64,000 bases of DNA from contig CBDUKN010000004.1 of assembly GCA_965367815.1 (NCBI GenBank), positions 99,952 to 163,951 of the forward strand. The letters run 5' to 3'. Of this stretch, positions 1-64,000 are shown piece by piece. Each line of letters opens with the position of its first letter. Position 1 is the stretch's first letter. The position numbers were made by a program, and so were the translations under genes. Under the pieces are notes generated by a model. That model saw only the letters and a list, made by a program, of their open reading frames with translations. It did no database searches and was not told where the DNA came from. The DNA is from an uncultured Thermoprotei archaeon. Its GTDB lineage: Archaea > Thermoproteota > Thermoprotei > Thermofilales > B15-G2.

Positions 1-2132
1 AACCTTCTGGCAGTGTGAAGGAATTTAATTCTATAGACTGTGCTTTTTTTGATAGCGTTTAGTATTATTTTCTTAGCTTTATTGGCATCTAAAAGCAGTG
101 CATCTTTTAGATCATTAATATTAAGACTTACAGGACAGTATATCATTATCCTATATGGATCGCTATAATGTTTTACTGAAGACGATGTTCTCATAGAAAT
201 ATATTCTGCTAAGAGAACTGCTAGAGTGTTATTTATTCTTGAGCCGAAACACCCGTGAACTACTGCTGTATCTTCACTATATTCAATATATATGGTTTTG
301 TCGTCGGGTACTATGTGTCCACTATCTATTTGTTTTTTGATGTAGTTTAATAAATCGTTAAAAATATTGTCGTCTATCCTGTACTGAGCTTTTATTTTTT
401 CTTTGATTCTATTATTGTTCGTCAATATATACTGCGTGATAAGTCGCCTCAAAGCGCCTACTTCTCTCGCAGCCTTATGTGATACAGGGATCATTTCGCC
501 GATCCATGAAGGTACTGCTCCTACAGATGTTTCAGACGGAGTTACTTCGATTATTCCTGCAGCTTCATCTATATGCTCGATTCTCCATACTCTGCCTGCC
601 AGAATGAAGTCGTATCCTTCTTCACAGAAGCCTGCGACATATTCTTCGTCGAGTTCTCCGATGAATTTTCCCGAGGCCATGTCTCTAACTTTGTACTTCC
701 TAACGTCGGGTATGGTTGAAGCATGTTCAAAGTAATACTCGTAGATTCCTCGCCTGCCTTTAAGATATTTTTCGTCGATTTTTCTTAGGTATCCTAGATC
801 TTGAAGGAAGTCTATAAGCCGGTTAAGCTCGTTGCGCGAGAGATCACTATAGTATGTGGACCTAGAAACTACTCTATAAATATCGTTGAGAGAGATTTCT
901 CTGTACTCAATTAGCAGCCCTATTATCTGGTGAGCTAGCACATCGTATGGTTTAGGTGGTATAGTTGGGGCTTCATAGTCACCAGCTATAGCTCTTCTCG
1001 CAAGCACGATAGATTCGAATAGATCATCATCGTCTACTACAAGAACAATTCCCCGAGAAACTTTCTCTATTTTATGTCCTGCTCGGCCGACGCGCTGCGC
1101 TAGCTTAATTGCTTGGCGAGGAGACATATACTGGACGACAAGGTCTATATGACCTATGTCTATACCCAGTTCAAGAGATGATGTGCATACAATGGCCTTG
1201 ATTTCTCCTCTCTTGAATTTGTTTTCTACAAAAACTCTCTCTTCTTTTGAGAGAGATCCGTGGTGAACAAATACTACAGTGTTGTCTCCGGCTATTATTT
1301 TAAGTCTTGTAGCAAGTCTTTCAGCTAAATCTCGAGTATTTGTGAAGATTAAAACGCCTTTATGTCTTTTTAAAATTTCTAGTAGAATTTTTGCCCTTGC
1401 TACAGCGTCAGGAGGAGCTCCTATTTCAAGAGAGAGTTTTTCATCGTCAGGTGAAGGCTTGGGGTATACTACCTTTATGTCTAGTTTCTTTGTTTCCTCT
1501 ACATTTACATCGTAAACAATCCCGTTTACTCCTCCTAGAATTCTTTTTGCAAGCTGAATGTCGCCAATAGTTGCAGAGAGCCCTATGCGCTGTATCTTGT
1601 TTTCAGAAATTTCTTTTAAACGTTCTAAAGCTAGTGAGAGCTGCACGCCGCGTTTGTCGTCTATAAGTTCGTGGAGTTCGTCTATAATGACCCATCTAAG
1701 TTTCCTAAGTGCTGACCTTAATCTCTTTCCTACAAGTAAAAACTGCAGAGTTTCAGGTGTTGTTATGAGTATGTGAGGTGGGTAAAGGGAAAGCCGTCTT
1801 CTTTCGGCTTCAGTAGTATCGCCGTGTCTTACAGCTACGGAAAGCCCTATTTCTTCGGCAAGAGTTTTCATGCGCCGTAAAATATCCCTATTTAAAGCCC
1901 TTAAAGGGGTTATGTATAATGCATTTATTCCTTCGGTTGGTTTTTCTAAAATCATTGAATATACTGGAAATATAGCAGCTTCAGTTTTTCCGGAGCCTGT
2001 TGGAGCTATTATTAAGGTATTTAACCTTCTCAAAATTAGAGGGATAGCTACTTTTTGAACTTTTGTAGGCGAAATATATCCATATTTTTTCAAGACACCT
2101 GCAAGCTTAGGATGTAGTACATCGAATACCAT
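1..2132 (-). CDS. lhr: Lhr-like DEAD/DEAH-box helicase (runs off left edge; absent from ORF track)
   Basis: Manual translation from ATG at 2132: MVFDVLHPKL..., Walker A APTGSGKTEAA, YITPLRALNRD, HGDT, ITTPETLQ, DELHEL, HHGSL-like VHHGSLSK motif. Confidence 0.9.
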   Translation of the reverse strand, partial: MVFDVLHPKLAGVLKKYGYISPTKVQKVAIPLILRRLNTLIIAPTGSGKTEAAIFPVYSMILEKPTEGINALYITPLRALNRDILRRMKTLAEEIGLSVAVRHGDTTEAERRRLSLYPPHILITTPETLQFLLVGKRLRSALRKLRWVIIDELHELIDDKRGVQLSLALERLKEISENKIQRIGLSATIGDIQLAKRILGGVNGIVYDVNVEETKKLDIKVVYPKPSPDDEKLSLEIGAPPDAVARAKILLEILKRHKGVLIFTNTRDLAERLATRLKIIAGDNTVVFVHHGSLSKEERVFVENKFKRGEIKAIVCTSSLELGIDIGHIDLVVQYMSPRQAIKLAQRVGRAGHKIEKVSRGIVLVVDDDDLFESIVLARRAIAGDYEAPTIPPKPYDVLAHQIIGLLIEYREISLNDIYRVVSRSTYYSDLSRNELNRLIDFLQDLGYLRKIDEKYLKGRRGIYEYYFEHASTIPDVRKYKVRDMASGKFIGELDEEYVAGFCEEGYDFILAGRVWRIEHIDEAAGIIEVTPSETSVGAVPSWIGEMIPVSHKAAREVGALRRLITQYILTNNNRIKEKIKAQYRIDDNIFNDLLNYIKKQIDSGHIVPDDKTIYIEYSEDTAVVHGCFGSRINNTLAVLLAEYISMRTSSSVKHYSDPYRIMIYCPVSLNINDLKDALLLDANKAKKIILNAIKKSTVYRIKFLHTARR

Positions 2133-2203
2133 GGATGAACCCTTAGAATTGAGGCGTTAAAGTATAATAGTGAGGTAAGTAAAATACTTTCTGGGAAGGA
2201 AGC

Positions 2204-2413
2204 ATGCCTCAGAAAGTTCCACCACATAAACACTGTAAAGTATGTGGTAAAGTAATACCTCCTGACCAGGACTACTGCAGCAGTAAATGTGAAGCAATAG
2301 ACCTAAAACAGAAAAAGGAAGCAGAGTTTGTGAGAAAGGTCAGTCTAATCGTAATAATATTCTTCTTCATAGCCATGGTTCTCTCATTAATAAGAAGCCT
2401 TTTCGGAGGATAA
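2204..2413 (+). CDS. DUF2116-family Zn-ribbon membrane protein
   Basis: PHKHCKVCG...YCSSKC followed by a C-terminal TM helix. Confidence 0.75.
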   Translation: MPQKVPPHKHCKVCGKVIPPDQDYCSSKCEAIDLKQKKEAEFVRKVSLIVIIFFFIAMVLSLIRSLFGG

Positions 2414-2627
2414 CGAAGCCGTCCAAAAGGCATGTGTAATTGTTTCTGCGCTATGTTTTGTATCGCAGTAAACCTAAGTCCAGCACCTAGTAATATTCGT
2501 TTAAAAGGATATTCGGCCGTGGAATATAGTCTTGTGATGCAGAAACCAGTGATATTAGAATATTATTTCGGTAATACTTTTTAAAATTGAATGATAGTTC
2601 CCTTTTATTGCTAGTGGGGGGTAATCT

Positions 2628-2924
2628 GTGGTCATGGGAAAGCCTCTTAAAATAGAGTTCTTTAAGTCAAAGACATGTGTAGTGTGTCCTAAAGTAAGAG
2701 AGCTGTTAAAGAAAATTCTGGCCGAGAAAGGCTTACGCTACGAGGAAGTAGTTATTGAACGCGATATTTCAGAGGATCCTGAAGCTTTAACAGACCTTTT
2801 AATGCTTAATGCTTTGTCAGTACCTGTAGTTAAAATAAAGGATACAATATTATACGAGCAAGATGCAGTAAAAGAAGACAAGCTAAGAGAAGCTGTAGAG
2901 AAATTTTTATATCAAGAAAATTAG
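2628..2924 (+). CDS. glutaredoxin/NrdH-like redoxin
   Basis: CVVC, SVP cis-Pro motif, directly upstream of nrdD. Confidence 0.75.
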   Translation: MVMGKPLKIEFFKSKTCVVCPKVRELLKKILAEKGLRYEEVVIERDISEDPEALTDLLMLNALSVPVVKIKDTILYEQDAVKEDKLREAVEKFLYQEN

Positions 2925-2981
2925 AGCAATTATTAAAATAGTCTGGACACTATAATAGATAATAGTAAATGGTGGGTGTGA

Positions 2982-5180
2982 TTGATGAAAGCTAGAGGGG
3001 AGGTAGTAGCTGGGGAAAAAGGAGAGAACGAGAATAGACTTTATGTAAGAAGATCGGATGGCGTAATGATACCATTTGATAGAGAATACATAGTTCAGAG
3101 CCTCGTTAAGGAAACTAGGCTAGCCAAAATTTTGTTTGGAGTAGAGCCTATGAGTAGAGAGGAAGCTGAGTTCATAGCGCAAGAAGTTGAGAAAGAAATT
3201 AAGCGCATGAAACTCAAGTTCTTAAGCGGACCGCTTATAAGAGAATTAGTGTGTGTTAAACTTCTTGAGCACGGTTATCACATTTATCGTAACGTATACA
3301 CCAGAGTAGGATGTCCTCTTTACGAAGTATATGAAATTGATAGAGGAACAGGGTTTGAGGCACGTGAAAATGCAAATCTCCAACTAAACCCAGAGACTTT
3401 TCATAAAAAGAAAGCTGACAGAATGTGTAAAGAAGCATACTTATTAATGATGCCTCCATATATGGCTGACGCTCACTTGAAGGGAGATATACATATACAC
3501 GACTTAGAATATTTCTTCACAAGACCTTTCTGCCAGGATCATGATTTGAGATTCTTCTTCTACTATGGGCTCATGCCCGATGGAACAGGGACACATACAG
3601 CCGTGGCTGGCCCTGCTAAACATCCAGAAGTAGCTATTCTTCATGCAGCCAAAGTTTTAGGCAGTGCGCAGGTAAACTTCTCTGGAGGACAGGGCTTCTT
3701 TAATTTCACAGTATTTTTGGCGCCCTATCTTCAAGGCCTCAGCAAGCGTAGAATAAGGCAGCTGGCTCAAATGTTTCTCTACGAAATGATGCAGGCTTAT
3801 GTCGCGCGTGGAGGGCAGCCGGTATTCAGTTCTATTCAAATAGAGGCTGGAGTACCAAAAGTTTGGAGAGAAGCACCAGTAGTTTACGCAGGAAAAATAT
3901 GGAAAGGACTAACGTATGGTGATCTGGAAGAAGAAGTGAAGACATTTGCATTATCGCTATTAGAAGAGTACATTAAGGGGGACTACAAAGGAAAGATGTT
4001 TAACTTTCCCAAGCCTGAAGTAGTTCAACGCAGAGATTACTGGACAAAAAGTGAATATGAAGAAATCATGTATAAGGCGGCCGAGTTAAGCGCTAAGTTC
4101 GGGTCTACTTATTATGACAACGTAATACCGCCTTATAGAGGAGGGGAAGATGGAGTTTCATGCTACCAGTGTTGTGCTTACTCCTTCTCAGAGGGTCCTG
4201 AAAGCGAGGGCTTCTGGGATAAAGTATACTTTGTTGACGGGGCCCATTTTGCTATGGGTGGATTACAAGTAATTACTATAAATATGCCCAGACTTGCGTA
4301 TAAGGCTAAAGGTGATGATGATAAGCTTTTTGAAGAGCTGGAGCGAGTAATGGAGATCGCGAGAGATGTACTGCTGTATAAGTACGAGGTCATGAAGAGG
4401 CAGTACGAAGCAGGGTTAATACCTTTTGCTTCACAAAAACCTAAGGGAAGCAAGTATCCACTAGTGGATCTAGATGAATTAGTGCTCACGATAGGTGTCG
4501 TGGGAGTAAATGAAATGGTTCAGTGTCATACAGGCTATCAGCTCCACGAGCACAGAGAAGCAGTGCGTTTTGCCTTGAGAACAATAATAGAAATGGAGAG
4601 AATAAAAGAGGAATTTGAAAAAGAAACAGGAAGAAAGTTTGCCATAGCCAGAACTCCTGCTGAAAGCTGTGCTCAAAGACTTGCTGTATGTGATTTAATA
4701 CACTACAGAGAGTATGCTATTAAATATGCTAAAGGAGATGTGAAAGCAGCATGCGAGAAGATCAAGTATACTAGAGACCTTCCAGTTTACTACACTAATG
4801 GAACGCATGTAAATGTATCTGCGAAAATACCGCTTTGGGCTAGACTCGACATAGAGCAGAAATTCTTCCCAATACTCTCCGGAGGAAACATATTCCACAT
4901 ATGGCTTGGCGAGGCAAATCCTGATCCAGAGGCTATATTTAAGCTCAACAAAAAGATAGCTCTCAACACTTGGATAGGATACTGGAGCTACACTAAGGAC
5001 TTAACAGTATGCAGGTCATGTGACTATACCATTGGGGGTCTCTTAGATAAATGTCCGCGCTGTGGGTCTGTAGCTGTAAGCTGGTACAGTAGGATAACAG
5101 GATATTACCAAGAAGTTAGTGGATGGAATGAAGGTAAGAAGCAGGAATTAAGAGATAGATATCGCATAAGAATTAGCTGA
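2982..5180 (+). CDS. nrdD: anaerobic (class III) ribonucleoside-triphosphate reductase
   Basis: N-terminal ATP-cone, HIHDL, TPAES, YYTN, CxxC...CxxC, glycyl-radical motif RITGY. Confidence 0.95.
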   Translation: MMKARGEVVAGEKGENENRLYVRRSDGVMIPFDREYIVQSLVKETRLAKILFGVEPMSREEAEFIAQEVEKEIKRMKLKFLSGPLIRELVCVKLLEHGYHIYRNVYTRVGCPLYEVYEIDRGTGFEARENANLQLNPETFHKKKADRMCKEAYLLMMPPYMADAHLKGDIHIHDLEYFFTRPFCQDHDLRFFFYYGLMPDGTGTHTAVAGPAKHPEVAILHAAKVLGSAQVNFSGGQGFFNFTVFLAPYLQGLSKRRIRQLAQMFLYEMMQAYVARGGQPVFSSIQIEAGVPKVWREAPVVYAGKIWKGLTYGDLEEEVKTFALSLLEEYIKGDYKGKMFNFPKPEVVQRRDYWTKSEYEEIMYKAAELSAKFGSTYYDNVIPPYRGGEDGVSCYQCCAYSFSEGPESEGFWDKVYFVDGAHFAMGGLQVITINMPRLAYKAKGDDDKLFEELERVMEIARDVLLYKYEVMKRQYEAGLIPFASQKPKGSKYPLVDLDELVLTIGVVGVNEMVQCHTGYQLHEHREAVRFALRTIIEMERIKEEFEKETGRKFAIARTPAESCAQRLAVCDLIHYREYAIKYAKGDVKAACEKIKYTRDLPVYYTNGTHVNVSAKIPLWARLDIEQKFFPILSGGNIFHIWLGEANPDPEAIFKLNKKIALNTWIGYWSYTKDLTVCRSCDYTIGGLLDKCPRCGSVAVSWYSRITGYYQEVSGWNEGKKQELRDRYRIRIS

Positions 5181-5182
5181 GA

Positions 5183-5971
5183 TCATTCAATAATCTTTTG
5201 GAGCTTTTCTGCTTTTTCCTTATTGATTTCTTTTAATCGATTAATTTCGCTTTCTAATATTTTCTTTAGTTTATTTTTCCATTCATCGGGGGCTTCTTTG
5301 TATATTCTCTCAGCTTTTTCCAGCTTATCTTTAAGAAGTAGTGTTAAAAAGTAGTCTTCTAGAGGAATAGTAGTTATTTTGTTCCTTTTCATTATAATAA
5401 CGTATCCTACTTCATAATCTACTCCCTCTTTAGTTTCCTCTTCTTCTAGCTCTTTTAGTAAGGAAACATCTAGAACTTTGCTTCCGTATATCTCTGTTGC
5501 TTTAGCTATTTTATCTAAAGCAGCCTCTCCCAAACTGCTTATTTCTTTAACAGCTTCTTTAGTAAGCGGTAATGGATATCTTCGGGAACCTACTGTAATA
5601 TATCCTGGAAGTCCTTCAACATTTGCAGTGGGTATTTTTGCATCAAGAAAAGAATCGCATACGAATATTTCTACTACTTCTTTTTCTCCTGAAGGATAGT
5701 GTATCTTAATTGCTTCGCTCCATAGTTTTGCGCTAACTTCACCCAGGACAAGTGGGCCTTCGAAGAACGGAGTATTAAATTTAGATGATAAGAATTCAGC
5801 TAAGCCTTCACTTGATCCAAGTATTTCATAATAGGTCGCTTCCAACCAACCTTTTTTAGTTTTTATTTTTATTGTTTTTCTAGTAACAATATTAATTCCA
5901 AGTTTACGAAGTTCTTTAACTACTTTATTTTCGTCAAATTCTTTTTCCCGAATAAATCCTAGGATACCCAA
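5183..5971 (-). CDS. hypothetical protein
   Basis: 262-aa ORF with typical codon usage filling the gap; no recognised motif. Confidence 0.7.
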   Translation of the reverse strand: MGILGFIREKEFDENKVVKELRKLGINIVTRKTIKIKTKKGWLEATYYEILGSSEGLAEFLSSKFNTPFFEGPLVLGEVSAKLWSEAIKIHYPSGEKEVVEIFVCDSFLDAKIPTANVEGLPGYITVGSRRYPLPLTKEAVKEISSLGEAALDKIAKATEIYGSKVLDVSLLKELEEEETKEGVDYEVGYVIIMKRNKITTIPLEDYFLTLLLKDKLEKAERIYKEAPDEWKNKLKKILESEINRLKEINKEKAEKLQKIIE

Positions 5972-6036
5972 ATTATTGCACCCCCTGGTTTATATTTATA
6001 TTTCAGCAAGATATTTTTATCTGCTGGTAAAAATCG

Positions 6037-6085
6037 ATGATGAACGCGTTGGAGGGTGATCTGTGAGCTCAGATGGGCGGACTGA
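6037..6085 (+). ncRNA. box C/D sRNA candidate
   Basis: ATGATGA-acgcgttggagg-GTGA-(TCTGTGA)-gctcagatgggcgga-CTGA; GC-rich island in AT-rich spacer; C'/D' degenerate. Confidence 0.6.
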
Positions 6086-6185
6086 GGGTCTTAAATACCT
6101 GGGTATACTTTCAGATATCTTCCCGAAACTAACTATTTCTCTAAAGAAGAAAAACATTATATATTTAAAGAAAGCAAAAATACTG

Positions 6186-8729
6186 ATGTTTCATAGTGCT
6201 ACAAGGGCTTCAGCAGTTTTCCTACTATTAATTGTCTTCCTGAGTTTCCTACCTGTGTCACTGTATGAAAAGCCTGAAAATACAACTATGAAAGTAAATG
6301 TTGAAGTGTATCCGCTCAAGGACGAAGTAGTATATAAAGTGTTGAATGTACCTGAGCTGAATTTTGTTTATGTAATTACTAGAGCTGTAGGAAATTACAG
6401 GGTTCATGTATTTAATAAAAATGGAGAAGTCAATACATCAAGGCCTTATAGGAAGCTCATAGCTTACTCATCAGTCCTCAGGTCTATAATAAGTTTAGCT
6501 TATAATAACAGTAAAATATTGTTGCTTAATCCTCTTAATCTTTCAGTAGATAAAAGTTTAGAGAAAATATCTCCTCCATCAAGAGCATCAACAGCTATCG
6601 ATATGGTGTGTAAAGGTGATAAAGTTATAGTACAGTATACAGGGGCCATAGAGGACGGTGGAGGCAGACGTGGTACAATGATTCAAGTGTTCTCACTGAC
6701 TTTAGGCGAAACTCTCTGGTATACTAGGCTGAAAGTAGGTGAATATGTAGAGATATTTTCATATGAATTTTCTCCTGACGGCGAGTATATTGTGATATAT
6801 GCAGCAGACACTCTTTGTACAGTTTGTCGTGAATGGAGCAACTTTATAGAAATTATAAAAGCTTCTACGGGAGAAAAAGTTACTCAGAGAGAAGAGTTTA
6901 GACTGGGTAAGAGCTGGTGTAAAGCGCTTTCGGGAGGAGTACTAATAAGTGTTGAAAACGAGCGAAATTTTAAATTTCGAGGAAAAACTCTTTTTGTTCA
7001 ATATGATGGAACTATCAAGTGGACTTTTGCTAAAGATGATCCTAAAGAAAAGTACTATGATGCAGTGGAAGTAGGCAATGTAATTATTATATCAATTATG
7101 ACGAGTACTGGTGAAGCACTAGAAGCAGTGGATTCACGTAGTGGTAGCAAGCTTTGGAGAATAGAGGCAGTAAATACTCCGGCCTACAAGCTGGCTGCTT
7201 ATGGCAATTTGATTTTAGCAGCAAATAGTGGCAAAGTAATGCTGCTGACTACTGATGGCAAAGAAATATGGGAATATGAGTTCGGCGATGGTTTCTCGGT
7301 AGCTGACTGCTTATGGATTGATGAAAATACATTTATGGTTGCCAAAACGAGTGTTATCTATCTATTTAAGATAGAGAAGAAAGAGAAGTATACACTGAGT
7401 ATTAAAGTCGCGTCTAAAAGTGGTGAGGCGATACTAGGGGCCGAGGTCTTAATATATAATGCTTCAAATTCCATGCTCATTAAAAGAATGCTGCTAGTGT
7501 CAAACAGTAGTGCAAATATAGTTTTAGTTAAAGGCGAGTATATAATTCAAGTAAAGAGAGAAGGGTATGTCGATGTAACCCAAAGAGTAGCGCTTACTAA
7601 AAATATAACTCTGCAGATATCATTGACGAAAGCAAGCGGAGTCTATAGCGGAGTATCTAGTAAACTCAAGGAGGTGAAAATAAGAATAATAGACCTTTAT
7701 GGTAAACCCTTAGTTAATATGATAGTTAATATATTTAAAAAAGTTAATAATAATTACTACAAGTTTTATATGAGTACAAAAACAGATCAAAATGGTTTCA
7801 TAGTATGGCAGCTTGATGAGAAGGATATCGGAACTTATAGGATAGTAATTCCCGAACTTAATTGGAGTAAAGAGATAACAGTTCCTTTTCTTCCTTATTC
7901 TAATGAACTCCAAGTAATTTTTTCAGAAAAGTATCCAGTTGTTTTCGAGGCAGTAGTTCCACAAAGGGTGCGTTTAGAAATATTCAACAAGAATGGAATA
8001 AAAGTTTGTTCGCTGACTGTAAATGAGACAGCTGTTGTAGAACTGAAGGCAGGAATATATACGATTAAAGCCTACGTTCCAGGCTATAGGCAGTTTATCA
8101 AGAAAATAAAAGTTCCTGAGGTATCAAAAATACCCATATATCTGGAGAAAATAATTATTGATAAAAGCAAAAACATAATCGAAATAAATCGCATAATAGC
8201 TTTCCTCAAATCACACACAGTTCAACATACAGTGTTTGGAAAAAAGGTGCTGGCACCAGATTTTAAGATAAGAGACATTGAAGGAAGGCCTTTAAGCCTT
8301 AAAACATTTAGAAACGAGATTGTAATACTAGATTTCTTTTACATAGGATGTCATGGGTGTGAAGATTTAATACCGTTGCTCAGGAATCTATCAAAGTACG
8401 ACAACGTGGTAATAATATCAATAGATGTGAGGCCTAGTATTGATACAAGAGATAAGTTAATGAACTACATGGATAGATTCAATATATCTTGGCATATCGT
8501 AGTAGATACACTAAACTTAGCCGACAGATATAGAGTTACTGCGACACCTACTGTCTTTGTTATAAAAGATGGCTATATCGTAGCATCTTTTGTAGGATAT
8601 AAAGAAAATATAATTACTCAGGGACCTGGCTTATCTAAGATAGTGATAAAAGCGAAAATAACTTACTTAATAGTAGCTATTGCTGTATTACTGCTACTTT
8701 ACATTATATACGAGGAGACTAGAGAATAA
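6186..8729 (+). CDS. membrane-anchored surface protein: PQQ-like beta-propeller + carboxypeptidase-regulatory/Ig-like repeats + TlpA/peroxiredoxin-like thioredoxin domain
   Basis: Signal peptide after ATG 6186 (preferred to GTG 6063, which overlaps the sRNA), G-x-x-x-W propeller repeats, APDF...LDFFYIGCHGC...ATPT Trx domain, C-terminal TM. Confidence 0.75.
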   Translation: MFHSATRASAVFLLLIVFLSFLPVSLYEKPENTTMKVNVEVYPLKDEVVYKVLNVPELNFVYVITRAVGNYRVHVFNKNGEVNTSRPYRKLIAYSSVLRSIISLAYNNSKILLLNPLNLSVDKSLEKISPPSRASTAIDMVCKGDKVIVQYTGAIEDGGGRRGTMIQVFSLTLGETLWYTRLKVGEYVEIFSYEFSPDGEYIVIYAADTLCTVCREWSNFIEIIKASTGEKVTQREEFRLGKSWCKALSGGVLISVENERNFKFRGKTLFVQYDGTIKWTFAKDDPKEKYYDAVEVGNVIIISIMTSTGEALEAVDSRSGSKLWRIEAVNTPAYKLAAYGNLILAANSGKVMLLTTDGKEIWEYEFGDGFSVADCLWIDENTFMVAKTSVIYLFKIEKKEKYTLSIKVASKSGEAILGAEVLIYNASNSMLIKRMLLVSNSSANIVLVKGEYIIQVKREGYVDVTQRVALTKNITLQISLTKASGVYSGVSSKLKEVKIRIIDLYGKPLVNMIVNIFKKVNNNYYKFYMSTKTDQNGFIVWQLDEKDIGTYRIVIPELNWSKEITVPFLPYSNELQVIFSEKYPVVFEAVVPQRVRLEIFNKNGIKVCSLTVNETAVVELKAGIYTIKAYVPGYRQFIKKIKVPEVSKIPIYLEKIIIDKSKNIIEINRIIAFLKSHTVQHTVFGKKVLAPDFKIRDIEGRPLSLKTFRNEIVILDFFYIGCHGCEDLIPLLRNLSKYDNVVIISIDVRPSIDTRDKLMNYMDRFNISWHIVVDTLNLADRYRVTATPTVFVIKDGYIVASFVGYKENIITQGPGLSKIVIKAKITYLIVAIAVLLLLYIIYEETRE

Positions 8730-9393
8730 TTTGTGGGATATTGTTTAGAAAATTTTTTAACTTATATATTGGGACTATAAAAGTATTACCAATTCTTGGA
8801 GAACCTGTATCCTTATATACAACTATTACAGGTACTATGGTAATGTTTTCTTTCCTTAAATATTTTCTTAGCATATAGCTTTTCTCCTCGTGTTTTTGAG
8901 CTGCGCTCGATAAATTGCTGTGCCTTGACCACTGTTTGCAGTCTATACTCAAAACAATATTTCCTTTTATTGCTACGATGTCTATTTCGTATCGCTTATT
9001 ATTCAATTTGAATCTATAGTTTCTTTTTATCTCGTATGAAAAATTGGAAACTATTTGCGAACAAAGATCCTCGAATTCTTTCCACGTGAGGGCTTCAACT
9101 AAGTACTCAAGTGGACATCCATGAAGGAGACTTTTCTCTAGAAAGCCTAGCATATTTTTTATAATAATCTTTTCTTCCTTTAATTCTATTATGTTCAACT
9201 TAGCTAGTTCATCTATTAGTTTATTTAAATAACTAGTATCTATTGGCATTTCGCTTTTTTCTATAAAATCATTTATGAATATTTTATAGTTTTTTCTTTT
9301 TGAAGAATATAGTATAAGCAGGTAAGAGGCTGCTTTAATTCCTCTAGACATGGCAGTGGCTCTGATGCGCCAGTATAAAGGATTGTATTGCAT
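8719..9393 (-). CDS. Mrr-like PD-(D/E)xK endonuclease domain protein
   Basis: WKEFEDL...EIDIVA...IDCKQW. Confidence 0.75.
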   Translation of the reverse strand: MQYNPLYWRIRATAMSRGIKAASYLLILYSSKRKNYKIFINDFIEKSEMPIDTSYLNKLIDELAKLNIIELKEEKIIIKNMLGFLEKSLLHGCPLEYLVEALTWKEFEDLCSQIVSNFSYEIKRNYRFKLNNKRYEIDIVAIKGNIVLSIDCKQWSRHSNLSSAAQKHEEKSYMLRKYLRKENITIVPVIVVYKDTGSPRIGNTFIVPIYKLKNFLNNIPQIIL

Positions 9394-9420
9394 AGAGTAT
9401 ACGAATAATTTTTAAGTGTA

Positions 9421-10518
9421 TTGCGCTATAACCTTTACGTGAAGATAGTTAAAGTAGAGTGGACTACATATCAAGTTAAGAATAAAGAGCCGTTTAGGAT
9501 AGCCTATGGAGTATCTCTAGGAAGCACTAATGTTTTTGTGAAAGTAGTGTTAGAAGACGGCACAATAGGATATGGAGAGGCTTGTGGATCTCGTAAAGTT
9601 ACAGGAGAAACTGCACGTACGATAACTTGTTTCATGAAGGATGTGGCTAATTTACTGGTAGGCGAAGATATTTATAATCTAACGAAGATTATTGAGAAAG
9701 TATGTGGTTTTATGAAAGGAAATACTGCAGCTAAAGCCGCAATAGACCTTGCTCTACACGATGTTTGGGCCAAAGTGTATGGAGTGCCTCTCTTCAAAGC
9801 TCTAGGAGGTAAAGTTAAGAATGTTGAAACAGACTATACTATTGGTATAAAAGATATAAGTTCTATGTGTAAAGAAGCAAAAGATTTTGTTGAAAAGGGA
9901 TTCACTAAATTAAAAATAAAAGTAGGTGTTACTCCTCAAGAAGATATAGAAATAGTCAAGAAAATTAGAGAAGAAGTAGGTTATGATATCGAACTTAGGG
10001 TAGACGCAAATCAAGCATGGGATCCTAAAACAGCTGTAAAAGTAATCAATGCGATTACACGCTATGAGATAGAGTTTGTAGAACAACCAGTTCCATGGTG
10101 GGATTTAAATGGATTAAAATATGTTAAAGATCATGTAGATGTAAAAATTATGGCAGACGAATCTGTCTTAACATCCAAAGATGCTTTAAAAGTAGTGAAA
10201 ATGGAAGCAGTAGATCTAATTAATATAAAGTTAATGAAGTGTGGAGGACTAAGAGAAGCTATGAAAATAACTAGTATTGCTGAAGCAGCAGGTGTCAAGT
10301 GTATGGTAGGCTGTATGAATGAAACATCACTTTCAATAGCAGCCGCGGCTCACTTAGCTGCAGCTACACCGAATATAGTGTATTGTGATTTAGATTCACC
10401 TCTCATGATAGTAAATGATCCTGCTAAACCTCCACTAAAGTACATTAAAGGAGTTATAGAGCTCCCTGAAAATAAGGGTATAGGAATTGATGTAGAAAAT
10501 GTCTTCAAAAAACAGTAA
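9421..10518 (+). CDS. L-Ala-D/L-Glu dipeptide epimerase (enolase superfamily, MLE subgroup)
   Basis: KIKVG, VDANQ, EQP, ADES, NIKLMKCGG, DLD motif. Confidence 0.85.
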   Translation: MRYNLYVKIVKVEWTTYQVKNKEPFRIAYGVSLGSTNVFVKVVLEDGTIGYGEACGSRKVTGETARTITCFMKDVANLLVGEDIYNLTKIIEKVCGFMKGNTAAKAAIDLALHDVWAKVYGVPLFKALGGKVKNVETDYTIGIKDISSMCKEAKDFVEKGFTKLKIKVGVTPQEDIEIVKKIREEVGYDIELRVDANQAWDPKTAVKVINAITRYEIEFVEQPVPWWDLNGLKYVKDHVDVKIMADESVLTSKDALKVVKMEAVDLINIKLMKCGGLREAMKITSIAEAAGVKCMVGCMNETSLSIAAAAHLAAATPNIVYCDLDSPLMIVNDPAKPPLKYIKGVIELPENKGIGIDVENVFKKQ

Positions 10519-11086
10519 AGTAAACAGAATAATTATTACGGGAACACCTGGAGTTGGAAAAACCTCCGTATCCAAGAAAGTTGCGTCTATTTTAAATGCA
10601 AAATATGTCAACTTGGCAGAATTTGTTAAAAGTAATAAATTGTTTTTAGAGTATGATAATGAATTAAACAGTTACATTATAGATGAGGAAAAGACGCGAA
10701 AAACATTAAGGAGGCTACTAAGAGAATATAGTCGTGTAGTAGTAGACACACATATACTCACCGTTTTCGACCCCAATGCAGTAGATTTAGCTATAGTTCT
10801 TAGATTGAATCCTAAAATCCTTTTAAAGAGACTAAAGGAGAGAAACTATTCCTTAAGCAAAATTAAGGTTAATATACAGGCTGAAATGCTCGGAGTATGT
10901 CTTAGCGAAGCTGTAGAAATATTCGGCTTAGATAAAGTAGCCGAAGTAGATACTACAGCGAGAAACTTGGAAGAAGTAGTGCGAGAAGTTCTTAATGCTA
11001 TTGATCATCCAAATAAATATAGGCCAGGAAAGGTAGACTGGTCCCAGTTAATATACGATGATGAATTAATGAAGTATCTAGTTTAA
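10499..11086 (+). CDS. AK6/Fap7-type adenylate kinase/ATPase
   Basis: ITGTPGVGKT, VVDTH (hhhhDxH), RLKERNYS..K. Confidence 0.85.
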   Translation: MSSKNSKVNRIIITGTPGVGKTSVSKKVASILNAKYVNLAEFVKSNKLFLEYDNELNSYIIDEEKTRKTLRRLLREYSRVVVDTHILTVFDPNAVDLAIVLRLNPKILLKRLKERNYSLSKIKVNIQAEMLGVCLSEAVEIFGLDKVAEVDTTARNLEEVVREVLNAIDHPNKYRPGKVDWSQLIYDDELMKYLV

Positions 11087-11484
11087 CGTTCTTCAGGCTT
11101 AGGCATAATAAATGCAACTAGTCTTCTTTGAGCTAACATATTTAGATATGTTATTAGCGAGACTTCTGCTTCGCGGGGCCTTAGCTTGTACTTCTTGCAA
11201 AGCTCGTTAATTATGTCCTCGATTGTATGCTTTCCATCGCACAGTTCCCATACAAAGCTTCCAACTTTGTCTAAGACTATTTTTCTTTCTCTAGATGTCT
11301 TAAAGAATTTACTGAGCCATGTTTCTTTCATTTTAATTATTAATGCTATTTCTCCACTCTCATATTTTTTCCACTCTACAAGAGGATTTCGTATAGGTTT
11401 ACTTTTTAATATTACTTCTTTGCTTGGTTGCAAAGGTTTTTTCTCTTCTTTTTCTTTTTTCTTAAAGAAAGGTAGTTTAACCAT
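11083..11484 (-). CDS. PqqD-family (RiPP recognition element-like) protein
   Basis: LDKVGSFVWELCDGKHTIEDII...YLNMLAQRRLV. Confidence 0.8.
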   Translation of the reverse strand: MVKLPFFKKKEKEEKKPLQPSKEVILKSKPIRNPLVEWKKYESGEIALIIKMKETWLSKFFKTSRERKIVLDKVGSFVWELCDGKHTIEDIINELCKKYKLRPREAEVSLITYLNMLAQRRLVAFIMPKPEER

Positions 11485-11496
11485 TATCTCTCATCA

Positions 11497-11790
11497 CTAA
11501 TAGTCATTGGCAGATTTATAGTTATCTATTTGGTAACTCTTAAGACAGTTCTTGCATATGTAAATATGCTCGTCTACTTCTTCACAGCAATATTCACATA
11601 CTTGTTTTTCACATTTTTCACATAGAGCGATCGCTAAGTTAGTCTTACATATGCTACATAAAGTGGAGCTGCATATTTTACATAAATTCTTTTTTCTATC
11701 AAAATCTTCTTCACAGACTAATCTGCCGCACTTAATGCACCTTAGAGTTCCCTGTTTCTCTAAACATATTTCACAGACGCTCATATACAA
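11497..11790 (-). CDS. Cys-rich tandem zinc-finger (B-box-like) protein
   Basis: Two repeats of CxxC-x7/8-CxxC-x4-C-x-x-(D/C)...CxxC. Confidence 0.7.
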   Translation of the reverse strand: MYMSVCEICLEKQGTLRCIKCGRLVCEEDFDRKKNLCKICSSTLCSICKTNLAIALCEKCEKQVCEYCCEEVDEHIYICKNCLKSYQIDNYKSANDY

Positions 11791-11845
11791 GTCTAGAAAA
11801 ATGAGGAGAAGTAATATTTAAATTCGCTGTTTACTTTTCTTAAGC

Positions 11846-12829
11846 ATGATTAAAACAACATATGTAGGAAGTTTTCCTTTAGACTACTCCGAAGAAAACA
11901 TTGTTAGAATACTAAAGGATATTGAGCAAATACCTATAGACTATCCATGTTACCCGCAGCTGGTTGATTTTATTAAACAGTTCTTAGAACCTCTTGCCTC
12001 AGAAAATATAGGTATAGAGTACAAAGAAGACAAGTTCTTTATGGCAGGTGAACTAAAAACCTTAGATAAACCAATTGCCACAAAAGCTTTAGAAATTACA
12101 GTAAACTACTTTAAAGGCAAAGCAGCTGTAGAAGGAGTTAGAGCATGTGTTACAGGTCCTTTCACCTTAGCTTCGCAGATAATAGTGCCGGGCAAGAAGC
12201 GTGGATTAGGTTTTGAGAATACTGTATTAACTAAGCCAGAAACTGTAGGAAAATTGGCAGAAATAGTAGCCAACATATGCAAATATTATGCAGAGCTAGG
12301 CGCGGCGTGGATTAATATAGATGAACCAGTGTTGTCTGTAATAGTTGGAAGAAGAAAAATATTATATGGATATACTGAAGATCAAATAGTAGAAATTCTC
12401 AATAAAGTAATAAGTAAAGTACAGAATAAAATTACAGGGATTCATGTCTGTGGAGCAATATCGCCACTTCTAAGAGATATACTCTTGAAAACAGAGTTTA
12501 AAATACTAGATCATGAGTTTAAAGGAACTCCCTCAAATATAGATATATTCGAAAGAAGAGTTATAGAAAAATACGATAAGAAGTTGTCTTTCGGATGCGT
12601 GTCGTCTAAGGATATTAATATAGAAAAAATAGATGAAGTATTAAATCTACTCGAAAAAGCCTTCGAGAAAATAGGCTTAGAAAACATAGAGTTTATAAAG
12701 CCCGACTGTGGGTTCAGAGGCCTTAGGACAGCTTGCGCGTCACCCGAAGAAGCCTATAAAATAGCTCTAGAGAAATTAAGAGTACTTAAGAAAGTAAGAG
12801 ATCTTGCAAATAATAAGTATAGAGAATAG
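11846..12829 (+). CDS. cobalamin-independent methionine synthase, catalytic-domain-only (core MetE) family
   Basis: VGSFP, VTGPFTL, IDEP, HVC, DHE, PDCG zinc ligands. Confidence 0.8.
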   Translation: MIKTTYVGSFPLDYSEENIVRILKDIEQIPIDYPCYPQLVDFIKQFLEPLASENIGIEYKEDKFFMAGELKTLDKPIATKALEITVNYFKGKAAVEGVRACVTGPFTLASQIIVPGKKRGLGFENTVLTKPETVGKLAEIVANICKYYAELGAAWINIDEPVLSVIVGRRKILYGYTEDQIVEILNKVISKVQNKITGIHVCGAISPLLRDILLKTEFKILDHEFKGTPSNIDIFERRVIEKYDKKLSFGCVSSKDINIEKIDEVLNLLEKAFEKIGLENIEFIKPDCGFRGLRTACASPEEAYKIALEKLRVLKKVRDLANNKYRE

Positions 12830-12877
12830 TCAGCTGGAATGCTCTTCATCATTTTCAGCGAAGGACGCGCTCATCAT
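12830..12877 (-). ncRNA. box C/D sRNA
   Basis: Perfect boxes: ATGATGA-gcgcgtccttcg-CTGA-aa-ATGATGA-agagcattccag-CTGA; two 12-nt guides; fills the intergenic gap exactly. Confidence 0.92.
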
Positions 12878-12878
12878 A

Positions 12879-13268
12879 TTAACTAGTTTTTTCATATAGT
12901 TCCTCATATACAGCATTTATATTTTTCTTTTTGTCTTCAGAAATAGTGTCTTCTATTTTCTTTAAATACATTTTTCCTCTTTTTGAAATAACTAATATTT
13001 TTGTGAAAGGAGTAATGTAGTTTGCTGTAACGTAACCATATGCTATAAGGCCTCTATCTAGTAATTTTTTAATAGCGTTAAGAGTTTTTGGACCCATGGC
13101 GTAGGTTCCATCAATACTTATTAGGTCTATTTCGTTAGATATTGCTCCTTTCTCTTTTAGCTTTGCTAAAAACTTTTCAAAAGAAGTTTCGTCAACGCCT
13201 TTTTTAAATAGCGAGAGCACGTAGAGAAGGAGTTTCTCTGTTGTACTGAGCTTAGCCATAAAAATCAC
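12879..13268 (-). CDS. hypothetical protein, possible winged helix
   Basis: LNAIKKLLDRGLI...ISKRGKMYL pattern. Confidence 0.65.
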   Translation of the reverse strand: MIFMAKLSTTEKLLLYVLSLFKKGVDETSFEKFLAKLKEKGAISNEIDLISIDGTYAMGPKTLNAIKKLLDRGLIAYGYVTANYITPFTKILVISKRGKMYLKKIEDTISEDKKKNINAVYEELYEKTS

Positions 13269-13352
13269 TTTGGTTTCACTCTTTCATAAATATATTTTTT
13301 ACGCATAACACTGAAAAAGCGTTTATATGACAATCCACATAAGTTCTGTGAA

Positions 13353-14546
13353 ATGAGTAGAGGTAGTTGGACTAAAATTAAGATAGGAACTTCTGGGTAC
13401 AGTTATGATGACTGGGTAGGTGTTCTTTACGAAAAACAAGAGAGTAGACTCAAAAAGTATTCATCTGTTTTTACTTTAGTAGAAATAGACTCTACTTTTT
13501 ATTCTGAGCCTAAGCCTGAAGTAGTTAGATACTGGGTAACAGTAACTCCGATAGGATTTACTTTTACTGCTAAGATTTCTAGAGAAATTACCCATAAGCG
13601 AAAGCTAGATCCTAGACGTGGAGCTATAAAAGAGCTTACTAGGTTTATTGAACTTTTAAAACCGCTTATATCGTCAAAGAAACTCGGCTGTCTAGTAGTG
13701 CAGCTGCCTCCTTCTTTTACTTATAGTGATGTAAAGTACTTAGAGAATTTCTTAAAAGAGTCGCCTAGAGAAGTTCGTTTCGCCGTAGAGTTTCGTCATC
13801 CGAGTCTACTAAGAAGCGATGTCTATAAAATTCTTGAGCGATATGATGCAGCATATGTAATAGTTGATGAACCACTTTTACCCTCAGATGTAATTGTAAC
13901 AACAGACTTTAGCTACATCAGGTGGCATGGAAGAGGTAAGGCTCCCTGGTACAATTACCATTACTCGATAAATGAGCTTAAAGAGTGGGTACCTAAAGTA
14001 AATGAAGTAGCCGATAAAACTGATGTTGTGTACGGACTTTTCAACAACCATTTCTATGGGTATGCAGTTCATAATGCTCTGCAAATGATAGTGCTTTTAG
14101 GAATAGCTAATCAGTATCAAAGAGAGCTTTTGAAAAAACTGGATGAGTATTTCTTGAGAAGAGAGGCTGGAATAAGGCCTCCTATTAAGGAGAAAAAACC
14201 TGTTTTATTATGTGCGCTCAGCGTAAAAGAACTACTCGAGTATTTAATGGATAAACATAGATATCGCAGAATGTTTGACATTAATATAGCCGACGTAAAG
14301 ATCATAGAGGCTTCTAGTAAAATTGTAAAAGCAAAAGTAAAAGATTATAACGTTATAATCGATGTAGAAAATAAGGTTATTCTTCACGATTGTCCTGACT
14401 GGAGTAGAGTTCTTGTAGCTAAACAGTTCTGCAAACACGTAGGCAGACTCTTTTTAGTGCTTAAGCCAGAATTAGCAAAAAGTATTCTGTGTGATATTAT
14501 AGAAAATAAAGAGACTTGGAGTTTCAAGCCTCTTACTCAATATTAG
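13353..14546 (+). CDS. DUF72 (YecE) domain protein with C-terminal SWIM-like Zn finger
   Basis: [41 protein letters not shown]; C-terminal HDCPDW...CKH. Confidence 0.85.
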
Positions 14547-15165
14547 CGTGTAGCTTCTTTAGATCTTCTTCTTCTTTCCCGAGGCGGTTCATTAGTTCAA
14601 CTATAATTCCGTCAAGTAATGCCATTACAGTATCTTCAAATAGAGTTCCTAAAGGCGCTAGAGGCTCGTGTATACCCAGTATTTGTCTAGCAAAGTAGTC
14701 TTTCTCTTTAGCTACTTTAGTTCTACCTGGGACGAATACTACGTGGTCAGATATTTTTCCGAGTGGAGAGTCAGGATATGTTGTTATTGCGATTACTTTT
14801 GCTCCAACGGTTTTTGCTGTCTCGGCGGCTGTAACTATGAGCTTAGTAGATCCCGAACCTGATATTGCTATAACTATGTCTCCTTCGCCTATACTGGGTG
14901 TAATAGTTTCACCTAGAACATATACGTTAAATCCTAAGTGCATAAGTCTCATCGCGAAAGCTTTTCCCACAAGCCCTGAGCGACCTGCACCAATTACTAA
15001 TATTTTCTTGGATTTTTCGTAGGCTTCTGTAAGCATATCTACCATTTTCTCTATTTGAGCGTCGTCGATAAGGTCTATTGATTTCAAAATGAAAGTTGCT
15101 ATTTCTCTCATCGCAGACTTAACGTAAGAGTTTAGTCTTCTCACGTAAGCTACACTCACTTTCAC
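14533..15165 (-). CDS. hxlB: 6-phospho-3-hexuloisomerase
   Basis: [33 protein letters not shown]. Confidence 0.93.
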
Positions 15166-15263
15166 TTAAATATTTTCTTTAACTAAAAGTAAACTCGGAG
15201 CTTCATTTTTATAATCTTTTTAGAAAAAGTAAATGTTAAATAAAATGCCCGCTATACATACCA

Positions 15264-15851
15264 GTGGAGCCGTTTATTGACGGATTTATTTTTGGAATAG
15301 CTTTTGCTCTTCTTTGTCTGCCTTCATGTGGAGTCCTTCTTTTATCTACAGTGCTCTTAACTAAAAGAATAAAAGTGAAAGAAAATATTTCGAGTATTCT
15401 TGTATTTATTTTAGGGAAGATTTTCTCAATAATAATTCTCTTTTTACTGATCTTTATTTTTGGTAAAGTTTTGCTTAAAGAAGAAATGAGCTATACCTTA
15501 CGATTATGTTCAAGTCTCGCTTTAATTATCATAGGACTTTTAATGCTGAAATCTAGATCTGAACTCAACTCAACTAAATGTTTTGCGGTAGGCTTATGTT
15601 CTTCTATCAGAATATGTCCTCTTCACACTATAGTAATACTGAAAGCTTTTTCGCTGATATTTGACACCGATATAGTGCTGTTTACAGCGGGTTTTATCTT
15701 AGGAAATAGTTTGCTCTTCTTCTTGACGGGTATTTTTATGGCGTTTTTGAAGAAGTTGACTTTAACTTATAGTAGGCTTGAATATTTAAGGCGTGTAGGT
15801 GCAAGCATATTGGTGATAGAAGCTCTGCTTATAGCTGTTTACGGAATATAG
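15264..15851 (+). CDS. DsbD_2/TauE-like multi-pass membrane protein
   Basis: CLPSCG and ICP motifs in a ~6-TM protein. Confidence 0.55.
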   Translation: MEPFIDGFIFGIAFALLCLPSCGVLLLSTVLLTKRIKVKENISSILVFILGKIFSIIILFLLIFIFGKVLLKEEMSYTLRLCSSLALIIIGLLMLKSRSELNSTKCFAVGLCSSIRICPLHTIVILKAFSLIFDTDIVLFTAGFILGNSLLFFLTGIFMAFLKKLTLTYSRLEYLRRVGASILVIEALLIAVYGI

Positions 15852-15901
15852 CCATAGAGTACATACGGCTTTATATTTATCACAATAAATATAGTATAAA
15901 T

Positions 15902-16841
15902 GTGAAAAAACTTGTAGTGGCGCTGGGGGAATGCTCTTCTTAAAAAGGGAGAAAAGGGAACGCTTGAAGAGCAGTTTGCTAATGCTAAGATCACTGCAAA
16001 AGAAATCACGGACCTAGTTGCTCGAGGCTATAGAGTTATTGTTACTCATGGTAATGGGCCTCAAGTAGGCAATATATATCTGCAGCAGGAATTAGCATCT
16101 AGTAAAATTCCCCCTATGAGTCTCGATACATGTGGGGCTATGAGCCAAGGACTTATAGGATTTATTTTAACACTATCGCTTTTAAATGAGTTTAATAGAA
16201 GGGGGCTCGGTTATTCTGTTGTAACGATCTTGACTCATGTTCTTATTGACACAGAGGATCCAGCTTTCAGTGAACCGACGAAGCCTATAGGACCATTTTA
16301 TTCAGAAAAAGATGCTTTTAAGGTTAATAGATGAGAAAGGATGGACTATGAAGAGGGATCCGAGAGGAGGCTGGCGAAGAGTTGTTCCTTCGCCAAAGCC
16401 TATTAAAATACTGGAGGGCCCTATAATTAACTACTTAATTGATCAGGAAAAACTGTTGTTATCGCTTGTGGCGGCGGAGGAATACCTGTAGTTTTTAAAG
16501 AGGGTGAGTATAAAGGAGTGGAGGCTGTTATAGACAAAGATCTAACAGCAGCTAAGCTAGCTATCGATATTGGAGCGGATATACTGTTGATATTAACAGA
16601 TGTAGAGAAAGTTGCCTTATATTTTGGGACTCTAAAACAAAAGTGGATAGATAAAATGACTATAGAGGAGGCGGAGAAGTATATTGAAGAGGACCACTTT
16701 GCTCCAGGAAGTATGTTGCCGAAAGTCCTTGCAGCAATAGAGTTTATCAAGAATGGTGGAGAAAAAGCGATTATAGCGAAGTTAGGAAAGACGATGGAAG
16801 CCCTTTCCGGGAAAACTGGGACCTGTATTCTTAGAGCTTGA
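15902..16841 (+). pseudogene. arcC: carbamate kinase, three frameshifts
   Basis: VVALG(G)NALL, THGNGPQVG, PTKPIGPFY, WRRVVPSPKP, GGGGIPV, EAVIDKD, PGSMLPK lie in different frames; indels at ~15927, ~16317 and ~16446. Confidence 0.88.
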
Positions 16842-17018
16842 TCTGATATAGTTTAAGTAATTTAAAGCCGCTTTATGTGAAGTGAAAACAGAATATATTT
16901 TGGCGTATCTAAATGGGATTCTACGACCACAGTATCTGCACTGTATACATGTAAACGGGTAAGATACGCACATAAAGTTGCCACATGAATTGCATTTAAT
17001 TACAGCATATTTTCTCAT
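16782..17018 (-). CDS. small Zn-ribbon protein (DUF1922-like)
   Basis: YAVIKCNSCG...CRYCGRR. Confidence 0.65.
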   Translation of the reverse strand: MRKYAVIKCNSCGNFMCVSYPFTCIQCRYCGRRIPFRYAKIYSVFTSHKAALNYLNYIRSSSKNTGPSFPGKGFHRLS

Positions 17019-17074
17019 CGAAATGGGAGTATTTAGGAAAAGTATAAATTTATTTTCTCAAAAATATGCACAAG

Positions 17075-17123
17075 ATGATTAGAGAGATCCGCTCTGAGAA
17101 GTGATGAGCTCCGACCTCAATGA
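17075..17123 (+). ncRNA. box C/D sRNA candidate
   Basis: ATGATTA-gagagatccgct-CTGA-gaa-GTGATGA-gctccgacctca-ATGA; 12-nt guides; TATA-like element upstream. Confidence 0.72.
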
Positions 17124-17584
17124 TTCTTTTCTGACTCGATTATGTTTAGCCAACTTTTTGGTACATATCCTTTGGCTACAACTTTTGCTAGAAGTAAGTC
17201 TAGTCTTTTTATGATAATAGCTTTCCTACTATTAATTAGTTCTACTAGCTGATTAAAGTTAGTAAATAGTATATTTCTATTTGTAATGTCATTTAAGACT
17301 ATATACCTATAAATAAAGCTACTAGGGTCGTGTGATTCGTATTTGTCGCATTTAGAGAAGACTATGAGGTAAAATCCTGCTCTAGGAGGATATATTTCGG
17401 AGTTAATAATGTATGATACTGGAATTTTTTCTTCTGGAGGACCTATTAAGTCAATGCACTCTTCGCATGCAATAGCATATTTGCTTGTATCGGAAAGGTC
17501 TAATGAAAATATTCTGTTGTCTTCTTTTATGAGGCCTATTTTCTTCCCTTTAAGCAATATGCCTCGTATTTTAATGGGCATCAA
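17117..17584 (-). CDS. hypothetical protein
   Basis: 155-aa ORF, no recognised family. Confidence 0.6.
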   Translation of the reverse strand: MMPIKIRGILLKGKKIGLIKEDNRIFSLDLSDTSKYAIACEECIDLIGPPEEKIPVSYIINSEIYPPRAGFYLIVFSKCDKYESHDPSSFIYRYIVLNDITNRNILFTNFNQLVELINSRKAIIIKRLDLLLAKVVAKGYVPKSWLNIIESEKNH

Positions 17585-17616
17585 ATATATTATAGAGGAA
17601 GTATAAATGAAAATTG

Positions 17617-17670
17617 TTGATGAATCCTGGCCTTACTGAGGTCAGGATGATGCTTTTGGCTACCGGCTGA
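17617..17670 (+). ncRNA. box C/D sRNA
   Basis: TTGATGA-atcctggcctta-CTGA-ggtc-AGGATGA-tgcttttggctaccgg-CTGA. Confidence 0.8.
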
Positions 17671-17837
17671 AAACTTACTATTACGTAGTAAACTATACTA
17701 CTATATTTAGTTCGTATTAAGTTAAATACAATAGGTTGAAAGCAGGTGCATAATATTTAAAAGAATGTTTGCTCAAAAACCCTTTTTTACTTTTAGGTAA
17801 AGCTTATAAAAACTGACGAAGGAGGGTAGTTAGTAAA

Positions 17838-18113
17838 ATGAATCGTGGGTTAAATATGAGTATTGCTTTAGAAAGAATGGTTATAGACATAGTAAAAGAG
17901 ATTATTGACCAGAACAAAGGTAATGTCGTCTGCGTTAAAACAAGAGATGTTGCAAAGAAGCTTGAGAGACGAGGAATCAAGGCTTTTAGATCCAAAGCTG
18001 TTTACCGTATTATAGCCAAAGTTCTCATCGAGGTATTTCATGCAAAGGCTGTTAAAAGAGGGAGAATATATAAATACTTTATATATAAGAGGCCTGTTAA
18101 GGAAGTAATATAA
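17838..18113 (+). CDS. small basic putative DNA-binding (wHTH-like) protein
   Basis: KTRDVAKKL...VYRIIAKVL...KRGRIYKY. Confidence 0.6.
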   Translation: MNRGLNMSIALERMVIDIVKEIIDQNKGNVVCVKTRDVAKKLERRGIKAFRSKAVYRIIAKVLIEVFHAKAVKRGRIYKYFIYKRPVKEVI

Positions 18114-18120
18114 AGTGACA

Positions 18121-18169
18121 ATGATGAAAGTCATGCCTGCGGAGCTATGAAGAGTTCTGGGGTAGCTGA
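18121..18169 (+). ncRNA. box C/D sRNA
   Basis: ATGATGA-aagtcatgcctg-CGGA-gct-ATGAAGA-gttctggggtag-CTGA; 12-nt guides. Confidence 0.82.
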
Positions 18170-18339
18170 GGCCCTTACTCATTTTTAATTTTTTATTATA
18201 ATTCTATTAAATACTTGCTATAGGTTATGTAAAGTATATAAGTGATTGTAAGAAAAATAACCTAATTTGTGGGAGATTTAGTGTTTTTCCAGTAAATAAT
18301 AATACTGAAAATTAGATTGCATAAAAATTAAATAGATTT

Positions 18340-18807
18340 TTGAAAGTAGGTAGGTATATGGAGCATCTGAGGGGAGTAGTTGATGAAATTAAAAGTCTTT
18401 ACGAGGAGCTTAATAATGCTGTTTCTCAAGGCGAAGTAGATAAGGGAATAGAGATAGGACTAAAACTTTTTTCTAAATTAACTGAGATATCTAGAACGTA
18501 TGTTTTATTAAATATTCTTGATGAAAATGTTAGAGAAACAGTTGACGATATTATTAGGGACTATGAGCAGGCGCTCTGTTATCTTAAAGGAGCTAATGAT
18601 GCTTTAAAGGGCTTTTCAAACGGCGAAATAGTGAAGACTCGTAAGGAAATTCTAAGAATTTTAATAGCGTATGTTCAGGGAATGATAGGGTTTGTTTTAG
18701 GTGCGTTAGCCATACTAATGGACTGCGGTAGAGTATTGGCTCCAGTAAAAAACGGTATTGAGAGGCAGTCTGGTAGAAAGAGTAATGTTTTGTTGCATAT
18801 TATTTAG
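18340..18807 (+). CDS. hypothetical helical protein
   Basis: ORF; likely start ATG ~18358 after GGTAGGT. Confidence 0.6.
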   Translation: MKVGRYMEHLRGVVDEIKSLYEELNNAVSQGEVDKGIEIGLKLFSKLTEISRTYVLLNILDENVRETVDDIIRDYEQALCYLKGANDALKGFSNGEIVKTRKEILRILIAYVQGMIGFVLGALAILMDCGRVLAPVKNGIERQSGRKSNVLLHII

Positions 18808-18817
18808 GCTTCAAAAG

Positions 18818-18906
18818 CGGGCCCGCCGGGATTTGAACCCGGGACCTACGGCTGCCTCCCCTTAAGTTAGGAGGCCGCCGCTCTATCCTGGCTGAGCTAC
18901 GGGCCC
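18818..18906 (-). tRNA. tRNA-Arg(CCT) with 14-nt intron at 37/38
   Basis: GGGCCCG acceptor stem, GCGGC-CT-CCT-A[ACTTAAGGGGAGGC]A-GCCGT, GGTTCAAATCC. Confidence 0.93.
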
Positions 18907-18954
18907 AATCTAAACATTTAGCTGGCATTTATAAACTTAGTCTCAAAATAACTA

Positions 18955-19221
18955 TTATTTACGTAGAAGATTATCAAGTTCTTCTTCGTTTAATACTCTT
19001 ATTACTTTCCAGTAGCTTATTCTTCCTCTGGCTTTCTGCTCTACTAGTCCCTTGGATTTGAGGAATCGTAGTATTTGGTACAAGATAGAGTATGTTATTC
19101 TTGGATTACTTTGAGAGATTTTTTGATAAAGAGCAGGTGTAGAAGTCTCTCCTAATTGCTGTAATGTCTTGTATACTTCTTTTGCTCTAGCTATAGTTAA
19201 TGGGGATCTGCGGCGACCCAT
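18955..19221 (-). CDS. winged-helix DNA-binding protein
   Basis: YSILYQILRFLKSKGLVE...GRISYW. Confidence 0.7.
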   Translation of the reverse strand: MGRRRSPLTIARAKEVYKTLQQLGETSTPALYQKISQSNPRITYSILYQILRFLKSKGLVEQKARGRISYWKVIRVLNEEELDNLLRK

Positions 19222-19279
19222 GGTTAAACTTAAACATACATAAAAATAAAGCTTTTAGTGTCTCTTTTGAGCAAAATAC

Positions 19280-19666
19280 TTAGGTTGGTCTCATAATTAG
19301 TATCTCTTCTCCTTTTTTAACGTATTCTCCTTCTTTTGTTTTAATTTTAAGTATAATTCCGTTGATAGGAGAGACAATAGGTATATACGTTTTCATGCTT
19401 TCTATTACTGCCAGTATTTTTCCCTTGAATACTGTATCTTTTTCAGATATATGCAGTGATAGTATTTTTCCAGTTATTGGAGAGCGTATTGTGACATTAT
19501 TATTTTTTGTAATGTCTAGTGTTTTCTCTGAGTGTACGGGGTTGTTGTTATTGTATATAATGGTTTTTACTTCAATAATAATTGTTACGCGCTCATTATT
19601 TATACTAGTACTTATAATTGTTCTTTTCATAGCTATAATGTGTAGAAAATTTTTGTTATTTGCCAA
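19280..19666 (-). CDS. biotin carboxyl carrier protein (divergent)
   Basis: IRSPITGKI...IESMKT...SPINGII...GEYV; biotin Lys in the SMK motif. Confidence 0.75.
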   Translation of the reverse strand: MANNKNFLHIIAMKRTIISTSINNERVTIIIEVKTIIYNNNNPVHSEKTLDITKNNNVTIRSPITGKILSLHISEKDTVFKGKILAVIESMKTYIPIVSPINGIILKIKTKEGEYVKKGEEILIMRPT

Positions 19667-19753
19667 TATTCTATATTTTTCACTACGTATACTATTACCT
19701 TTATTTTTATATTTTTGTTGCGTTTAGTATATTTATTGTTAGATATTATTGTT

Positions 19754-21292
19754 TTAGGTCGGTGGAATGCCATGTTTCTTAGGGATCTTGACATAGGGTC
19801 TTTTTGTAAGTAGGGTCTCTAGACACTTTATTAAGTATGGTCTTGTTGCATGAGGTTCGATTATGTCATCTATATATCCTCTTGAAGCGGCTACAAGTGG
19901 TGTTGTTATTTTAGCTCTGTACTCTTGTGTAAATTTCGCTACAAGTTCTTGTGGATTTTCTGCTTTTTGAAGCTCTTTCTTGTATATGATCTCTACAGCT
20001 GCTTCGGGACCCATGACTGCTATTTCTGCAGTAGGCCATGCAACAACTATATCTGCTCTCAAGTGCTTACTAGACATTGCTATGTAGGCTCCGCCATAGG
20101 CTTTCCTTACGATTACAGTTATTTTCGGTACTGTGGCTACCGAGTAAGCATAGATTATTTTTGCTCCGTGTCGAATTACTCCTCCGTGTTCTTGGTCTAT
20201 TCCAGGTAAAAATCCGGGTGTGTCTACAAATGTAATTATGGGTATATTGAATGCGTCGCAGAATAGTATGAATCTAGATATTTTGTCAGCGGAGTTTATG
20301 TCTAAGCATCCAGCGTAGAACATTGGTTGATTAGCTACTATACCTACGGTTCTTCCATTTAATCTAGCGAAACCTACTATTGCATTACGAGCATAGTTTC
20401 CTTGGATTTCGAAGAATGAATCTCTGTCTACTACTCTATTTATGATTTCGTACATATCGTATGGTTCTTTGGGATCTAGAGGAACAATACTATCTAGTTC
20501 GAGGTCTTCTCGATGAGGATTGTCGTCAGTGGGTTCTATTGGAGGATCTTCCATGTTGTTTGAGGGTAAGTAGCTTAGCAGAGTCTTTATCATCGCTATT
20601 GCTTCTTCGTCGTCTTCTGCAAGCAAATGTGCTACACCGCTAATAGATGTGTGGACTTCTGCTCCTCCGAGTTCTTCGAAAGTTACATCTTCTCCTGTAG
20701 CAGCTTTCACTACTCGAGGACCCGTAATGAACATGAAGCTCTTCTTGGTCATAATAATGAAGTCAGCTAGAGCTGGAGAGTAAACAGCACCTCCGGCGCA
20801 GGGACCCATTATTGCTACTATCTGAGGAATTACTCCTGAAGCTAAAACATTTCTATAGAAGATTTCTCCATAGCCCTTAAGCGAGTCTACACCTTCCTGT
20901 ATTCTCGCGCCACCAGAGTCGTTTAAACCTATAACTGGGATACCGAGCTCAAGTGCAAGGTCATAAAGTTGTGCTATTTTAGCTGCATGCATTTCTCCAA
21001 CGCTTCCTCCCATTACTGTGAAGTCTTGAGCATAGACTGCCACTTTTCTACCATTTATTTCTCCTAAACCTACTACAACACCGTCTCCTGGTACTCTTTT
21101 TTCGGCCATACCAAACTCAGTGCAACGTGATAAAACCAATGTGGATAATTCTACAAAAGAATCTTCGTCGAGTAATAATTCAAGGCGCTCACGAGCTGTT
21201 AATTTACCCTTAGCGTGCTGTTTTTCAATAGCTTGAGGGCCTCCCCCTAGTTTAGCTTTTTCTTTGAATTCTTTTATCAGACTCCACGACAT
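19754..21292 (-). CDS. acyl-CoA carboxyltransferase (methylmalonyl-CoA decarboxylase alpha / propionyl-CoA carboxylase beta)
   Basis: GKLTARERL, DSGGARIQEG, GPCAGGAVYSPA, DTPGFLPG, KKHGIPP. Confidence 0.92.
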   Translation of the reverse strand: MSWSLIKEFKEKAKLGGGPQAIEKQHAKGKLTARERLELLLDEDSFVELSTLVLSRCTEFGMAEKRVPGDGVVVGLGEINGRKVAVYAQDFTVMGGSVGEMHAAKIAQLYDLALELGIPVIGLNDSGGARIQEGVDSLKGYGEIFYRNVLASGVIPQIVAIMGPCAGGAVYSPALADFIIMTKKSFMFITGPRVVKAATGEDVTFEELGGAEVHTSISGVAHLLAEDDEEAIAMIKTLLSYLPSNNMEDPPIEPTDDNPHREDLELDSIVPLDPKEPYDMYEIINRVVDRDSFFEIQGNYARNAIVGFARLNGRTVGIVANQPMFYAGCLDINSADKISRFILFCDAFNIPIITFVDTPGFLPGIDQEHGGVIRHGAKIIYAYSVATVPKITVIVRKAYGGAYIAMSSKHLRADIVVAWPTAEIAVMGPEAAVEIIYKKELQKAENPQELVAKFTQEYRAKITTPLVAASRGYIDDIIEPHATRPYLIKCLETLLTKRPYVKIPKKHGIPPT

Positions 21293-21321
21293 TAAGGCAC
21301 CTAAAATAAAGAAGGAACTAC

Positions 21322-22032
21322 TTATTTTAACTTAGCTTTACACCACCTACATTCTCTTGAAGCTATTGGTATTTCTCTACTACAATAAACGCATATCTTT
21401 AGTCCGTGGTATAGGTACTCTCTACTAGTCTTGATAGTAGTTTTTGACAATAAAAGCCAGGATAGGAAGGATCCTGTCGAAAAAAGTATTTTAGGGCTAA
21501 AGGGTTCGCTTACATAAAGTGATGCATAAGTAAACATTATGAGTATTAGTAAAGCTAAAATAACATCAGGAACTATTCTCACAAAGTATTTGCTAAAGTC
21601 TCTATGAAATCGCTTTGCGCCCTCATATATAGCGTCAAAGCCGCTGTAGCCAGCTATTACATTAGATGCTAGTCCTAGAAAGTAGAGTGGTGATAAAATA
21701 ATAGTAAAAAGTGCTATAGATCCTGTAAAGCCTATGATTAGATAATCTAAGAATTTTGGAGCTATTCTTGCTACGCAGCGCTTAATTGAGGTCTTCAAGT
21801 ATAGTTCTTCTTCCTTAACGTACTCTACTATTATAGCCATTAAAATAGAAGAAAATAGTAGTTCTATGAATAATATTATAAACATAAGGATTAATGCATT
21901 ATGTAGTGTATCTGTATGTATCCATAAGTTATAGCTAATAATATAGTTTATTAATGCTATGAAAGTCACTAGGAGCAGTATTTGCATGCTAATATTTCTT
22001 CGATACTCAGTATTTATTTTTTGTGAGAACAA
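21322..22032 (-). CDS. membrane protein with C-terminal Zn ribbon
   Basis: Several TM segments; CVYC...CRWC. Confidence 0.65.
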   Translation of the reverse strand: MFSQKINTEYRRNISMQILLLVTFIALINYIISYNLWIHTDTLHNALILMFIILFIELLFSSILMAIIVEYVKEEELYLKTSIKRCVARIAPKFLDYLIIGFTGSIALFTIILSPLYFLGLASNVIAGYSGFDAIYEGAKRFHRDFSKYFVRIVPDVILALLILIMFTYASLYVSEPFSPKILFSTGSFLSWLLLSKTTIKTSREYLYHGLKICVYCSREIPIASRECRWCKAKLK

Positions 22033-22196
22033 GAGCTACAGTAGTGTAGGTAAATTTTTTGTTAAATATAATTGTTTTAAATAATATGTATCAATAGGTT
22101 GTGAAAATATATGTTCTTAGAAAATAAACTATACGTTATAAAAGTATATGGAAGATATAGGCGGTATATATTTAAAGATGACTCTCTTCGAAATGT

Positions 22197-23540
22197 TTGA
22201 TGGAAGTCAGAAAGTACAGGCGCTTTGAAAGAGTGGGGGCTCACAGCCATATTAAAGGACTAGGACTAGATGAAAAAGGTAAAGCAAAGCCCGTAGCAGA
22301 CGGATTAGTAGGTCAAATAACAGCGAGAGAAGCTGCTGGAATAATAGTTAAAATGATTAAAAGTGGAAAAATGGCGGGAAGAGCTGTTCTACTAGCAGGG
22401 CCTCCTGGGACAGGAAAAACAGCAATTGCTGTGGCTATAGCAAAAGAACTAGGCGAGGACACTCCTTTTGTAGCAATAAGTGGTGCTGAGATTTATTCAA
22501 GCGAAATTAAGAAAACAGAAGTTCTCATGCAGGCTATGAGAAAAGCTATAGGAGTTCGTATACATGAATACAGGAAGATATATGAAGGTCTTGTAACAGA
22601 CCTTGAAATAAAGACCGATAGACACCCGTACAATCCTTACGCGCAAATACCTGTAAGTGCAAGAATTCGTCTTAAAACAAAAGAAGAGGAGAAGACTTTC
22701 GATGTAGATCAAGACATAACATATGAGCTTTTAAGCAAAGGAGTTAGAGTAGGTGATGTAATATGGATAGATGCTGAAACAGGAAGAGTGACTGTAGTCG
22801 GTAGAGGAGAAAGTGGAGCCAAGTACGACATATCGACATTCAGGAAAGTTCCTCTACCTGAAGGAAAGATACTTAAGGAAAAAGAGTTTGTACACACTGT
22901 TACTTTACATGACTTAGATGTACTAAATGCTCGTCGAACAAGCATAATTTCGTTAATATTCGGTGGAGCGGAAGAAAAAGAAATACCCCCAGATGTTAGA
23001 GCACAAGTAGACGAGCAGGTCAAAAAGCTAGTAGATGAAGGAAGAGCAGAAATTTTGCCAGGAGTACTCTTCATAGACGACGTTCACATGTTAGACATAG
23101 AGGCCTTTAGTTTCTTATCCCGTGCTCTCGAAAGTGAGCTTGCGCCAATAATAATACTAGCTAGTAACAGAGGATTTACACGGATACGTGGAACAGATAT
23201 TGTCGCGCCTCATGGAATACCACTAGATTTGCTAGACAGGCTACTGATTATAGAGACTAGAGCCTATTCTTCAGAAGAAATAAAAGAAATTATTAAAATA
23301 AGAGCTCAAGAAGAAGGAGTAAAGTTAACAGAAGAAGCTCTCGAGATATTGACGAAAATAGGTGCTGAAAGAAGCCTTAGATATGCTGTTCAGCTATTAA
23401 CACCAGCCAGTATCGCAGCGAAGCAAGAGGAAAGAGACGTTGTTGAAAAAGTAGACGTTGAAAGAGTGCAACAGTTATTTAGTGATGTGAAAGAATCTGC
23501 AAAGTACTTGAAAGAATACGAAGAGAAGTTCTTGAAGTAG
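22197..23540 (+). CDS. TIP49/RuvB-like AAA+ ATPase
   Basis: HSHIKGLGL, GPPGTGKT, TLHDLD, FIDDVHMLD, HGIPLDLLDR. Confidence 0.95.
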   Translation: MMEVRKYRRFERVGAHSHIKGLGLDEKGKAKPVADGLVGQITAREAAGIIVKMIKSGKMAGRAVLLAGPPGTGKTAIAVAIAKELGEDTPFVAISGAEIYSSEIKKTEVLMQAMRKAIGVRIHEYRKIYEGLVTDLEIKTDRHPYNPYAQIPVSARIRLKTKEEEKTFDVDQDITYELLSKGVRVGDVIWIDAETGRVTVVGRGESGAKYDISTFRKVPLPEGKILKEKEFVHTVTLHDLDVLNARRTSIISLIFGGAEEKEIPPDVRAQVDEQVKKLVDEGRAEILPGVLFIDDVHMLDIEAFSFLSRALESELAPIIILASNRGFTRIRGTDIVAPHGIPLDLLDRLLIIETRAYSSEEIKEIIKIRAQEEGVKLTEEALEILTKIGAERSLRYAVQLLTPASIAAKQEERDVVEKVDVERVQQLFSDVKESAKYLKEYEEKFLK

Positions 23541-23969
23541 CTATTTCTTATGAGCATTTTTTCTTATTTTTAATATAACTACTATTAATATAGAAATAAT
23601 TGATAATTGTCCCCAGTCTAAGTACATTACTTTTCTGTAAATATAGAATATTGGGTAAAATGATGCGTTAAATAAGATTCCTATAGTGGCTAAAAGGCTA
23701 TAATGTGAAATTGTGAAAAGAAGCGAGGAGAAAAATACCATTAGGAAGGTGCGGTTGCTTTCAGCTGAATAAATCATTACTGAGAAAAGCCAGTACAAGA
23801 ACGATAACACAGCGAGTCTCCAGAGAGGATACCAAGGATAGCGTTTGAGATATCCTAAGTAGTAAGGATATGTTGATAGGTATTGCTCTAAAGGAATTGC
23901 TTGAGAGAAAAGTATTATTGCTATAGTTATTAGGAGTGCTAATAAAAGATCGTAGTAAGTTTTCTTCAT
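23541..23969 (-). CDS. hypothetical membrane protein
   Basis: Hydrophobic segments; follows the S2P gene. Confidence 0.6.
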   Translation of the reverse strand: MKKTYYDLLLALLITIAIILFSQAIPLEQYLSTYPYYLGYLKRYPWYPLWRLAVLSFLYWLFSVMIYSAESNRTFLMVFFSSLLFTISHYSLLATIGILFNASFYPIFYIYRKVMYLDWGQLSIISILIVVILKIRKNAHKK

Positions 23970-23970
23970 A

Positions 23971-25095
23971 TTATCTCACCATAGAAAATGCAATATTAGC
24001 TCCTAAAAGTACGAAAAAGTATGCCGAGATAGCGATTTGCATTATTTTCTTTAATTTATCTTCTTTAGCTATTTTCTCGATTAATGCTTCAACTATTCTT
24101 TCTCCATCAAACATTATTATTGGTAACATGTTTAGAGTAGCTACGCTGAAGTTTATTACGTATATCCATTCAGCAAATAATATAAGATTTTCCGGAAGTG
24201 GTCTTAAATAGTTTTGAGATATTTCAATGCCTATGAATGCTTTTCCTCCTCTATTTCCTAAAACTAGCTCGGCAAAAACTACTTTATTATTTCTTAGAAC
24301 CTTAATGGTTATTTTTTCTCCTGGTTTATATTGAGAAAGAACCCTAGATAAATCTGATATAGTGTTTATTGTGTGGTTATCGATGCTTAAGATAATATCT
24401 CCTGGAAGAAGGTGTTCTTCAGCAGGGTATCCCTTAATAGTATTTACAACTAGAACTCCTCTAGGCGACTGATACCACATTGCTGTGAGAAGAAAGATCC
24501 ACGTTATAATAACTACTAAAAAGTTTGCAAAAGACCCTGCAGAAAGTATTCTGAGTTTTTTCCTTGTGCTAAGTAGCTTAAGTTTATTCTCATCTAATTC
24601 AACGAAACCTGCTAATAAAAATAATATTACAGCGAAACCCGAAGAAACTATGGGGATATCTTCACTGGCAGCGGCAATTCCGTGAGCTAGCTCATGGACA
24701 ATAAAAGCTATTATAATGGCTATTATTAAGTAGGGTATCATGTTCCATCCTATAGTTACTCCAGGTATTATTAGGATCATTTCCTGGGCTTTGGCAGGCT
24801 TATATATGAATGAATAAAGATTCACGTGTAGAAAATATATTATAAATACCATTAAAAAGAAGCCAATTAATATTGATATATCAAAAAATATATGCCAGTA
24901 TTTTGAGTATCTGCGACCTATTTTATATATTATTTCATTAAATTTTGATGTTCTGAAGAAAAGTCCTAGAGGGTATACTTCAATACCTTTTTTGCGTAGT
25001 TTTTCGAGGTGCCGAAGAGATAAAATATAGACAATAAGCCAGAAACATGCTACTGAAAGTATTATGGGCAGTATGTTGCTGGAGAGGGCTAGCAC
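23971..25095 (-). CDS. site-2 protease (M50) with PDZ domain
   Basis: HELAH, AGSFAN, PDZ LLPGDIILSID, NMLPIIMFDG. Confidence 0.9.
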   Translation of the reverse strand: MLALSSNILPIILSVACFWLIVYILSLRHLEKLRKKGIEVYPLGLFFRTSKFNEIIYKIGRRYSKYWHIFFDISILIGFFLMVFIIYFLHVNLYSFIYKPAKAQEMILIIPGVTIGWNMIPYLIIAIIIAFIVHELAHGIAAASEDIPIVSSGFAVILFLLAGFVELDENKLKLLSTRKKLRILSAGSFANFLVVIITWIFLLTAMWYQSPRGVLVVNTIKGYPAEEHLLPGDIILSIDNHTINTISDLSRVLSQYKPGEKITIKVLRNNKVVFAELVLGNRGGKAFIGIEISQNYLRPLPENLILFAEWIYVINFSVATLNMLPIIMFDGERIVEALIEKIAKEDKLKKIMQIAISAYFFVLLGANIAFSMVR

Positions 25096-25190
25096 AGTAA
25101 GCTAATTCGATAGAATGCTTAAAAATTTATCTTGAGACAAGATTCTCCGTATCCGCGAAAAGCTTATTTATTTCTAAAGGAAGTTAAAAC

Positions 25191-25263
25191 GGGCCCGTAG
25201 TCTAGGGGTTAGGATGCCGCCCTTACGAGGCGGTGGTCCCGGGTTCGAATCCCGGCGGGCCCA
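25191..25263 (+). tRNA. tRNA-Val(TAC)
   Basis: GGGCCCG stem, CCGCC-CT-TAC-GA-GGCGG, GGTTCGAATCC. Confidence 0.95.
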
Positions 25264-25301
25264 TTTTTCCCGAAAAGAGAATTCTTCTAATGATGTTTTC
25301 T

Positions 25302-25346
25302 GAGTGTTGCCAAAATGAAGAGTACTCTGGCAACTACTCTTATATA
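25302..25346 (+). promoter_or_regulatory. inverted repeat plus TATA box upstream of integrase
   Basis: GAGT-GTTGCCA-N15-TGGCAAC-T-ACTC abutting TTATATA, ~25 nt before ATG 25369. Confidence 0.55.
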
Positions 25347-25368
25347 CAGGAGAGAAGCTACTATAGTA

Positions 25369-26652
25369 ATGGTAGGAAAAGCTTCTTCCTGGAGAGACCG
25401 TGTTGCCTACTCTGGCATCACTGAAGAAGACAGGAGGAGGATACTGAACTATGTTCTTGAAGTCAAAAAAGTCAAGTACAAGGACCTAGGCTTTGACAGA
25501 ACCTTTGTTTATAGGCTCAGGAAAGGAGAGAGGAGGATAACTGATAGAGTTTTGAGGAGGCTCTTAGACTTTTTGACAAAGGAAGAGCTCACCAGGCTGC
25601 TTGGAGTAGAGAAGAAGCTTGAAGCCTTAGGCATTATGAGGAACGGAGTACTAGACTACGGCCTAGTAATAGATATTCTAGAAGCTGCTAAAAGAGACAA
25701 TTATTTGAAGAATCTTATTGCGAAATGGTTTTACGAGAACCTAGCACATGAAATACCTCATGTAGTTAAAGTCACAGAGGAGCACGTAAAGAAATTTGAG
25801 AAAAGGCTCTCCGCAAAATCGAAGAAAACCAGAGAAGATAGACTCAGATATCTGCTTAAAGCACTAGAGGACCTTGAGTGGGAGCTAGCACCAGATAAAC
25901 TTGAAGAATACATATACGAGCTCCAGGCAGAGTCACCGCACAAAGCAGCACACATAGCCAAAGCCCTAAAACTCTTCATTAAGACAGTTCTAAAAGACAA
26001 AGCTCTCTACTACAGCTTCAAAGTACCCAGGCCTGGAGAAAAACTCGTAGCAGAGCCACTCACACTAGAAGAAGTAGTAAAAGTAGCCAAGAAAATAAAG
26101 CACCCTGGAGCACAAGCCTACTTCATTCTACTAGCCGAGACAGGTCTACGGCCTGGAGAAGTCCTCTCACTAACCCTCTCCTCACTAGACCTAAATAATA
26201 GAAAAATAAGGATAGGAAAAATATCTGAGACAAAAAGAAGCTACATCACCTTCTTGCACAAAAACACTGCTAACTATCTTAAAGAACGATATCTGCCTTT
26301 CAGAGAAGAATTTGTAGAAAAATACAGACCTATCCTAGCTAGACTAAACATAGATATTAAAGCCTGGGAAGCCAAGCTATTTCCCTTCAAAGACTACGAG
26401 CTAAGAAAAGAAATCTACACAGCTATGAAGAAAGCACTAAACCGGCAATTCAGACTATATGATTTGAGAGCATTTTTCGCAGCCTACATGTCTACCAGAG
26501 GAGTCTCCCCGCTAATCATAAACATACTACAAGGAAGACTGCCTCCCCGTGAATTCAAAATACTCCAATTCCACTACCTTCCTTTTACAGAAAAAGACCT
26601 GAGAAAAATCTATGAGAAAAACGCACCATGCATAACAAAACAGATACTTTAG
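25369..26652 (+). mobile_element. tyrosine recombinase/integrase (pNOB8-type signature) with N-terminal HTH; remnant element at tRNA-Val
   Basis: GLRPGE, ETK, YDLR, LQGR, HY = R..K..YxxR..R..Y; adjacent to tRNA 3' end; atypical codon usage. Confidence 0.88.
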
Positions 26653-26675
26653 TTCATAAAGGTTTTTCCTATAAA

Positions 26676-26855
26676 TCAGGGCTCTGTCTCAAAAACTCTA
26701 GGTGGTGTACAAAGTTCTTTCTTTATTTGCTCAATAATTTGTATTGCTTCTTTCGCTATCTTCTTCTCACTTTCTGTTAAAACTTCTAATTTTACTTCCT
26801 TTATATTAGATATTGTGTTTTCAGCATACGTAAGTAGTCTTTCTAAGCTTTTTGA
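26676..26855 (-). pseudogene. gene remnant with no start codon
   Basis: Open frame KSLERLLTYAENTISNIKEVKLEVLTESEKKIAKEAIQII...ETEP* convergent on the integrase. Confidence 0.35.
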
Positions 26856-27000
26856 AGCTTATTGAATTATGCTGTAAGTGTATAGATATGTATGAGTATT
26901 AAAGACTTAGCTAAAGAATATTTTCCTTAAATTAGAATATATAAGTTAGTCTTTTAAAATATTTTGTTTTGATATAAGAGATATTAATTATAACTTATTG

Positions 27001-27519
27001 TTATTTAGTTATTTCTTTTATTTTTGTCTTAATTTTGTTTATCATATTTGAAAGAATATTTATTATTTCTTCATTATTATCCTCAAAAAGTATGGCTCCG
27101 CATTCAGGGCATGAGAAGTCTAGATCATATGCTTCCTCTATGGTAAATCGTCTTAGACACTGTACGCAGACATAGAAACTGTTGTTTTGTTCATACTCCA
27201 TTTTTCTTTCGAGAACTTTAATTACAGCCTTGATTCTCCGCGTAAGAACGTTTATTATATTTTCGTCCTTGAGTCTCCAGTAGTACGTATACCAGCCTAT
27301 GTTTTCATCACGCTCTCGCCTGTATGTTAAGATGTCAGCTTCATGCAGTTTAATTAAAATTTTTCGGACTTCACTTGGATTATCTATTTTTAATTTGGCA
27401 GATATCTCTTCATCTGTGGCTTCGCCTTTATCTATAATTATTGAGAGTACCTTTGCTGCCAGTGGACCACTTAAGTCGCTTGCATATTCTAGTAGCAGCT
27501 TACGCTTAAGTGGTGTTAT
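27001..27519 (-). CDS. tfe: transcription factor E (TFIIE-alpha); start apparently non-canonical (ATA)
   Basis: Frame open from 27519: ...[22 protein letters not shown]...IGWIRYYW...CVQC..FSCPECG; ORF track caught only the last 66 aa. Confidence 0.88.
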
Positions 27520-28064
27520 GTACGTTTTTCATCACCTCGAACTACCTTTTTACCTCTTTTCTGCGGTATTATCTTTAGTTTTGCTGACTTATATTCTTTC
27601 AGCAGACATTTTCCTTCGAAGAATTTGTATAAAAACACGGCCAGTGCTGCTACTTCGCTATGAGGTTGATTTCCTATAGCAACATTGTAGTCTGCAATCT
27701 CGTAAAACTCGGGAGGTACTTTTTGCGAACCTACTATTACTAGAATGTCCTTGTTTTCTTGTTTTATTCGATCTATAACGTCGCTAGATTCTATATTCTC
27801 GCCATACATTGTTAAATGCACTATTATCCCTCCTCGATCTTTCCACTCTTTTACAACTTTTCTCCAGGGAGTGCCCATTTCTATGAAAAAGTCTCCTCCC
27901 CACAATTCAATTACTTTCTTTATACTTTTTTCTATTTTTTCATCGACAACATCGGAAAGGATTATTCCATCCGCACCGAAAGCTCTAGCAACAAGGGCTA
28001 CATGTGTGCTAATACGCTTATCTCTTTGAGGTCTATGTCCATATCTTAATACAACTACTTTCAT
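27516..28064 (-). CDS. trm56: tRNA (cytidine56-2'-O)-methyltransferase
   Basis: [41 protein letters not shown]. Confidence 0.95.
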
Positions 28065-28570
28065 TATCGTGTCTTTTCTTTAGGCTTTTTAATTTCAACA
28101 ATATCTCCTAGGGTTAATTCATATGTATGATGTGGAGTCTCATATGTATATAGTTCTTCTTCGGTTGTTTCCTCTATGACTAAGTTTATTTTAAGTACTC
28201 TCTCAAGTTTTCTTGCAAGGTCTATTGAGGGTATAAGTCTTCCGTCTTCTATCTTTTTAATGACAGATTCTTTTTCGCCCACCATTCTAGCCAGTACTTC
28301 TCTTGTTAAGCCGAGCATTTCTCTAGCTTCTCTTATTAATTGGGCGTAATCATCGACTACGGTATACCTTAGTTCTCTAGGAGGGCGGACAGTAGGTGTG
28401 AATATTCTCTGTTTTATTGGAAGAGATCTGGGAGTACTTTTTCTTAATGGTTGTGCATCTTTATACTTGTTTGCACAAGACTTACAAACTATTACTTTAA
28501 CATGATCTATAGTAAGTGAATAAGGTACACCTTTTATTTCTCTGCCACAGAGTTCGCAAGTTGTTGTCAC
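28064..28570 (-). CDS. multiprotein bridging factor aMBF1
   Basis: CELCG Zn ribbon + HTH (IREARE..GLT..LA) + TLGD. Confidence 0.9.
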
Positions 28571-28649
28571 AAAATAATATGTACTTGAGCAGATTTTTAC
28601 TTTTTGGCTACTTTAAATTTATTAAGCTCGTTTAGTTAGGTGCATAGAG

Positions 28650-29159
28650 ATGAAAGAAAAAGCTAGTATTGAAGATCTGGTTAGAATAGAAAGAATCATA
28701 AACTATCAATATGGTCATAATCTTGGAACAAAATTGTTAGAGATAGGTAGCGGAGATATTTATTTAGTGAAATCTGCTACAGGAAGACTACGTTATATGT
28801 ATTTTAGAGATTATCTAATAGCTGTTTTTCGTGCGTCAGATTTCTCTGTACTGTTTACCATTAGGGGTGCGCAGGTCTTAAAGGAGCTTGTGGCTTTTCC
28901 TCACTTAAGGGTCGTTGTTGAAAATAAAGTATCTAAGTTTATTGCTGAAGGAAGAAACGTGTTCGCAAAACATGTAATAATAGTTGATCTTGATTTAAGA
29001 GCAGGTGATGAAGTAATAGTAGTTAATCAAAGGGACGACCTATTGGCTGTAGGGAAACTAGTCTTGAGTCCTTTCGAAATATTTTCATTTAGAAGAGGTA
29101 TTGCTGTTAAAGTACGCAGAGGAGTTGGAGTAGATGAGGTCTCTGAGGACAGTAGGTAG
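28650..29159 (+). CDS. PUA-domain protein (archaeosine TGT C-terminal-like)
   Basis: YQYG, GRNVFAKHV, RAGDEV, AVKVRRG. Confidence 0.85.
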   Translation: MKEKASIEDLVRIERIINYQYGHNLGTKLLEIGSGDIYLVKSATGRLRYMYFRDYLIAVFRASDFSVLFTIRGAQVLKELVAFPHLRVVVENKVSKFIAEGRNVFAKHVIIVDLDLRAGDEVIVVNQRDDLLAVGKLVLSPFEIFSFRRGIAVKVRRGVGVDEVSEDSR

Positions 29160-30803
29160 CTCTCCTATTTTTACTCTGATTTGCTTGCGTGTATCTCTAT
29201 CTCTTATGGTGACAGTATTGTCTTGAAGTGTTTGCGAATCTATTGTTATTGCATAAGGAACACCTATTTCATCGTATTTTACATAGCGCTTACCTATGCT
29301 GCCTTCTTCATCGTACATTACGGTGAATTTTTCTTTGACAAGCATATTGTAGACTTTGCGCGCAACTTCAGGTAAATTATCTTTTTTGACTAGTGGGAGA
29401 ACTACGACATTTATTGGAGCTATATCTTTGGGTAGTGCTAAAATTATTCTTCCTTTTTCCTCTTTGTAAGCGTATTCTAAGGTAGCGTAAAGAAGGCGTT
29501 CTGCTCCGAAAGACGGTTCACTTACATGAGGTATGAATCTCTCGTAGTATTTTTTCTCTTCAATTATTTGAACATCTTTCTTCTCTATTTTTACGCCGTC
29601 TATTTCTATAAATCCTCTTTCTGACAGCTCCTTTTCTATTTCGTTAGGATCTTTTAACAGTAATTGATGAACTATCCGCGGTGGAATAGATTTATTAACT
29701 ACATTTATTTTCTTTACAATTATTGGCTCTGGTAATTTTCTGTAGGCTCTTAAATCTTCATTACTATATTTCATATGCTGTTTTAAATCGTAGTCTGTTC
29801 TATAAGAATGACCCGAGACTTCTGTCCATCCCCATCTTTCTAGGTATACAAGTTGGTCGAATGTTTGCACAGAATAATGAGCTTTTTCTGCAGGACCCTT
29901 TTCGACGAAAAGTTGCTTTTCGAAGGGAATTCCAAGAGCTTTTAAGAAATCTACACTAAGCGCCATAAAGTATGCGAGCCACTCATTTGAGATAAGGTTT
30001 TTTCGAACAGCTTCTCCTACAAGGAGAGTCACTACTTTTTCCTCGAGAGGTTTTTCTTCTTCGCTATATGGGACTATTCTTATCTCTTTGTCGCGTATAT
30101 TTTCTAAGAGAGGACATCGAGGGTTCTTAGGATCGAAGAAGAGCTCTATCTCCATTATTGTAAATTCTCTTAATCTTATTGGTCCTTGGCGGGGTGATAT
30201 CTCATTTCGCATTACATGTCCTATTTGTGCTATTCCTAGAGGCAGCTTTCTCCCTTTTAGTTCGTATATTCTCTTAAATGTCAAGAACATTCCTTGGGCA
30301 GCTTCAGGCCTAGCATAACCTACATTGTGGCTGTAGGGACCTATTGTTGTTTTGAATAGTAAGTTAAATTTGCTTACATGTGATAATTCTCCTCCACACT
30401 CAGGGCATCTAATGTTGTTTACAGCTATTATTTTTGATAACTCTTCTTCATTCATACCTTCCGCATTAATGCCTAATTTTTCTTCAACTAAGTGATCTGC
30501 TCTAAATTTTCTTCCACATGCTTTGCATTGGGTTATATAGTCTGTAAAGTGCTCTACGTGGCCAGAGGCTATGAATACTTTTTCTGGTGCTATGATAGGG
30601 GTCGTTATTTCGACAATAAAGTCTTGGTGTGGGATAATGAAAAATTCTCTCCATTTTCTCATTATATTCTGTAGTAGAAGAGTTCCTAGTGGTCCTAAAT
30701 CTATAAAACCTCCTACTCCACCGTAAATTTCGTAGGACTGCCAGAAAAATCCTCGTCTTTTTGCTAGCTCTACAAGTTTTTCGTATTTATCTACTTTTGT
30801 CAT
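29085..30803 (-). CDS. glyS: glycine--tRNA ligase (alpha2 type)
   Basis: KRRGF, RPEAAQG, RNEISPRQG, EPSFG, GSIGKRY. Confidence 0.95.
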   Translation of the reverse strand: MTKVDKYEKLVELAKRRGFFWQSYEIYGGVGGFIDLGPLGTLLLQNIMRKWREFFIIPHQDFIVEITTPIIAPEKVFIASGHVEHFTDYITQCKACGRKFRADHLVEEKLGINAEGMNEEELSKIIAVNNIRCPECGGELSHVSKFNLLFKTTIGPYSHNVGYARPEAAQGMFLTFKRIYELKGRKLPLGIAQIGHVMRNEISPRQGPIRLREFTIMEIELFFDPKNPRCPLLENIRDKEIRIVPYSEEEKPLEEKVVTLLVGEAVRKNLISNEWLAYFMALSVDFLKALGIPFEKQLFVEKGPAEKAHYSVQTFDQLVYLERWGWTEVSGHSYRTDYDLKQHMKYSNEDLRAYRKLPEPIIVKKINVVNKSIPPRIVHQLLLKDPNEIEKELSERGFIEIDGVKIEKKDVQIIEEKKYYERFIPHVSEPSFGAERLLYATLEYAYKEEKGRIILALPKDIAPINVVVLPLVKKDNLPEVARKVYNMLVKEKFTVMYDEEGSIGKRYVKYDEIGVPYAITIDSQTLQDNTVTIRDRDTRKQIRVKIGELPTVLRDLIYSNSSAYFNSNTSSK

Positions 30804-30856
30804 TTTAACCGGGTGATAAAGTATCTACAATTTATAAATACTTTTACTTAATCTCT

Positions 30857-30913
30857 TTGATGAAAACAGCGTGTCGGCCGAGCTATTGTGAAAAGCTATA
30901 TGTCCCACACCGA
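30857..30913 (+). ncRNA. box C/D-like sRNA candidate
   Basis: TTGATGA-aaacagcgtgtcgg-CCGA...TGTGA...CCGA about 25 nt after TTTATAAA; boxes imperfect and second guide long. Confidence 0.45.
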
Positions 30914-31016
30914 ATATTTCCAACTAAATTATATTTTTGTGTATACTTTTCGACGACTACAGTTGAAGTATCGTTGTCTAATAAATATTTAAGCGAATTG
31001 TTTTCAGTGATATTCT

Positions 31017-31910
31017 GTGAGTACATTAGATCTTTACTTAAAAGAACCGCAGATAACTTTTTTCGATAAAAAGGGAAGAATAGAGACATCAGAGTACGCG
31101 GTTATAGGCTGTCCATATGATTCAACGACTTCAAGAAGACCTGGAACTAGATTTGCTCCTTTAGCTATAAGATTAGCTTCCTATGAAATAGAATCCTTTA
31201 GCCTAAGGGCGCTTAAAGATTTCGAAGATGTAGAGCTGGTAGATTTAGGTGATATAGTTCCTCTCTACGGTAATGTGGAGAAGTACTTGGCAAGAATTGA
31301 GGCAGTTATAAAAGATTTAAAGAAATACAATTCACGTTTAAAGGCCGTGATTATTGGAGGAGAGCATACAATATCTTTAGCTGGAGTTAAAGCTTGCGGA
31401 GACATAGGTGTAGTAGTTTTCGATGCTCATATGGATCTTAGAGACGAATATCCTTTAGGAGACAAGGTATCTCATGCTACTGTCAGTAGAAGAATAAGTG
31501 AAGTAGTAGGAGAATCTAACGTGCTTTTATTAGGGGTTCGTGCATTTTGTAAAGATGAGTATCAATATGCTAAAGACAATAAAATAAAGTTTATTACTTC
31601 ACTGCAAATAATTAGAGATAAAAACAATGTAATTAAAAAAATAAGTGATTATGTATCTGTATATGATAGTATCTACCTGTCGATAGACATCGACGTCCTA
31701 GATCCTGCTTTTGCGCCTGGCGTAACTACACCCGAGCCTGAAGGTATTTCAGCTACGGATCTGCTTGATGTAATTTACCAAATTTCAGAAACAGGGGTCA
31801 AGCTTAACGCAGTAGATTTAGTTGAAGTGGCACCTCCTTACGATCATTCAGAAGTAACTTCTTCGCTAGCAGCGAAAGTATTAATGGAAACTATGCTTGC
31901 TTTTCGCTAA
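31017..31910 (+). CDS. speB: agmatinase
   Basis: [28 protein letters not shown]. Confidence 0.93.
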
Positions 31911-32098
31911 GTCTCCTCTATTGGTTCTAAGGCAGAGGCTGGGGCTCTTATTTTTTTAACTATTGGCGGCCTTACTTTGATTATAATTTTATAGCCGCAA
32001 TAAGGACAGTGAACGCCTGGCAAAATGCTCATTTCTTCTTGATCAAAAGTTTTTCCGCATTTCATGCATTTGTACTTTTTCCATGCTAGTTCAGACAC
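31907..32098 (-). CDS. rpoP: RNA polymerase subunit Rpo12 (P)
   Basis: YKCMKCG...[14 protein letters not shown]. Confidence 0.9.
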
Positions 32099-32207
32099 AA
32101 GTGTTATGACACGAAGTTATATAAAAAGTTTATTAAGGCTATATATAGGTTAAAGAGTAAAACTTATTACCCGAGAAGTATAATATGGTAATGGCTCTGG
32201 GAAGAAA

Positions 32208-32516
32208 ATGAGCGAGATATGCCCTATATGTGGATTACCCAAAGACCTCTGCGTATGTGAAGCGATATCAAAAGAAGAGCAGCAAATAAGAATACGCCTA
32301 GAGCGTAGAAAAGGCAGAAGAGAAGTAACCATAATTGAAGGCATAGATGAAAAAGATTTTGACTTGTTTTCGCTTGCTGCGCAACTAAAGTCTAGGCTTG
32401 CCTGTGGAGGAACAGCAAAGAAAGGCAGAATAGAGCTACAAGGAGATCATCGAGAAAAAGTGAAAAACATATTAGTTGAAATGGGATTTCCTGTAGAAAA
32501 TATTATAGTCGAATAG
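32208..32516 (+). CDS. translation factor SUI1/aIF1 (YciH)
   Basis: [23 protein letters not shown]. Confidence 0.93.
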
Positions 32517-32522
32517 AATTTA

Positions 32523-33047
32523 CTACTGTTTTTGAATTTCAAAAATTTTTCTAAGTCTTTTCTCGCCTCCTATTTCTTTAATAATATTTTTTACAGGATC
32601 TGGAACAAGGCTTTCCCATAAAGGATTGCCTTCAGCTAATAATCTTCTTATGAATGTTCCTTGAAGCTTTTCTCTATTGAAAAAGGGAATGCTGTATACA
32701 GGTATACCTTCTTCTTCAAAAAGTAGTCTAGTTAGAGGATCATTTGAGTATACTCGAGAAAAAGGAGGAGCGCAGTACTGAACTACTTTAACCCAAAATG
32801 CATGCTTTGAGTCTGTATCAGGTATGGGTACAAGAATGCACCTATCGCAGAGATTTTCTGATTTTAGTGTTAACCATATCATGAGCATTCGTTCACCTAA
32901 AGTGAAAGGATTTTTTATACTATGGGAGTACTGACAACTACCTATGCCTATTACTAGTTCTTTCTCTTTTTCTAGTATCCATTTAATTGCCATTAAGTGA
33001 CCCTTATGAAACGGCTGAAATCTGCCTATATAAAGTGCTCGAGACAC
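32523..33047 (-). CDS. nadM: nicotinamide-nucleotide adenylyltransferase
   Basis: GRFQPFHKGH, NPFTLGER, GTFIR. Confidence 0.93.
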   Translation of the reverse strand: MSRALYIGRFQPFHKGHLMAIKWILEKEKELVIGIGSCQYSHSIKNPFTLGERMLMIWLTLKSENLCDRCILVPIPDTDSKHAFWVKVVQYCAPPFSRVYSNDPLTRLLFEEEGIPVYSIPFFNREKLQGTFIRRLLAEGNPLWESLVPDPVKNIIKEIGGEKRLRKIFEIQKQ

Positions 33048-33106
33048 ATTTTTGAATACATGTTAAGCCTAAATAAATTGTCTGCGAAATACTTTGAGTC
33101 CTTGTG

Positions 33107-33892
33107 TTATATTAACATAATTTTGAAGCAGTTAAATACCATATATAATATTTTCAAGAAAAGAAAATATAATGTAACAAATAATACTGAACATAAAAGA
33201 GCAGCTTTTTCATCGATCTTACTTAAAAATAAATATAAAATGAAAGGATATATTGAAAATAAAAATGAATTTTCTGAAATAACATATTTTGAATGAAAAA
33301 GAACATAGGGAAATATTGTAATCATAGAGCTAGTAAGTGAAAGTAAAATTGAAAGTATTCTAGATCTATAAAAGAATACATGAGTTTTTATGCTGAGGAA
33401 ACTGACATTTTCTCTTAATTGTGTAGCAATATCTATTAGTTCATTTACAAATAATAAACACGATTTAAAACTCTTTTTATAAATTTTTATTAGTATTCTT
33501 AGTGAAATATCCACTAATTTTGACAGTGAAAAAATGTATTTATAATGTGAATTTGAAGTATGCAAACACATACTTTTTATTAATTTAATTATTATAGTGT
33601 ATATTTCTTGTTCAGATTTTTTAGCTGAAATAAAAGAGAACATTGCTCTTTCTAAATTTATTTTTGATTCCATCTTACTTTTTACATAATACAATAGTGT
33701 TATGAAGGTTTCTAACTCATTTAACTCTAAATCTATTAAATATTTTAGCGACAAAGTTTTTTTAATGATATAGAATAGCACTATGAAGTCAACAATTAAA
33801 CAATACTCAATATTATATACAATAAATAGTAATAAATTAATATACAGTAGGAGGTAAGTTAATATAATACAGATAATATTATTATTTTTCAT
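33107..33892 (-). CDS. very AT-rich membrane protein, putative TadC/T2SS-F-like
   Basis: TM-soluble-TM layout; position downstream of the secretion ATPase; sequence identity not recognisable. Confidence 0.45.
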   Translation of the reverse strand: MKNNNIICIILTYLLLYINLLLFIVYNIEYCLIVDFIVLFYIIKKTLSLKYLIDLELNELETFITLLYYVKSKMESKINLERAMFSFISAKKSEQEIYTIIIKLIKSMCLHTSNSHYKYIFSLSKLVDISLRILIKIYKKSFKSCLLFVNELIDIATQLRENVSFLSIKTHVFFYRSRILSILLSLTSSMITIFPYVLFHSKYVISENSFLFSIYPFILYLFLSKIDEKAALLCSVLFVTLYFLFLKILYMVFNCFKIMLI

Positions 33893-34380
33893 AGTATTAT
33901 CTTGCTTAATACTACTATTATAAGCATTATTGTTAATCCTATAAATGTTAAATAAATAATTTTAGTGAAAAATGGTATGTTAAATATAATCGCTGGTAGT
34001 ATCAAGGGAATGTAAAATAGAAACGATACTGCTAAAAGCATTGTTAGAGTATCTTCATATTTTTCGAGAAGTGTTTTGAGTACTCTGTTTACAAATAGAA
34101 GAAGTGTATCTTCATCAGCATTTTCTGCAAAGTACTTGTTAAAGGTTTTTCTCAGTATATTATTGTACTTACGTACCCTAATAAAAGAATTAAGTATTTT
34201 TAACAACGAGACATTATTTACATCTTTTATACTAATATTTACATTATAGTATTCACTTAATAAATGTATAAAGAATATTAATGATACTTTTTTATCTCGA
34301 TAAATATTTCTAATGACATTGTATATAAGTAATAAAATATTTATTTCGAGAAAATCATAAATTAAAGGCATACTTCTCAC
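33889..34380 (-). CDS. very AT-rich membrane protein, putative TadB-like
   Basis: C-terminal TM hairpin; overlaps both neighbouring genes. Confidence 0.4.
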   Translation of the reverse strand: MRSMPLIYDFLEINILLLIYNVIRNIYRDKKVSLIFFIHLLSEYYNVNISIKDVNNVSLLKILNSFIRVRKYNNILRKTFNKYFAENADEDTLLLFVNRVLKTLLEKYEDTLTMLLAVSFLFYIPLILPAIIFNIPFFTKIIYLTFIGLTIMLIIVVLSKIIL

Positions 34381-36088
34381 TTTTAGCTTTCCTTATAAAG
34401 GGTGTTGGATAAATAAGTAGGTTATTAGAAAGATTTCTATCATATATCTTTATAAAGCGAAAGGAATTATTCGTGTCTAATGGTTCGTAAACTTTATCAA
34501 CATATCTTATTACTTTGTTTTTATAATATGATTTTTTAGTAAAAATTATAATATCTATTAAGAATAACATATTATGACTTATATTGTAGTTATTTACAAT
34601 TCTATTTAAAAGTTTCTTAAGTGAATCTGAATGGCATGTAAATGCACATTTGAGGCCTGCTGAAAGAGCCAAAAATAGTGCTTTAAACTGGTCTTTGGAT
34701 TGAATTTCTCCTAAAATTATGTAATCGGGATTTCTGTGAAGAAGTTTAGTTACCTCTATCTCTTTGCCTTTGTACTTTGGGCTATCTATAGGGTATACTT
34801 TATATCGTGCTTGATGAGCTTTGCCAGTGATATCTCTTATACTTTCGACTACATCTTCAATGTATAGTTTACGATAAAACGAGGGAATTTCTCTATCTAG
34901 TGCATTTAAAAGCGTAGTTTTCCCTGTGCCAGGTTCTCCTACAATCATCAGGTTAGGGCGATATTTCATGCAAAGTCTAAGATAATTTACAAGAGTATGT
35001 GGTAGCATATTTATTTGTGCAAGTTTTTCTAATGAACATAAATAGATATTATGTTTTCTTATATTCAATATTATATCGTCAACTGCTAGAGGACTTATAT
35101 CTACACTAACTCTTACAGCGAAAAATTTTGTTATGAGTTCTGTTTTTAGTGAGGGATTTGTTTCATCTATGATATCTCCAGTTTCTATTTTAAGTCTAGT
35201 GATTATATTATCTATATCATCTTTGTTCAATTTAATATTTGTTAGGCACCTGCCATATTTTATATGGTCTAGGTAGATGTGAGAATTCACTCCGTCGAGA
35301 TATATCTCCTGTATGTTTCTATCTAATAGAAATGCCATGAGTTTATGTAAGCCCAATATTTTATGACATAAGTATTTGCTTGTGTTTGTAATAAAATTCT
35401 TATAATTAATATTAAAGTCTATAAAATCTAGTAAGAGCTTGTCTACGCAAATTTTACTTAGACATAAAATTAATTTATTTAGATTGTATGATAAAATATT
35501 CGCAGATATTATTTCGCTAAATTTTGCATATAAATAATTTAGAAGAAGGATGCTGATATTGTTAACTATAATACTAGGTTTAACAATATAGTAACTTTCT
35601 TTTTCTCCTAAAATAATGTTAATTGTGTACGGTGGGATATCATAAACAGTTACTTCCTTATGCCTAAGTGCTATATCTCTGTTTGGTGGTGAAAAGTACT
35701 CTGTTAAAGATAGAGGTTGAGTTTTTATACTTTTATATGTCTTTAATATTCTATAAATTTTTGTCAATATTTTGTAGACTTCTTTACTTGATTTTTTAAG
35801 CTGCTTTTTATATGAATCTATAATATTAAGTGATGTTTCTAAATCATTTCTTGCCAAAAATCCGGGAAATGGAAAGACTGAAAAAACTTCTGATAAGTCT
35901 TGTAGTACATCGTAGTCAATGTTTGAGTGTAGTTTTTCACTGTTTGAAATAATACTGTTTCTTAGCTTTCTTATTAAATTTGATAGTAGTATTATGTTTT
36001 GATCCGTCACTTCGTTCGATAGGCTTTCAGATAGTGATAGTATGTATGCACTTATGTATATATTATTTGGCATCGGCATTCTTTGCAA
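34355..36088 (-). CDS. type II/IV secretion (pilus assembly) ATPase, VirB11/TadA family
   Basis: LLDRNIQEIYLDG, GEPGTGKTT, YIEDVVE, LLHRNPDYIILGEI, FTCHS. Confidence 0.85.
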   Translation of the reverse strand: MQRMPMPNNIYISAYILSLSESLSNEVTDQNIILLSNLIRKLRNSIISNSEKLHSNIDYDVLQDLSEVFSVFPFPGFLARNDLETSLNIIDSYKKQLKKSSKEVYKILTKIYRILKTYKSIKTQPLSLTEYFSPPNRDIALRHKEVTVYDIPPYTINIILGEKESYYIVKPSIIVNNISILLLNYLYAKFSEIISANILSYNLNKLILCLSKICVDKLLLDFIDFNINYKNFITNTSKYLCHKILGLHKLMAFLLDRNIQEIYLDGVNSHIYLDHIKYGRCLTNIKLNKDDIDNIITRLKIETGDIIDETNPSLKTELITKFFAVRVSVDISPLAVDDIILNIRKHNIYLCSLEKLAQINMLPHTLVNYLRLCMKYRPNLMIVGEPGTGKTTLLNALDREIPSFYRKLYIEDVVESIRDITGKAHQARYKVYPIDSPKYKGKEIEVTKLLHRNPDYIILGEIQSKDQFKALFLALSAGLKCAFTCHSDSLKKLLNRIVNNYNISHNMLFLIDIIIFTKKSYYKNKVIRYVDKVYEPLDTNNSFRFIKIYDRNLSNNLLIYPTPFIRKAKSEKYAFNL

Positions 36089-36965
36089 TGCTTATAATTG
36101 TTGGTAAACGTTTTCTTATACTACTTTCATTTACATCTAAAATATCTGCTATAGCTTTAATGCTAACCTTTTCTCCTCTATTGATTACCTTTGAGACAGA
36201 ATAGTAGACTATTGTGGCAGCTAATACCCGTGGACTTTTTCCTTGTATTATGCGTGAGTCAAGATGCTTGAGTATTAAATTACATTCTCTTAGACATAGT
36301 CTTCTTTCCTTTACTGAAAGATTTAGAGTATTCATTACCTTATTCAGAAAACGCATAGTGTATTCCTTTACTCCGGGTCTACTGTAAACGATTCCCTTTT
36401 TGGAAAGCATTTGCATGATTTCCCATATGTTGCTTAGCGATGTTCTATGGCCTCTTTCAGCGTATGCTTTTACTATTTTATTTATATTGTACCCATATTT
36501 CTTAGCGGCATATATCAGGCAGGCAGCTGCTATTCGATGATAGAAAGGTCTTCTTCTGTTTAATGTTGGCACTATGTGCTGACATGCAAATATGTAGAGT
36601 TTTTTAGCTTCATTTACAACATAGTTTGGTAAACCTAATTTAAATGCAATAAAGTTAAGTTCTTTAAATACTCTTAAATGCGTGGATCTATTGCCATATT
36701 TAATGTGAATATGGTACTCTCTAAGTTTTCTATAGAAGATATTCGCCGGTCTTTTAAGAAAATCTCTCATAGGACGTGGAATGAAAGACCCATCTTCAGC
36801 ATCAGTTGTTAACACTTTTTTTGAAATAGTGTCGTCGGCTACAGTTAATGGAGTGTCCCAGTATCTATATCCGTGTACTGTTCCACACTGACTGCACACT
36901 ATTTCTCCTTCGGGAGTCTCCACTAATGGTCCTTGACATTTAGTGCACCTATTATACATCAACAC
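36063..36965 (-). CDS. divergent TFB (TFIIB) paralog
   Basis: Zn ribbon CTKC..GEIVCSQCG, cyclin repeats (AAACLIYA; GKSPRVLAATIVY), C-terminal HTH. Confidence 0.82.
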   Translation of the reverse strand: MLMYNRCTKCQGPLVETPEGEIVCSQCGTVHGYRYWDTPLTVADDTISKKVLTTDAEDGSFIPRPMRDFLKRPANIFYRKLREYHIHIKYGNRSTHLRVFKELNFIAFKLGLPNYVVNEAKKLYIFACQHIVPTLNRRRPFYHRIAAACLIYAAKKYGYNINKIVKAYAERGHRTSLSNIWEIMQMLSKKGIVYSRPGVKEYTMRFLNKVMNTLNLSVKERRLCLRECNLILKHLDSRIIQGKSPRVLAATIVYYSVSKVINRGEKVSIKAIADILDVNESSIRKRLPTIISIAKNADAK

Positions 36966-37083
36966 TAATAGCAGTTTTTCCCTTTATATTCATTGTAGGA
37001 AAATTTTTACCATAAGAAAGCAGAAAAAAGTTTCAGTCTACTCTCAAGTAAATTTTATTGAAGTGATAAAGGAATATGTGCTT

Positions 37084-37374
37084 ATGGAATGCCGTAGAAT
37101 AGAGAATATTATTTTTTCTAAAATTGCTATGAAAATACTTATAGCATTATATCTTTCTAAAAAGCCTATGACGAAGTATCAGTTAATGAAAAAAGTTAAT
37201 GTTAATTACAAGATATTAGTTGACAGACTTAATAAGCTGATAGAAATAGGTCTTATCGAAGTACATTATTATAAACCGCTACGCTATAGTTTATCTAAAA
37301 GGATTTTCATCAATAAGGAGTATGAGCCTATATTGAAATATATTGAGGCTATGTCTAATATCATAAGGCTTTAA
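37084..37374 (+). CDS. winged-helix transcriptional regulator
   Basis: MKILIAL...TKYQLMKKVNVNYKILVDRLNKLIEIGLI; start 37084 preferred to 36943. Confidence 0.7.
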   Translation: MECRRIENIIFSKIAMKILIALYLSKKPMTKYQLMKKVNVNYKILVDRLNKLIEIGLIEVHYYKPLRYSLSKRIFINKEYEPILKYIEAMSNIIRL

Positions 37375-37888
37375 TAGCTTCGTAATATGAGATATTCCCA
37401 TCCTTATCTACTATTGCTAATATTGGTATTCGCTTATTTTTTAAAGCTTTTTCGATGATATCTACTAGTTCCGTTATAGATATTGGCTTACCTTCAGATA
37501 AAATAAAAACAGAATACTTTATTTCACCTTCTTTTCCTCTTGAGAACAGGATAGTAGGTGGTGTAGCTTCATGGACTATTCGAGGGATGTATCCTCTTTT
37601 TCTAAGATCTCTATAGACTATGTATAAATCCCATATTTCTGGATTGCTACTCCAGCAGAAAATAAAGACATCTTCTTTATTGAGTATTTTGTCCTTAATT
37701 TTAACAATATACTTACCGCTCTCTAGCAGGTAGAGTATCTCGGCTAAATGAAGTAAGTATTCATCGCCATAACTTATTCCGATTCCGCGGTCTTTTAAAA
37801 CAGAAATTTTTTCTCTATTGACCAGTGCAAAGTAATCTTCCTTAGGCTCTACTATAAGTTCGATAATCGACTGTTTTTCTTGCTTCAT
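37361..37888 (-). CDS. tRNA splicing endonuclease, structural (beta) subunit
   Basis: LAEILYL, YIVYRDLRKRGY, LAIVDKDGNISYY; lacks the Tyr/His/Lys triad. Confidence 0.85.
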   Translation of the reverse strand: MKQEKQSIIELIVEPKEDYFALVNREKISVLKDRGIGISYGDEYLLHLAEILYLLESGKYIVKIKDKILNKEDVFIFCWSSNPEIWDLYIVYRDLRKRGYIPRIVHEATPPTILFSRGKEGEIKYSVFILSEGKPISITELVDIIEKALKNKRIPILAIVDKDGNISYYEAIKAL

Positions 37889-37936
37889 ACTCGTCTCAAT
37901 ATTCTGACTAGAGCAAATATATAAGTGAAAATTAGG

Positions 37937-38048
37937 TGGGGCCGGTGGGATTTGAACCCACGTCCTTCCGGTATCTTCCCGGAAGGATCTGGAGCCGGAC
38001 TCTGGCCGGTGGAGGCCCGGTCGCCATACCTGGCTAGGCTACGGCCCC
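37937..38048 (-). tRNA. tRNA-Trp(CCA) with two introns
   Basis: 112 nt = 74-nt cloverleaf (TCCGG-CT-CCA-GA-CCGGA) + ~22-nt insert near 25/26 + 16-nt insert at 37/38. Confidence 0.85.
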
Positions 38049-38154
38049 AGCTACTACTTCTATTCAGTCAAAAATAAACTTTTCTTCGTTAAGTGGAGGC
38101 ATGTACTTGCGTAAAAACAGAAAACTTATATAATCTCATGGAAGAAGAAATCAT

Positions 38155-38231
38155 GCCGGCGTAGCTTAGCCTGGTAGAGCACCCGGCTGTTAACCGGGTG
38201 GCCGTGGGTTCAAATCCCACCGCCGGCGCCA
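38155..38231 (+). tRNA. tRNA-Asn(GTT)
   Basis: GCCGGCG stem, CCCGG-CT-GTT-AA-CCGGG, encoded CCA. Confidence 0.95.
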
Positions 38232-38570
38232 CTAAGAGCTTGCTTAACCTCCCATTTTCTCCTTAGATCTCTGTTGTTATAGCTCATTATTCTTCAGATT
38301 ATCGATATTATTTAAACTAAAGCCTTAGACTGTGACCTTTTTTGTATTGTTTTGAATCTTTTTTGTTTTATTCTTGTTTTGCGCTGATTGATGTGGTGCT
38401 CTATAAAGTGATGAGAGTACTACTCTGGACTCTACAGGGCTTTTTCATGTAGATGAGAGGCTGTGTCGTTGGACTCAACAGTTGTTCATGATCTCGTAAC
38501 TTTGTCCGAGGACTAATGGAGAGCTAGAGCCCATAAACTTAATATTCTTGAGTACGGATTCTACACGCAA

Positions 38571-39533
38571 ATGTATACTGTAGTCGATCTCTTTTGTGGA
38601 GCAGGAGGATTTTCTAGGGGCTTTCACCTTGAAGGGTTTGAAGTAGTGTTGGGTATAGACAACTCTCCTCAAGCCTCTAAAACTTTTTCAAAAAATTTCA
38701 AGAAAGCTATAGTTATTTGCTCTGATATAAAAGAAGTGTCAGGGCTAGATATTTTAAGGGAACTTGGATATAGGCCCGATGTAGTTATTGGAGGACCACC
38801 TTGTGAAGCATTTACTCGGACAAATCCTCTTAGAATGCCTAATCCTATTGACCGGCTATACTTAGACTCAGTAGGACAGTTAACCCTGCATTTCATAAGA
38901 ATAGTGGGAGAACTAAAACCTAAGGTATTCGTTATGGAAAATGTTCCGAGTATTATTGAAGGAGAATTAAAACAAGCTTTACGTGAAGAGTTCGCGAAAG
39001 CAGGGTATAAGAAAATATACTTTAACATACTCAGAGCAGAAGACTACGGAAATCCTTCAATCAGGAGAAGAATATTTATATCGAATATCAAGCTGTCTCC
39101 TCCTAAATTAAGGAAGAAAACTACGGTGGCTGAAGCTATAGGAGACTTACCTGAACCCGGAGTATCGTCGGATATACCTAATCACGAGTATACTCCTTTT
39201 TCTCCGAGAAAATTAAGAAAAATATCTAGATTAAAGTGGGGTCAAGCACTTATAATCTACAAGGGTGCTGAAGGTCGATACTACAAAAACTATATAAGGT
39301 TACATCCAAATAAGCTTGCACCGACAGTAATGGGGTCTTCTCGCTTTGTTCACCCCTATAGCGATAGGCTACTTACTGTTCGCGAACAAGCCAGACTCAT
39401 GGGGTTCCCCGATTATCATGTCTTTTACGGTGGAAGAGATTCTCAGTACAATCAAGTAGGAGAAGCAGTTCCAGTACCGCTAGCTAAGGCTATAGCGAGA
39501 GAAGTATATAAGGTACTCGAAAACCTACTATAG
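38571..39533 (+). CDS. C5 cytosine methyltransferase (orphan)
   Basis: DLFCGAGG, GGPPC, MENV, RRRIF, LTVREQARLMGFP, GEAVP. Confidence 0.92.
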   Translation: MYTVVDLFCGAGGFSRGFHLEGFEVVLGIDNSPQASKTFSKNFKKAIVICSDIKEVSGLDILRELGYRPDVVIGGPPCEAFTRTNPLRMPNPIDRLYLDSVGQLTLHFIRIVGELKPKVFVMENVPSIIEGELKQALREEFAKAGYKKIYFNILRAEDYGNPSIRRRIFISNIKLSPPKLRKKTTVAEAIGDLPEPGVSSDIPNHEYTPFSPRKLRKISRLKWGQALIIYKGAEGRYYKNYIRLHPNKLAPTVMGSSRFVHPYSDRLLTVREQARLMGFPDYHVFYGGRDSQYNQVGEAVPVPLAKAIAREVYKVLENLL

Positions 39534-39540
39534 TGCAGTC

Positions 39541-40029
39541 ATGGTGAAAAATATGAGAATGCCTATTGTCGGAATACATGGAATATTTTCTGTTCAGAGA
39601 TTAGTAGACTTCGTGAAAACTGCTATAGCGCTGGGGTGCTCCACAATAGTGGTATCTAAAGCAGTGGGTGCAGCTGCACAAAACGGTGTTCCCGAAGCTC
39701 AGAAAGTAGTATTTAAGAGTGGAAGAAATATGCTTGTAGTCGCAGACTTAGTAGATATTAAAGAACTACTTGACCCTGATAAACTCATTTTAATAACAAC
39801 TGAAAAAAGAGAAGATATACCAGAAGTAGCTTTCGAAGAAATAGTCAACATACTAAGAGAAAATAAGAATATTATCTTGGTGTATCCAGGCTCAGATACA
39901 GGATTTACTAGAGGTGAATTAGAGCTAGGTGAAGCATACAGAATACCGCTGGTGGAGGGAGCACAATTAAGTCCAGTAGCGGCTCTTGCTATAAGTATTT
40001 TCGAGATAAAAAGATTACAACAATGTTAA
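39541..40029 (+). CDS. DUF2122-family (SPOUT-like) protein
   Basis: SVQRLVDF, KAVGAAAQNGVPEA, GSDTGFTRGEL. Confidence 0.75.
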   Translation: MVKNMRMPIVGIHGIFSVQRLVDFVKTAIALGCSTIVVSKAVGAAAQNGVPEAQKVVFKSGRNMLVVADLVDIKELLDPDKLILITTEKREDIPEVAFEEIVNILRENKNIILVYPGSDTGFTRGELELGEAYRIPLVEGAQLSPVAALAISIFEIKRLQQC

Positions 40030-40700
40030 ATCAAACTAGACACTAGTATTCTGAGGTCATCAGTTGTATAGAATATGGTGTCTGAAAGTTCTTCTAGCAT
40101 GTCGACAATATCTTTAACGATTATTGCTGCTCTGCTATCGAGATTACTCTCAACTATCATGAATAAAAGTTCTCTATATTTTTTGTCGAGTTTTCTTTCC
40201 ATATCCTCTATTTTCTCACAGTAGTTAAGAGTGTGGCTAGGTTCTGTATTAACGTTGACAAATGCCTTGTATAGGCTCTGTGACATTTCCTCAAGTATTT
40301 CTGTAAATGATTTCATGTTTTCTCTGATAACTCTCGGGGGCTCCCATTCGCGTATTCTCATTTGTTCGAATCTGTAAGCAACACCCATAATTTTATCTGC
40401 GACACTTGAGATTTTTGAGGCAAGTCTTATCCATTCGTCTTTATAGGATAATGAAACAGCGACTCTGGAGATATACGAGAATATTTCTTTCTTTAATTCT
40501 TCTATATCATTTTTCTCTCTTCTGAGTTTATTTATAACTTCTTCCTCGGACTCGGTTTTGTTGAGCAGTAGTTCGAGTTCTCTGAACATAGAAATTACTT
40601 TATGGGCGGCCTCTGAAAGTAGATCCACTAATTTCTGTTGTGCTAGCGATGAAGGTATAGCTGATATTTCCAAATCTTTTCGGCTCATGACCATTCTCAC
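40026..40700 (-). CDS. DUF47/PhoU-like protein
   Basis: Helical repeats; IEDMERKLDKKYR...LEELSD. Confidence 0.75.
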   Translation of the reverse strand: MRMVMSRKDLEISAIPSSLAQQKLVDLLSEAAHKVISMFRELELLLNKTESEEEVINKLRREKNDIEELKKEIFSYISRVAVSLSYKDEWIRLASKISSVADKIMGVAYRFEQMRIREWEPPRVIRENMKSFTEILEEMSQSLYKAFVNVNTEPSHTLNYCEKIEDMERKLDKKYRELLFMIVESNLDSRAAIIVKDIVDMLEELSDTIFYTTDDLRILVSSLI

Positions 40701-40758
40701 ACCACTATTAAACAGCCTTGAAGAGCTCGTGAATGAAACTAGTAGTCACTTATATAGT

Positions 40759-41034
40759 TCACTGTCTAGCCTTAAGAGGAGCTCGGCAAGTAGCTATCGA
40801 GTTATCAGCTATACCATACTCCCTTAATTCATCCTCATTGCACCATACTTCATTCTCTGGAACGTCTTCGGATACTAGAACTCTAAAATATAGTCTTTTC
40901 TTACCTGCAATAACCACTTCTAATGAATCTTTTATGCCGAGAAATTCCGCAGCCTTAGAATTCATCTTAGCTAAGCCTCTTGAGACATTATCTTTTCTTC
41001 TCAATCTAAGCCTTTTTTCTCTTCGTTCCGACAC
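40759..41034 (-). CDS. small protein, probable stand-alone double-psi beta-barrel (CDC48_N-like)
   Basis: Internal repeat RGLAKMN..AEFLGI / ENEVWCN..LREYGI. Confidence 0.6.
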   Translation of the reverse strand: MSERREKRLRLRRKDNVSRGLAKMNSKAAEFLGIKDSLEVVIAGKKRLYFRVLVSEDVPENEVWCNEDELREYGIADNSIATCRAPLKARQ

Positions 41035-41077
41035 ATCTAGATAATGACCGGATATATTTAAGCTTAAACTCTAACTG

Positions 41078-41683
41078 TTGATGGTAAAAAATATACTTGT
41101 GATACTTAGTAAAAGTTGTATAGGTATGGAGCATAAAGCTTACTTAATTGGACGTAAAGTAGTAGTATTTGACTATGAGTTAGGAAGACAGCTTTACAAA
41201 GAAGGATTTTATGGAAAATTTACATATGTGCCAAAAGTCAAGGATTTAGCTCAGTGCGATGAAATCGAAAGTCCTCTTGAATTATCTTTAGTTGAAGCTC
41301 TCTACTTAATGAAAAGAGGTAGAATTAAGATAGTCACGAGAGAAGGCAAAGAAATAAGCATAAATGAGTTCATAGAGTTAGCACGCAAATATATTGACCT
41401 CTTCGACGAATTATATTCGGTGTACGAAGACCTTCGAAGTAGAGGATATATTGTAAAATCAGGCATGAAATTTGGAGCAACATACGCTGTGTACAAGTAT
41501 GGTCCCGGCATTGACCACGCTCCCTTTTTAGTACAGGTTTCAACAAAAAATACGAAAATGGATCCCATAGAGATTGTTCGAGCAGGAAGATTGTCGCACT
41601 CAGTAAGAAAGAAATTTGTAATTGCAGTAAGAGATGTTACGTCAGGTAAAATAAAATATTACGCTTTTAAGTGGTTCGGATGA
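41078..41683 (+). CDS. endA: tRNA splicing endonuclease, catalytic (alpha) subunit
   Basis: GFYGK loop, KFGATYAVY, GPGIDHAPF, GRLSHSVRK. Confidence 0.93.
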   Translation: MMVKNILVILSKSCIGMEHKAYLIGRKVVVFDYELGRQLYKEGFYGKFTYVPKVKDLAQCDEIESPLELSLVEALYLMKRGRIKIVTREGKEISINEFIELARKYIDLFDELYSVYEDLRSRGYIVKSGMKFGATYAVYKYGPGIDHAPFLVQVSTKNTKMDPIEIVRAGRLSHSVRKKFVIAVRDVTSGKIKYYAFKWFG

Positions 41684-43689
41684 CCAAGAAATTATTAATA
41701 ATAATCATTATTTTATCACTAACATTACCTATTCAAGTAAGTAAAGTTAAAGGAGAACAAAACACTTATACTCTTCAAGTAATAATAAACGACTATTTTA
41801 ACGAAAGCCTAGCAGGATATCCTCTTGATGTGGTTCTAAAAAGCAATATAACAGAAATAAAGTTGCAAAAGGTCACTACTGGGCAAGTAATATTTAATAA
41901 TTTATCTGAAGGAATCTATATACTTACAGTATATTCTAGAGCTCCTATAAGCAACAAGGTAGTATACAATGGTACGATAACAATTACTGGTAATTTAACA
42001 ACATACATTAAATGTAAAGTGATGAGAGTGAAGATAGTAGTAAAGACTATTGATAATGTAGTCTTATCGAGCTATGCATTAGAAATAAATAATCATATAT
42101 ATGGTAATGATAATATAATATTACCTATAAATGAAACATATAAAATAAAAGTTTATTATAATAATAAAGAAATACCACTACTAATGGACACAATAAAGGT
42201 TACACCTAACAATAAAATTTACTACTTAACATGTAATGCTAGACTAAAAACAGTATTCAAGTTTAATTACTACGATGGGTCTTCAATACCGGAATCTACT
42301 TTAGAAACTATTTCGGTAACTATTTTATATGATGGAGAAGAACTTCCTTTAATCTACAATAGTTCTAGCGGTAAATTCTACTTAAATAATTTAATTATTC
42401 TCGGTAAATATGACATTAAAATATTCTATAGGGGAGAGTATTTAGGTACTTTTAGTGTCGAGGTATCTTCCGCAGATTTAATTACTTTAAATATTCCTCT
42501 ATTAAAGGAAGTCGAAATAAAGATAAGTGATAGTCAGGGAAAAGGTATTCCTTATGCCCATATTAAAATAGAATGGGCGAATAAAGTAATATGGGAAGGA
42601 GTAACTGATTCTTTAGGAAAAATTACTTTCAATAACATACCTAAAGGCAAGGAGTTGAAAGTAACTATTAAGGTAGGCGACAGAGAATATATTTTCTGGA
42701 AATCATTCAATACTTTTCAAGAAAAGATTTTTATAAATCTATTTTCGCTTAAGCTGACTTTCACAACACCTGAAAAAACAAAAATACCTCCCGGCTCAAA
42801 AGTCGTAATAAAATACAATGGAAAAACACTCTTCTGCTACGAATATACCTCAGGTTACTTAGTTCTAGATTATTTACCTCCTGGAGTATATGAAGTAGCA
42901 GTCTACTGGAGAAATACTCTAGTTGCATACGATAAAATAACCTTAAATACTAATATAGAGAAAAATATAGTATGTAAAATATATAATTTAACAATTATTG
43001 TAAAAAACATCCCAGATAAATATCTTAATAGAATAAAAATAAAAATAAGTGAAGATAATGATGTATATCAAGAAATAGTGCCTTCACAGAGAGTAGTGTT
43101 CTTGCCTTGGCTTCCTTATGGAAAGTATAATATCAGTATAGTTTACTTAGGAAACTTTTCTAAGGTTCCTCTTATAAATGAAAGTATTTTACTCCAGTCT
43201 ACTCAAGTAGTTTCCTTTATCTTACCAGTTTCATCTTTAGCTATAAGTGCGGTCAACTATTGGGGAGAAAAATTAAGTAAAGTAAATGTAGTTGTTTTAG
43301 TTACCTACAATGGATCACTAGTAGATAAGTACAATTTAACATCAGTTTTTCTTCCAATCTACTTAGATATTGTGCCGAGAGTAAAAGGTGTTGCATTAAA
43401 CATTACAGTAATGTATAAGAGATTCAAAAAGAGTACATTGGTTGATACAGTAAGCATTAAATCTGATGAAATAACTATGAGAATGAATGAAGTGTTTGTA
43501 GAAATCCTGGGATATCCTTTGACTTTAATTGAAACCGTTTTCTTAATAATTGGTGTGTTAGTCCTCATTGCTGGAATATGCTGGTTTATTTATAACTACT
43601 ACTATTTGGGCGAATATGAAGAAGTAGAACTGATTGAAGAAGAGGAGGAATCTTACGAGGAGGAAGAGGAAAGTGAGTATGAATATTAA
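41671..43689 (+). CDS. secreted, membrane-anchored Ig-like repeat protein with acidic cytoplasmic tail
   Basis: Signal peptide, repeated G-x-Y-x-I-x-V-Y strands, N-x-S/T sequons, TM, poly-Glu tail. Confidence 0.75.
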   Translation: MVRMTKKLLIIIIILSLTLPIQVSKVKGEQNTYTLQVIINDYFNESLAGYPLDVVLKSNITEIKLQKVTTGQVIFNNLSEGIYILTVYSRAPISNKVVYNGTITITGNLTTYIKCKVMRVKIVVKTIDNVVLSSYALEINNHIYGNDNIILPINETYKIKVYYNNKEIPLLMDTIKVTPNNKIYYLTCNARLKTVFKFNYYDGSSIPESTLETISVTILYDGEELPLIYNSSSGKFYLNNLIILGKYDIKIFYRGEYLGTFSVEVSSADLITLNIPLLKEVEIKISDSQGKGIPYAHIKIEWANKVIWEGVTDSLGKITFNNIPKGKELKVTIKVGDREYIFWKSFNTFQEKIFINLFSLKLTFTTPEKTKIPPGSKVVIKYNGKTLFCYEYTSGYLVLDYLPPGVYEVAVYWRNTLVAYDKITLNTNIEKNIVCKIYNLTIIVKNIPDKYLNRIKIKISEDNDVYQEIVPSQRVVFLPWLPYGKYNISIVYLGNFSKVPLINESILLQSTQVVSFILPVSSLAISAVNYWGEKLSKVNVVVLVTYNGSLVDKYNLTSVFLPIYLDIVPRVKGVALNITVMYKRFKKSTLVDTVSIKSDEITMRMNEVFVEILGYPLTLIETVFLIIGVLVLIAGICWFIYNYYYLGEYEEVELIEEEEESYEEEEESEYEY

Positions 43690-44452
43690 AGTCATCGATG
43701 TTCACTGCCACTTAACTCATTGTGCATTTAAGGAAGATCTAGATAGAGTTATTTATCGTGCTCAATTAGCAGGAATAGAGTGCTTAATTACATCTACATT
43801 GAGATTAAGTGAAATAAAGTGCGCATTAGAAATAAAGTCAACGTATTCGAACAAAGTTTATCTTTCTATAGGATGCAGTCCTACTCTATTTGACTTTAAG
43901 GAAATTGAAAATATAAGAAAATTTATTGAAAAAAATGTGAATGAGATTGTCGGAATAGGTGAAGTTGGATTAGATTATAGTGTAGTTAAAGACAATATCT
44001 TAAGAAGTGTTCAAGTGGAGAACTTTTCTTCGTGGATAACTTTAGCTCAGAAATTAAACTTACCTATAATAGTTCACGTCCGGAAAGCCGAGAAAATTAT
44101 CCTCCAGCTAATTAAAGAATATAATAATGTAGAAGTTCCTGTCATACTCCACGCGTATAGCGGACCCCTAACATTAGCGAGGGAGTTTATGAAACTTAAA
44201 AACGTTTACTTTTCAATACCTCCTTCCGTGTGCAAATCTACTTTGAAACAGAAATTAGTTGAAATTCTTCCACTAGAAAAAATTTTGCTTGAATCAGATG
44301 CTCCTTATCTGCATCCGTTTTCGTTCGAAAGAAATGAACCGTCGTTCATTATGCATTCATTAGTAAAAATCGCTAAGATAAAAAATGTGTCTATAGAGGA
44401 AGTAGCTTCAATTTCATATAAAACCTCTAAGAAGATATTCGGGCTAGAGTAA
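43679..44452 (+). CDS. TatD-family nuclease
   Basis: DVHCH, GEVGLD, IVHVR, LHAY, LLESDAP. Confidence 0.9.
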   Translation: MNIKVIDVHCHLTHCAFKEDLDRVIYRAQLAGIECLITSTLRLSEIKCALEIKSTYSNKVYLSIGCSPTLFDFKEIENIRKFIEKNVNEIVGIGEVGLDYSVVKDNILRSVQVENFSSWITLAQKLNLPIIVHVRKAEKIILQLIKEYNNVEVPVILHAYSGPLTLAREFMKLKNVYFSIPPSVCKSTLKQKLVEILPLEKILLESDAPYLHPFSFERNEPSFIMHSLVKIAKIKNVSIEEVASISYKTSKKIFGLE

Positions 44453-44482
44453 AATTATTTCTATGCAGTTTCGTGAATAATA

Positions 44483-45478
44483 GTGACTAAAATGACGATA
44501 GAAGCTATTGCTCCGGGTAAAGTTATAATAGCTGGTGAACATTTTGTAGTAGAAAATGAGCCTGGAATAGCTGCAGCCATTTCTCTCTATGCTAAAGTAA
44601 AGTTAGAGCCGAGGTCTGAAAAAGAGGTTATTGAATTGTATTCAGTGAATTATAATGTTTTAAATAAAATAAAAATAAGTGAAATAAATAAGGAGCGTAT
44701 CGAATGCGATGCAATTTTTTATCCCTTCATTCGAGTAATGCAAATAGTACTCGAGGAGTACGGTAAGTTGCCTTCATGTAAAATCGAAATATCTTCTCAG
44801 ATACCTCCTAAAGCAGGATTAGGTTCCTCAGCTGCGACAGCGGTAGCTTTTTCCGCCGCGCTACTTAAAGCGATAGGAGCTGAAGTAGACTTAGATGAAG
44901 TATCTGAACTGGCCTATGAAGCAGAGAAAATTTCTCATGGCAAGCCAAGTGGAATAGACAATACTGTTTCTACGTACGGGGGAGTAATAGTATTTAAAAA
45001 AAGTGAAGGTTTTGTGAAATTGGATGAAGTGAAATACGATGAATTTAAACTAGTTTTAGCAGATACGGGCAGCCGTGAATCTACAAAAAAACTTGTAGAA
45101 AAAGTAAGGAGGCTGAAAAATGAATACGACGAAGTCTTTATGCCCTTTTATCATGCAGCAGGGCACCTCACAATAGAGCTCGCTAAAAAGCTGTCAGAAG
45201 GCGACTTAGTCGCTGTTGGAGAACTGATGAATGTTGCTCACGGTATGTTGTACTCGCTTGGATTATCGACGGAAACTGTAGAAAAACTAGTTTTTACTGC
45301 AAGAAAAGCAGGGGCTCTAGGAGCTAAAATTACTGGTGCAGGTGGAGGAGGCATGATAATTGCGCTTACTACTCCTGAATTGGCTGAAAAGGTAAGCAGT
45401 AAGTTACTTAATGCTGGCGCGGCTTGGGTAAAAATAGTTAATGTCATAGAAGAGGGTGTTGCCGTAGATGAAATTTAG
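44483..45478 (+). CDS. mvk: mevalonate kinase
   Basis: APGKVIIAGEH, GLGSSAA, HGKPSGID, KITGAGGGG. Confidence 0.93.
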   Translation: MTKMTIEAIAPGKVIIAGEHFVVENEPGIAAAISLYAKVKLEPRSEKEVIELYSVNYNVLNKIKISEINKERIECDAIFYPFIRVMQIVLEEYGKLPSCKIEISSQIPPKAGLGSSAATAVAFSAALLKAIGAEVDLDEVSELAYEAEKISHGKPSGIDNTVSTYGGVIVFKKSEGFVKLDEVKYDEFKLVLADTGSRESTKKLVEKVRRLKNEYDEVFMPFYHAAGHLTIELAKKLSEGDLVAVGELMNVAHGMLYSLGLSTETVEKLVFTARKAGALGAKITGAGGGGMIIALTTPELAEKVSSKLLNAGAAWVKIVNVIEEGVAVDEI

Positions 45479-46838
45479 AAAGTTTCCCCTACTAATGCTG
45501 TTAACAATAGTGTTATCTAGCTTATTAATTATCGTAAACTCCGTTAGTTTACCCGAGAACAATAACGAGATTTTAAAAGCAAAACTAGTACTGTGTAGCA
45601 GATATACCATGAGTAGAGGCGAGGTAGTACCTCTAGATACACGCGAAGACTTTATAATTTCTGAAAGAGATTTCATAGCGATAATAGTATTTTATAATAT
45701 TTCTGAGAAAATAGCAATAAATGTAAAATGTTTTGCTCCGACTAATAAAAAAATCTTTGAAATATCTTTCACAGTAAATCCTTTAGTAAACTTCTCTGTA
45801 AATAGAGTACCTAAATTCTATATAGTTATGACTGTTCCTTTGAGCGAAGGAGAATACATAGATGTTTTTTGTAAAGCGTTTGCTTTCATGCCAATAATTA
45901 AAAGTCAGCCATTTCGCTTAGATACAATCTATAAAATAGGACTGTGGCGAATCGATATTAGTGCTAATGGTAAGCTACTTATATCAAGAAATTTCACTGT
46001 AAGAAAGCCTCTAGTTAAGATAATTACAACTGATATAAACAATAATATATTAAATAATACACTAATAACAATATTGGGATTATCGAGTGGTTTTCAGAAA
46101 ACGTTTAAAGGTCCAATAGCTACACTAGAAGTTATGCCTGCAAGCTATATAGCAATAGTTAAGTATATGGGCATAATTGTTGCTAATAAAACAATAGATG
46201 TTACAACCGATACAATAATAAGAATACCATGTCAAGTATTTGATGTAAAAATAAAGGTTTTAGATGATGAAGGGGGATGTCCTGTATCTAATGCTGTGGT
46301 CTCGATAACTATTTTAAATAGAGTGATATCTAATACTACATCTTCAAATGGCATTACAGTGTTAAGTAAAATACCATTGGGAAAACATATAATAAAAATA
46401 TACTTAAATAAAAGTGTTATATATAGCGATATTATCGAAGTTAGCAAATGGTCTTATGAGTTTAAGCTGTTAACAAAGACTGCTGTTGTTCAGCTGTCAA
46501 TTAAGGGGACTAGTGGGCAACCTTTAAGAGGAGCTAAAATATACTGTTTGAATTTATCTAAAGTATTTTTATCTGACGAAAATGGAACTGTTGTATTTGG
46601 TCCAGTTCCTTACGGCAGATATATCTTTAAAATAGTTTACAAGGATATAAAGAGGCTAATAGCGATTAATGTTCCACCGAAATATCATAAAATAGTACTT
46701 GATGTGTTTGTTGAAGTTAACGGAATAACATTCTCTAAAGAAATGTTTTATGCGCTTCTTCTAGGATCTCTAAGCGTAATTGCAATGGTTATTTCAGTAG
46801 TTTTTGTTAAAAGAACATTTTTTAAGCAACAGAAGTAG
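45468..46838 (+). CDS. secreted, membrane-anchored protein with carboxypeptidase-regulatory-like repeats
   Basis: Signal peptide, PVSNAVV/PLRGAKI...SDENG repeats, C-terminal TM. Confidence 0.72.
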   Translation: MKFRKFPLLMLLTIVLSSLLIIVNSVSLPENNNEILKAKLVLCSRYTMSRGEVVPLDTREDFIISERDFIAIIVFYNISEKIAINVKCFAPTNKKIFEISFTVNPLVNFSVNRVPKFYIVMTVPLSEGEYIDVFCKAFAFMPIIKSQPFRLDTIYKIGLWRIDISANGKLLISRNFTVRKPLVKIITTDINNNILNNTLITILGLSSGFQKTFKGPIATLEVMPASYIAIVKYMGIIVANKTIDVTTDTIIRIPCQVFDVKIKVLDDEGGCPVSNAVVSITILNRVISNTTSSNGITVLSKIPLGKHIIKIYLNKSVIYSDIIEVSKWSYEFKLLTKTAVVQLSIKGTSGQPLRGAKIYCLNLSKVFLSDENGTVVFGPVPYGRYIFKIVYKDIKRLIAINVPPKYHKIVLDVFVEVNGITFSKEMFYALLLGSLSVIAMVISVVFVKRTFFKQQK

Positions 46839-46843
46839 GGTAG

Positions 46844-47299
46844 CTAGGATACTCTAGTATATCGAGACCACAGGTGTATGTAGAACTTGGCGACTTCCCT
46901 TATATTCTTAGCTTTATTTACTCCGAGACATAGGCTGTCTACATATACATAAAGTATTTCATCGCCGTATTCGAATTCTGCTTCACTTGCTCTGCCATAA
47001 GTAGGTGTTTTGCTTACGTAAAATGGGTAAAGTCTACATACAGTTGGTCTATCATAATATATTTTGCAATACGCTATGGGGCCTATGTACGTTAAGAAGG
47101 GGCATTTACCATCAATACGCGGCATTAAATAGTATTTGTTATCTATTTTTATAATCGGGGCACTGTATTTTAGTGAAAGCATTAAGGCTTCACTATAAGA
47201 TACTGAAACTAGGTATTCTCTGCAGCATCGTCCGCATCTTACACATTTCCAGCCAGATACTTTTCTCCAAGGGACATAATTGTGTCCTTTATGTTCCAC
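46844..47299 (-). CDS. YkgJ-family CxxCxxCC protein
   Basis: CVRCGRCC...CPFL...CKIY..RP.VCRLYPF. Confidence 0.88.
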   Translation of the reverse strand: MEHKGHNYVPWRKVSGWKCVRCGRCCREYLVSVSYSEALMLSLKYSAPIIKIDNKYYLMPRIDGKCPFLTYIGPIAYCKIYYDRPTVCRLYPFYVSKTPTYGRASEAEFEYGDEILYVYVDSLCLGVNKAKNIREVAKFYIHLWSRYTRVS

Positions 47300-47353
47300 T
47301 GCGTGAGAGATATTAAAAACCGATTTATATGTCTTACAACTAACTTTGATTAA

Positions 47354-47401
47354 GTGATGAAGGTCTCCTCTCAGATAGATGAAGAAAAGGAGGTGAACTG
47401 A
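47354..47401 (+). ncRNA. box C/D sRNA
   Basis: GTGATGA-aggtctcctct-CAGA-tag-ATGAAGA-aaaggaggtgaa-CTGA; TTTATAT ~30 nt upstream. Confidence 0.82.
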
Positions 47402-47427
47402 TTTAATTAATTAGAGTTTTTAAAGTG

Positions 47428-48243
47428 TTAAAGAAATGCCGTCTCGAGGACCTTTTCGCAATTGCAGTGTCTTTCTTCAGGAACCTTGGGTAAGACCTCG
47501 TAGAGTAGTTTCTTAGCGTTTTCTATGTTCTTTTTCATTACTTCAACTACCATTTTAGCATCTACTACGTGACCAAACCATATGTCGTAGTCAGTTACTA
47601 GTGCTATTGTAGCATAGCACATTCCTAATTCTCTAGCTAGGTTTATTTCAGGTACTAGTGTCATTCCGATGATATCGCATTTGAATACTTCTTTCCATAT
47701 CCATGATTCAGCCTTAGTGGAGAACCTGGGGCCCTCAATGCATATGTACGTGCCCTTTGGATGTATTTTAATACCTAGTTTTTCTCCTTCAGACTTTATT
47801 AGTTCTCTGAGCTCGGGGCAGAAGGGTTCAAGTCCTATCTGAATGTGAGCTACTCTTGGACCATCGTAAAATGAGTATACTCTGGTTTTAGTCATATCGA
47901 CAAATTGGTCAGGTAGAACGAAGTCTCCAGGCTCATAGTCTTTTCTTAAACTTCCGCATGCAGAAACCGCTATTATTCTTTTTACACCTAGGGAGTGAAG
48001 TGCCCATACGTTAGCTCTGTAGTTTATTTTATGTGGAGGGATCTTGTGCCCCCTTCCATGTCTAGGGAGAAACGCTATCCATCTGTCCTTAATTCTTCCC
48101 AAGACAATATTGTCTGAAGGAGGTCCGTATGGGGTATGCACTTTAATTTCTTTTGTTTCCTCGAAGAATTCAGGGTCATAAAGCCCTGATCCACCTATAA
48201 CTCCTATAAACGGTTTTTCTGAGGCCGACACAGTATCCACCAC
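47428..48243 (-). CDS. mtnP: S-methyl-5'-thioadenosine phosphorylase
   Basis: [30 protein letters not shown]. Confidence 0.95.
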
Positions 48244-48319
48244 TACATATTTCCGAGCGGGTGTTTTAAATATTTAGGAACCTATTTATCGAAGAACTAT
48301 TTCTTTAAAGTGATAAGCT

Positions 48320-49636
48320 ATGGAGAAGTATTTAGTAAAAGACATTGGATTATGGAAAAAAGGAGAGGAACTTATATACTGGGCAGAAAGACACATGCCT
48401 GTTTTAATGAAAATTAGAGAGCGCTTTGCTAAGGAAAAGCCTTTAAAGGGATTGAAGATAAGTGCATCCTTGCATGTTACAAAAGAAACAGCTGTTTTAG
48501 TGAGAACTCTTGTAGCAGGAGGCGCCGAAGTGTATCTAGCTCCATGTAATCCTTTATCTACTCAAGACGAAGTTGCTGCTGCACTAGCTAATGAAGGAAT
48601 ACATGTTTATGCGTGGAGAGGAATGAACTTTGAAGAATACTATAGCGCAATAGGTAAAGTTATGGGAATTAAACCTAATATAACTATGGATGATGGAGCA
48701 GACTTAGTTACAACAATTCACAAAATTTACTGGAATACTAAGGATAAAGATGCTGAAATAGCCTTTAAGGCAAGCGGGAATGTGGACGCAAAGTCTCTTG
48801 TAAAGAAAATTAAAGGAGGTACAGAGGAGACTACAACTGGAGTAAATAGGCTTAAAGCCATGGAAAGAGAAGGAGTTTTACTCTATCCAATAATAGCGGT
48901 TAACGAATCTTACACGAAGTATCTTTTCGATAATAGATACGGTACAGGACAAAGCACTCTTGACGGCATAATAAGGGCGACTAATGTCCTTATAGCTGGG
49001 AAAACAGTAGTTGTCTGCGGCTACGGCTGGTGTGGAAGAGGTATAGCGAGAAGAGCTAGAGGACTCGGAGCCCACGTGGTAGTCACTGAAGTAGATCCAA
49101 TTAAGGCTCTAGAAGCTGTTTTCGACGGTTTTACAGTAATGCCTCTCGAGAAAGCAGCTGAAATAGGCGACATATTCATTACAGCTACAGGCAATATCAA
49201 CGTGATTAGAGGCGAACACATTATCAAAATGAAAGACGGAGCTATTCTAGCTAACGCAGGCCACTTTAATGTCGAGATCTCTCTCAAAGACCTAGAAGAG
49301 CTCTCTGTGAGGAGAAGAAGAATAAGAAACTATATTGAAGAATATGAGCTCAAGAACGGAAGAAAAGTCTACTTGCTCTGTGAGGGGCGATTAGTTAATC
49401 TAGTAGCTGCCGAGGGGCACCCAAGCGAAGTCATGGATATGAGTTTCTCTAATCAAGCTCTGGCAGTCGAGTATATAGTAAAAAATGAAGGCAAGCTCGA
49501 ACCGAGAGTATATAAGATACCAGATGAGTTAGACGTTAAGGTAGCTGAACTAAAACTAGAATCCATGGGTATAGAAATAGACAAGCTGACAGAAGAACAA
49601 GAAAGATATTTAAGTTCCTGGAAAGCTGGAACCTAA
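48320..49636 (+). CDS. ahcY: adenosylhomocysteinase
   Basis: [37 protein letters not shown]. Confidence 0.97.
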
Positions 49637-49702
49637 TTACTGTCAGTAATATATAGAAAAATTTAAATGCAAAATAATGACCTTTCTTGAGGGGAGAAGA
49701 AC

Positions 49703-51382
49703 GTGGGGAAGTGGCTCATATGTGCGGCGTGGCCTTATATTAATGCAGTCCCCCACCTAGGTACACTGATAGGTAGCGTATTATCAGCTGATGTAGTTGC
49801 AAGATTTTTGCGGTTAAAAGGAGAGGATGTTGTCTTTGTTAGCGGATCAGATGAACATGGAACACCTATAGAAGTTGAGGCAATAAAACAGAATATTAGC
49901 CCAAAGGAGCTCACCGATAAATATCACGAATTAGTTAAAAAACTATTCAACCAGTGGAACATTTCATTCGATAACTACACTAGAACAGAAAACCCTATTC
50001 ATATAGATTTTGTTAGAAAATTCTACTTAAATCTCTACAAGCGAGGATACATATATGAGCAAGAAATAGAGATGCCCTATTGTCCTAAATGCAACATGTT
50101 TCTACCAGATAGATTTATTGAAGGTGAGTGTCCTTACTGTCACTACGAAAAAGCACGTGGAGACCAATGTGACAAGTGTGGTAGACTATTAGAGCCCATT
50201 AAGCTAATTAATCCTCGATGTAATATCTGCGGAGAGCGGCCAGTAATAAAGAAAACTAAGCACTGGTTCTTCGACTTACCTAAATTAACGGACAAGATTC
50301 GAGACTATATAGAAAAAAATACCAATTTACCTCCAAATGCCCGCAACATGAGTTTATCAATGCTTAAGGAGGGACTAAAGCCCAGAGCTATAACCCGTGA
50401 TAATAAATGGGGCATACCAGCACCTTTCCCCGGGGCTGAGGGGAAAACAATATACGTATGGATGGAGGCAGTACTAGGCTATATTACAGCTACAATAGAG
50501 TACTTTACTAAAAAAGGCGAGCCAGAAAAATGGAAAGAATTCTGGTTTGACAGCAACACTAAAAGCGTATACTTCATAGGGAAAGATAATATACCCTTCC
50601 ACACAATAATCTTCCCCGCATTGCTCATTGCATCAGGCAAAAACTATGTTTTACCTTGGACAGTTTCATCAACAGAGTACCTACTCTTCAAAGGCGAGAA
50701 GTTTTCAAAAAGCAGAAGAATAGGAATATGGATAGACGAAGCACTAAAACTGTTTCCTGTAGACTACTGGAGATTCTCACTTCTTATAAATAGGCCAGAG
50801 AACAAAGATTTCAACTTTACATGGGAGATATTCAGAGATAATATCAATTCACTATTAAATGACACTATAGGAAACTTTGTTCACAGAACTCTTACTTTCA
50901 TCTACAAGAACTTTGATGCAAAAATACCTCAGCCCAAAGAACTTTCGGACGAGGATATAAAAACTATCGAAGAAGCTAAAGCTCTCGTAAAGAAAGTAGA
51001 AAGTCTGTTAAGTGAATTTAAGATAAGAGATGCCTTAATGACGGCAATTTCGCTAGCGTCTCTCGGAAATAGATACTTGAACGACAAAGCTCCGTGGGAG
51101 CTTATAAAGAAAGATAAAGAAAAAGCAGCAGCAGTAATGTATGTAGCAGCCTACATAGTGAAAGCTCTTGCCATAGTACTCTACCCGTTTATTCCATCAA
51201 GTGCACAGAAAATATGGAATCTGCTAGGCTTTAAAGGTAATATTAGTAGCTGGGACGAAGCCTATGTTCTTCTCCCGAAGGCCCAGCAGATAATGAAACC
51301 TGAGCCTTTATTTAAGAAAGTATCTTCGAAGGATCTTGATGAAGCACTGAAGAAGCTAGAGGAACTTAGATCTACTGCCTAA
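49703..51382 (+). CDS. metG: methionine--tRNA ligase
   Basis: HLGT, DEHGTPI, Zn knuckles, GKDNIPFH, KFSKS. Confidence 0.96.
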   Translation: MGKWLICAAWPYINAVPHLGTLIGSVLSADVVARFLRLKGEDVVFVSGSDEHGTPIEVEAIKQNISPKELTDKYHELVKKLFNQWNISFDNYTRTENPIHIDFVRKFYLNLYKRGYIYEQEIEMPYCPKCNMFLPDRFIEGECPYCHYEKARGDQCDKCGRLLEPIKLINPRCNICGERPVIKKTKHWFFDLPKLTDKIRDYIEKNTNLPPNARNMSLSMLKEGLKPRAITRDNKWGIPAPFPGAEGKTIYVWMEAVLGYITATIEYFTKKGEPEKWKEFWFDSNTKSVYFIGKDNIPFHTIIFPALLIASGKNYVLPWTVSSTEYLLFKGEKFSKSRRIGIWIDEALKLFPVDYWRFSLLINRPENKDFNFTWEIFRDNINSLLNDTIGNFVHRTLTFIYKNFDAKIPQPKELSDEDIKTIEEAKALVKKVESLLSEFKIRDALMTAISLASLGNRYLNDKAPWELIKKDKEKAAAVMYVAAYIVKALAIVLYPFIPSSAQKIWNLLGFKGNISSWDEAYVLLPKAQQIMKPEPLFKKVSSKDLDEALKKLEELRSTA

Positions 51383-52646
51383 GTTCACCGACTAAGTAAA
51401 ATGGATTAACGTATTTTACTTTAACTAGAACTCTATCTCCTACCTTTATTTTAGAATTGCCTTTAAATACAACAGGTTTAAATGTGATAGTTCTTCCAGA
51501 GAAGTAGTCTTTTTTATGGTGCTTGGTTACGAGTACCTGTACTTCTTCTCCTAAGTAGTTCAGGTTTTTCTCTAAAGTGATTTTATTAACTAATTTAACC
51601 AACCTGCGGCTTCTAGCTTTTTTAATAGGTTCTGGTACTTGCTTCATGGCGGGCGCTAAAGTAAACGGTCTTATAGTATATCTAGCTACATGTACTTTAT
51701 CTGGTTTAAGTCTATTTAGGAGTCGACATGTGTTTTTAAAAGCTGTTTCATCTTCTCCCGGAAAGCCTACTATTATATCTGTAGCAAATGTTATTTTCTC
51801 AAAGGAATTTAAGAATTTATATATTAGCTTGCAGTATTGTTCAACAGTATATTTTCTTCTCATTAACTTGAGTACATTGTCGTCACCAGATTGGACTGGT
51901 ACATGAATATATTTATATACATGATTATCTTTCATAACAGTAATTAATTCATCTAAAATTCTCATAGCTGTTGATGGTTCCATCATACTTATTTTAAGCC
52001 AATAATCGCCTTTAACATTATTTAATATCATTTTAATTAATTTAGGAAGTGAATAGCCAATGTCTAGACCGTATGCAGCGGCGTCCTGTGCTGTTAAATG
52101 AATGTCTTTGCAGCCTTTTTCAACAGCCTTTTTCACAGCAGCTACTACTTTTTCTGGAGGACAGCTAGTAACTCTGCCCCGAGTATAAGGCATTATGCAG
52201 TAAGCGCAGGAACCAGTGCATCCTACTTCTATGGGAACAAAATATGTTATGTCGTGTGGTTCAGGGAGAATAGAGAAGTTTCTGACAAATCCTCTAAGTA
52301 AAAGTTCTCTTGAGGCGGACTCTACGACTTCGCCTATTTTTTCAACAGCACTAGGTTCTACGAGCGATGCTGAAGGGCATATTTCTGAAATAGTAGCAGG
52401 TCTCGCTTTGGCTAAACAGCCCGCTACTACTATTTTAGCTTTAGGTGCTTTTTCTGAAAGTTCTTTTAATCTCCTAAGTATTTTTCTTTCTGTGTCCTCT
52501 CGTACTGCGCAGGTATTTACTATAATTACATCGGCTTTTCTCCAGTCGTCTATAAAAATAGCTCCTAGTCTCGACAAAATAGTCTTAATTACTTCAGTAT
52601 CTGCTTTGTTTAACCAGCAGCCATAAGTTTCTATGTAAACTTTCAT
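51372..52646 (-). CDS. tRNA methylthiotransferase (MiaB/e-MtaB-like radical SAM)
   Basis: ETYGC, NTCAVR, CTGSCAYC, IIVGFPGE, TRAM domain. Confidence 0.9.
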   Translation of the reverse strand: MKVYIETYGCWLNKADTEVIKTILSRLGAIFIDDWRKADVIIVNTCAVREDTERKILRRLKELSEKAPKAKIVVAGCLAKARPATISEICPSASLVEPSAVEKIGEVVESASRELLLRGFVRNFSILPEPHDITYFVPIEVGCTGSCAYCIMPYTRGRVTSCPPEKVVAAVKKAVEKGCKDIHLTAQDAAAYGLDIGYSLPKLIKMILNNVKGDYWLKISMMEPSTAMRILDELITVMKDNHVYKYIHVPVQSGDDNVLKLMRRKYTVEQYCKLIYKFLNSFEKITFATDIIVGFPGEDETAFKNTCRLLNRLKPDKVHVARYTIRPFTLAPAMKQVPEPIKKARSRRLVKLVNKITLEKNLNYLGEEVQVLVTKHHKKDYFSGRTITFKPVVFKGNSKIKVGDRVLVKVKYVNPFYLVGELRQ

Positions 52647-52704
52647 AGTCTAAGCAGGTATAGAGTTAGCAAGAAAATATATATTTAGTTCTGCTAGATG
52701 CCTA

Positions 52705-54348
52705 GTGATAGTTATGAGAACATCAACATATAAACTACTATCTATGCTACTTATTGTAGCATTAACACTAATGCTGAATATAGGTCAAGGCAAAGCTGTT
52801 ATAAAAATATCTAAGAACATCTACTTAAAGGGAGGATATACAGTTATAGAGGATACAATAGTTTTTTCAGAGAGCTATACTGGAAGCCTTACTTTTAAGT
52901 ATCCTAAAGGGTGGGTGAAGCACATAAATTACACCAAAGTAGTGGTAGTAGATGGAGAGTACGCCAACGTAGTGAGTGTTAGCGAAGACTATGTAAAGTT
53001 AGAAGTAAGAGACTGTAAACAAATAAAATTTTACACAGTATTCTCTGGAATCTACGTATTTAGAAACCGATATGCTTTGACTTTCATCCCCTTAGCGTTA
53101 GCACCTTTAGAGCTGCCAGCCGAGGTAAGCGTTACTTTACATTATCCCACGACAAACATCGAATCAGCACCTTATGGATTCAATGTTTCTGGGTCTCAGG
53201 CTACAGCTTATTACGGTACAGTAAGCGAAGGAACAAATATTCTTCTAAACACTAGCTTTTCATACACTGATGTAACATGGATTATATGTTATAATTTGCA
53301 CAGAACAATTGAGCTTGCAGACTATTCTAAGGCAGTAATAAAGGATACGTATGTCCTAACGAACATAGGGCCTCGAAGTGAGAGTAAGATAGAGTTTAAG
53401 CTACCCAAGTCTGCGAAAGTAGTGAAAGTAGCGGGTGTACTAGGAGAGTATTTCAGAGGCGCTAACCAGGGTAGTTTTACCACTAGAAATACATCTGATT
53501 TCCTCATATTAGAAGTAAGATTCAGGCATTCTACTAGAGGAGGAGAAAAAATAATATTGACGATAGTCTACGAAGTGCCGCTAATAAAGGAAAATGACAA
53601 GTATGTAGTCAAAGGAGCATTTTCTTCAAACGGAGTCTACGTCATAAAGAGTACAGTAATAGTGAAGGTAGAAGGCAGCCTAAATACAATTGAGCCTGAA
53701 CCCTCATATAAATCTGCAGGCGAAGCTAAGTACTTCAACAAAATAGTGCCTATAGCTGAATTAATGAATGAAAATCTCGATATTGCTCTAAAGTTTTCTA
53801 TAAATATGCTAAAAATATACTTACCGTTCATAATATTAGCAGTGTTTATAGTAGTATTATCAGCTATAGGAGTGGCTTATGTAAAACTAATGGGAGTCAA
53901 AAAACCGATTAAAAGGCCTCTATTTGATCAAAGATCTTCAATACTGTCCGATGTAAAAGAAGATGTAGAGAAACTGTACAATGTTGTAGAAAGAGTAGAA
54001 AGCCTCTCGAGAGCTGTGCGAGACAAGAAGATAAGTAGAAGAGCATTCCAGCTACAGAAAAGAAATATCGAAAAGGATATCGATAGTCTATCAGAAGAAA
54101 TTAAGAATAAAGTAAAAAGTCTGAGTGAGCTAGACTCAAGATTTTCGACACCCGCTACTAGACTCTATGAAAGAGTAAATGAAATGCTTAAACTCTGCAA
54201 AGATACTCTATCGCTAATAGATAGCTATACTACGAAGCGAATAAAACTAAAAGAACTAACAAGTACAGTCGAGATCAACGTTAGCAAAATGAAACGAGTT
54301 CTTTCGACAATAGAGGAAATAGTGTTAGACATGGAAGATATGCTTTAA
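52705..54348 (+). CDS. ribophorin-I (OST1/RPN1)-like type I membrane protein
   Basis: Signal peptide; LHRTIEL..AVIKDTYVLTNIG, FKLPKSAK, LEVRFRHSTRGGEKIILTIVYEVP; single TM; cytosolic helical bundle. Confidence 0.65.
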   Translation: MIVMRTSTYKLLSMLLIVALTLMLNIGQGKAVIKISKNIYLKGGYTVIEDTIVFSESYTGSLTFKYPKGWVKHINYTKVVVVDGEYANVVSVSEDYVKLEVRDCKQIKFYTVFSGIYVFRNRYALTFIPLALAPLELPAEVSVTLHYPTTNIESAPYGFNVSGSQATAYYGTVSEGTNILLNTSFSYTDVTWIICYNLHRTIELADYSKAVIKDTYVLTNIGPRSESKIEFKLPKSAKVVKVAGVLGEYFRGANQGSFTTRNTSDFLILEVRFRHSTRGGEKIILTIVYEVPLIKENDKYVVKGAFSSNGVYVIKSTVIVKVEGSLNTIEPEPSYKSAGEAKYFNKIVPIAELMNENLDIALKFSINMLKIYLPFIILAVFIVVLSAIGVAYVKLMGVKKPIKRPLFDQRSSILSDVKEDVEKLYNVVERVESLSRAVRDKKISRRAFQLQKRNIEKDIDSLSEEIKNKVKSLSELDSRFSTPATRLYERVNEMLKLCKDTLSLIDSYTTKRIKLKELTSTVEINVSKMKRVLSTIEEIVLDMEDML

Positions 54349-54412
54349 CTATCTCGATAATAAGTTTAGTTGAATAGTTTTATAAGCCTCCTCGTTTACT
54401 AGTAATGAGACT

Positions 54413-54595
54413 ATGCCAAAGCCTATAGTAGACGAGGAAAAGTGTACAGGTTGCGGTACATGCGTTTCAGTATGTCCAGTAGGCGTCTATGAAATCTCTG
54501 AAGGAAAAGCAAAAGTAGTAAATCCTGATGCATGCATCGGTTGCAGAGCCTGCGAGGCCCAGTGTCCTGCTGGCGCAATTAAAATAGAGGAATAA
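54413..54595 (+). CDS. 2[4Fe-4S] ferredoxin
   Basis: Two CxxCxxCxxxCP motifs. Confidence 0.95.
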   Translation: MPKPIVDEEKCTGCGTCVSVCPVGVYEISEGKAKVVNPDACIGCRACEAQCPAGAIKIEE

Positions 54596-54599
54596 GGTC

Positions 54600-55994
54600 A
54601 TGGGTAAGATAGGAATAATTTTTCTTAACCCTTCTTCTATTAAGCACGAACTTAAGGAAGGTAAAATAGTATTCTCTATTTACGGATTAGGATACGTCGG
54701 CCTGACTTTAGCTGCTGTATGGCTACGCGCCGGAGCAAAGGTAATAGGCGTTGATATAGACCTTGAAAAACTCGAGAAAATAAATAAATTGAAGTATAAT
54801 TTTTCCGAAAAAGAAATAGAAGATGCTGTTAAAACAGGTTTTTCTGAAGGGAGATTCTCTATAACAAATAATGGTATTGAGGCATCAAAAGAAAGTGATG
54901 TTAAAATTATAACTGTGCCTATTTATTTAGAAAACGGTAAACCTGTTTTAAAGGCTATTGAAAGCGTAGCTTGTACTATTGCTAAGGGGTTATGCAGAGG
55001 CGATTTAGTAATTGTGGAGTCTTCAGTTCCTCCTGGAACAACTTTTTATGTCAAACAGCTTCTTGAGAAGTATTCAGGTTTAAGTGCCGAGAAAGACTTC
55101 GGGCTGGGATATAGTCCTGAGAGAATATATGTTGGAAGAGGAGTTAAAGACATTGAAGAAAGATATCCCAAAATAGTTAGTGGTGTAGGTGAAAGAAGCG
55201 TTAAGGTAATAAAGGCTCTTTATGAGGCAGTATGTAGAAAAGGTGTAATAGTAGCTAGTAGTCCAGTAGTAGCAGAAGTAGAAAAACTCTTCGAAGGAAT
55301 ATATCGTGACGTAAATATAGCTCTAGCGAACGAGCTTGCTAGACTATGCCGTAAACTCGAGATTGATTACCGAGAAGTTAGGGCTCTTTCAAATAGTCAG
55401 CCCTACTGTCATTTACATTTGCCAGGAACAGGTGTAGGAGGAGCATGTATTCCAGTATATCCGCTATTTATTCTAAGTACTGCTAAAAAATACGGCGAAG
55501 AATTAATCCTAGTTAAATTAGCGAGAAAAATTAACTCTGAGCAACCATATAAAATAGTGGAGCTGTGTATAGAAGCCTGCAAAGAAATAGGTGTATTGAA
55601 GCCAAAAATATGTGTGCTTGGATTAGCTTTTAGAGGAGATGTTGATGATACGAGACTTTCTCCAACATACTTTCTCATTGAGTCTCTTTTGTCGAAATTA
55701 GAGGGCTGTACAATAGTGGTTCACGATCCCTTTGTAATAAAAGATAAATTTATTGAAAGTAGGGGGCTCGAGCTGACGTCTGAGCTTAATTATGCTTTAA
55801 GTGGTGCTGATATAATTATACTGGCAACAGATCATAGTCTCTATAAAAAATTGACGTTAAAGGATATTAAAAATATTTCAGGAAAAGAAAAGGTTGCCGT
55901 TATTGACGCCCATAATGTATTTCTTGATTGGCGTAATCCTCCTAAAGGAGTGATATATGTAGGTAGTGGGAGACCATGGGTGAAAAATCTCTAA
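54600..55994 (+). CDS. UDP-N-acetylhexosamine dehydrogenase (WecC/WbpA family)
   Basis: [32 protein letters not shown]. Confidence 0.9.
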
Positions 55995-56593
55995 AAAAGG
56001 TATTTATTCATCCTACAGCTGTAGTTGAGGAGGGAGCAGAGATAGGCGAAGGTACTAGAATATGGCACTTTGTACATGTTAGAAGTGGAGCAAAAATAGG
56101 GAAAAATTGCAATATCGGAAAGGACTGCTACATAGATGTTGGAGCAGTTATAGGAAATAATGTGAAAATACAGAATGGGGTATCAATATATAGAGGAGTA
56201 ATTCTAGAAGATGATGTCTTCGTAGGACCTTATGCAGTGTTTACAAACGATCTCTATCCTCGGTCTTTTGTAAAGGACTGGAAGTTAGTTAAAACTTTAG
56301 TGAAAAAAGGTGCTAGCATAGGAGCTAACGCGACTATAGTATGTGGTGTGGTTATAGGCGAGTACGCTATGGTCGGTGCGGGATCAGTTGTAACAAAAGA
56401 TATTCCTCCTCATGGTCTTGTATACGGGAACCCAGCTCGGCTTAGAGGATTTGTATGCTTCTGCGGAAGACCTCTAAGAAATATTATTTCTATAAATGAT
56501 AAAGAAGTAGTTTATTTATGTGAATACTGTAAAAAAGAAGTACATATTAAAAGAGAACACTATGATAGGATGCTTAAAGAAAGAAACCTATGA
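55976..56593 (+). CDS. hexapeptide-repeat N-acetyltransferase (WbpD-like)
   Basis: IHPTAVV, IWHF, KIQN, FTND, YGNPAR. Confidence 0.88.
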
Positions 56594-56647
56594 AAGCAGT
56601 TTTTAGACAAATGTATTAAAATTTAAATTTAAGTGTGACTATGTGGC

Positions 56648-57301
56648 GTGAGTACTATGAGAATAGTATTGCTCGGGCCTCCAGGTATAGGTAAGGGATC
56701 TTATGCAAAAGAATTGTCTAAACGGCTAGGTATACCACATATTTCTACAGGAGACATTTTCAGGGAAGAAATAAAGAAAGAAACCGAGCTTGGTAAGAAG
56801 GTTAAGGAATATGTAGAAAAAGGAGAGCTGGTTCCCGACGAAATAGTAATAGAGGTAGTTAGAAATAGGCTTTCTCAGCCTGATTGCCAAAAAGGGTTTA
56901 TCTTAGATGGTTTTCCGAGAACACTGAATCAAGCAAAAGCTTTAGATGAAATTACAAAGATAGACATAGTGTTTAATTTTGAAGCACCAATTGAAGTTAT
57001 AATAGATAGAGTTAGCGGAAGAAGAATTTGTAAAAAATGTGGAGCTATTTATCACATAAAGTATAATCCTCCCAAAAAAGATGGTATTTGCGACATTTGT
57101 GAAGGCGAGCTTTATCAAAGAGAGGACGACAAGCCGGAAATAGTTAAGCACAGACTTGAAGTATATAATAAGCAATTTAAGCCGATCGTAGAATATTATA
57201 AAGAAAAAGGAATTTTAGTTACAGTCAACGCAGCTAGAAAAATAAATAAAGTAGTTGACGAGTGTATTGCAATACTGAAGAGAAAGCTAAATATTGACTA
57301 G
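56648..57301 (+). CDS. adk: adenylate kinase (bacterial type, Zn-LID)
   Basis: GPPGIGKG, HISTGD, LDGFPR, CKKC...CDIC, QREDD. Confidence 0.93.
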   Translation: MSTMRIVLLGPPGIGKGSYAKELSKRLGIPHISTGDIFREEIKKETELGKKVKEYVEKGELVPDEIVIEVVRNRLSQPDCQKGFILDGFPRTLNQAKALDEITKIDIVFNFEAPIEVIIDRVSGRRICKKCGAIYHIKYNPPKKDGICDICEGELYQREDDKPEIVKHRLEVYNKQFKPIVEYYKEKGILVTVNAARKINKVVDECIAILKRKLNID

Positions 57302-58174
57302 CTTTAATGCGTTTTCATATAGTATATTTTTCAATGCTATTTTGCTCAAATTAAGTTCTTTTAGTGCGTTTAAATGCTTGCCATTTACTCCGAATTGTGA
57401 AGCATCTGTATCTATACATGGAAAGTCTGTACCAAAAAGTACTTTATTAGAGAATTTTTCTAGAAAGTCTTTTGCATAACTAGTATCGCGAGTAATAGCG
57501 TTAAGACCTGATTTAGCAGAAAGGTCTGCGTATATGTTATCGTATTTAGAGAGTAGTTTCTCTACGTATCCTCCGGGCTTTATCTTTCCTGCAGGATAGT
57601 CTACGTCCTGTGGAACTTCTGCTGAAATGTGTTTCCACCATCCTGGTCCGTGAAGTATAAAAATTGTATGAGGACATTTCTCTAATACTTCGACTAGCTT
57701 ATAAATATCAGGGTTGAATTTATTGTTCATATGAATTAATACGGGCATTTCAAAATCACCCGCTTTTTCATATAGTTTTACTGAACGAGGGTCGTTTACT
57801 GGAAGATTTACCTTAAATTCTCCTAATCCTTTACATCCTTTTCTATGGTATTTTTCAAGAATACTTGTAGCACTAGGTACTCGAGGGTCTATTGCACAGA
57901 AGGGAATTAGTCTATGAGGATATTTTTTACATAGTCTAAGCACAGTTTCTGTAGAAACAATGTTGCTATCAGGTTCTACTTTGCCAGGAAGTGGCAGTAA
58001 CCATACTGCTGCTATTTGTTTTTCAGTCATGTAGTCGAGTAAGTCATTTAACGTGACTTTGATAAATCCTTTTACTAAAGGAGACCATGCTTTTATGCTG
58101 CCTATGTGTGTATGGATATCTATTATCCTGTCTTCTGCCATATTTACACTAATACTCAGTAAAGAAGAACTCAA
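57287..58174 (-). CDS. amidohydrolase-2 family protein
   Basis: DIHTH, GLGE, LIH, ILHG, LFGTD. Confidence 0.85.
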   Translation of the reverse strand: MSSSLLSISVNMAEDRIIDIHTHIGSIKAWSPLVKGFIKVTLNDLLDYMTEKQIAAVWLLPLPGKVEPDSNIVSTETVLRLCKKYPHRLIPFCAIDPRVPSATSILEKYHRKGCKGLGEFKVNLPVNDPRSVKLYEKAGDFEMPVLIHMNNKFNPDIYKLVEVLEKCPHTIFILHGPGWWKHISAEVPQDVDYPAGKIKPGGYVEKLLSKYDNIYADLSAKSGLNAITRDTSYAKDFLEKFSNKVLFGTDFPCIDTDASQFGVNGKHLNALKELNLSKIALKNILYENALKLVNI

Positions 58175-58195
58175 ATATAATATTAGTGTATGTAG

Positions 58196-59053
58196 CTATA
58201 TTTTCGATGCTTTGAAGAAGTATATGGGTCCTGCTTTTTGAATGGAAACTTTATGAAAGCCTTCTCGTTCAATGATCCAGCGAATTTTTGTTTTATTAGG
58301 AGGAGTTATTCCTCCAAAGAGTTTGAGTATAGGTTCTATTAAATTGGGATAATCGTTTTTTTCTCTTAAGGGGTAGCTTCCGTAAAGAGTTCCTCCAAAT
58401 TCTAGCAAGCTATAGGCTTTTGACACTAGGGACTCAATGTCGTAAAGCCATGTTATCGGCGATGTTAGTAATATGGCAAAGATAGGTTCACTTACATATC
58501 TTCCTGCTCTCAGAGGATCTCCATGAATGAATACAACGTTATTTACTTTTTCTAGCTCCATGTAGTCTTTAGCGATTTCAACGTTCTTTTCATCCGCTTC
58601 TATGCCAATAACTTTTCTTCCAGTAACTTTTGCTACTTCTAATGATCCTCTTCCGGTACCGCTATTTAACTCTAGAATTGAGCCTATTTCAGGAATCTTT
58701 ATTTTTCTTCCAATTTCCCGCATTGTTTCGCTGTATACAGGGCTTTCTAAGAGGAATTCTATAAGCATGCGTACACAGCCCATATTTTCTCTGGAAAAGT
58801 CCTCCACGATTGACAGTATATCCTCTATTATTAGCTGAATAGCTTTCTGGAATAGACTCTCCCATGCATTTGATATAAAAGGCACAAAGGGTTGCTTCGG
58901 TAAAACGTAATCTAATGCTTTCAGTATTGAATCCTTATTTTCGAATTTAATGTCTAGGTTTTCTAAAGTCTCTTTAAGCTTAGGTAGTAGCGAAGCAGCT
59001 ATTGTAGCTAAGTTCTCGTATTCTCTAACTAAACTACCTGCGATTATCGTCAT
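58196..59053 (-). CDS. class I SAM-dependent methyltransferase
   Basis: ILELNSGTG, VIGIE, HGD, LEFGG. Confidence 0.75.
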   Translation of the reverse strand: MTIIAGSLVREYENLATIAASLLPKLKETLENLDIKFENKDSILKALDYVLPKQPFVPFISNAWESLFQKAIQLIIEDILSIVEDFSRENMGCVRMLIEFLLESPVYSETMREIGRKIKIPEIGSILELNSGTGRGSLEVAKVTGRKVIGIEADEKNVEIAKDYMELEKVNNVVFIHGDPLRAGRYVSEPIFAILLTSPITWLYDIESLVSKAYSLLEFGGTLYGSYPLREKNDYPNLIEPILKLFGGITPPNKTKIRWIIEREGFHKVSIQKAGPIYFFKASKI

Positions 59054-59871
59054 GTTATCTCCTCAAAGTGTATAACTTCTCTTTTTTCTAATGCCAGTAA
59101 AAATTCTATAGATTCTTTAAGTGCAAAGGGATCTTTAAGCCGTAGAATTTCATATAAAGGCTTTCCTTGAAGGTCTTCTATTTCCTTAATATTAGACCAG
59201 GGGTAATTTTTCTCTAGAAGTGGTCTTACTAGCTCGTAGTATTTTCTAGCTCTCTCATCAACTTTGTACGTGATTTTCATGGATGAAAGCACCAGTGTAA
59301 GTAAATTTTCCATTTTTTCTGAGGGCTCTGTTTCGCAGAATGAATCTATAAGCTGTAAAGCTTTATATAAAGTTTCTATTTTTATTTTATCTCTAGATTT
59401 ATCTATGCTTCTTAGAAACATGTTAAACCATTTATATATTTGGCTTGGAAGTTTAGAAAATGCTATTTCGAGGTCAACTTTATTTAAAACTCCTTTCATC
59501 ATAATATTTGGTCTTTCTTTATATCCTTCTATCACTAGATCCTTATCTTTTAGAATTAGCTTAAATGCTTTTATATTCTTGAAAGAGGTCATATACTTAA
59601 AAGGAATAGTAAAAGATTTTCCAGTTTCGAGGGGGGCTATTAAGCTGTAAACTCTAGATCCTCTCTCATGTCCTTGAGCATCGATGTATATTACAAGTGC
59701 GTGGTCTCTGTGTATATCTACTACGCCAGTCATTCCTATGGGACTATTTTTAGCAGAGATCAGTATGCTTTCATCTATTTCTATTGGAACCCGAGTTTTG
59801 CAGGCGGGACAGTACACGTGGATAACTCTTTTCACATAGATCCCCCTCATTAGTACTATATCATAGAGCAA
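59050..59871 (-). CDS. hypothetical protein with N-terminal CxxC...HxxH metal-binding module
   Basis: CPAC...VVDIHRDHALVIYIDAQGHERG. Confidence 0.65.
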   Translation of the reverse strand: MLYDIVLMRGIYVKRVIHVYCPACKTRVPIEIDESILISAKNSPIGMTGVVDIHRDHALVIYIDAQGHERGSRVYSLIAPLETGKSFTIPFKYMTSFKNIKAFKLILKDKDLVIEGYKERPNIMMKGVLNKVDLEIAFSKLPSQIYKWFNMFLRSIDKSRDKIKIETLYKALQLIDSFCETEPSEKMENLLTLVLSSMKITYKVDERARKYYELVRPLLEKNYPWSNIKEIEDLQGKPLYEILRLKDPFALKESIEFLLALEKREVIHFEEIT

Positions 59872-59914
59872 ATATAAAGTATTTCAGCGCACTACAGACC
59901 ATTGGATTGGTGTC

Positions 59915-59963
59915 TCAGATGGTTGATCCTTCATCAACAGTCAGGCTGGAGAGTATTCATCAT
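59915..59963 (-). ncRNA. box C/D sRNA (16S 5'-end / h27 guides)
   Basis: ATGATGA-atactctccagc-CTGA-ctg-TTGATGA-aggatcaaccat-CTGA with terminal TGTC/GACA stem; divergent from tRNA-Gln. Confidence 0.9.
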
Positions 59964-60018
59964 AGACATAGTGTTTATGGTGAAAAAACTTAAATAGCTT
60001 CTCATTATAATTCATCTC

Positions 60019-60095
60019 AGCCCGGTGGTGTAGCGGTCAAGCATGGGGGGCTCTGGACCCCCAGATCCCGGGTTCGAATCCCGGCCGGGCTACCA
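60019..60095 (+). tRNA. tRNA-Gln(CTG)
   Basis: AGCCCGG stem, GGGGG-CT-CTG-GA-CCCCC, encoded CCA. Confidence 0.95.
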
Positions 60096-60124
60096 ATTAA
60101 GCACACTTTTATTAACTAGTATTT

Positions 60125-61687
60125 TTGACAGAAGATGTGTCTGGCGAAGTACATGCAGGAGATTTCCTAATGGTGGGTTTTAGTGGAACTTATTTAACGC
60201 GCAATTTAAGGGAGTTCTTCGAGGAAATTAAGCCTAAAGGAGTAATTTTATTTAAAAGAAATATTGAAAATGAAAACCAACTTAAGAGGCTTATAAGTGA
60301 TCTAAGAGAGATACTTGGCGAGCCAATAATCGCCATAGATGAAGAGGGTGGAGATGTATCTCGTATAGACTTTATAGTACCTACGCCGAGTCATATGGGA
60401 TTAGCTGCCACAAGAGATCCTTCTTCCGCCTACAGAATAGCGCGAATAATAGGGAGGGAACTTAAGAGACTTGGTATAAATAGTGATTTGGCTCCAGTTC
60501 TAGATGTAAACATTAATCCAGACAACCCTATTATTGGAAATCGGTCTTTCGGAGAAGATCCCGATGAAGTAGCACTTTATGGTGAAAACTATATTAAAGG
60601 GCTTCTTGAGAGCGGTGTTATTGCTACAGCAAAACATTTTCCCGGCCATGGCGATACCTCAACAGATTCACACTATGATCTACCTATTATACCGCATAAT
60701 TACGAAAGACTAGTTAAGGTTGAAATAAAGCCTTTTCAGAGAGCAATTCGATGTGGCTGTCCAATGATAATGGTGGGGCATCTGTATGTACCAGCACTAG
60801 ATCCTGAGAAAATACCTGCTTCTTTATCTTCGAGAGTAATTAATGGCTTCTTGAGAGAGACTTTAGGGTTTGAAGGAGTAGTTATCACAGATGACTTAGA
60901 AATGAAAGCTGTTTCATCGCAATTTGAGGTCAGAAAAGCAGCGGTCAAGGCATTAAGTAGTGGTGCAGATATTGTTTTAATTTGTCATACACGTGAATAT
61001 CAAGAGGAAGCATATGAAGCTATAGAGGAAGCTCTCAAAGACCCTAGTTTTAGGAAAGAAGCTCTGTTAAAGAAAGAGAGAATAGAGAAAAATCTTGGAG
61101 TATTTCTCAAGACTAGTGTTAAAGAGAAGGATTTAGATAGAGAACATTATTTCGAAGAAGCTTTAAAAATAGCTAAAAGTGCAGTAACTGTTGTTAAGTG
61201 GAATAACTTGCCTAAAGAAGATTTTAAGAAATGTATTGTCTTTTACCCAAATAAAATAAAAGAAAGAGTAAGTTACTTCGTATACAAATTGAGCGAGAAG
61301 AAAAAGGATCTCGAAATAATAGCTGTTCCATACTGTGGGTCTAAAGCAGAGAAATACTTTGAATTAACAAAAATTATTGAACAGAAAAAAACTATATGTA
61401 TAGTGTTTACATGGAAGGCAGATAGAGATCCTTGTCAAAAAGAATTCGTCGAGAAGATAGTAAAGTGTGAGAACACAATAATTGTATCGACGAGTACTCC
61501 CTATGACATCAGAAGTTTCCTTGAAGCTGAGAGGTATATAGCGCTGTATGCAGCCTCTCCGATTATGATGGATGCATTAATAGACCTTATTACTAGTAGC
61601 GAGAAAACTAGAGGAAAACTGCCTGTAACAATACCTAACGTGGCTCAGAAAGGACAGGGACTTGAAGTAGTTATCAAGATACTCTAA
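60125..61687 (+). CDS. nagZ: GH3 beta-N-acetylhexosaminidase (two-domain NagZ type)
   Basis: DEEGG, APVLD, RSFG, KHFPGHG.T.TDSH, ITDDLEM. Confidence 0.9.
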   Translation: MTEDVSGEVHAGDFLMVGFSGTYLTRNLREFFEEIKPKGVILFKRNIENENQLKRLISDLREILGEPIIAIDEEGGDVSRIDFIVPTPSHMGLAATRDPSSAYRIARIIGRELKRLGINSDLAPVLDVNINPDNPIIGNRSFGEDPDEVALYGENYIKGLLESGVIATAKHFPGHGDTSTDSHYDLPIIPHNYERLVKVEIKPFQRAIRCGCPMIMVGHLYVPALDPEKIPASLSSRVINGFLRETLGFEGVVITDDLEMKAVSSQFEVRKAAVKALSSGADIVLICHTREYQEEAYEAIEEALKDPSFRKEALLKKERIEKNLGVFLKTSVKEKDLDREHYFEEALKIAKSAVTVVKWNNLPKEDFKKCIVFYPNKIKERVSYFVYKLSEKKKDLEIIAVPYCGSKAEKYFELTKIIEQKKTICIVFTWKADRDPCQKEFVEKIVKCENTIIVSTSTPYDIRSFLEAERYIALYAASPIMMDALIDLITSSEKTRGKLPVTIPNVAQKGQGLEVVIKIL

Positions 61688-61701
61688 CCAGTAAAATTAA
61701 G

Positions 61702-61755
61702 TCAGTGGTACTCCCTTTCTTCATCCGTAGTAGTCTGAAGGCGCATTTTCATCAT
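61702..61755 (-). ncRNA. box C/D sRNA
   Basis: ATGATGA-aaatgcgcctt-CAGA-ctactacgg-ATGAAGA-aagggagtacca-CTGA. Confidence 0.8.
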
Positions 61756-61820
61756 ATCTAGCTTTCGAGACGACACCTTTCCGAGATAGATATAAAGGGA
61801 TTAAATAATTATTTTCTCCT

Positions 61821-62321
61821 ATGAAAAACCTATGGGCTCCCTGGAGAGTAAAGTATGTGAGATATAAGGCCATAGAAAAACAAAAAGGATGTTTTCTATG
61901 TGAAATACCTAAAGAGAATAAAGACAAAGAAAACTTTATTGTTTATAGAAGTAAACACGTCTATATTGTATTGAATATTTTTCCTTATAACAATGGCCAT
62001 GTATTAGTTGCACCATATAGGCACGTAAAGTACTTAAATGAACTTAATCAAGAGGAGATGCTTGATTTAATGCAGACAGTCAACTTAGTAACTGATGCTT
62101 TACTTAGAGCATATAGACCAGACGGCTTTAATATAGGAATAAATATTGGCAGAGCTGCCGGAGCAGGAGAAGAACACTTACATGTTCACGTGGTTCCTCG
62201 ATGGAATGGAGATACGAACTTTATGGCAGTACTAGCAGAAACTAAAGTTATACCAGAGGGGCTTTATGAGACTTACAAGAATTTGAAGAAGGCTATAGAA
62301 GAGATTTTATCTCATCGGTAA
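61821..62321 (+). CDS. HIT-family hydrolase (Ap4A phosphorylase-like)
   Basis: [26 protein letters not shown]. Confidence 0.92.
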
Positions 62322-63245
62322 CTTGATGTTGAGTTTCTTTGCTAGTTCTTTGTATCTATTTCTTACAGTTACTTCTGTCACTTGGGCTGCTTGAGCGACT
62401 TCTTTCTGTGTTCTAACTTCTCCTGAAAGAAGTGACGCTACATATATTGCGGCGGCTGCTAGACCAGCAGGATCCTTTCCTGCTGTAATACCGAGTTTCT
62501 TGGCTTCTTTGAGTATTTCTATTGCTTTTCTAATAGTAGTTGCGCTAAGCTTTAATGTTTCACCTATTTTTGGAGCAAAGTCGACTGGGTCAGGTAAAGG
62601 AACTCTAATTGTGGCTTCGCGAAGTAGTAGTCTATAGCATCTAGCGACATCTTTTCGTCCAGCTCTAGTATATTTCGCTATCTCATCCAGTGTTCTGGGC
62701 ATTTTGAGTTGTCGACAAGCAGCGTAAATAGATGCGGCCATTACAGACTCTATTGATCGGCCTCTAACGAGACCTGACTCAAGTGCTCGACGATATATTT
62801 CAAGTGCCTGTTCCTTTATTGTCTTAGGTAGCCCTAGCTGAGCCGCTAGCCTCTCTAGTTCCTGAGCTGCTTGCTGAAGATTCCTCTCTATTGAGGACTG
62901 ACTTCTTGCTCTAATTTGCCATTTTCTAAGGCGTAGTATCTCTATTTTGCGCTTGAGGTTTAGTTCTCTACCCGATGCATCTCGTGCTCTCCAGTCGATG
63001 ACGGTTACTAAGCTGTCTGGAGTTACTCTTGACATCGGAGCACCAACTCTGCTTCTTCTTTCTCTCTCTTCTGGAGTAAATGCTCTCCATTCAGGTCCTC
63101 TGTCAATAGACCTGTCTGTAATTACGAGTCCACAGACTGCGCAGATTAGCTCGCCTCGTGTGTAGTCCAATATTAGCTTGTCGCTACCGCACGCTGGGCA
63201 CTTCTTTACATATTCCCCCGTTTCAATAACTTCCTCCCTACTCAT
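62307..63245 (-). CDS. tfb: transcription initiation factor IIB (canonical)
   Basis: CPACG Zn ribbon, [41 protein letters not shown]. Confidence 0.96.
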
Positions 63246-63459
63246 ACAATCACCCTTACCGAATGCTTAAATAAGGGCGTTTCACCAATATATAAACTTA
63301 CCGGTTTATTAATTTTTTCTGTATCTATAGGAGAAGCTAAATTAATAGTAGACTAAATAGTACAAACTAGTATTGATATTGTATTTCGAAAATATTTACT
63401 ATATCTAGAGAAAATGTAACATAAGTAAAGAAGTAGCGACAATATTAATTAAGAGAAAA

Positions 63460-63507
63460 TCAGCAAGGGAGCATCTATCATCAATCAATCTTCACCTCCA
63501 TCATCAT
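63460..63507 (-). ncRNA. box C/D sRNA candidate
   Basis: ATGATGA-tggaggtgaaga-TTGA-TTGATGA-tagatgctcccttg-CTGA. Confidence 0.72.
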
Positions 63508-63567
63508 CTATTCCTCTAGAAACACAAGACTAAAATATATATTGCTGCCTAAGTACTATCTCTGTAA

Positions 63568-63614
63568 GTGATGACCACAGGGATATGCTGAAAAATGATG
63601 AATAGTCATGCTGA
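63568..63614 (+). ncRNA. box C/D sRNA candidate overlapping the next start codon
   Basis: GTGATGA-ccacagggatatg-CTGA-aaa-ATGATGA-atagtcatg-CTGA; second guide short (9 nt) and the C' box doubles as the ORF start. Confidence 0.5.
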
Positions 63615-63931
63615 GATAACTTTTAGACCAAAGAGGCTTTTGAATGAAAGGGATTTCGCAGAGTACTTAAGTCTTGTAAGACAAATCGCAGACTTTGATT
63701 CAGAAAATAAACGCTGGGTATATAATCCTATCAAAACAGTACTAACTATAAATTCTTTTGAAGAATTGTTAAAACTACTAGGAAAATTAATAAAATACGT
63801 CAAACTATCTCAAACTGATGTATATATCATAAAAAAATCTTATCTAGAACTTAAGGAGACGGCGGACGTGTTAATAAATATAGATAAAAGAGGAGTGACG
63901 CTGATATTCAATAAGTCTTTAAGTAATGATG
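63595..63931 (+). CDS. 5' fragment of a CDS truncated at the contig end (possibly a helicase N-terminus)
   Basis: MMNSHAEITFRPKRLLNERDFAEYLSLVRQIADFDSENKRWVY... open up to the adapter. Confidence 0.55.
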
Positions 63932-64000
63932 CTGTCTCTTATACACATCTCCGAGCCCACGAGACCTCTCTACATCTCGTATGCCGTCTTCTGCTTGAAA
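63932..64000 (+). other. Illumina Nextera adapter (artifact)
   Basis: CTGTCTCTTATACACATCT-CCGAGCCCACGAGAC-[CTCTCTAC]-ATCTCGTATGCCGTCTTCTGCTTG. Confidence 0.99.

Follow-up and report, generated by a model that had tools for sequence, protein, structure and literature searches.

To our knowledge, archaea have few known ways of rewiring their eukaryote-like basal transcription; gene-specific TFB/TFIIB paralogs are one of them, and few cases come with a defined target. The pairing of a TFB paralog with a filament ATPase has been in print since 2016, when Makarova, Koonin and Albers reported TFIIB homologs in archaeal type IV pilus (T4P) loci, comprising those of subclade 4D and the arCOG01981-type homologs that occur across many T4P loci (PMC4858521); the 4D loci were treated again by Sivabalasarma et al. 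in 2026 (PMC13705601). In the parts of these accounts available to us, the operon of the 4D systems of Pyrobaculum and Thermoproteus combines a secretion ATPase with a TFIIB homolog and one or more small membrane proteins, and its locus lacks a pilin. The available parts of two further accounts (PMC6101594, PMC6101591) tie another TFB paralog, TFB3 of Sulfolobales, to surface-filament expression and describe it as DNA-damage induced and encoded outside the pilus operon.

Here we analyzed a 64,000-nucleotide stretch of DNA from an uncultured Thermoprotei archaeon (the window), in which a preliminary description had pointed out four overlapping, co-oriented genes and a divergent wHTH gene. The ORF coordinates bear out this layout (Table 1), with overlaps of 4, 26 and 26 nt between neighboring minus-strand genes, and we infer that the four genes are transcribed as an operon, headed by a TFB paralog that would probably be translationally coupled to the genes behind it. 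The module thereby shares the 4D arrangement, as far as that is described in the accounts available, of TFIIB homolog, secretion ATPase and small membrane proteins in one operon without a locus pilin; it departs from 4D in that its membrane part consists of two genes, a cognate pilin exists in the genome, and an Rpo8-like gene is unlinked, on contig C34. The ORF of the wHTH gene spans 36943-37374 on the plus strand, its 3' end overlaps a tRNA-splicing endonuclease gene, and the most likely start of the wHTH gene and that of the TFB paralog agree with the starts in L134, a relative at 73% identity that also served as the reference for dN/dS. In the window, L133 and L134 alike, every ORF is intact and the chromosomal surroundings are the same.

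Table 1. Positions of the module's genes and shared promoter region within the window.
Feature	Position	Strand	Length	Remark
TM2 membrane protein	33107-33892	minus	261 aa	
TM1 membrane protein	33889-34380	minus	163 aa	
TadA/FlaI/archaeal-GspE-class ATPase	34355-36088	minus	577 aa	alternative start ATG 36079
TFB/TFIIB paralog (TFBl)	36063-36965	minus	300 aa	start probably ATG 36959
Divergent intergenic region, TFB paralog / wHTH gene	36960-37083	none		conserved vs L134
wHTH gene	37084-37374	plus	96 aa	from ATG 37084

The TFB paralog had been described as keeping the Zn ribbon and both cyclin repeats, and several lines of evidence agree. The protein matches Pfam PF00382 TFIIB (E 3.5e-10, 40.2 bits, cut-off 23.6), and a profile built from 23 of its homologs recovers human TFIIB at E 1.3e-22 and the P. 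woesei TFB core (1AIS) at E 5e-16, with both cyclin-fold repeats covered by the match to the 1AIS/1D3U core. Across the 23 homologs the Zn-ribbon residues C7, C10, C24 and C27 are invariant, as is R284 in the last helix; PF08271 reaches 21.5 bits (E 1.7e-4), below its cut-off of 29. The AF2 model (pLDDT 74.7) is confident in the core (85-92) and poor in the linker (residues 34-74, below 50); the best 40 Foldseek matches listed are TFIIB, TFB or Brf chains, and 1D3U is matched at E 5.9e-6. The two proposed departures from canonical TFB also stand, as the GPEWR (B-reader) motif, present in most canonical TFBs, occurs in 0 of 24 paralog-type proteins scored, and the altered BRE-recognition helix is visible in the alignment. 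Canonical TFB uses the B-reader motif for start-site selection and promoter opening. This motif is absent and the linker, modelled at low confidence, is unconserved in the alignment; the TFB paralog may be incapable of initiation by itself, or its role may be that of a competitor. Its distance from canonical TFB is considerable: no match to the window's canonical TFB was reported at E <= 0.01, and it scores 36 bits on the canonical archaeal family NF001658 (NCBIfam, cut-off 384) and 324.9 bits on the paralog HMM, in a genome that encodes two canonical TFBs besides. Like the arCOG01981-type homologs, as described in the available part of PMC4858521, it combines a Zn finger with two cyclin domains within a T4P locus; unlike the 4D homologs, which are single-cyclin proteins of 155-175 aa, it has two cyclin folds in 300 aa.

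Linkage to the ATPase extends well beyond the window. Among 61 related genomes, 23 carry the module's ATPase clade (membership at least 472 bits; next match 199), 21 of these also carry the TFB paralog (at least 167 bits; next 129), and 19 have the two within 5 kb on one contig; in a 20th genome, G013, a partial copy lies alongside, and the ATPase of G011 is broken by seven stops. Of the 20 loci retrieved around the top-scoring paralog matches, 13 have the ATPase next to the paralog and sharing its strand. The pair also occurs in five Asgard-type loci (MAGs), whose paralogs were left out of HMM building and nevertheless score 165-192 bits on the paralog HMM versus 0-47 against canonical TFB; the Thor/Hermod loci contain paralog, ATPase and pilin, with no platform gene within the stretch read. 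The synteny check therefore finds the linkage conserved, in 19 of the 23 genomes and in the Asgard loci, which removes lost linkage as an argument against the module. Together, these comparisons support the view that the TFB paralog forms a conserved lineage of its own, one that is coupled to the module's ATPase clade.

The ATPase matches Pfam PF00437 T2SSE (E 1.6e-14, 53.8 bits, cut-off 24.9), and its catalytic boxes, reported as intact, are all invariant in 20 aligned homologs: Walker A (G384..T392), Asp box (E411, D412, E415), Walker B (D455..E461) and His box (H486). Its profile retrieves the PDB entries 2OAP (1.6e-46), FlaI (2e-37), CpaF (2.5e-31) and VirB11 (6e-11), and its best NCBIfam matches lie far under their cut-offs (FlaI 86.2/550, TadA 71.2/373 and VirB11 65.5/250 bits). 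The N-terminal region of about 235 aa belongs to no known family and lacks a Cys cluster, so that the 577-aa protein differs from the 4D ATPase, which measures ~342 aa and has such a cluster. In a quick ATPase tree, a branch with 99% SH-aLRT support separates all TFB-linked ATPases from six other T4P/Tad ATPases, and the window ATPase groups on one side of it with the short ATPases of family f10, which from its matching layout would represent Pyrobaculum/Thermoproteus. The C-terminal 54-79 residues of the TFB paralog are likewise 35-44% identical to short f10 proteins.

TM1 and TM2 are harder to place. NCBIfam offers no family for either, Pfam none for TM2 at E <= 0.1 and an irrelevant weak match alone for TM1, and PF00482 (T2SSF) is matched neither by these two nor by 13 platform-position proteins of relatives. 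TM1 has its hydrophobic segments in the C-terminal third and three homologs (94, 59 and 58% identity), and a search of the ESM Atlas with it returned nothing. When aligned by hhalign with the single platform-position protein of relatives, TM1 pairs with its N-terminal half (103-149 vs 100-145; E 1.7e-4, probability 50%) and TM2 with its C-terminal half (E 6.2e-5, probability 65%), making the two collinear with that protein. The TM2 model, weak at pLDDT 55, has EpsF/OutF/PilC/TcpE cytoplasmic domains at Foldseek ranks 1-9 and 13 (E 0.1-1.3), ranks 1-9 being EpsF/OutF/PilC domains at E 0.1-0.64, and T2SSF clusters in the ESM Atlas at 0.91 and 0.89 serve as leads only. Judged from these alignments, TM1 is probably the N-terminal half of a split TadB/TadC-type platform, and TM2 is probably its C-terminal, T2SSF/PilC/TadC-like half, a membrane protein with a cytoplasmic helical bundle; that the two together make up one TadB/TadC-type platform is weakly suggested.

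No pilin or prepilin peptidase had been noticed at the locus, and the window indeed holds neither; both are encoded elsewhere in the genome. A stand-alone Flp-like pilin, which matches the locus-linked pilin family in hmmsearch (E 1.8e-17), lies at G000:C13:218-472, and a prepilin peptidase on G000:C11 matches PF01478 at 53.4 bits (cut-off 26.5). The pilin family carries a class III signal peptide and is located inside the module locus in six related and three Asgard loci; pilins unlinked to the module also occur in G003 and G004. The C13 pilin and C11 peptidase may serve the module's ATPase, a link that for the distant pilin would come from family co-occurrence in other genomes only. The closest bacterial counterpart is the Tad/Flp pilus (TadA/CpaF, TadB, TadC, Flp, TadV), with which the module would share an ATPase related to CpaF (E 2.5e-31), a platform made of two single-domain proteins, a separate prepilin peptidase and a very small pilin whose Gly/Ala cleavage site precedes Glu residues. 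Unlike the bacterial system it belongs to an archaeal host, has an operon headed by a TFB paralog, includes no secretin or other Tad accessory genes, and has platform proteins that fall short of Pfam T2SSF.

Collectively, these data lead us to favor, at a probability of roughly 55%, the reading that the module lies on the chromosome, has been inherited vertically and encodes the core of a minimal Tad/Epd-like type IV filament machine, led by its own TFB paralog as a gene-specific initiation factor. The core of this machine would be formed by the assembly ATPase and by a platform divided between two half-size membrane proteins, and its subunit would be a Flp-like mini-pilin bearing a class III signal peptide, with pilin and prepilin peptidase both encoded off-locus. 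A doubtful alternative, proposed in print for subclade or subsystem 4D in the available parts of PMC4858521 and PMC13705601, is that of a repurposed remnant, in which filament building has been lost and the ATPase, the small membrane proteins and the TFIIB homolog jointly serve some other task inside the cell, whether related to transcription or not. Consistent with such a remnant, a pilin is missing from the window locus, no Pfam platform family is matched by TM1 or TM2, and the short-form f10 loci show the layout of the published systems; however, a conserved pilin family with class III signal peptide sits inside related and Asgard loci and in this genome, which also encodes a prepilin peptidase, the catalytic motifs of the ATPase do not vary among homologs, and every module gene is under purifying selection. 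When compared with L134, dN/dS is 0.045 for the TFB paralog, 0.105 for the ATPase, 0.133 for TM1, 0.194 for TM2 and 0.065 for the wHTH gene, with 0.040 for the neighboring endonuclease, and by these values, far from the dN/dS near 1 of a decaying module, the module is not decaying.

The putative regulatory side of the filament machine centers on the intergenic stretch from which the TFB paralog and the wHTH gene diverge. Here 105 of 124 positions (36960..37083) are identical to L134, compared with 56-65% of third codon positions in the flanking genes, which puts conservation of the promoter region clearly above neutral. A TATA-like AATATAAAG lies ~30 nt upstream of ATG 36959; a genome scan for the conserved promoter block, run without a chance control, gave scattered near-matches, none upstream of the pilin. 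Winged-helix matches of the wHTH protein in Pfam (TrmB, HTH_45, ArsR) are all sub-threshold, four of four homologs match TrmB (best E 4.7e-5), and MJ223 is matched in the PDB at E 3.8e-4. The gene adjoins the TFB paralog in L133, L134, G001 and one more distant genome (L032, 27% identity). We infer a promoter role for the TFB paralog alongside filament assembly by its neighbors, and a dedicated initiation factor is the best reading of the protein: its cyclin core would bind TBP-DNA and its Zn ribbon RNA polymerase, its changed last helix would read a promoter-proximal sequence of another kind, and as a gene-specific initiation factor or co-factor it would tie the scattered filament genes to the operon, a role that the preliminary description had cast as a possible alternative-sigma-like switch. 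The small wHTH protein would act on the shared, conserved divergent promoter.

The same gene order could also reflect an assembly checkpoint, in which the ATPase or platform holds the TFB paralog at the membrane and releases it according to machine state, so that transcription follows assembly. The tight, probably translationally coupled order (17-26 nt overlap) is kept from the window's lineage to the Asgard loci, and in the two trees the paralog and the ATPase seem to have moved as a pair; we nonetheless regard a checkpoint as unlikely, given that several loci separate the two genes by 1-3.3 kb or have them on opposite strands and that three genomes (G029, G033 and G039) have the TFB paralog without the ATPase clade, which fits a factor able to act on its own. 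Less likely still is the fuller proposal that paralog and ATPase are one inherited unit, in Thermoproteota-type and Asgard lineages, in which the paralog is more than a gene-specific initiation factor and, set free by the machine as its state dictates, tells RNA polymerase when to make pilin. If true, the flagellar FlgM/sigma-28 checkpoint would have an equivalent in archaea, made from a eukaryote-type general factor.

The preliminary description had also raised a DNA-transfer or DNA-uptake system switched on by the TFB paralog, as with TFB3, Ups and Ced of Sulfolobales; we consider this highly improbable, as no VirB4, HerA or Ced-like gene is found in the window module or the annotated related loci. 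The suggested parallel with Sulfolobus TFB3 is not supported at the protein level either, since the paralog keeps its whole cyclin core and heads its operon, whereas TFB3 is reportedly truncated. What speaks for DNA transfer is the analogy with Sulfolobales only, as far as it is set out in the available parts of PMC6101594 and PMC6101591. The claim that the module is AT-rich held for the ATPase and TM genes (GC 0.21-0.29) and not for the TFB paralog (0.355; flanks 0.335-0.354, genome mean 0.386), and the GC gradient across the module is the same in L134, which marks it as a stable property of these genes and no sign of recent import. That the module is cargo of a recently integrated mobile element is scarcely credible: low ATPase/TM GC and a tRNA-Asn 0.8 kb away are set against this shared gradient, chromosomal surroundings shared with L133 and L134 and, on either side, with G001 (where the edge proteins fall to 52-59% identity), and an island with no integrase and no flanking direct repeat beyond short AT-rich matches.

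For a filament machine led by its own TFB paralog, the likely target set is small and concrete, comprising one operon, one pilin and one conserved promoter. Since the pairing also recurs in Asgard loci, the module may serve as a compact system for studying how a TFIIB-type factor works when it has no B-reader. The findings also touch the published picture of 4D-type systems as pilin-less remnants, in that this lineage and its relatives have a cognate mini-pilin and every part of the module is under purifying selection.

Between positions 33107 and 37374, the window carries four genes that overlap on the minus strand and a fifth, divergent gene on the plus strand, an arrangement already recognized in the preliminary description and confirmed here. 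Housekeeping genes flank them on either side, within a genome (G000) of 2.45 Mb in 37 contigs that is 99.4% complete and has a GC content of 0.386. We consider this module best read as the core of a working mini-pilus, with a probability of roughly 0.55, in which the leading gene of the operon would encode a gene-specific TFB.

Coordinates of the module, its surroundings and related features, with dN/dS against L134, a related metagenome contig
Feature	Position	Strand	Match or remark	dN/dS
Nicotinamide-nucleotide adenylyltransferase	32523-33047		one flank of module; NF002243, E 1.4e-60	
TM2	33107-33892	minus	membrane protein	0.194 (107 codons)
TM1	33889-34380	minus	membrane protein	0.133
ATPase	34355-36088	minus	T2SSE family	0.105
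TFB paralog	36063-36965	minus	Pfam TFIIB, 40.2 bits (cut-off 23.6)	0.045
wHTH gene	37084 (most likely start)	plus	96 aa	0.065
tRNA-splicing endonuclease subunit	37361-37888		other flank of module, then tRNA-Asn	0.040
Second tRNA-splicing endonuclease gene	41078-41683			
Canonical TFB	62307-63245			
tRNA-Arg	18817-18906		90 nt	
Tyrosine recombinase (phage integrase family)	25191-26652		E 1.6e-8	
C-5 cytosine DNA methyltransferase, directly followed by DUF2122 RecB-family nuclease	38571-40029		E 3.2e-52; E 4.5e-24	
CarboxypepD_reg-like repeat protein	41671-43689		large	
CarboxypepD_reg-like repeat protein	45468-46838		large	
Flp-like mini-pilin, 84 aa	G000:C13:218-472		outside window (L135); class III signal peptide; pilin-family HMM E 1.8e-17	
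Broken ATPase copy	G011:C37:15636-17294		7 stops	
Broken ATPase copy	G056:C1:1971807-1972748		4 stops	
Broken TFB paralog copy	G033:C129		one TAG	

Several features of the surrounding DNA are recorded here in their own right. Of the two tRNA-splicing endonuclease genes, which are separated by 3 kb, one encodes the catalytic C-terminal domain only and the other has N and C domains together, a pattern expected of a two-subunit enzyme; the tRNA-Arg gene may contain an intron. The methyltransferase and nuclease form a possible restriction-modification pair, both being highly conserved in L133, a second related contig, and in G001, a genome of the same genus. The first of the two repeat proteins, encoded in an AT-rich stretch (GC 0.26-0.32), has a hydrophobic segment at each terminus and is a surface-protein candidate. 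The tyrosine-recombinase gene begins 52 nt past tRNA-Val, and the following 2 kb is AT-rich (GC 0.30-0.35), possibly an integrated element unrelated to the module. Public sequencing runs containing at least half of the sampled words from window positions 33000-37500 were X1-X5, all non-RNA; X1-X3 and X5 are labelled hydrothermal-vent or sediment metagenomes, and X4 is a coded organism.

On the NCBIfam TFB model (cut-off 384) the TFB paralog, a divergent copy of the general transcription factor, scores just 36 bits, and as a query within G000 (E <=0.01) it matched only itself; canonical TFBs number two in this genome, the one in the window and another on contig C26. A profile built from 23 homologs aligned with human TFIIB over nearly its full length (E 1.3e-22) and with both cyclin repeats of the Pyrococcus woesei TFB core (E 5e-16). 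The AlphaFold2 model (mean pLDDT 74.7) was confident in the ribbon and core and below 50 in the linker (residues 34-74), and each of the best 40 PDB matches listed was a chain of TFIIB, TFB or Brf. Among the homologs (n=23), R284 of the last helix and the four Cys of the ribbon do not vary. The loss of the B-reader noted in the preliminary description held throughout, as the GPEWR motif occurred in 0 of 24 paralog-type proteins scored, and alignment agreed that the last helix departs from the canonical one. That the ribbon, the two cyclin folds and the invariant last-helix Arg have been kept argues for a continuing TFB-like role on DNA, as do two further points: purifying selection is stronger on this gene than on any other of the module, and in three genomes the paralog has survived without the ATPase. 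Having lost the B-reader, the protein may depend on canonical TFB or TFE, or act as a competitor.

The wHTH gene most likely begins where its L134 counterpart does, and all its matches, to winged-helix families, were sub-threshold. It accompanies the TFB paralog in L133, L134, G001 and one more distant genome. The 124-nt region between the two genes is identical to L134 at 105 of 124 positions, compared with 56-65% at third codon positions in the genes that flank it, and contains a TATA-like element about 30 nt ahead of the start codon. A search of G000 for the conserved block of this promoter region (<=3 mismatches in 20-mers, <=2 in 16-mers) gave only scattered AT-rich near-matches, counted without a chance control, and none of these lay upstream of the pilin. 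A promoter and terminator scan returned 36 hits against 29.9 expected, using bacterial models that are not relevant to archaea.

Catalytic motifs of the ATPase are all invariant across 20 homologs. Its profile lies closest in the PDB to the Archaeoglobus GspE-type protein 2OAP (1.6e-46), followed by FlaI (2e-37) and CpaF (2.5e-31), with VirB11 far behind (6e-11), and NCBIfam cut-offs do not make it an equivalog of FlaI, TadA or VirB11. TM1 and TM2 matched no Pfam or NCBIfam family and have few relatives, three for TM1 and, among 1.84 billion representatives, two besides itself for TM2. Where relatives have a single membrane protein (363-417 aa) after the ATPase, we observed by profile comparison that TM1 falls on its N-terminal half (E 1.7e-4) and TM2 on its C-terminal half (E 6.2e-5). 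For the low-confidence TM2 model (pLDDT 55), the PDB matches ranked one to nine were cytoplasmic domains of EpsF, OutF and PilC (E 0.1-0.64), and the ESM Atlas clusters nearest to TM2 were T2SSF (0.91 and 0.89); TM1 had no match in that atlas. BLAST of both proteins against ORFs of 27 related loci gave no match, Pfam detected no T2SSF in 13 platform-position proteins of relatives, and hhalign against split platform pairs from relatives and Asgard loci was weak (E 0.004-0.13). Four related loci have an ATPase followed by a split pair of similar sizes. Since three weak lines agree (profile comparison, PDB matches and ESM Atlas), TM1 and TM2 are probably the two halves of a TadB/TadC-like platform.

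A small pilin-family gene is present inside six related loci and three Asgard loci, often accompanied by other proteins with an N-terminal hydrophobic helix. Its product starts with a basic leader and Gly or Ala, then Ser/Ala-x-hydrophobic-hydrophobic-Glu-Glu-Gly-Leu-Leu-Leu opening a hydrophobic helix, and so is a pilin of Flp size bearing a class III signal peptide. The pilin-family HMM found one clear member in G000 (next match 0.019), a stand-alone gene at the very start of contig C13, where the contig end cuts off what lies upstream; the gene after it encodes a 531-aa protein bearing a C-terminal anchor and a signal peptide, and a prepilin peptidase is encoded on contig C11. Among related genomes, G003 and G004 likewise have the pilin unlinked to the module; in G002 and G009 it is part of the locus.

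The preliminary description had made its case depend on conserved linkage of TFB and ATPase, and we found this linkage in relatives, with a same-strand ATPase neighbour in 13 of the 20 loci around the best 20 TFB paralog matches in 61 related genomes. Among the other seven, one contig ends just past the TFB paralog, the L042 protein scored as a TFB of canonical type, that of L044 was equally low on both models (88 vs 87 bits) and fell with canonical TFBs in a quick tree, and four TFB paralogs lack an adjoining ATPase. Profile searches of the 61 genomes gave bimodal scores, and with thresholds placed at the gaps after the scores were seen, the ATPase clade occurred in 23 genomes (at least 472 bits; next 199) and the TFB paralog in 24 (at least 167 bits; next 129). 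Both were present in 21 of the 23 ATPase genomes, and in 19 of these they are at most 5 kb apart on the same contig; in G013 the ATPase has a partial TFB paralog alongside, G006 and G050 carry the two on separate short contigs, and in G053 (69% complete) the ATPase clade was seen with no TFB paralog. In family f5, three genomes carry the TFB paralog and lack the ATPase clade. The apparent lack of both in G001 (85% complete) is uninformative because its contigs end at both locus edges. An ATPase-profile scan of named genomes yielded at least seven loci, from Borr-, Sif-, Hermod- and Thorarchaeota and one other archaeon; in five of the seven listed (Asgard sample), the paralog adjoins the ATPase or lies <=3.3 kb away, and these five scored 165-192 bits on the paralog HMM, to whose building they gave nothing, versus 0-47 bits on canonical TFB. 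In quick trees with long branches and few outgroups, canonical TFBs were set apart from paralogs (SH-aLRT 97%) and every ATPase linked to a TFB paralog, including the short forms, from six further T4P/Tad ATPases (99%), while the paralogs formed one clade at only 81% with the window protein on a long branch. Broken copies in G011, G033 and G056 indicate that the module was lost in some lineages. Four loci of families f11-f13 (L036, L038, L040 and L043) encode between TFB paralog and ATPase a small coiled-coil protein of 122-156 aa whose N-terminal helix is conserved; no counterpart of it was found in the window or G000.

This kind of module is already known in print, and the window adds one member. 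The passages on subclade 4D in Makarova, Koonin and Albers 2016 (PMC4858521) describe, in Pyrobaculum and Thermoproteus, an ATPase, a protein of 4-5 TM segments and a TFIIB homolog that has one cyclin domain, with Rpo8 nearby and no pilin, and suggest a transcription-related function; arCOG01981, a Zn-finger, two-cyclin TFIIB homolog, is there said to be 'found in many T4P loci'. The same layout recurs in six of the seven loci of family f10, where a short paralog (155-175 aa) occurs with a 342-aa ATPase that has a Cys cluster at its N-terminus and with a membrane protein of 180 aa and four helices, next to an Rpo8-like gene. Loci like the window's may already be listed in the supplementary tables of that paper and of Sivabalasarma et al. 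2026 (PMC13705601). In our literature search on TFB paralogs, type IV pili and Asgard, no paper listed dealt with what such a paralog does. In their passages on subsystem 4D, Sivabalasarma et al. regard it as a probable non-functional, repurposed remnant whose components, scattered in 17 Asgard genomes, are unlikely to act together. Applied to the window, this remnant reading appears unlikely.

Decay, which the preliminary description had proposed to assess by dN/dS, was not observed, with all frames intact and Nei-Gojobori ratios against L134 of 0.045-0.194, approximate since dS is 1.1-2.2. Against L133, where dS is 0.02-0.07 and changes are few, ratios were 0.22 for the TFB paralog and ATPase, 0.40 for TM1, 0.44 for TM2 and 0.48 for the wHTH gene, and 0 to 0.27 for flanking genes. 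The TFB paralog is the best-conserved module protein (85% identity to L134). The earlier interpretation is partly supported, in its conserved linkage and in purifying selection; the alternative-sigma-like TFB switch that it proposes for a pilus or DNA-transfer system is putative. A machine-gated checkpoint seems quite improbable to us, and the DNA-transfer part of that proposal very improbable. The proposed AT-richness applies to the ATPase and TM genes but not to the other module genes, a gradient shared by L134. Both L133 and L134 hold the same genes in the same order with the same neighbours (ATPase identity 97% and 73%), and flanking direct repeats were absent beyond short AT-rich matches; because of this shared context, with no integrase and no flanking repeats, recent insertion is unlikely and carriage as mobile cargo scarcely credible. 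Besides one further member, the window contributes some evidence that systems of this kind are complete and maintained rather than remnants.

Follow-up and report, generated by a model that had tools for sequence, protein, structure and literature searches.

A 58-nt box C/D sRNA encoded next to a tRNA gene in the window (the whole 64,000-nt stretch of archaeal DNA analyzed here) carries one guide against the very start of 16S rRNA and another against helix 27, and the question raised by this locus is what such a pair of guides does. The sequence-only reading had taken it for a minimal archaeal analogue of eukaryotic U3, i.e., a chaperone tethering two distant sites that must meet when the central pseudoknot forms. 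Our analysis leads to a plainer answer: the sRNA is quite probably an ordinary dual methylation guide, judging by its sequence features, and the placeholder effect it would exert while bound is an unavoidable side effect.

Anatomy and setting of the sRNA

The C, D′, C′, and D boxes are all perfect as read from the sequence. A single U separates the UGUC strand of the terminal stem from the C box, and GACA forms the 3′ end after the D box (Table 1). The expected parts of an archaeal box C/D sRNA are all present: an RUGAUGA C box, a CUGA D box, a short terminal stem that closes the ends, and an internal CUGA/UGAUGA pair, with both guide spacers exactly 12 nt long. The guides pair with rRNA over about 9 to 10 bp, and in both of them the base at the N+5 position, five from the box, is in a Watson-Crick pair (A-U for the D guide and C-G for the D′ guide). 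Genes for two of the core proteins are also present, with fibrillarin (344 bits) and a Nop domain protein (252 bits) adjacent on contig C4. Beyond boxes, guides, and stem, five nucleotides are left free. In a fold of the naked RNA, GUUGAU (loop plus C′ box) is complementary to AUCAAC in the D guide, giving a 6-bp hairpin within 59919 to 59940 of the minus strand; the C′ box happens to look like the 16S target.

Table 1. Coordinates of the sRNA, its parts, and its divergent neighbor in the window
Feature	Position	Strand	Remark
Whole box C/D sRNA, including 4-bp terminal stem	59911..59968	-	58 nt; homologue in G001
Terminal stem UGUC/GACA, 4 bp	59968-59965 with 59914-59911	-	From the fold
C box AUGAUGA	59957..59963	-	Read directly
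D′ guide AUACUCUCCAGC, 12 nt	59945..59956	-	Pairs with CUGGGGAGUA, 5′ arm of helix 27
D′ box CUGA	59941..59944	-	Read directly; CUGG in the close strain
Loop CUGU, 4 nt, between D′ and C′	59937..59940	-	Variable in G001 and in the close strain
C′ box UGAUGA	59931..59936	-	Read directly
D guide AGGAUCAACCAU, 12 nt	59919..59930	-	Pairs with own 16S nt 6-15 (GGUUGAUCCU)
D box CUGA	59915..59918	-	Read directly
TATA-like A/T-rich element (TTAAATA plus, TATTTAA minus)	59990..59996	.	Read from the sequence
tRNA-Gln(CTG), divergent neighbor	60019..60095	+	50 nt from the sRNA

In G001, the sole further genome of the genus, a homologue of the sRNA adjoins that genome's own tRNA-Gln. It was the one homologue returned by a BLAST-type search with the 81-nt region, the remaining hits having E values above 0.05. 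Scanning the 41 genomes of the order for a pattern gave 6 sites in 5 genomes, and C/D anatomy was found at the sites in the present genome and G001 only. When boxes and spacers were scanned for over the whole 2.45-Mb genome, 55 candidates were obtained, this locus among them, versus 1 in the reversed genome.

Rfam was searched over positions 59600 to 60300 at E values up to 10, which produced 27 matches. No family reached its gathering threshold at the sRNA locus; the best subthreshold match was sR9 (26.2 bits versus a gathering score of 36), and many other archaeal C/D families also matched below threshold. This result is what could be said for a chance or dead C/D-like sequence in place of a functional gene. 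Set against it are the four perfect boxes, the exact 12-nt spacers and the end stem, the 55 candidates versus 1 in the control, the G001 homologue in the same gene neighborhood, and the conservation of both guides across orders described below, and we regard a dead sequence as highly improbable. The boxes, the fold, the genome scan, and the homologue likewise confirm the original identification of a C/D sRNA with perfect boxes and a terminal stem, divergent from tRNA-Gln.

The 50-nt spacer between the two genes (59969 to 60018) contains one near-palindromic TATA-like element with purine-rich stretches on either side. Measured from its center, the element is 25 nt away from the sRNA start and 26 nt away from where tRNA-Gln begins, and TATTTAAG occurs upstream of the G001 homologue too. 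From its sequence and placement, the element may be a bidirectional archaeal promoter shared by the sRNA and tRNA-Gln. Directly downstream of the sRNA is an open reading frame without a Pfam match (59050 to 59871), and the second downstream on the sRNA strand (58196 to 59053, minus) encodes a class I methyltransferase with a weak, subthreshold match to rRNA adenine dimethylase (19.7 bits versus 24). Elsewhere in the window, an Rfam tRNA match of 112 nt (37937 to 38048, minus; 49.3 bits) that was not reported by ARAGORN is probably an intron-containing tRNA.

Contigs from three metagenome runs represent a close strain that differs from the window at four positions of the sRNA: 59911 (a stem base, giving a U-G pair), 59937 (a loop base), 59941 (the D′ box, changed at its final base to CUGG), and 59945 (the first base of the D′ guide). 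Three of the four changes cluster around the D′ box, and the D guide, the C, C′, and D boxes, and 11 of the 12 D′ guide bases are unchanged. The CUGG box may weaken D′-guided methylation in that strain. The pattern allows two readings: the D′ module is decaying, or binding counts for more than methylation.

Guide targets in 16S rRNA

Covariance-model searches found no rRNA in the organism's own genome, and motif searches recovered just two pieces: the first ~300 nt of 16S rRNA, where contig C11 ends, and the final ~400 nt of 23S rRNA, where contig C4 starts. The rRNA operon is thus broken across contig ends, with helix 27 and nearly all of the 23S rRNA outside the assembly, so the D′ target was checked on the 16S rRNA of relatives only. 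The 16S fragment on C11 ends in an inverted repeat, an assembly artifact by its look. The target search covered rRNA, and guides were scored by the contiguous run of pairs, with 500 shuffled guides on a 5-kb rRNA operon as the control. This score replaced a looser one over guide positions 2 to 11, which was too permissive (a value of 9.0 was reached by 24% of shuffles).

The D guide forms 10 of 10 contiguous Watson-Crick pairs with GGUUGAUCCU, nt 6 to 15 of the organism's own 16S rRNA as found on the C11 fragment, and its fifth base from box D lies opposite U8, the first U of GGUUGAUCC. Two of the 500 shuffled D guides matched as well, and the next-best site in the rRNA operons of relatives offers 7 pairs. 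The full pairing with the extreme 16S 5′ end, first proposed in the sequence-only reading, is therefore borne out: the complement is present in the organism's own 16S rRNA and is the best rRNA match of this guide. The UCC inside nt 6 to 15 is the 5′ strand of the central pseudoknot in the standard 16S secondary structure. The alignment of 16S rRNAs supplied with Dennis et al. 2015 (PMC4644070) makes U8 the equivalent of E. coli U13.

The D′ guide makes 9 Watson-Crick pairs and 1 G-U pair with CUGGGGAGUA, a stretch that all five relatives for which a full operon is available share unchanged in their 16S rRNA. On the Rfam archaeal SSU consensus structure, the target takes in the three paired G residues low in the helix 27 5′ arm plus the internal loop. 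The fifth base from the box is opposite the second G of the target, G851 in G004 numbering, which we take to be the equivalent of E. coli G886. The sequence-only reading had placed the D′ guide at helix 27 over about 10 nt with one G-U pair, next to the 3′ strand of the pseudoknot. The pairing holds in 5 of 5 relatives; the pseudoknot 3′ strand itself is untouched, lying ~25 nt downstream of the target. The two target sites are indeed far apart, at a measured spacing from U8 to G851 of ~843 nt rather than the ~870 nt first estimated.

Taken by itself, the helix 27 match is weak: 45 of the 500 shuffled D′ guides scored as well, and the match is not significant by shuffling alone. It is conceivable that the D guide alone works and that the D′ guide is orphaned or decaying, or aimed elsewhere, e.g., at 23S rRNA, with the helix 27 match a remnant or a coincidence. 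Consistent with this, the G-U pair of the D′ duplex adjoins the methylation position, the close strain has its CUGG D′ box and three of its four differences in this part of the sRNA, and orphan guides are described as common in excerpts of PMC6009581. The check for better targets gave a mixed result: a competing 23S site near nt 1390 in G004 scores slightly higher (9 Watson-Crick plus 2 G-U pairs), but G005 and G012 do not retain it, and it is thus not conserved even within the order. The D′ guide, on the other hand, is kept not only in G001 but also in three uncultured genomes outside the 41 scanned in the order, two of which have it as AUACUCUCCAGA and one as GUACUUUCCAGG (L121, L146, and L126). 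The only differences among the homologues are C/U exchanges opposite G and the change of the first guide base from A to G in G001, which lengthens the duplex. That every C/U change falls opposite G is what an invariant GGGG target predicts, and the comparison of homologues thus rescues a match that is weak by shuffles. We therefore consider a D guide working alone to be unlikely.

In the D′ register, guides aimed at the helix 27 5′ arm are rare, occurring in 5 of the 401 genomes of a phylum sample. In three of the four other than the present genome, the partner guide pairs, as judged by eye, just 3′ of helix 27, in a stretch that includes the pseudoknot 3′ strand. Perfect ACUCCCCAG guides to the same helix 27 nucleotide are found in G132, G148, and G258, with the N+5 base opposite the same G as in the window D′ guide; by eye, the second guide of these sRNAs pairs just 3′ of helix 27 (the ACUUAAAGGAAUU region) and not with the 16S start. 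We presume them to be equivalent to the Sac sR101 type, a helix 27 guide with a local partner given as "16S G868 + U894" in the Dennis 2015 supplement (PMC4644070). Dual guides thus connect three adjoining elements (the 5′ end of 16S rRNA, helix 27, and the strand that follows helix 27) in combinations that differ by lineage.

The 16S-start guide and its changing partners

A loose pattern for the 16S-start guide matched 65 of the 401 genomes in the phylum sample, compared with ~16 matches for the backwards control. In 28 genomes (29 sites), GGAUCAACC is followed by exactly 2 nt and then CUGA, and another spacing was seen at 1 site only. With a fixed pattern and one genome per species, a search of 185,579 species returned 62 loci, of which 52 are archaeal and 10 bacterial by their record titles; the bacterial loci are without C/D anatomy, and ~17 are expected by chance. 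The archaeal carriers comprise Thermococcus, Desulfurococcales, Pyrodictiaceae, Hyperthermus, Zestosphaera, Wolframiiraptor, Geocrenenecus, Bathyarchaeia, Methanomethylicia, Culexarchaeia, and an Aenigmatarchaeota record. Judged from these sequences, the 16S-start guide is not new: it is a widespread module of heat-loving archaea, held in a constant register and combined with changing partners. A fixed N+5 register is predicted by selection on the methylated nucleotide. One Methanomethylicia genome (G310) has two 16S-start sRNAs 5 kb apart with different partners (C3:9132-9152 and 14158-14178; L049/L114 and L115), a pair that looks like a duplication followed by a change of partner.

The module is present in sRNAs that already have names. 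Four Thermococcus loci with GGAUCAACCGG plus CUGA score 48.5 to 52.4 bits (gathering score, 38) against sR14 (RF01145), known from Pyrococcus and Thermococcus. Their 16S-start guide is in the N+5 register, as in the window sRNA, but it occupies the D′ position and has another partner guide; the window sRNA itself scores 18.4 bits on RF01145, below 38, and the Rfam consensus guide is not identical. Ignicoccus hospitalis sR155 (Dennis et al. 2015, PMC4644070) has its 16S-start guide in the D position, as the window sRNA does, with GGGAUCAACCGG and then CUGA, and it was detected by RNA-seq (1200 stands in the column beside its sequence in supplementary file 1 of that paper). Unlike that of the window sRNA, the D′ guide of sR155 is unrelated to helix 27. 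Over 11 nt, the sR155 D guide is perfectly complementary to the 5′ end of Ignicoccus 16S rRNA in the alignment of the same paper, the supplement of which shows the sR155 targets as "NP NP" in a table with collapsed columns, making for an uncertain reading.

Partner guides were compared over 66 distinct loci (after bacterial hits and exact duplicates were dropped), 64 of them parsed automatically, with targets judged on the G005 operon. The 16S-start guide is joined to a helix 27 guide in 21 of the 66 loci, in two unrelated registers, and is not so joined in the other 45; these counts include related genomes and are not phylogenetically independent. In five loci (the window, G001, L126, L146, and, by eye, L121), the partner targets the lower 5′ arm of helix 27. 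In 16 others, from Bathyarchaeia, Culexarchaeia, Methanomethylicia, and Desulfurococcales by record titles, it pairs 10 of 10 with GCAAGGCUGAA, the helix 27 tetraloop and 3′ arm. The remaining partners are aimed at 16S rRNA near nt 527 to 533, 782, or 45, or at 23S rRNA, or are without a clear target. The search for the guide pair across Thermoproteota that the sequence-only reading had suggested thus shows that the coupling recurs, the 5′-arm register being its smaller part. Both guides would seem to be old, reusable modules that each lineage has combined in its own way.

Other guides in the same genome fall on neighboring targets. A second sRNA (contig C1:28-77, with another copy on contig C2, minus strand, 181154 reverse-complement offset) has a D guide, CUUCGGCAGGAG, to 16S nt 12 to 21, with U15 at N+5. 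Its target overlaps that of the window D guide by 4 nt, so the two sRNAs cannot bind simultaneously; its D′ guide seems, by eye, to fit the organism's own 16S rRNA near nt 34 to 44. A C/D sRNA on contig C5 (minus strand, 23588 reverse-complement offset) has a D′ guide that pairs 10 of 10 with the helix 27 loop, abutting the window D′ target, and a D guide that pairs 10 of 10 with 16S rRNA near nt 790. Helix 27 is hit by ~2 of the 35 well-matched guides in this genome, and excerpts of PMC7994747 name it a methylation hotspot, where neighboring guides of this kind, to nt 12 to 21 and to the helix 27 loop, are to be expected.

Methylation, tethering, and the comparison with U3

An ordinary dual methylation guide is what the canonical boxes, the fixed N+5 register, and the changing partner suggest, and we infer both the production of the sRNA and the methylation that it guides. 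Together with L7Ae, Nop5, and fibrillarin, the sRNA would direct 2′-O-methylation of two 16S nucleotides, the D guide selecting U8 and the D′ guide the second G of CUGGGGAGUA. Excerpts of RiboMeth-seq reports, covering the 16S 3′ end or 23S rRNA, contained no ribose methylation at either predicted site. The guide duplexes would occupy strands destined for helices 1 and 2 or for helix 27, and because those strands are needed for the later helices, the RNP would have to act on unfolded, early pre-16S rRNA. While bound, it would keep helices 1, 2, and 27 open and hold two segments of 16S rRNA on one particle, an exclusion that follows from the standard 16S secondary structure, seen in part in the Rfam consensus. 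Such a placeholder and tethering effect would accompany methylation and not replace it.

Schoemaker and Gultyaev (2006) are said, in later papers that cite them, to have proposed long-range dual guides as folding chaperones. That such guides had been proposed before, as the sequence-only reading noted, is borne out, and the idea of rRNA folding chaperones is firmly established in the literature: it appears in Dennis 2015 (PMC4644070) and in excerpts of Lui 2018 (PMC6009581), Breuer 2021 (PMC7994747), and Seistrup 2017 (Neq sR13). The proposed chaperone sRNAs, among them Neq sR15 and sR17, Pca sR53 and sR56, and Tte sR15, have two guides to a single rRNA, at sites that are separated by more than 100 nt and meet once the subunit has folded; the window sRNA shares such a separation (~843 nt). 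Table 3 of Dennis 2015 has 15 rows, and the 16S start is coupled to helix 27 in none of them. Long-range guide pairs are rarely conserved beyond the genus according to the discussion section of PMC6009581 as excerpted; the coupling of the 16S start to helix 27, unlike those pairs, recurs across classes.

In 30S structures, helices 1, 2, and 27 pack together at the subunit center, which would bring the two target sites close to each other in the folded subunit. U3 is an RNA several times longer than the window sRNA, with boxes and proteins of its own. In the yeast 90S particle (Sun et al. 2017, PMC5354517, excerpts), U3 pairs with 18S nt 9 to 16, and the initial 13 nt of U3 form a duplex with the helix 27 5′ arm (nt 1111 to 1123), the central pseudoknot being kept unformed. 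The window sRNA resembles U3 as a box C/D RNA that base-pairs at the 5′ end of small-subunit rRNA (16S nt 6 to 15 versus 18S nt 9 to 16), and the two are also alike at the helix 27 5′ arm, at the level of the element and with the window target taken from the 16S rRNA of relatives. The parallel with U3 drawn earlier thus stands for the contact sites, although in these excerpts the second contact of U3 is not the pseudoknot 3′ strand. U3 also binds two sites in the 5′ external spacer (PMC5354517, excerpts), whereas the five free nucleotides of the window sRNA leave no room for spacer-binding hinges. The U3 covariance model gave no match at E values up to 10 over positions 59600 to 60300.

U3 is required for early small-subunit processing and is not known to modify rRNA, according to excerpts of PMC8339473. 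No U3-like RNA is known in archaea according to excerpts of the reviews PMC8339473 and PMC3608112, and PMC3879963 states that an RNA doing the job of U3 in archaea "is awaited," a 1995 claim for Sulfolobus having been an artifact. A search of open-access full text found no paper that joins an archaeal sRNA with U3 and helix 27.

These comparisons bear on the hypothesis that tethering is the selected function, with methylation secondary or absent: a U3-like assembly chaperone in which one sRNP keeps hold of nt 6 to 15 and of the 5′ arm of helix 27, postpones the formation of helices 1, 2, and 27, and joins both sides. The two sites match the two U3-18S duplexes of the yeast 90S particle, duplexes at these sites exclude helices 1, 2, and 27 while they last, and the coupling is seen in two unrelated registers (5 loci with the 5′ arm as target, 16 with the loop and 3′ arm) deep in the tree, which would be unusual if long-range pairs are otherwise rarely conserved beyond the genus. 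An archaeal RNA of this type is missing from the reviews cited above (PMC8339473, PMC3608112, and PMC3879963, as excerpted), and the close strain keeps 11 of 12 D′ guide bases despite its CUGG D′ box. Against this, 45 of the 66 loci have a partner other than helix 27, the Thermococcus guide is in the D′ position with other partners, and the strict N+5 register argues for methylation. The sRNA, at 58 nt, has no space for hinges and does not match the U3 model; helix 27 is a general hotspot, so that some coupling is expected by chance; and the counts come from related genomes. We give selection for tethering rather little credence.

The ordinary methylation guide is therefore the reading we retain. 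The earlier claim of a minimal archaeal U3 analogue, or dedicated chaperone, found no support, given the canonical boxes with their N+5 register, the module with its changing partners, the sRNA to nt 12 to 21, and the missing U3 match. A dedicated U3-like role is possible by analogy; at the contact sites the analogy is apter than the sequence-only reading knew, and as a statement about function it is unsupported.

The locus shows a widely kept archaeal guide that is complementary to those initial nucleotides of small-subunit rRNA to which U3 also binds, and one-third of the examined loci have, in the same RNA, a second guide to helix 27, the other 18S contact of U3. It is conceivable, although in our estimation doubtful, that sRNAs with one guide to the first 15 nt of 16S rRNA and another to helix 27 represent the archaeal counterpart, and possibly the forerunner, of the 18S-binding 5′ domain of U3. 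If so, one RNP would keep the pseudoknot strands apart and yet together until the core of the subunit is ready, and the window sRNA would be the member that hits exactly both segments held by U3 in the 90S pre-ribosome. If methylation is all that it does, the sRNA would be a tidy addition to the catalog of conserved archaeal methylation sites. Even as a mere methylation guide, its binding would precede helices 1, 2, and 27 and may thus provide a testable handle on the timing of central pseudoknot formation in archaea.
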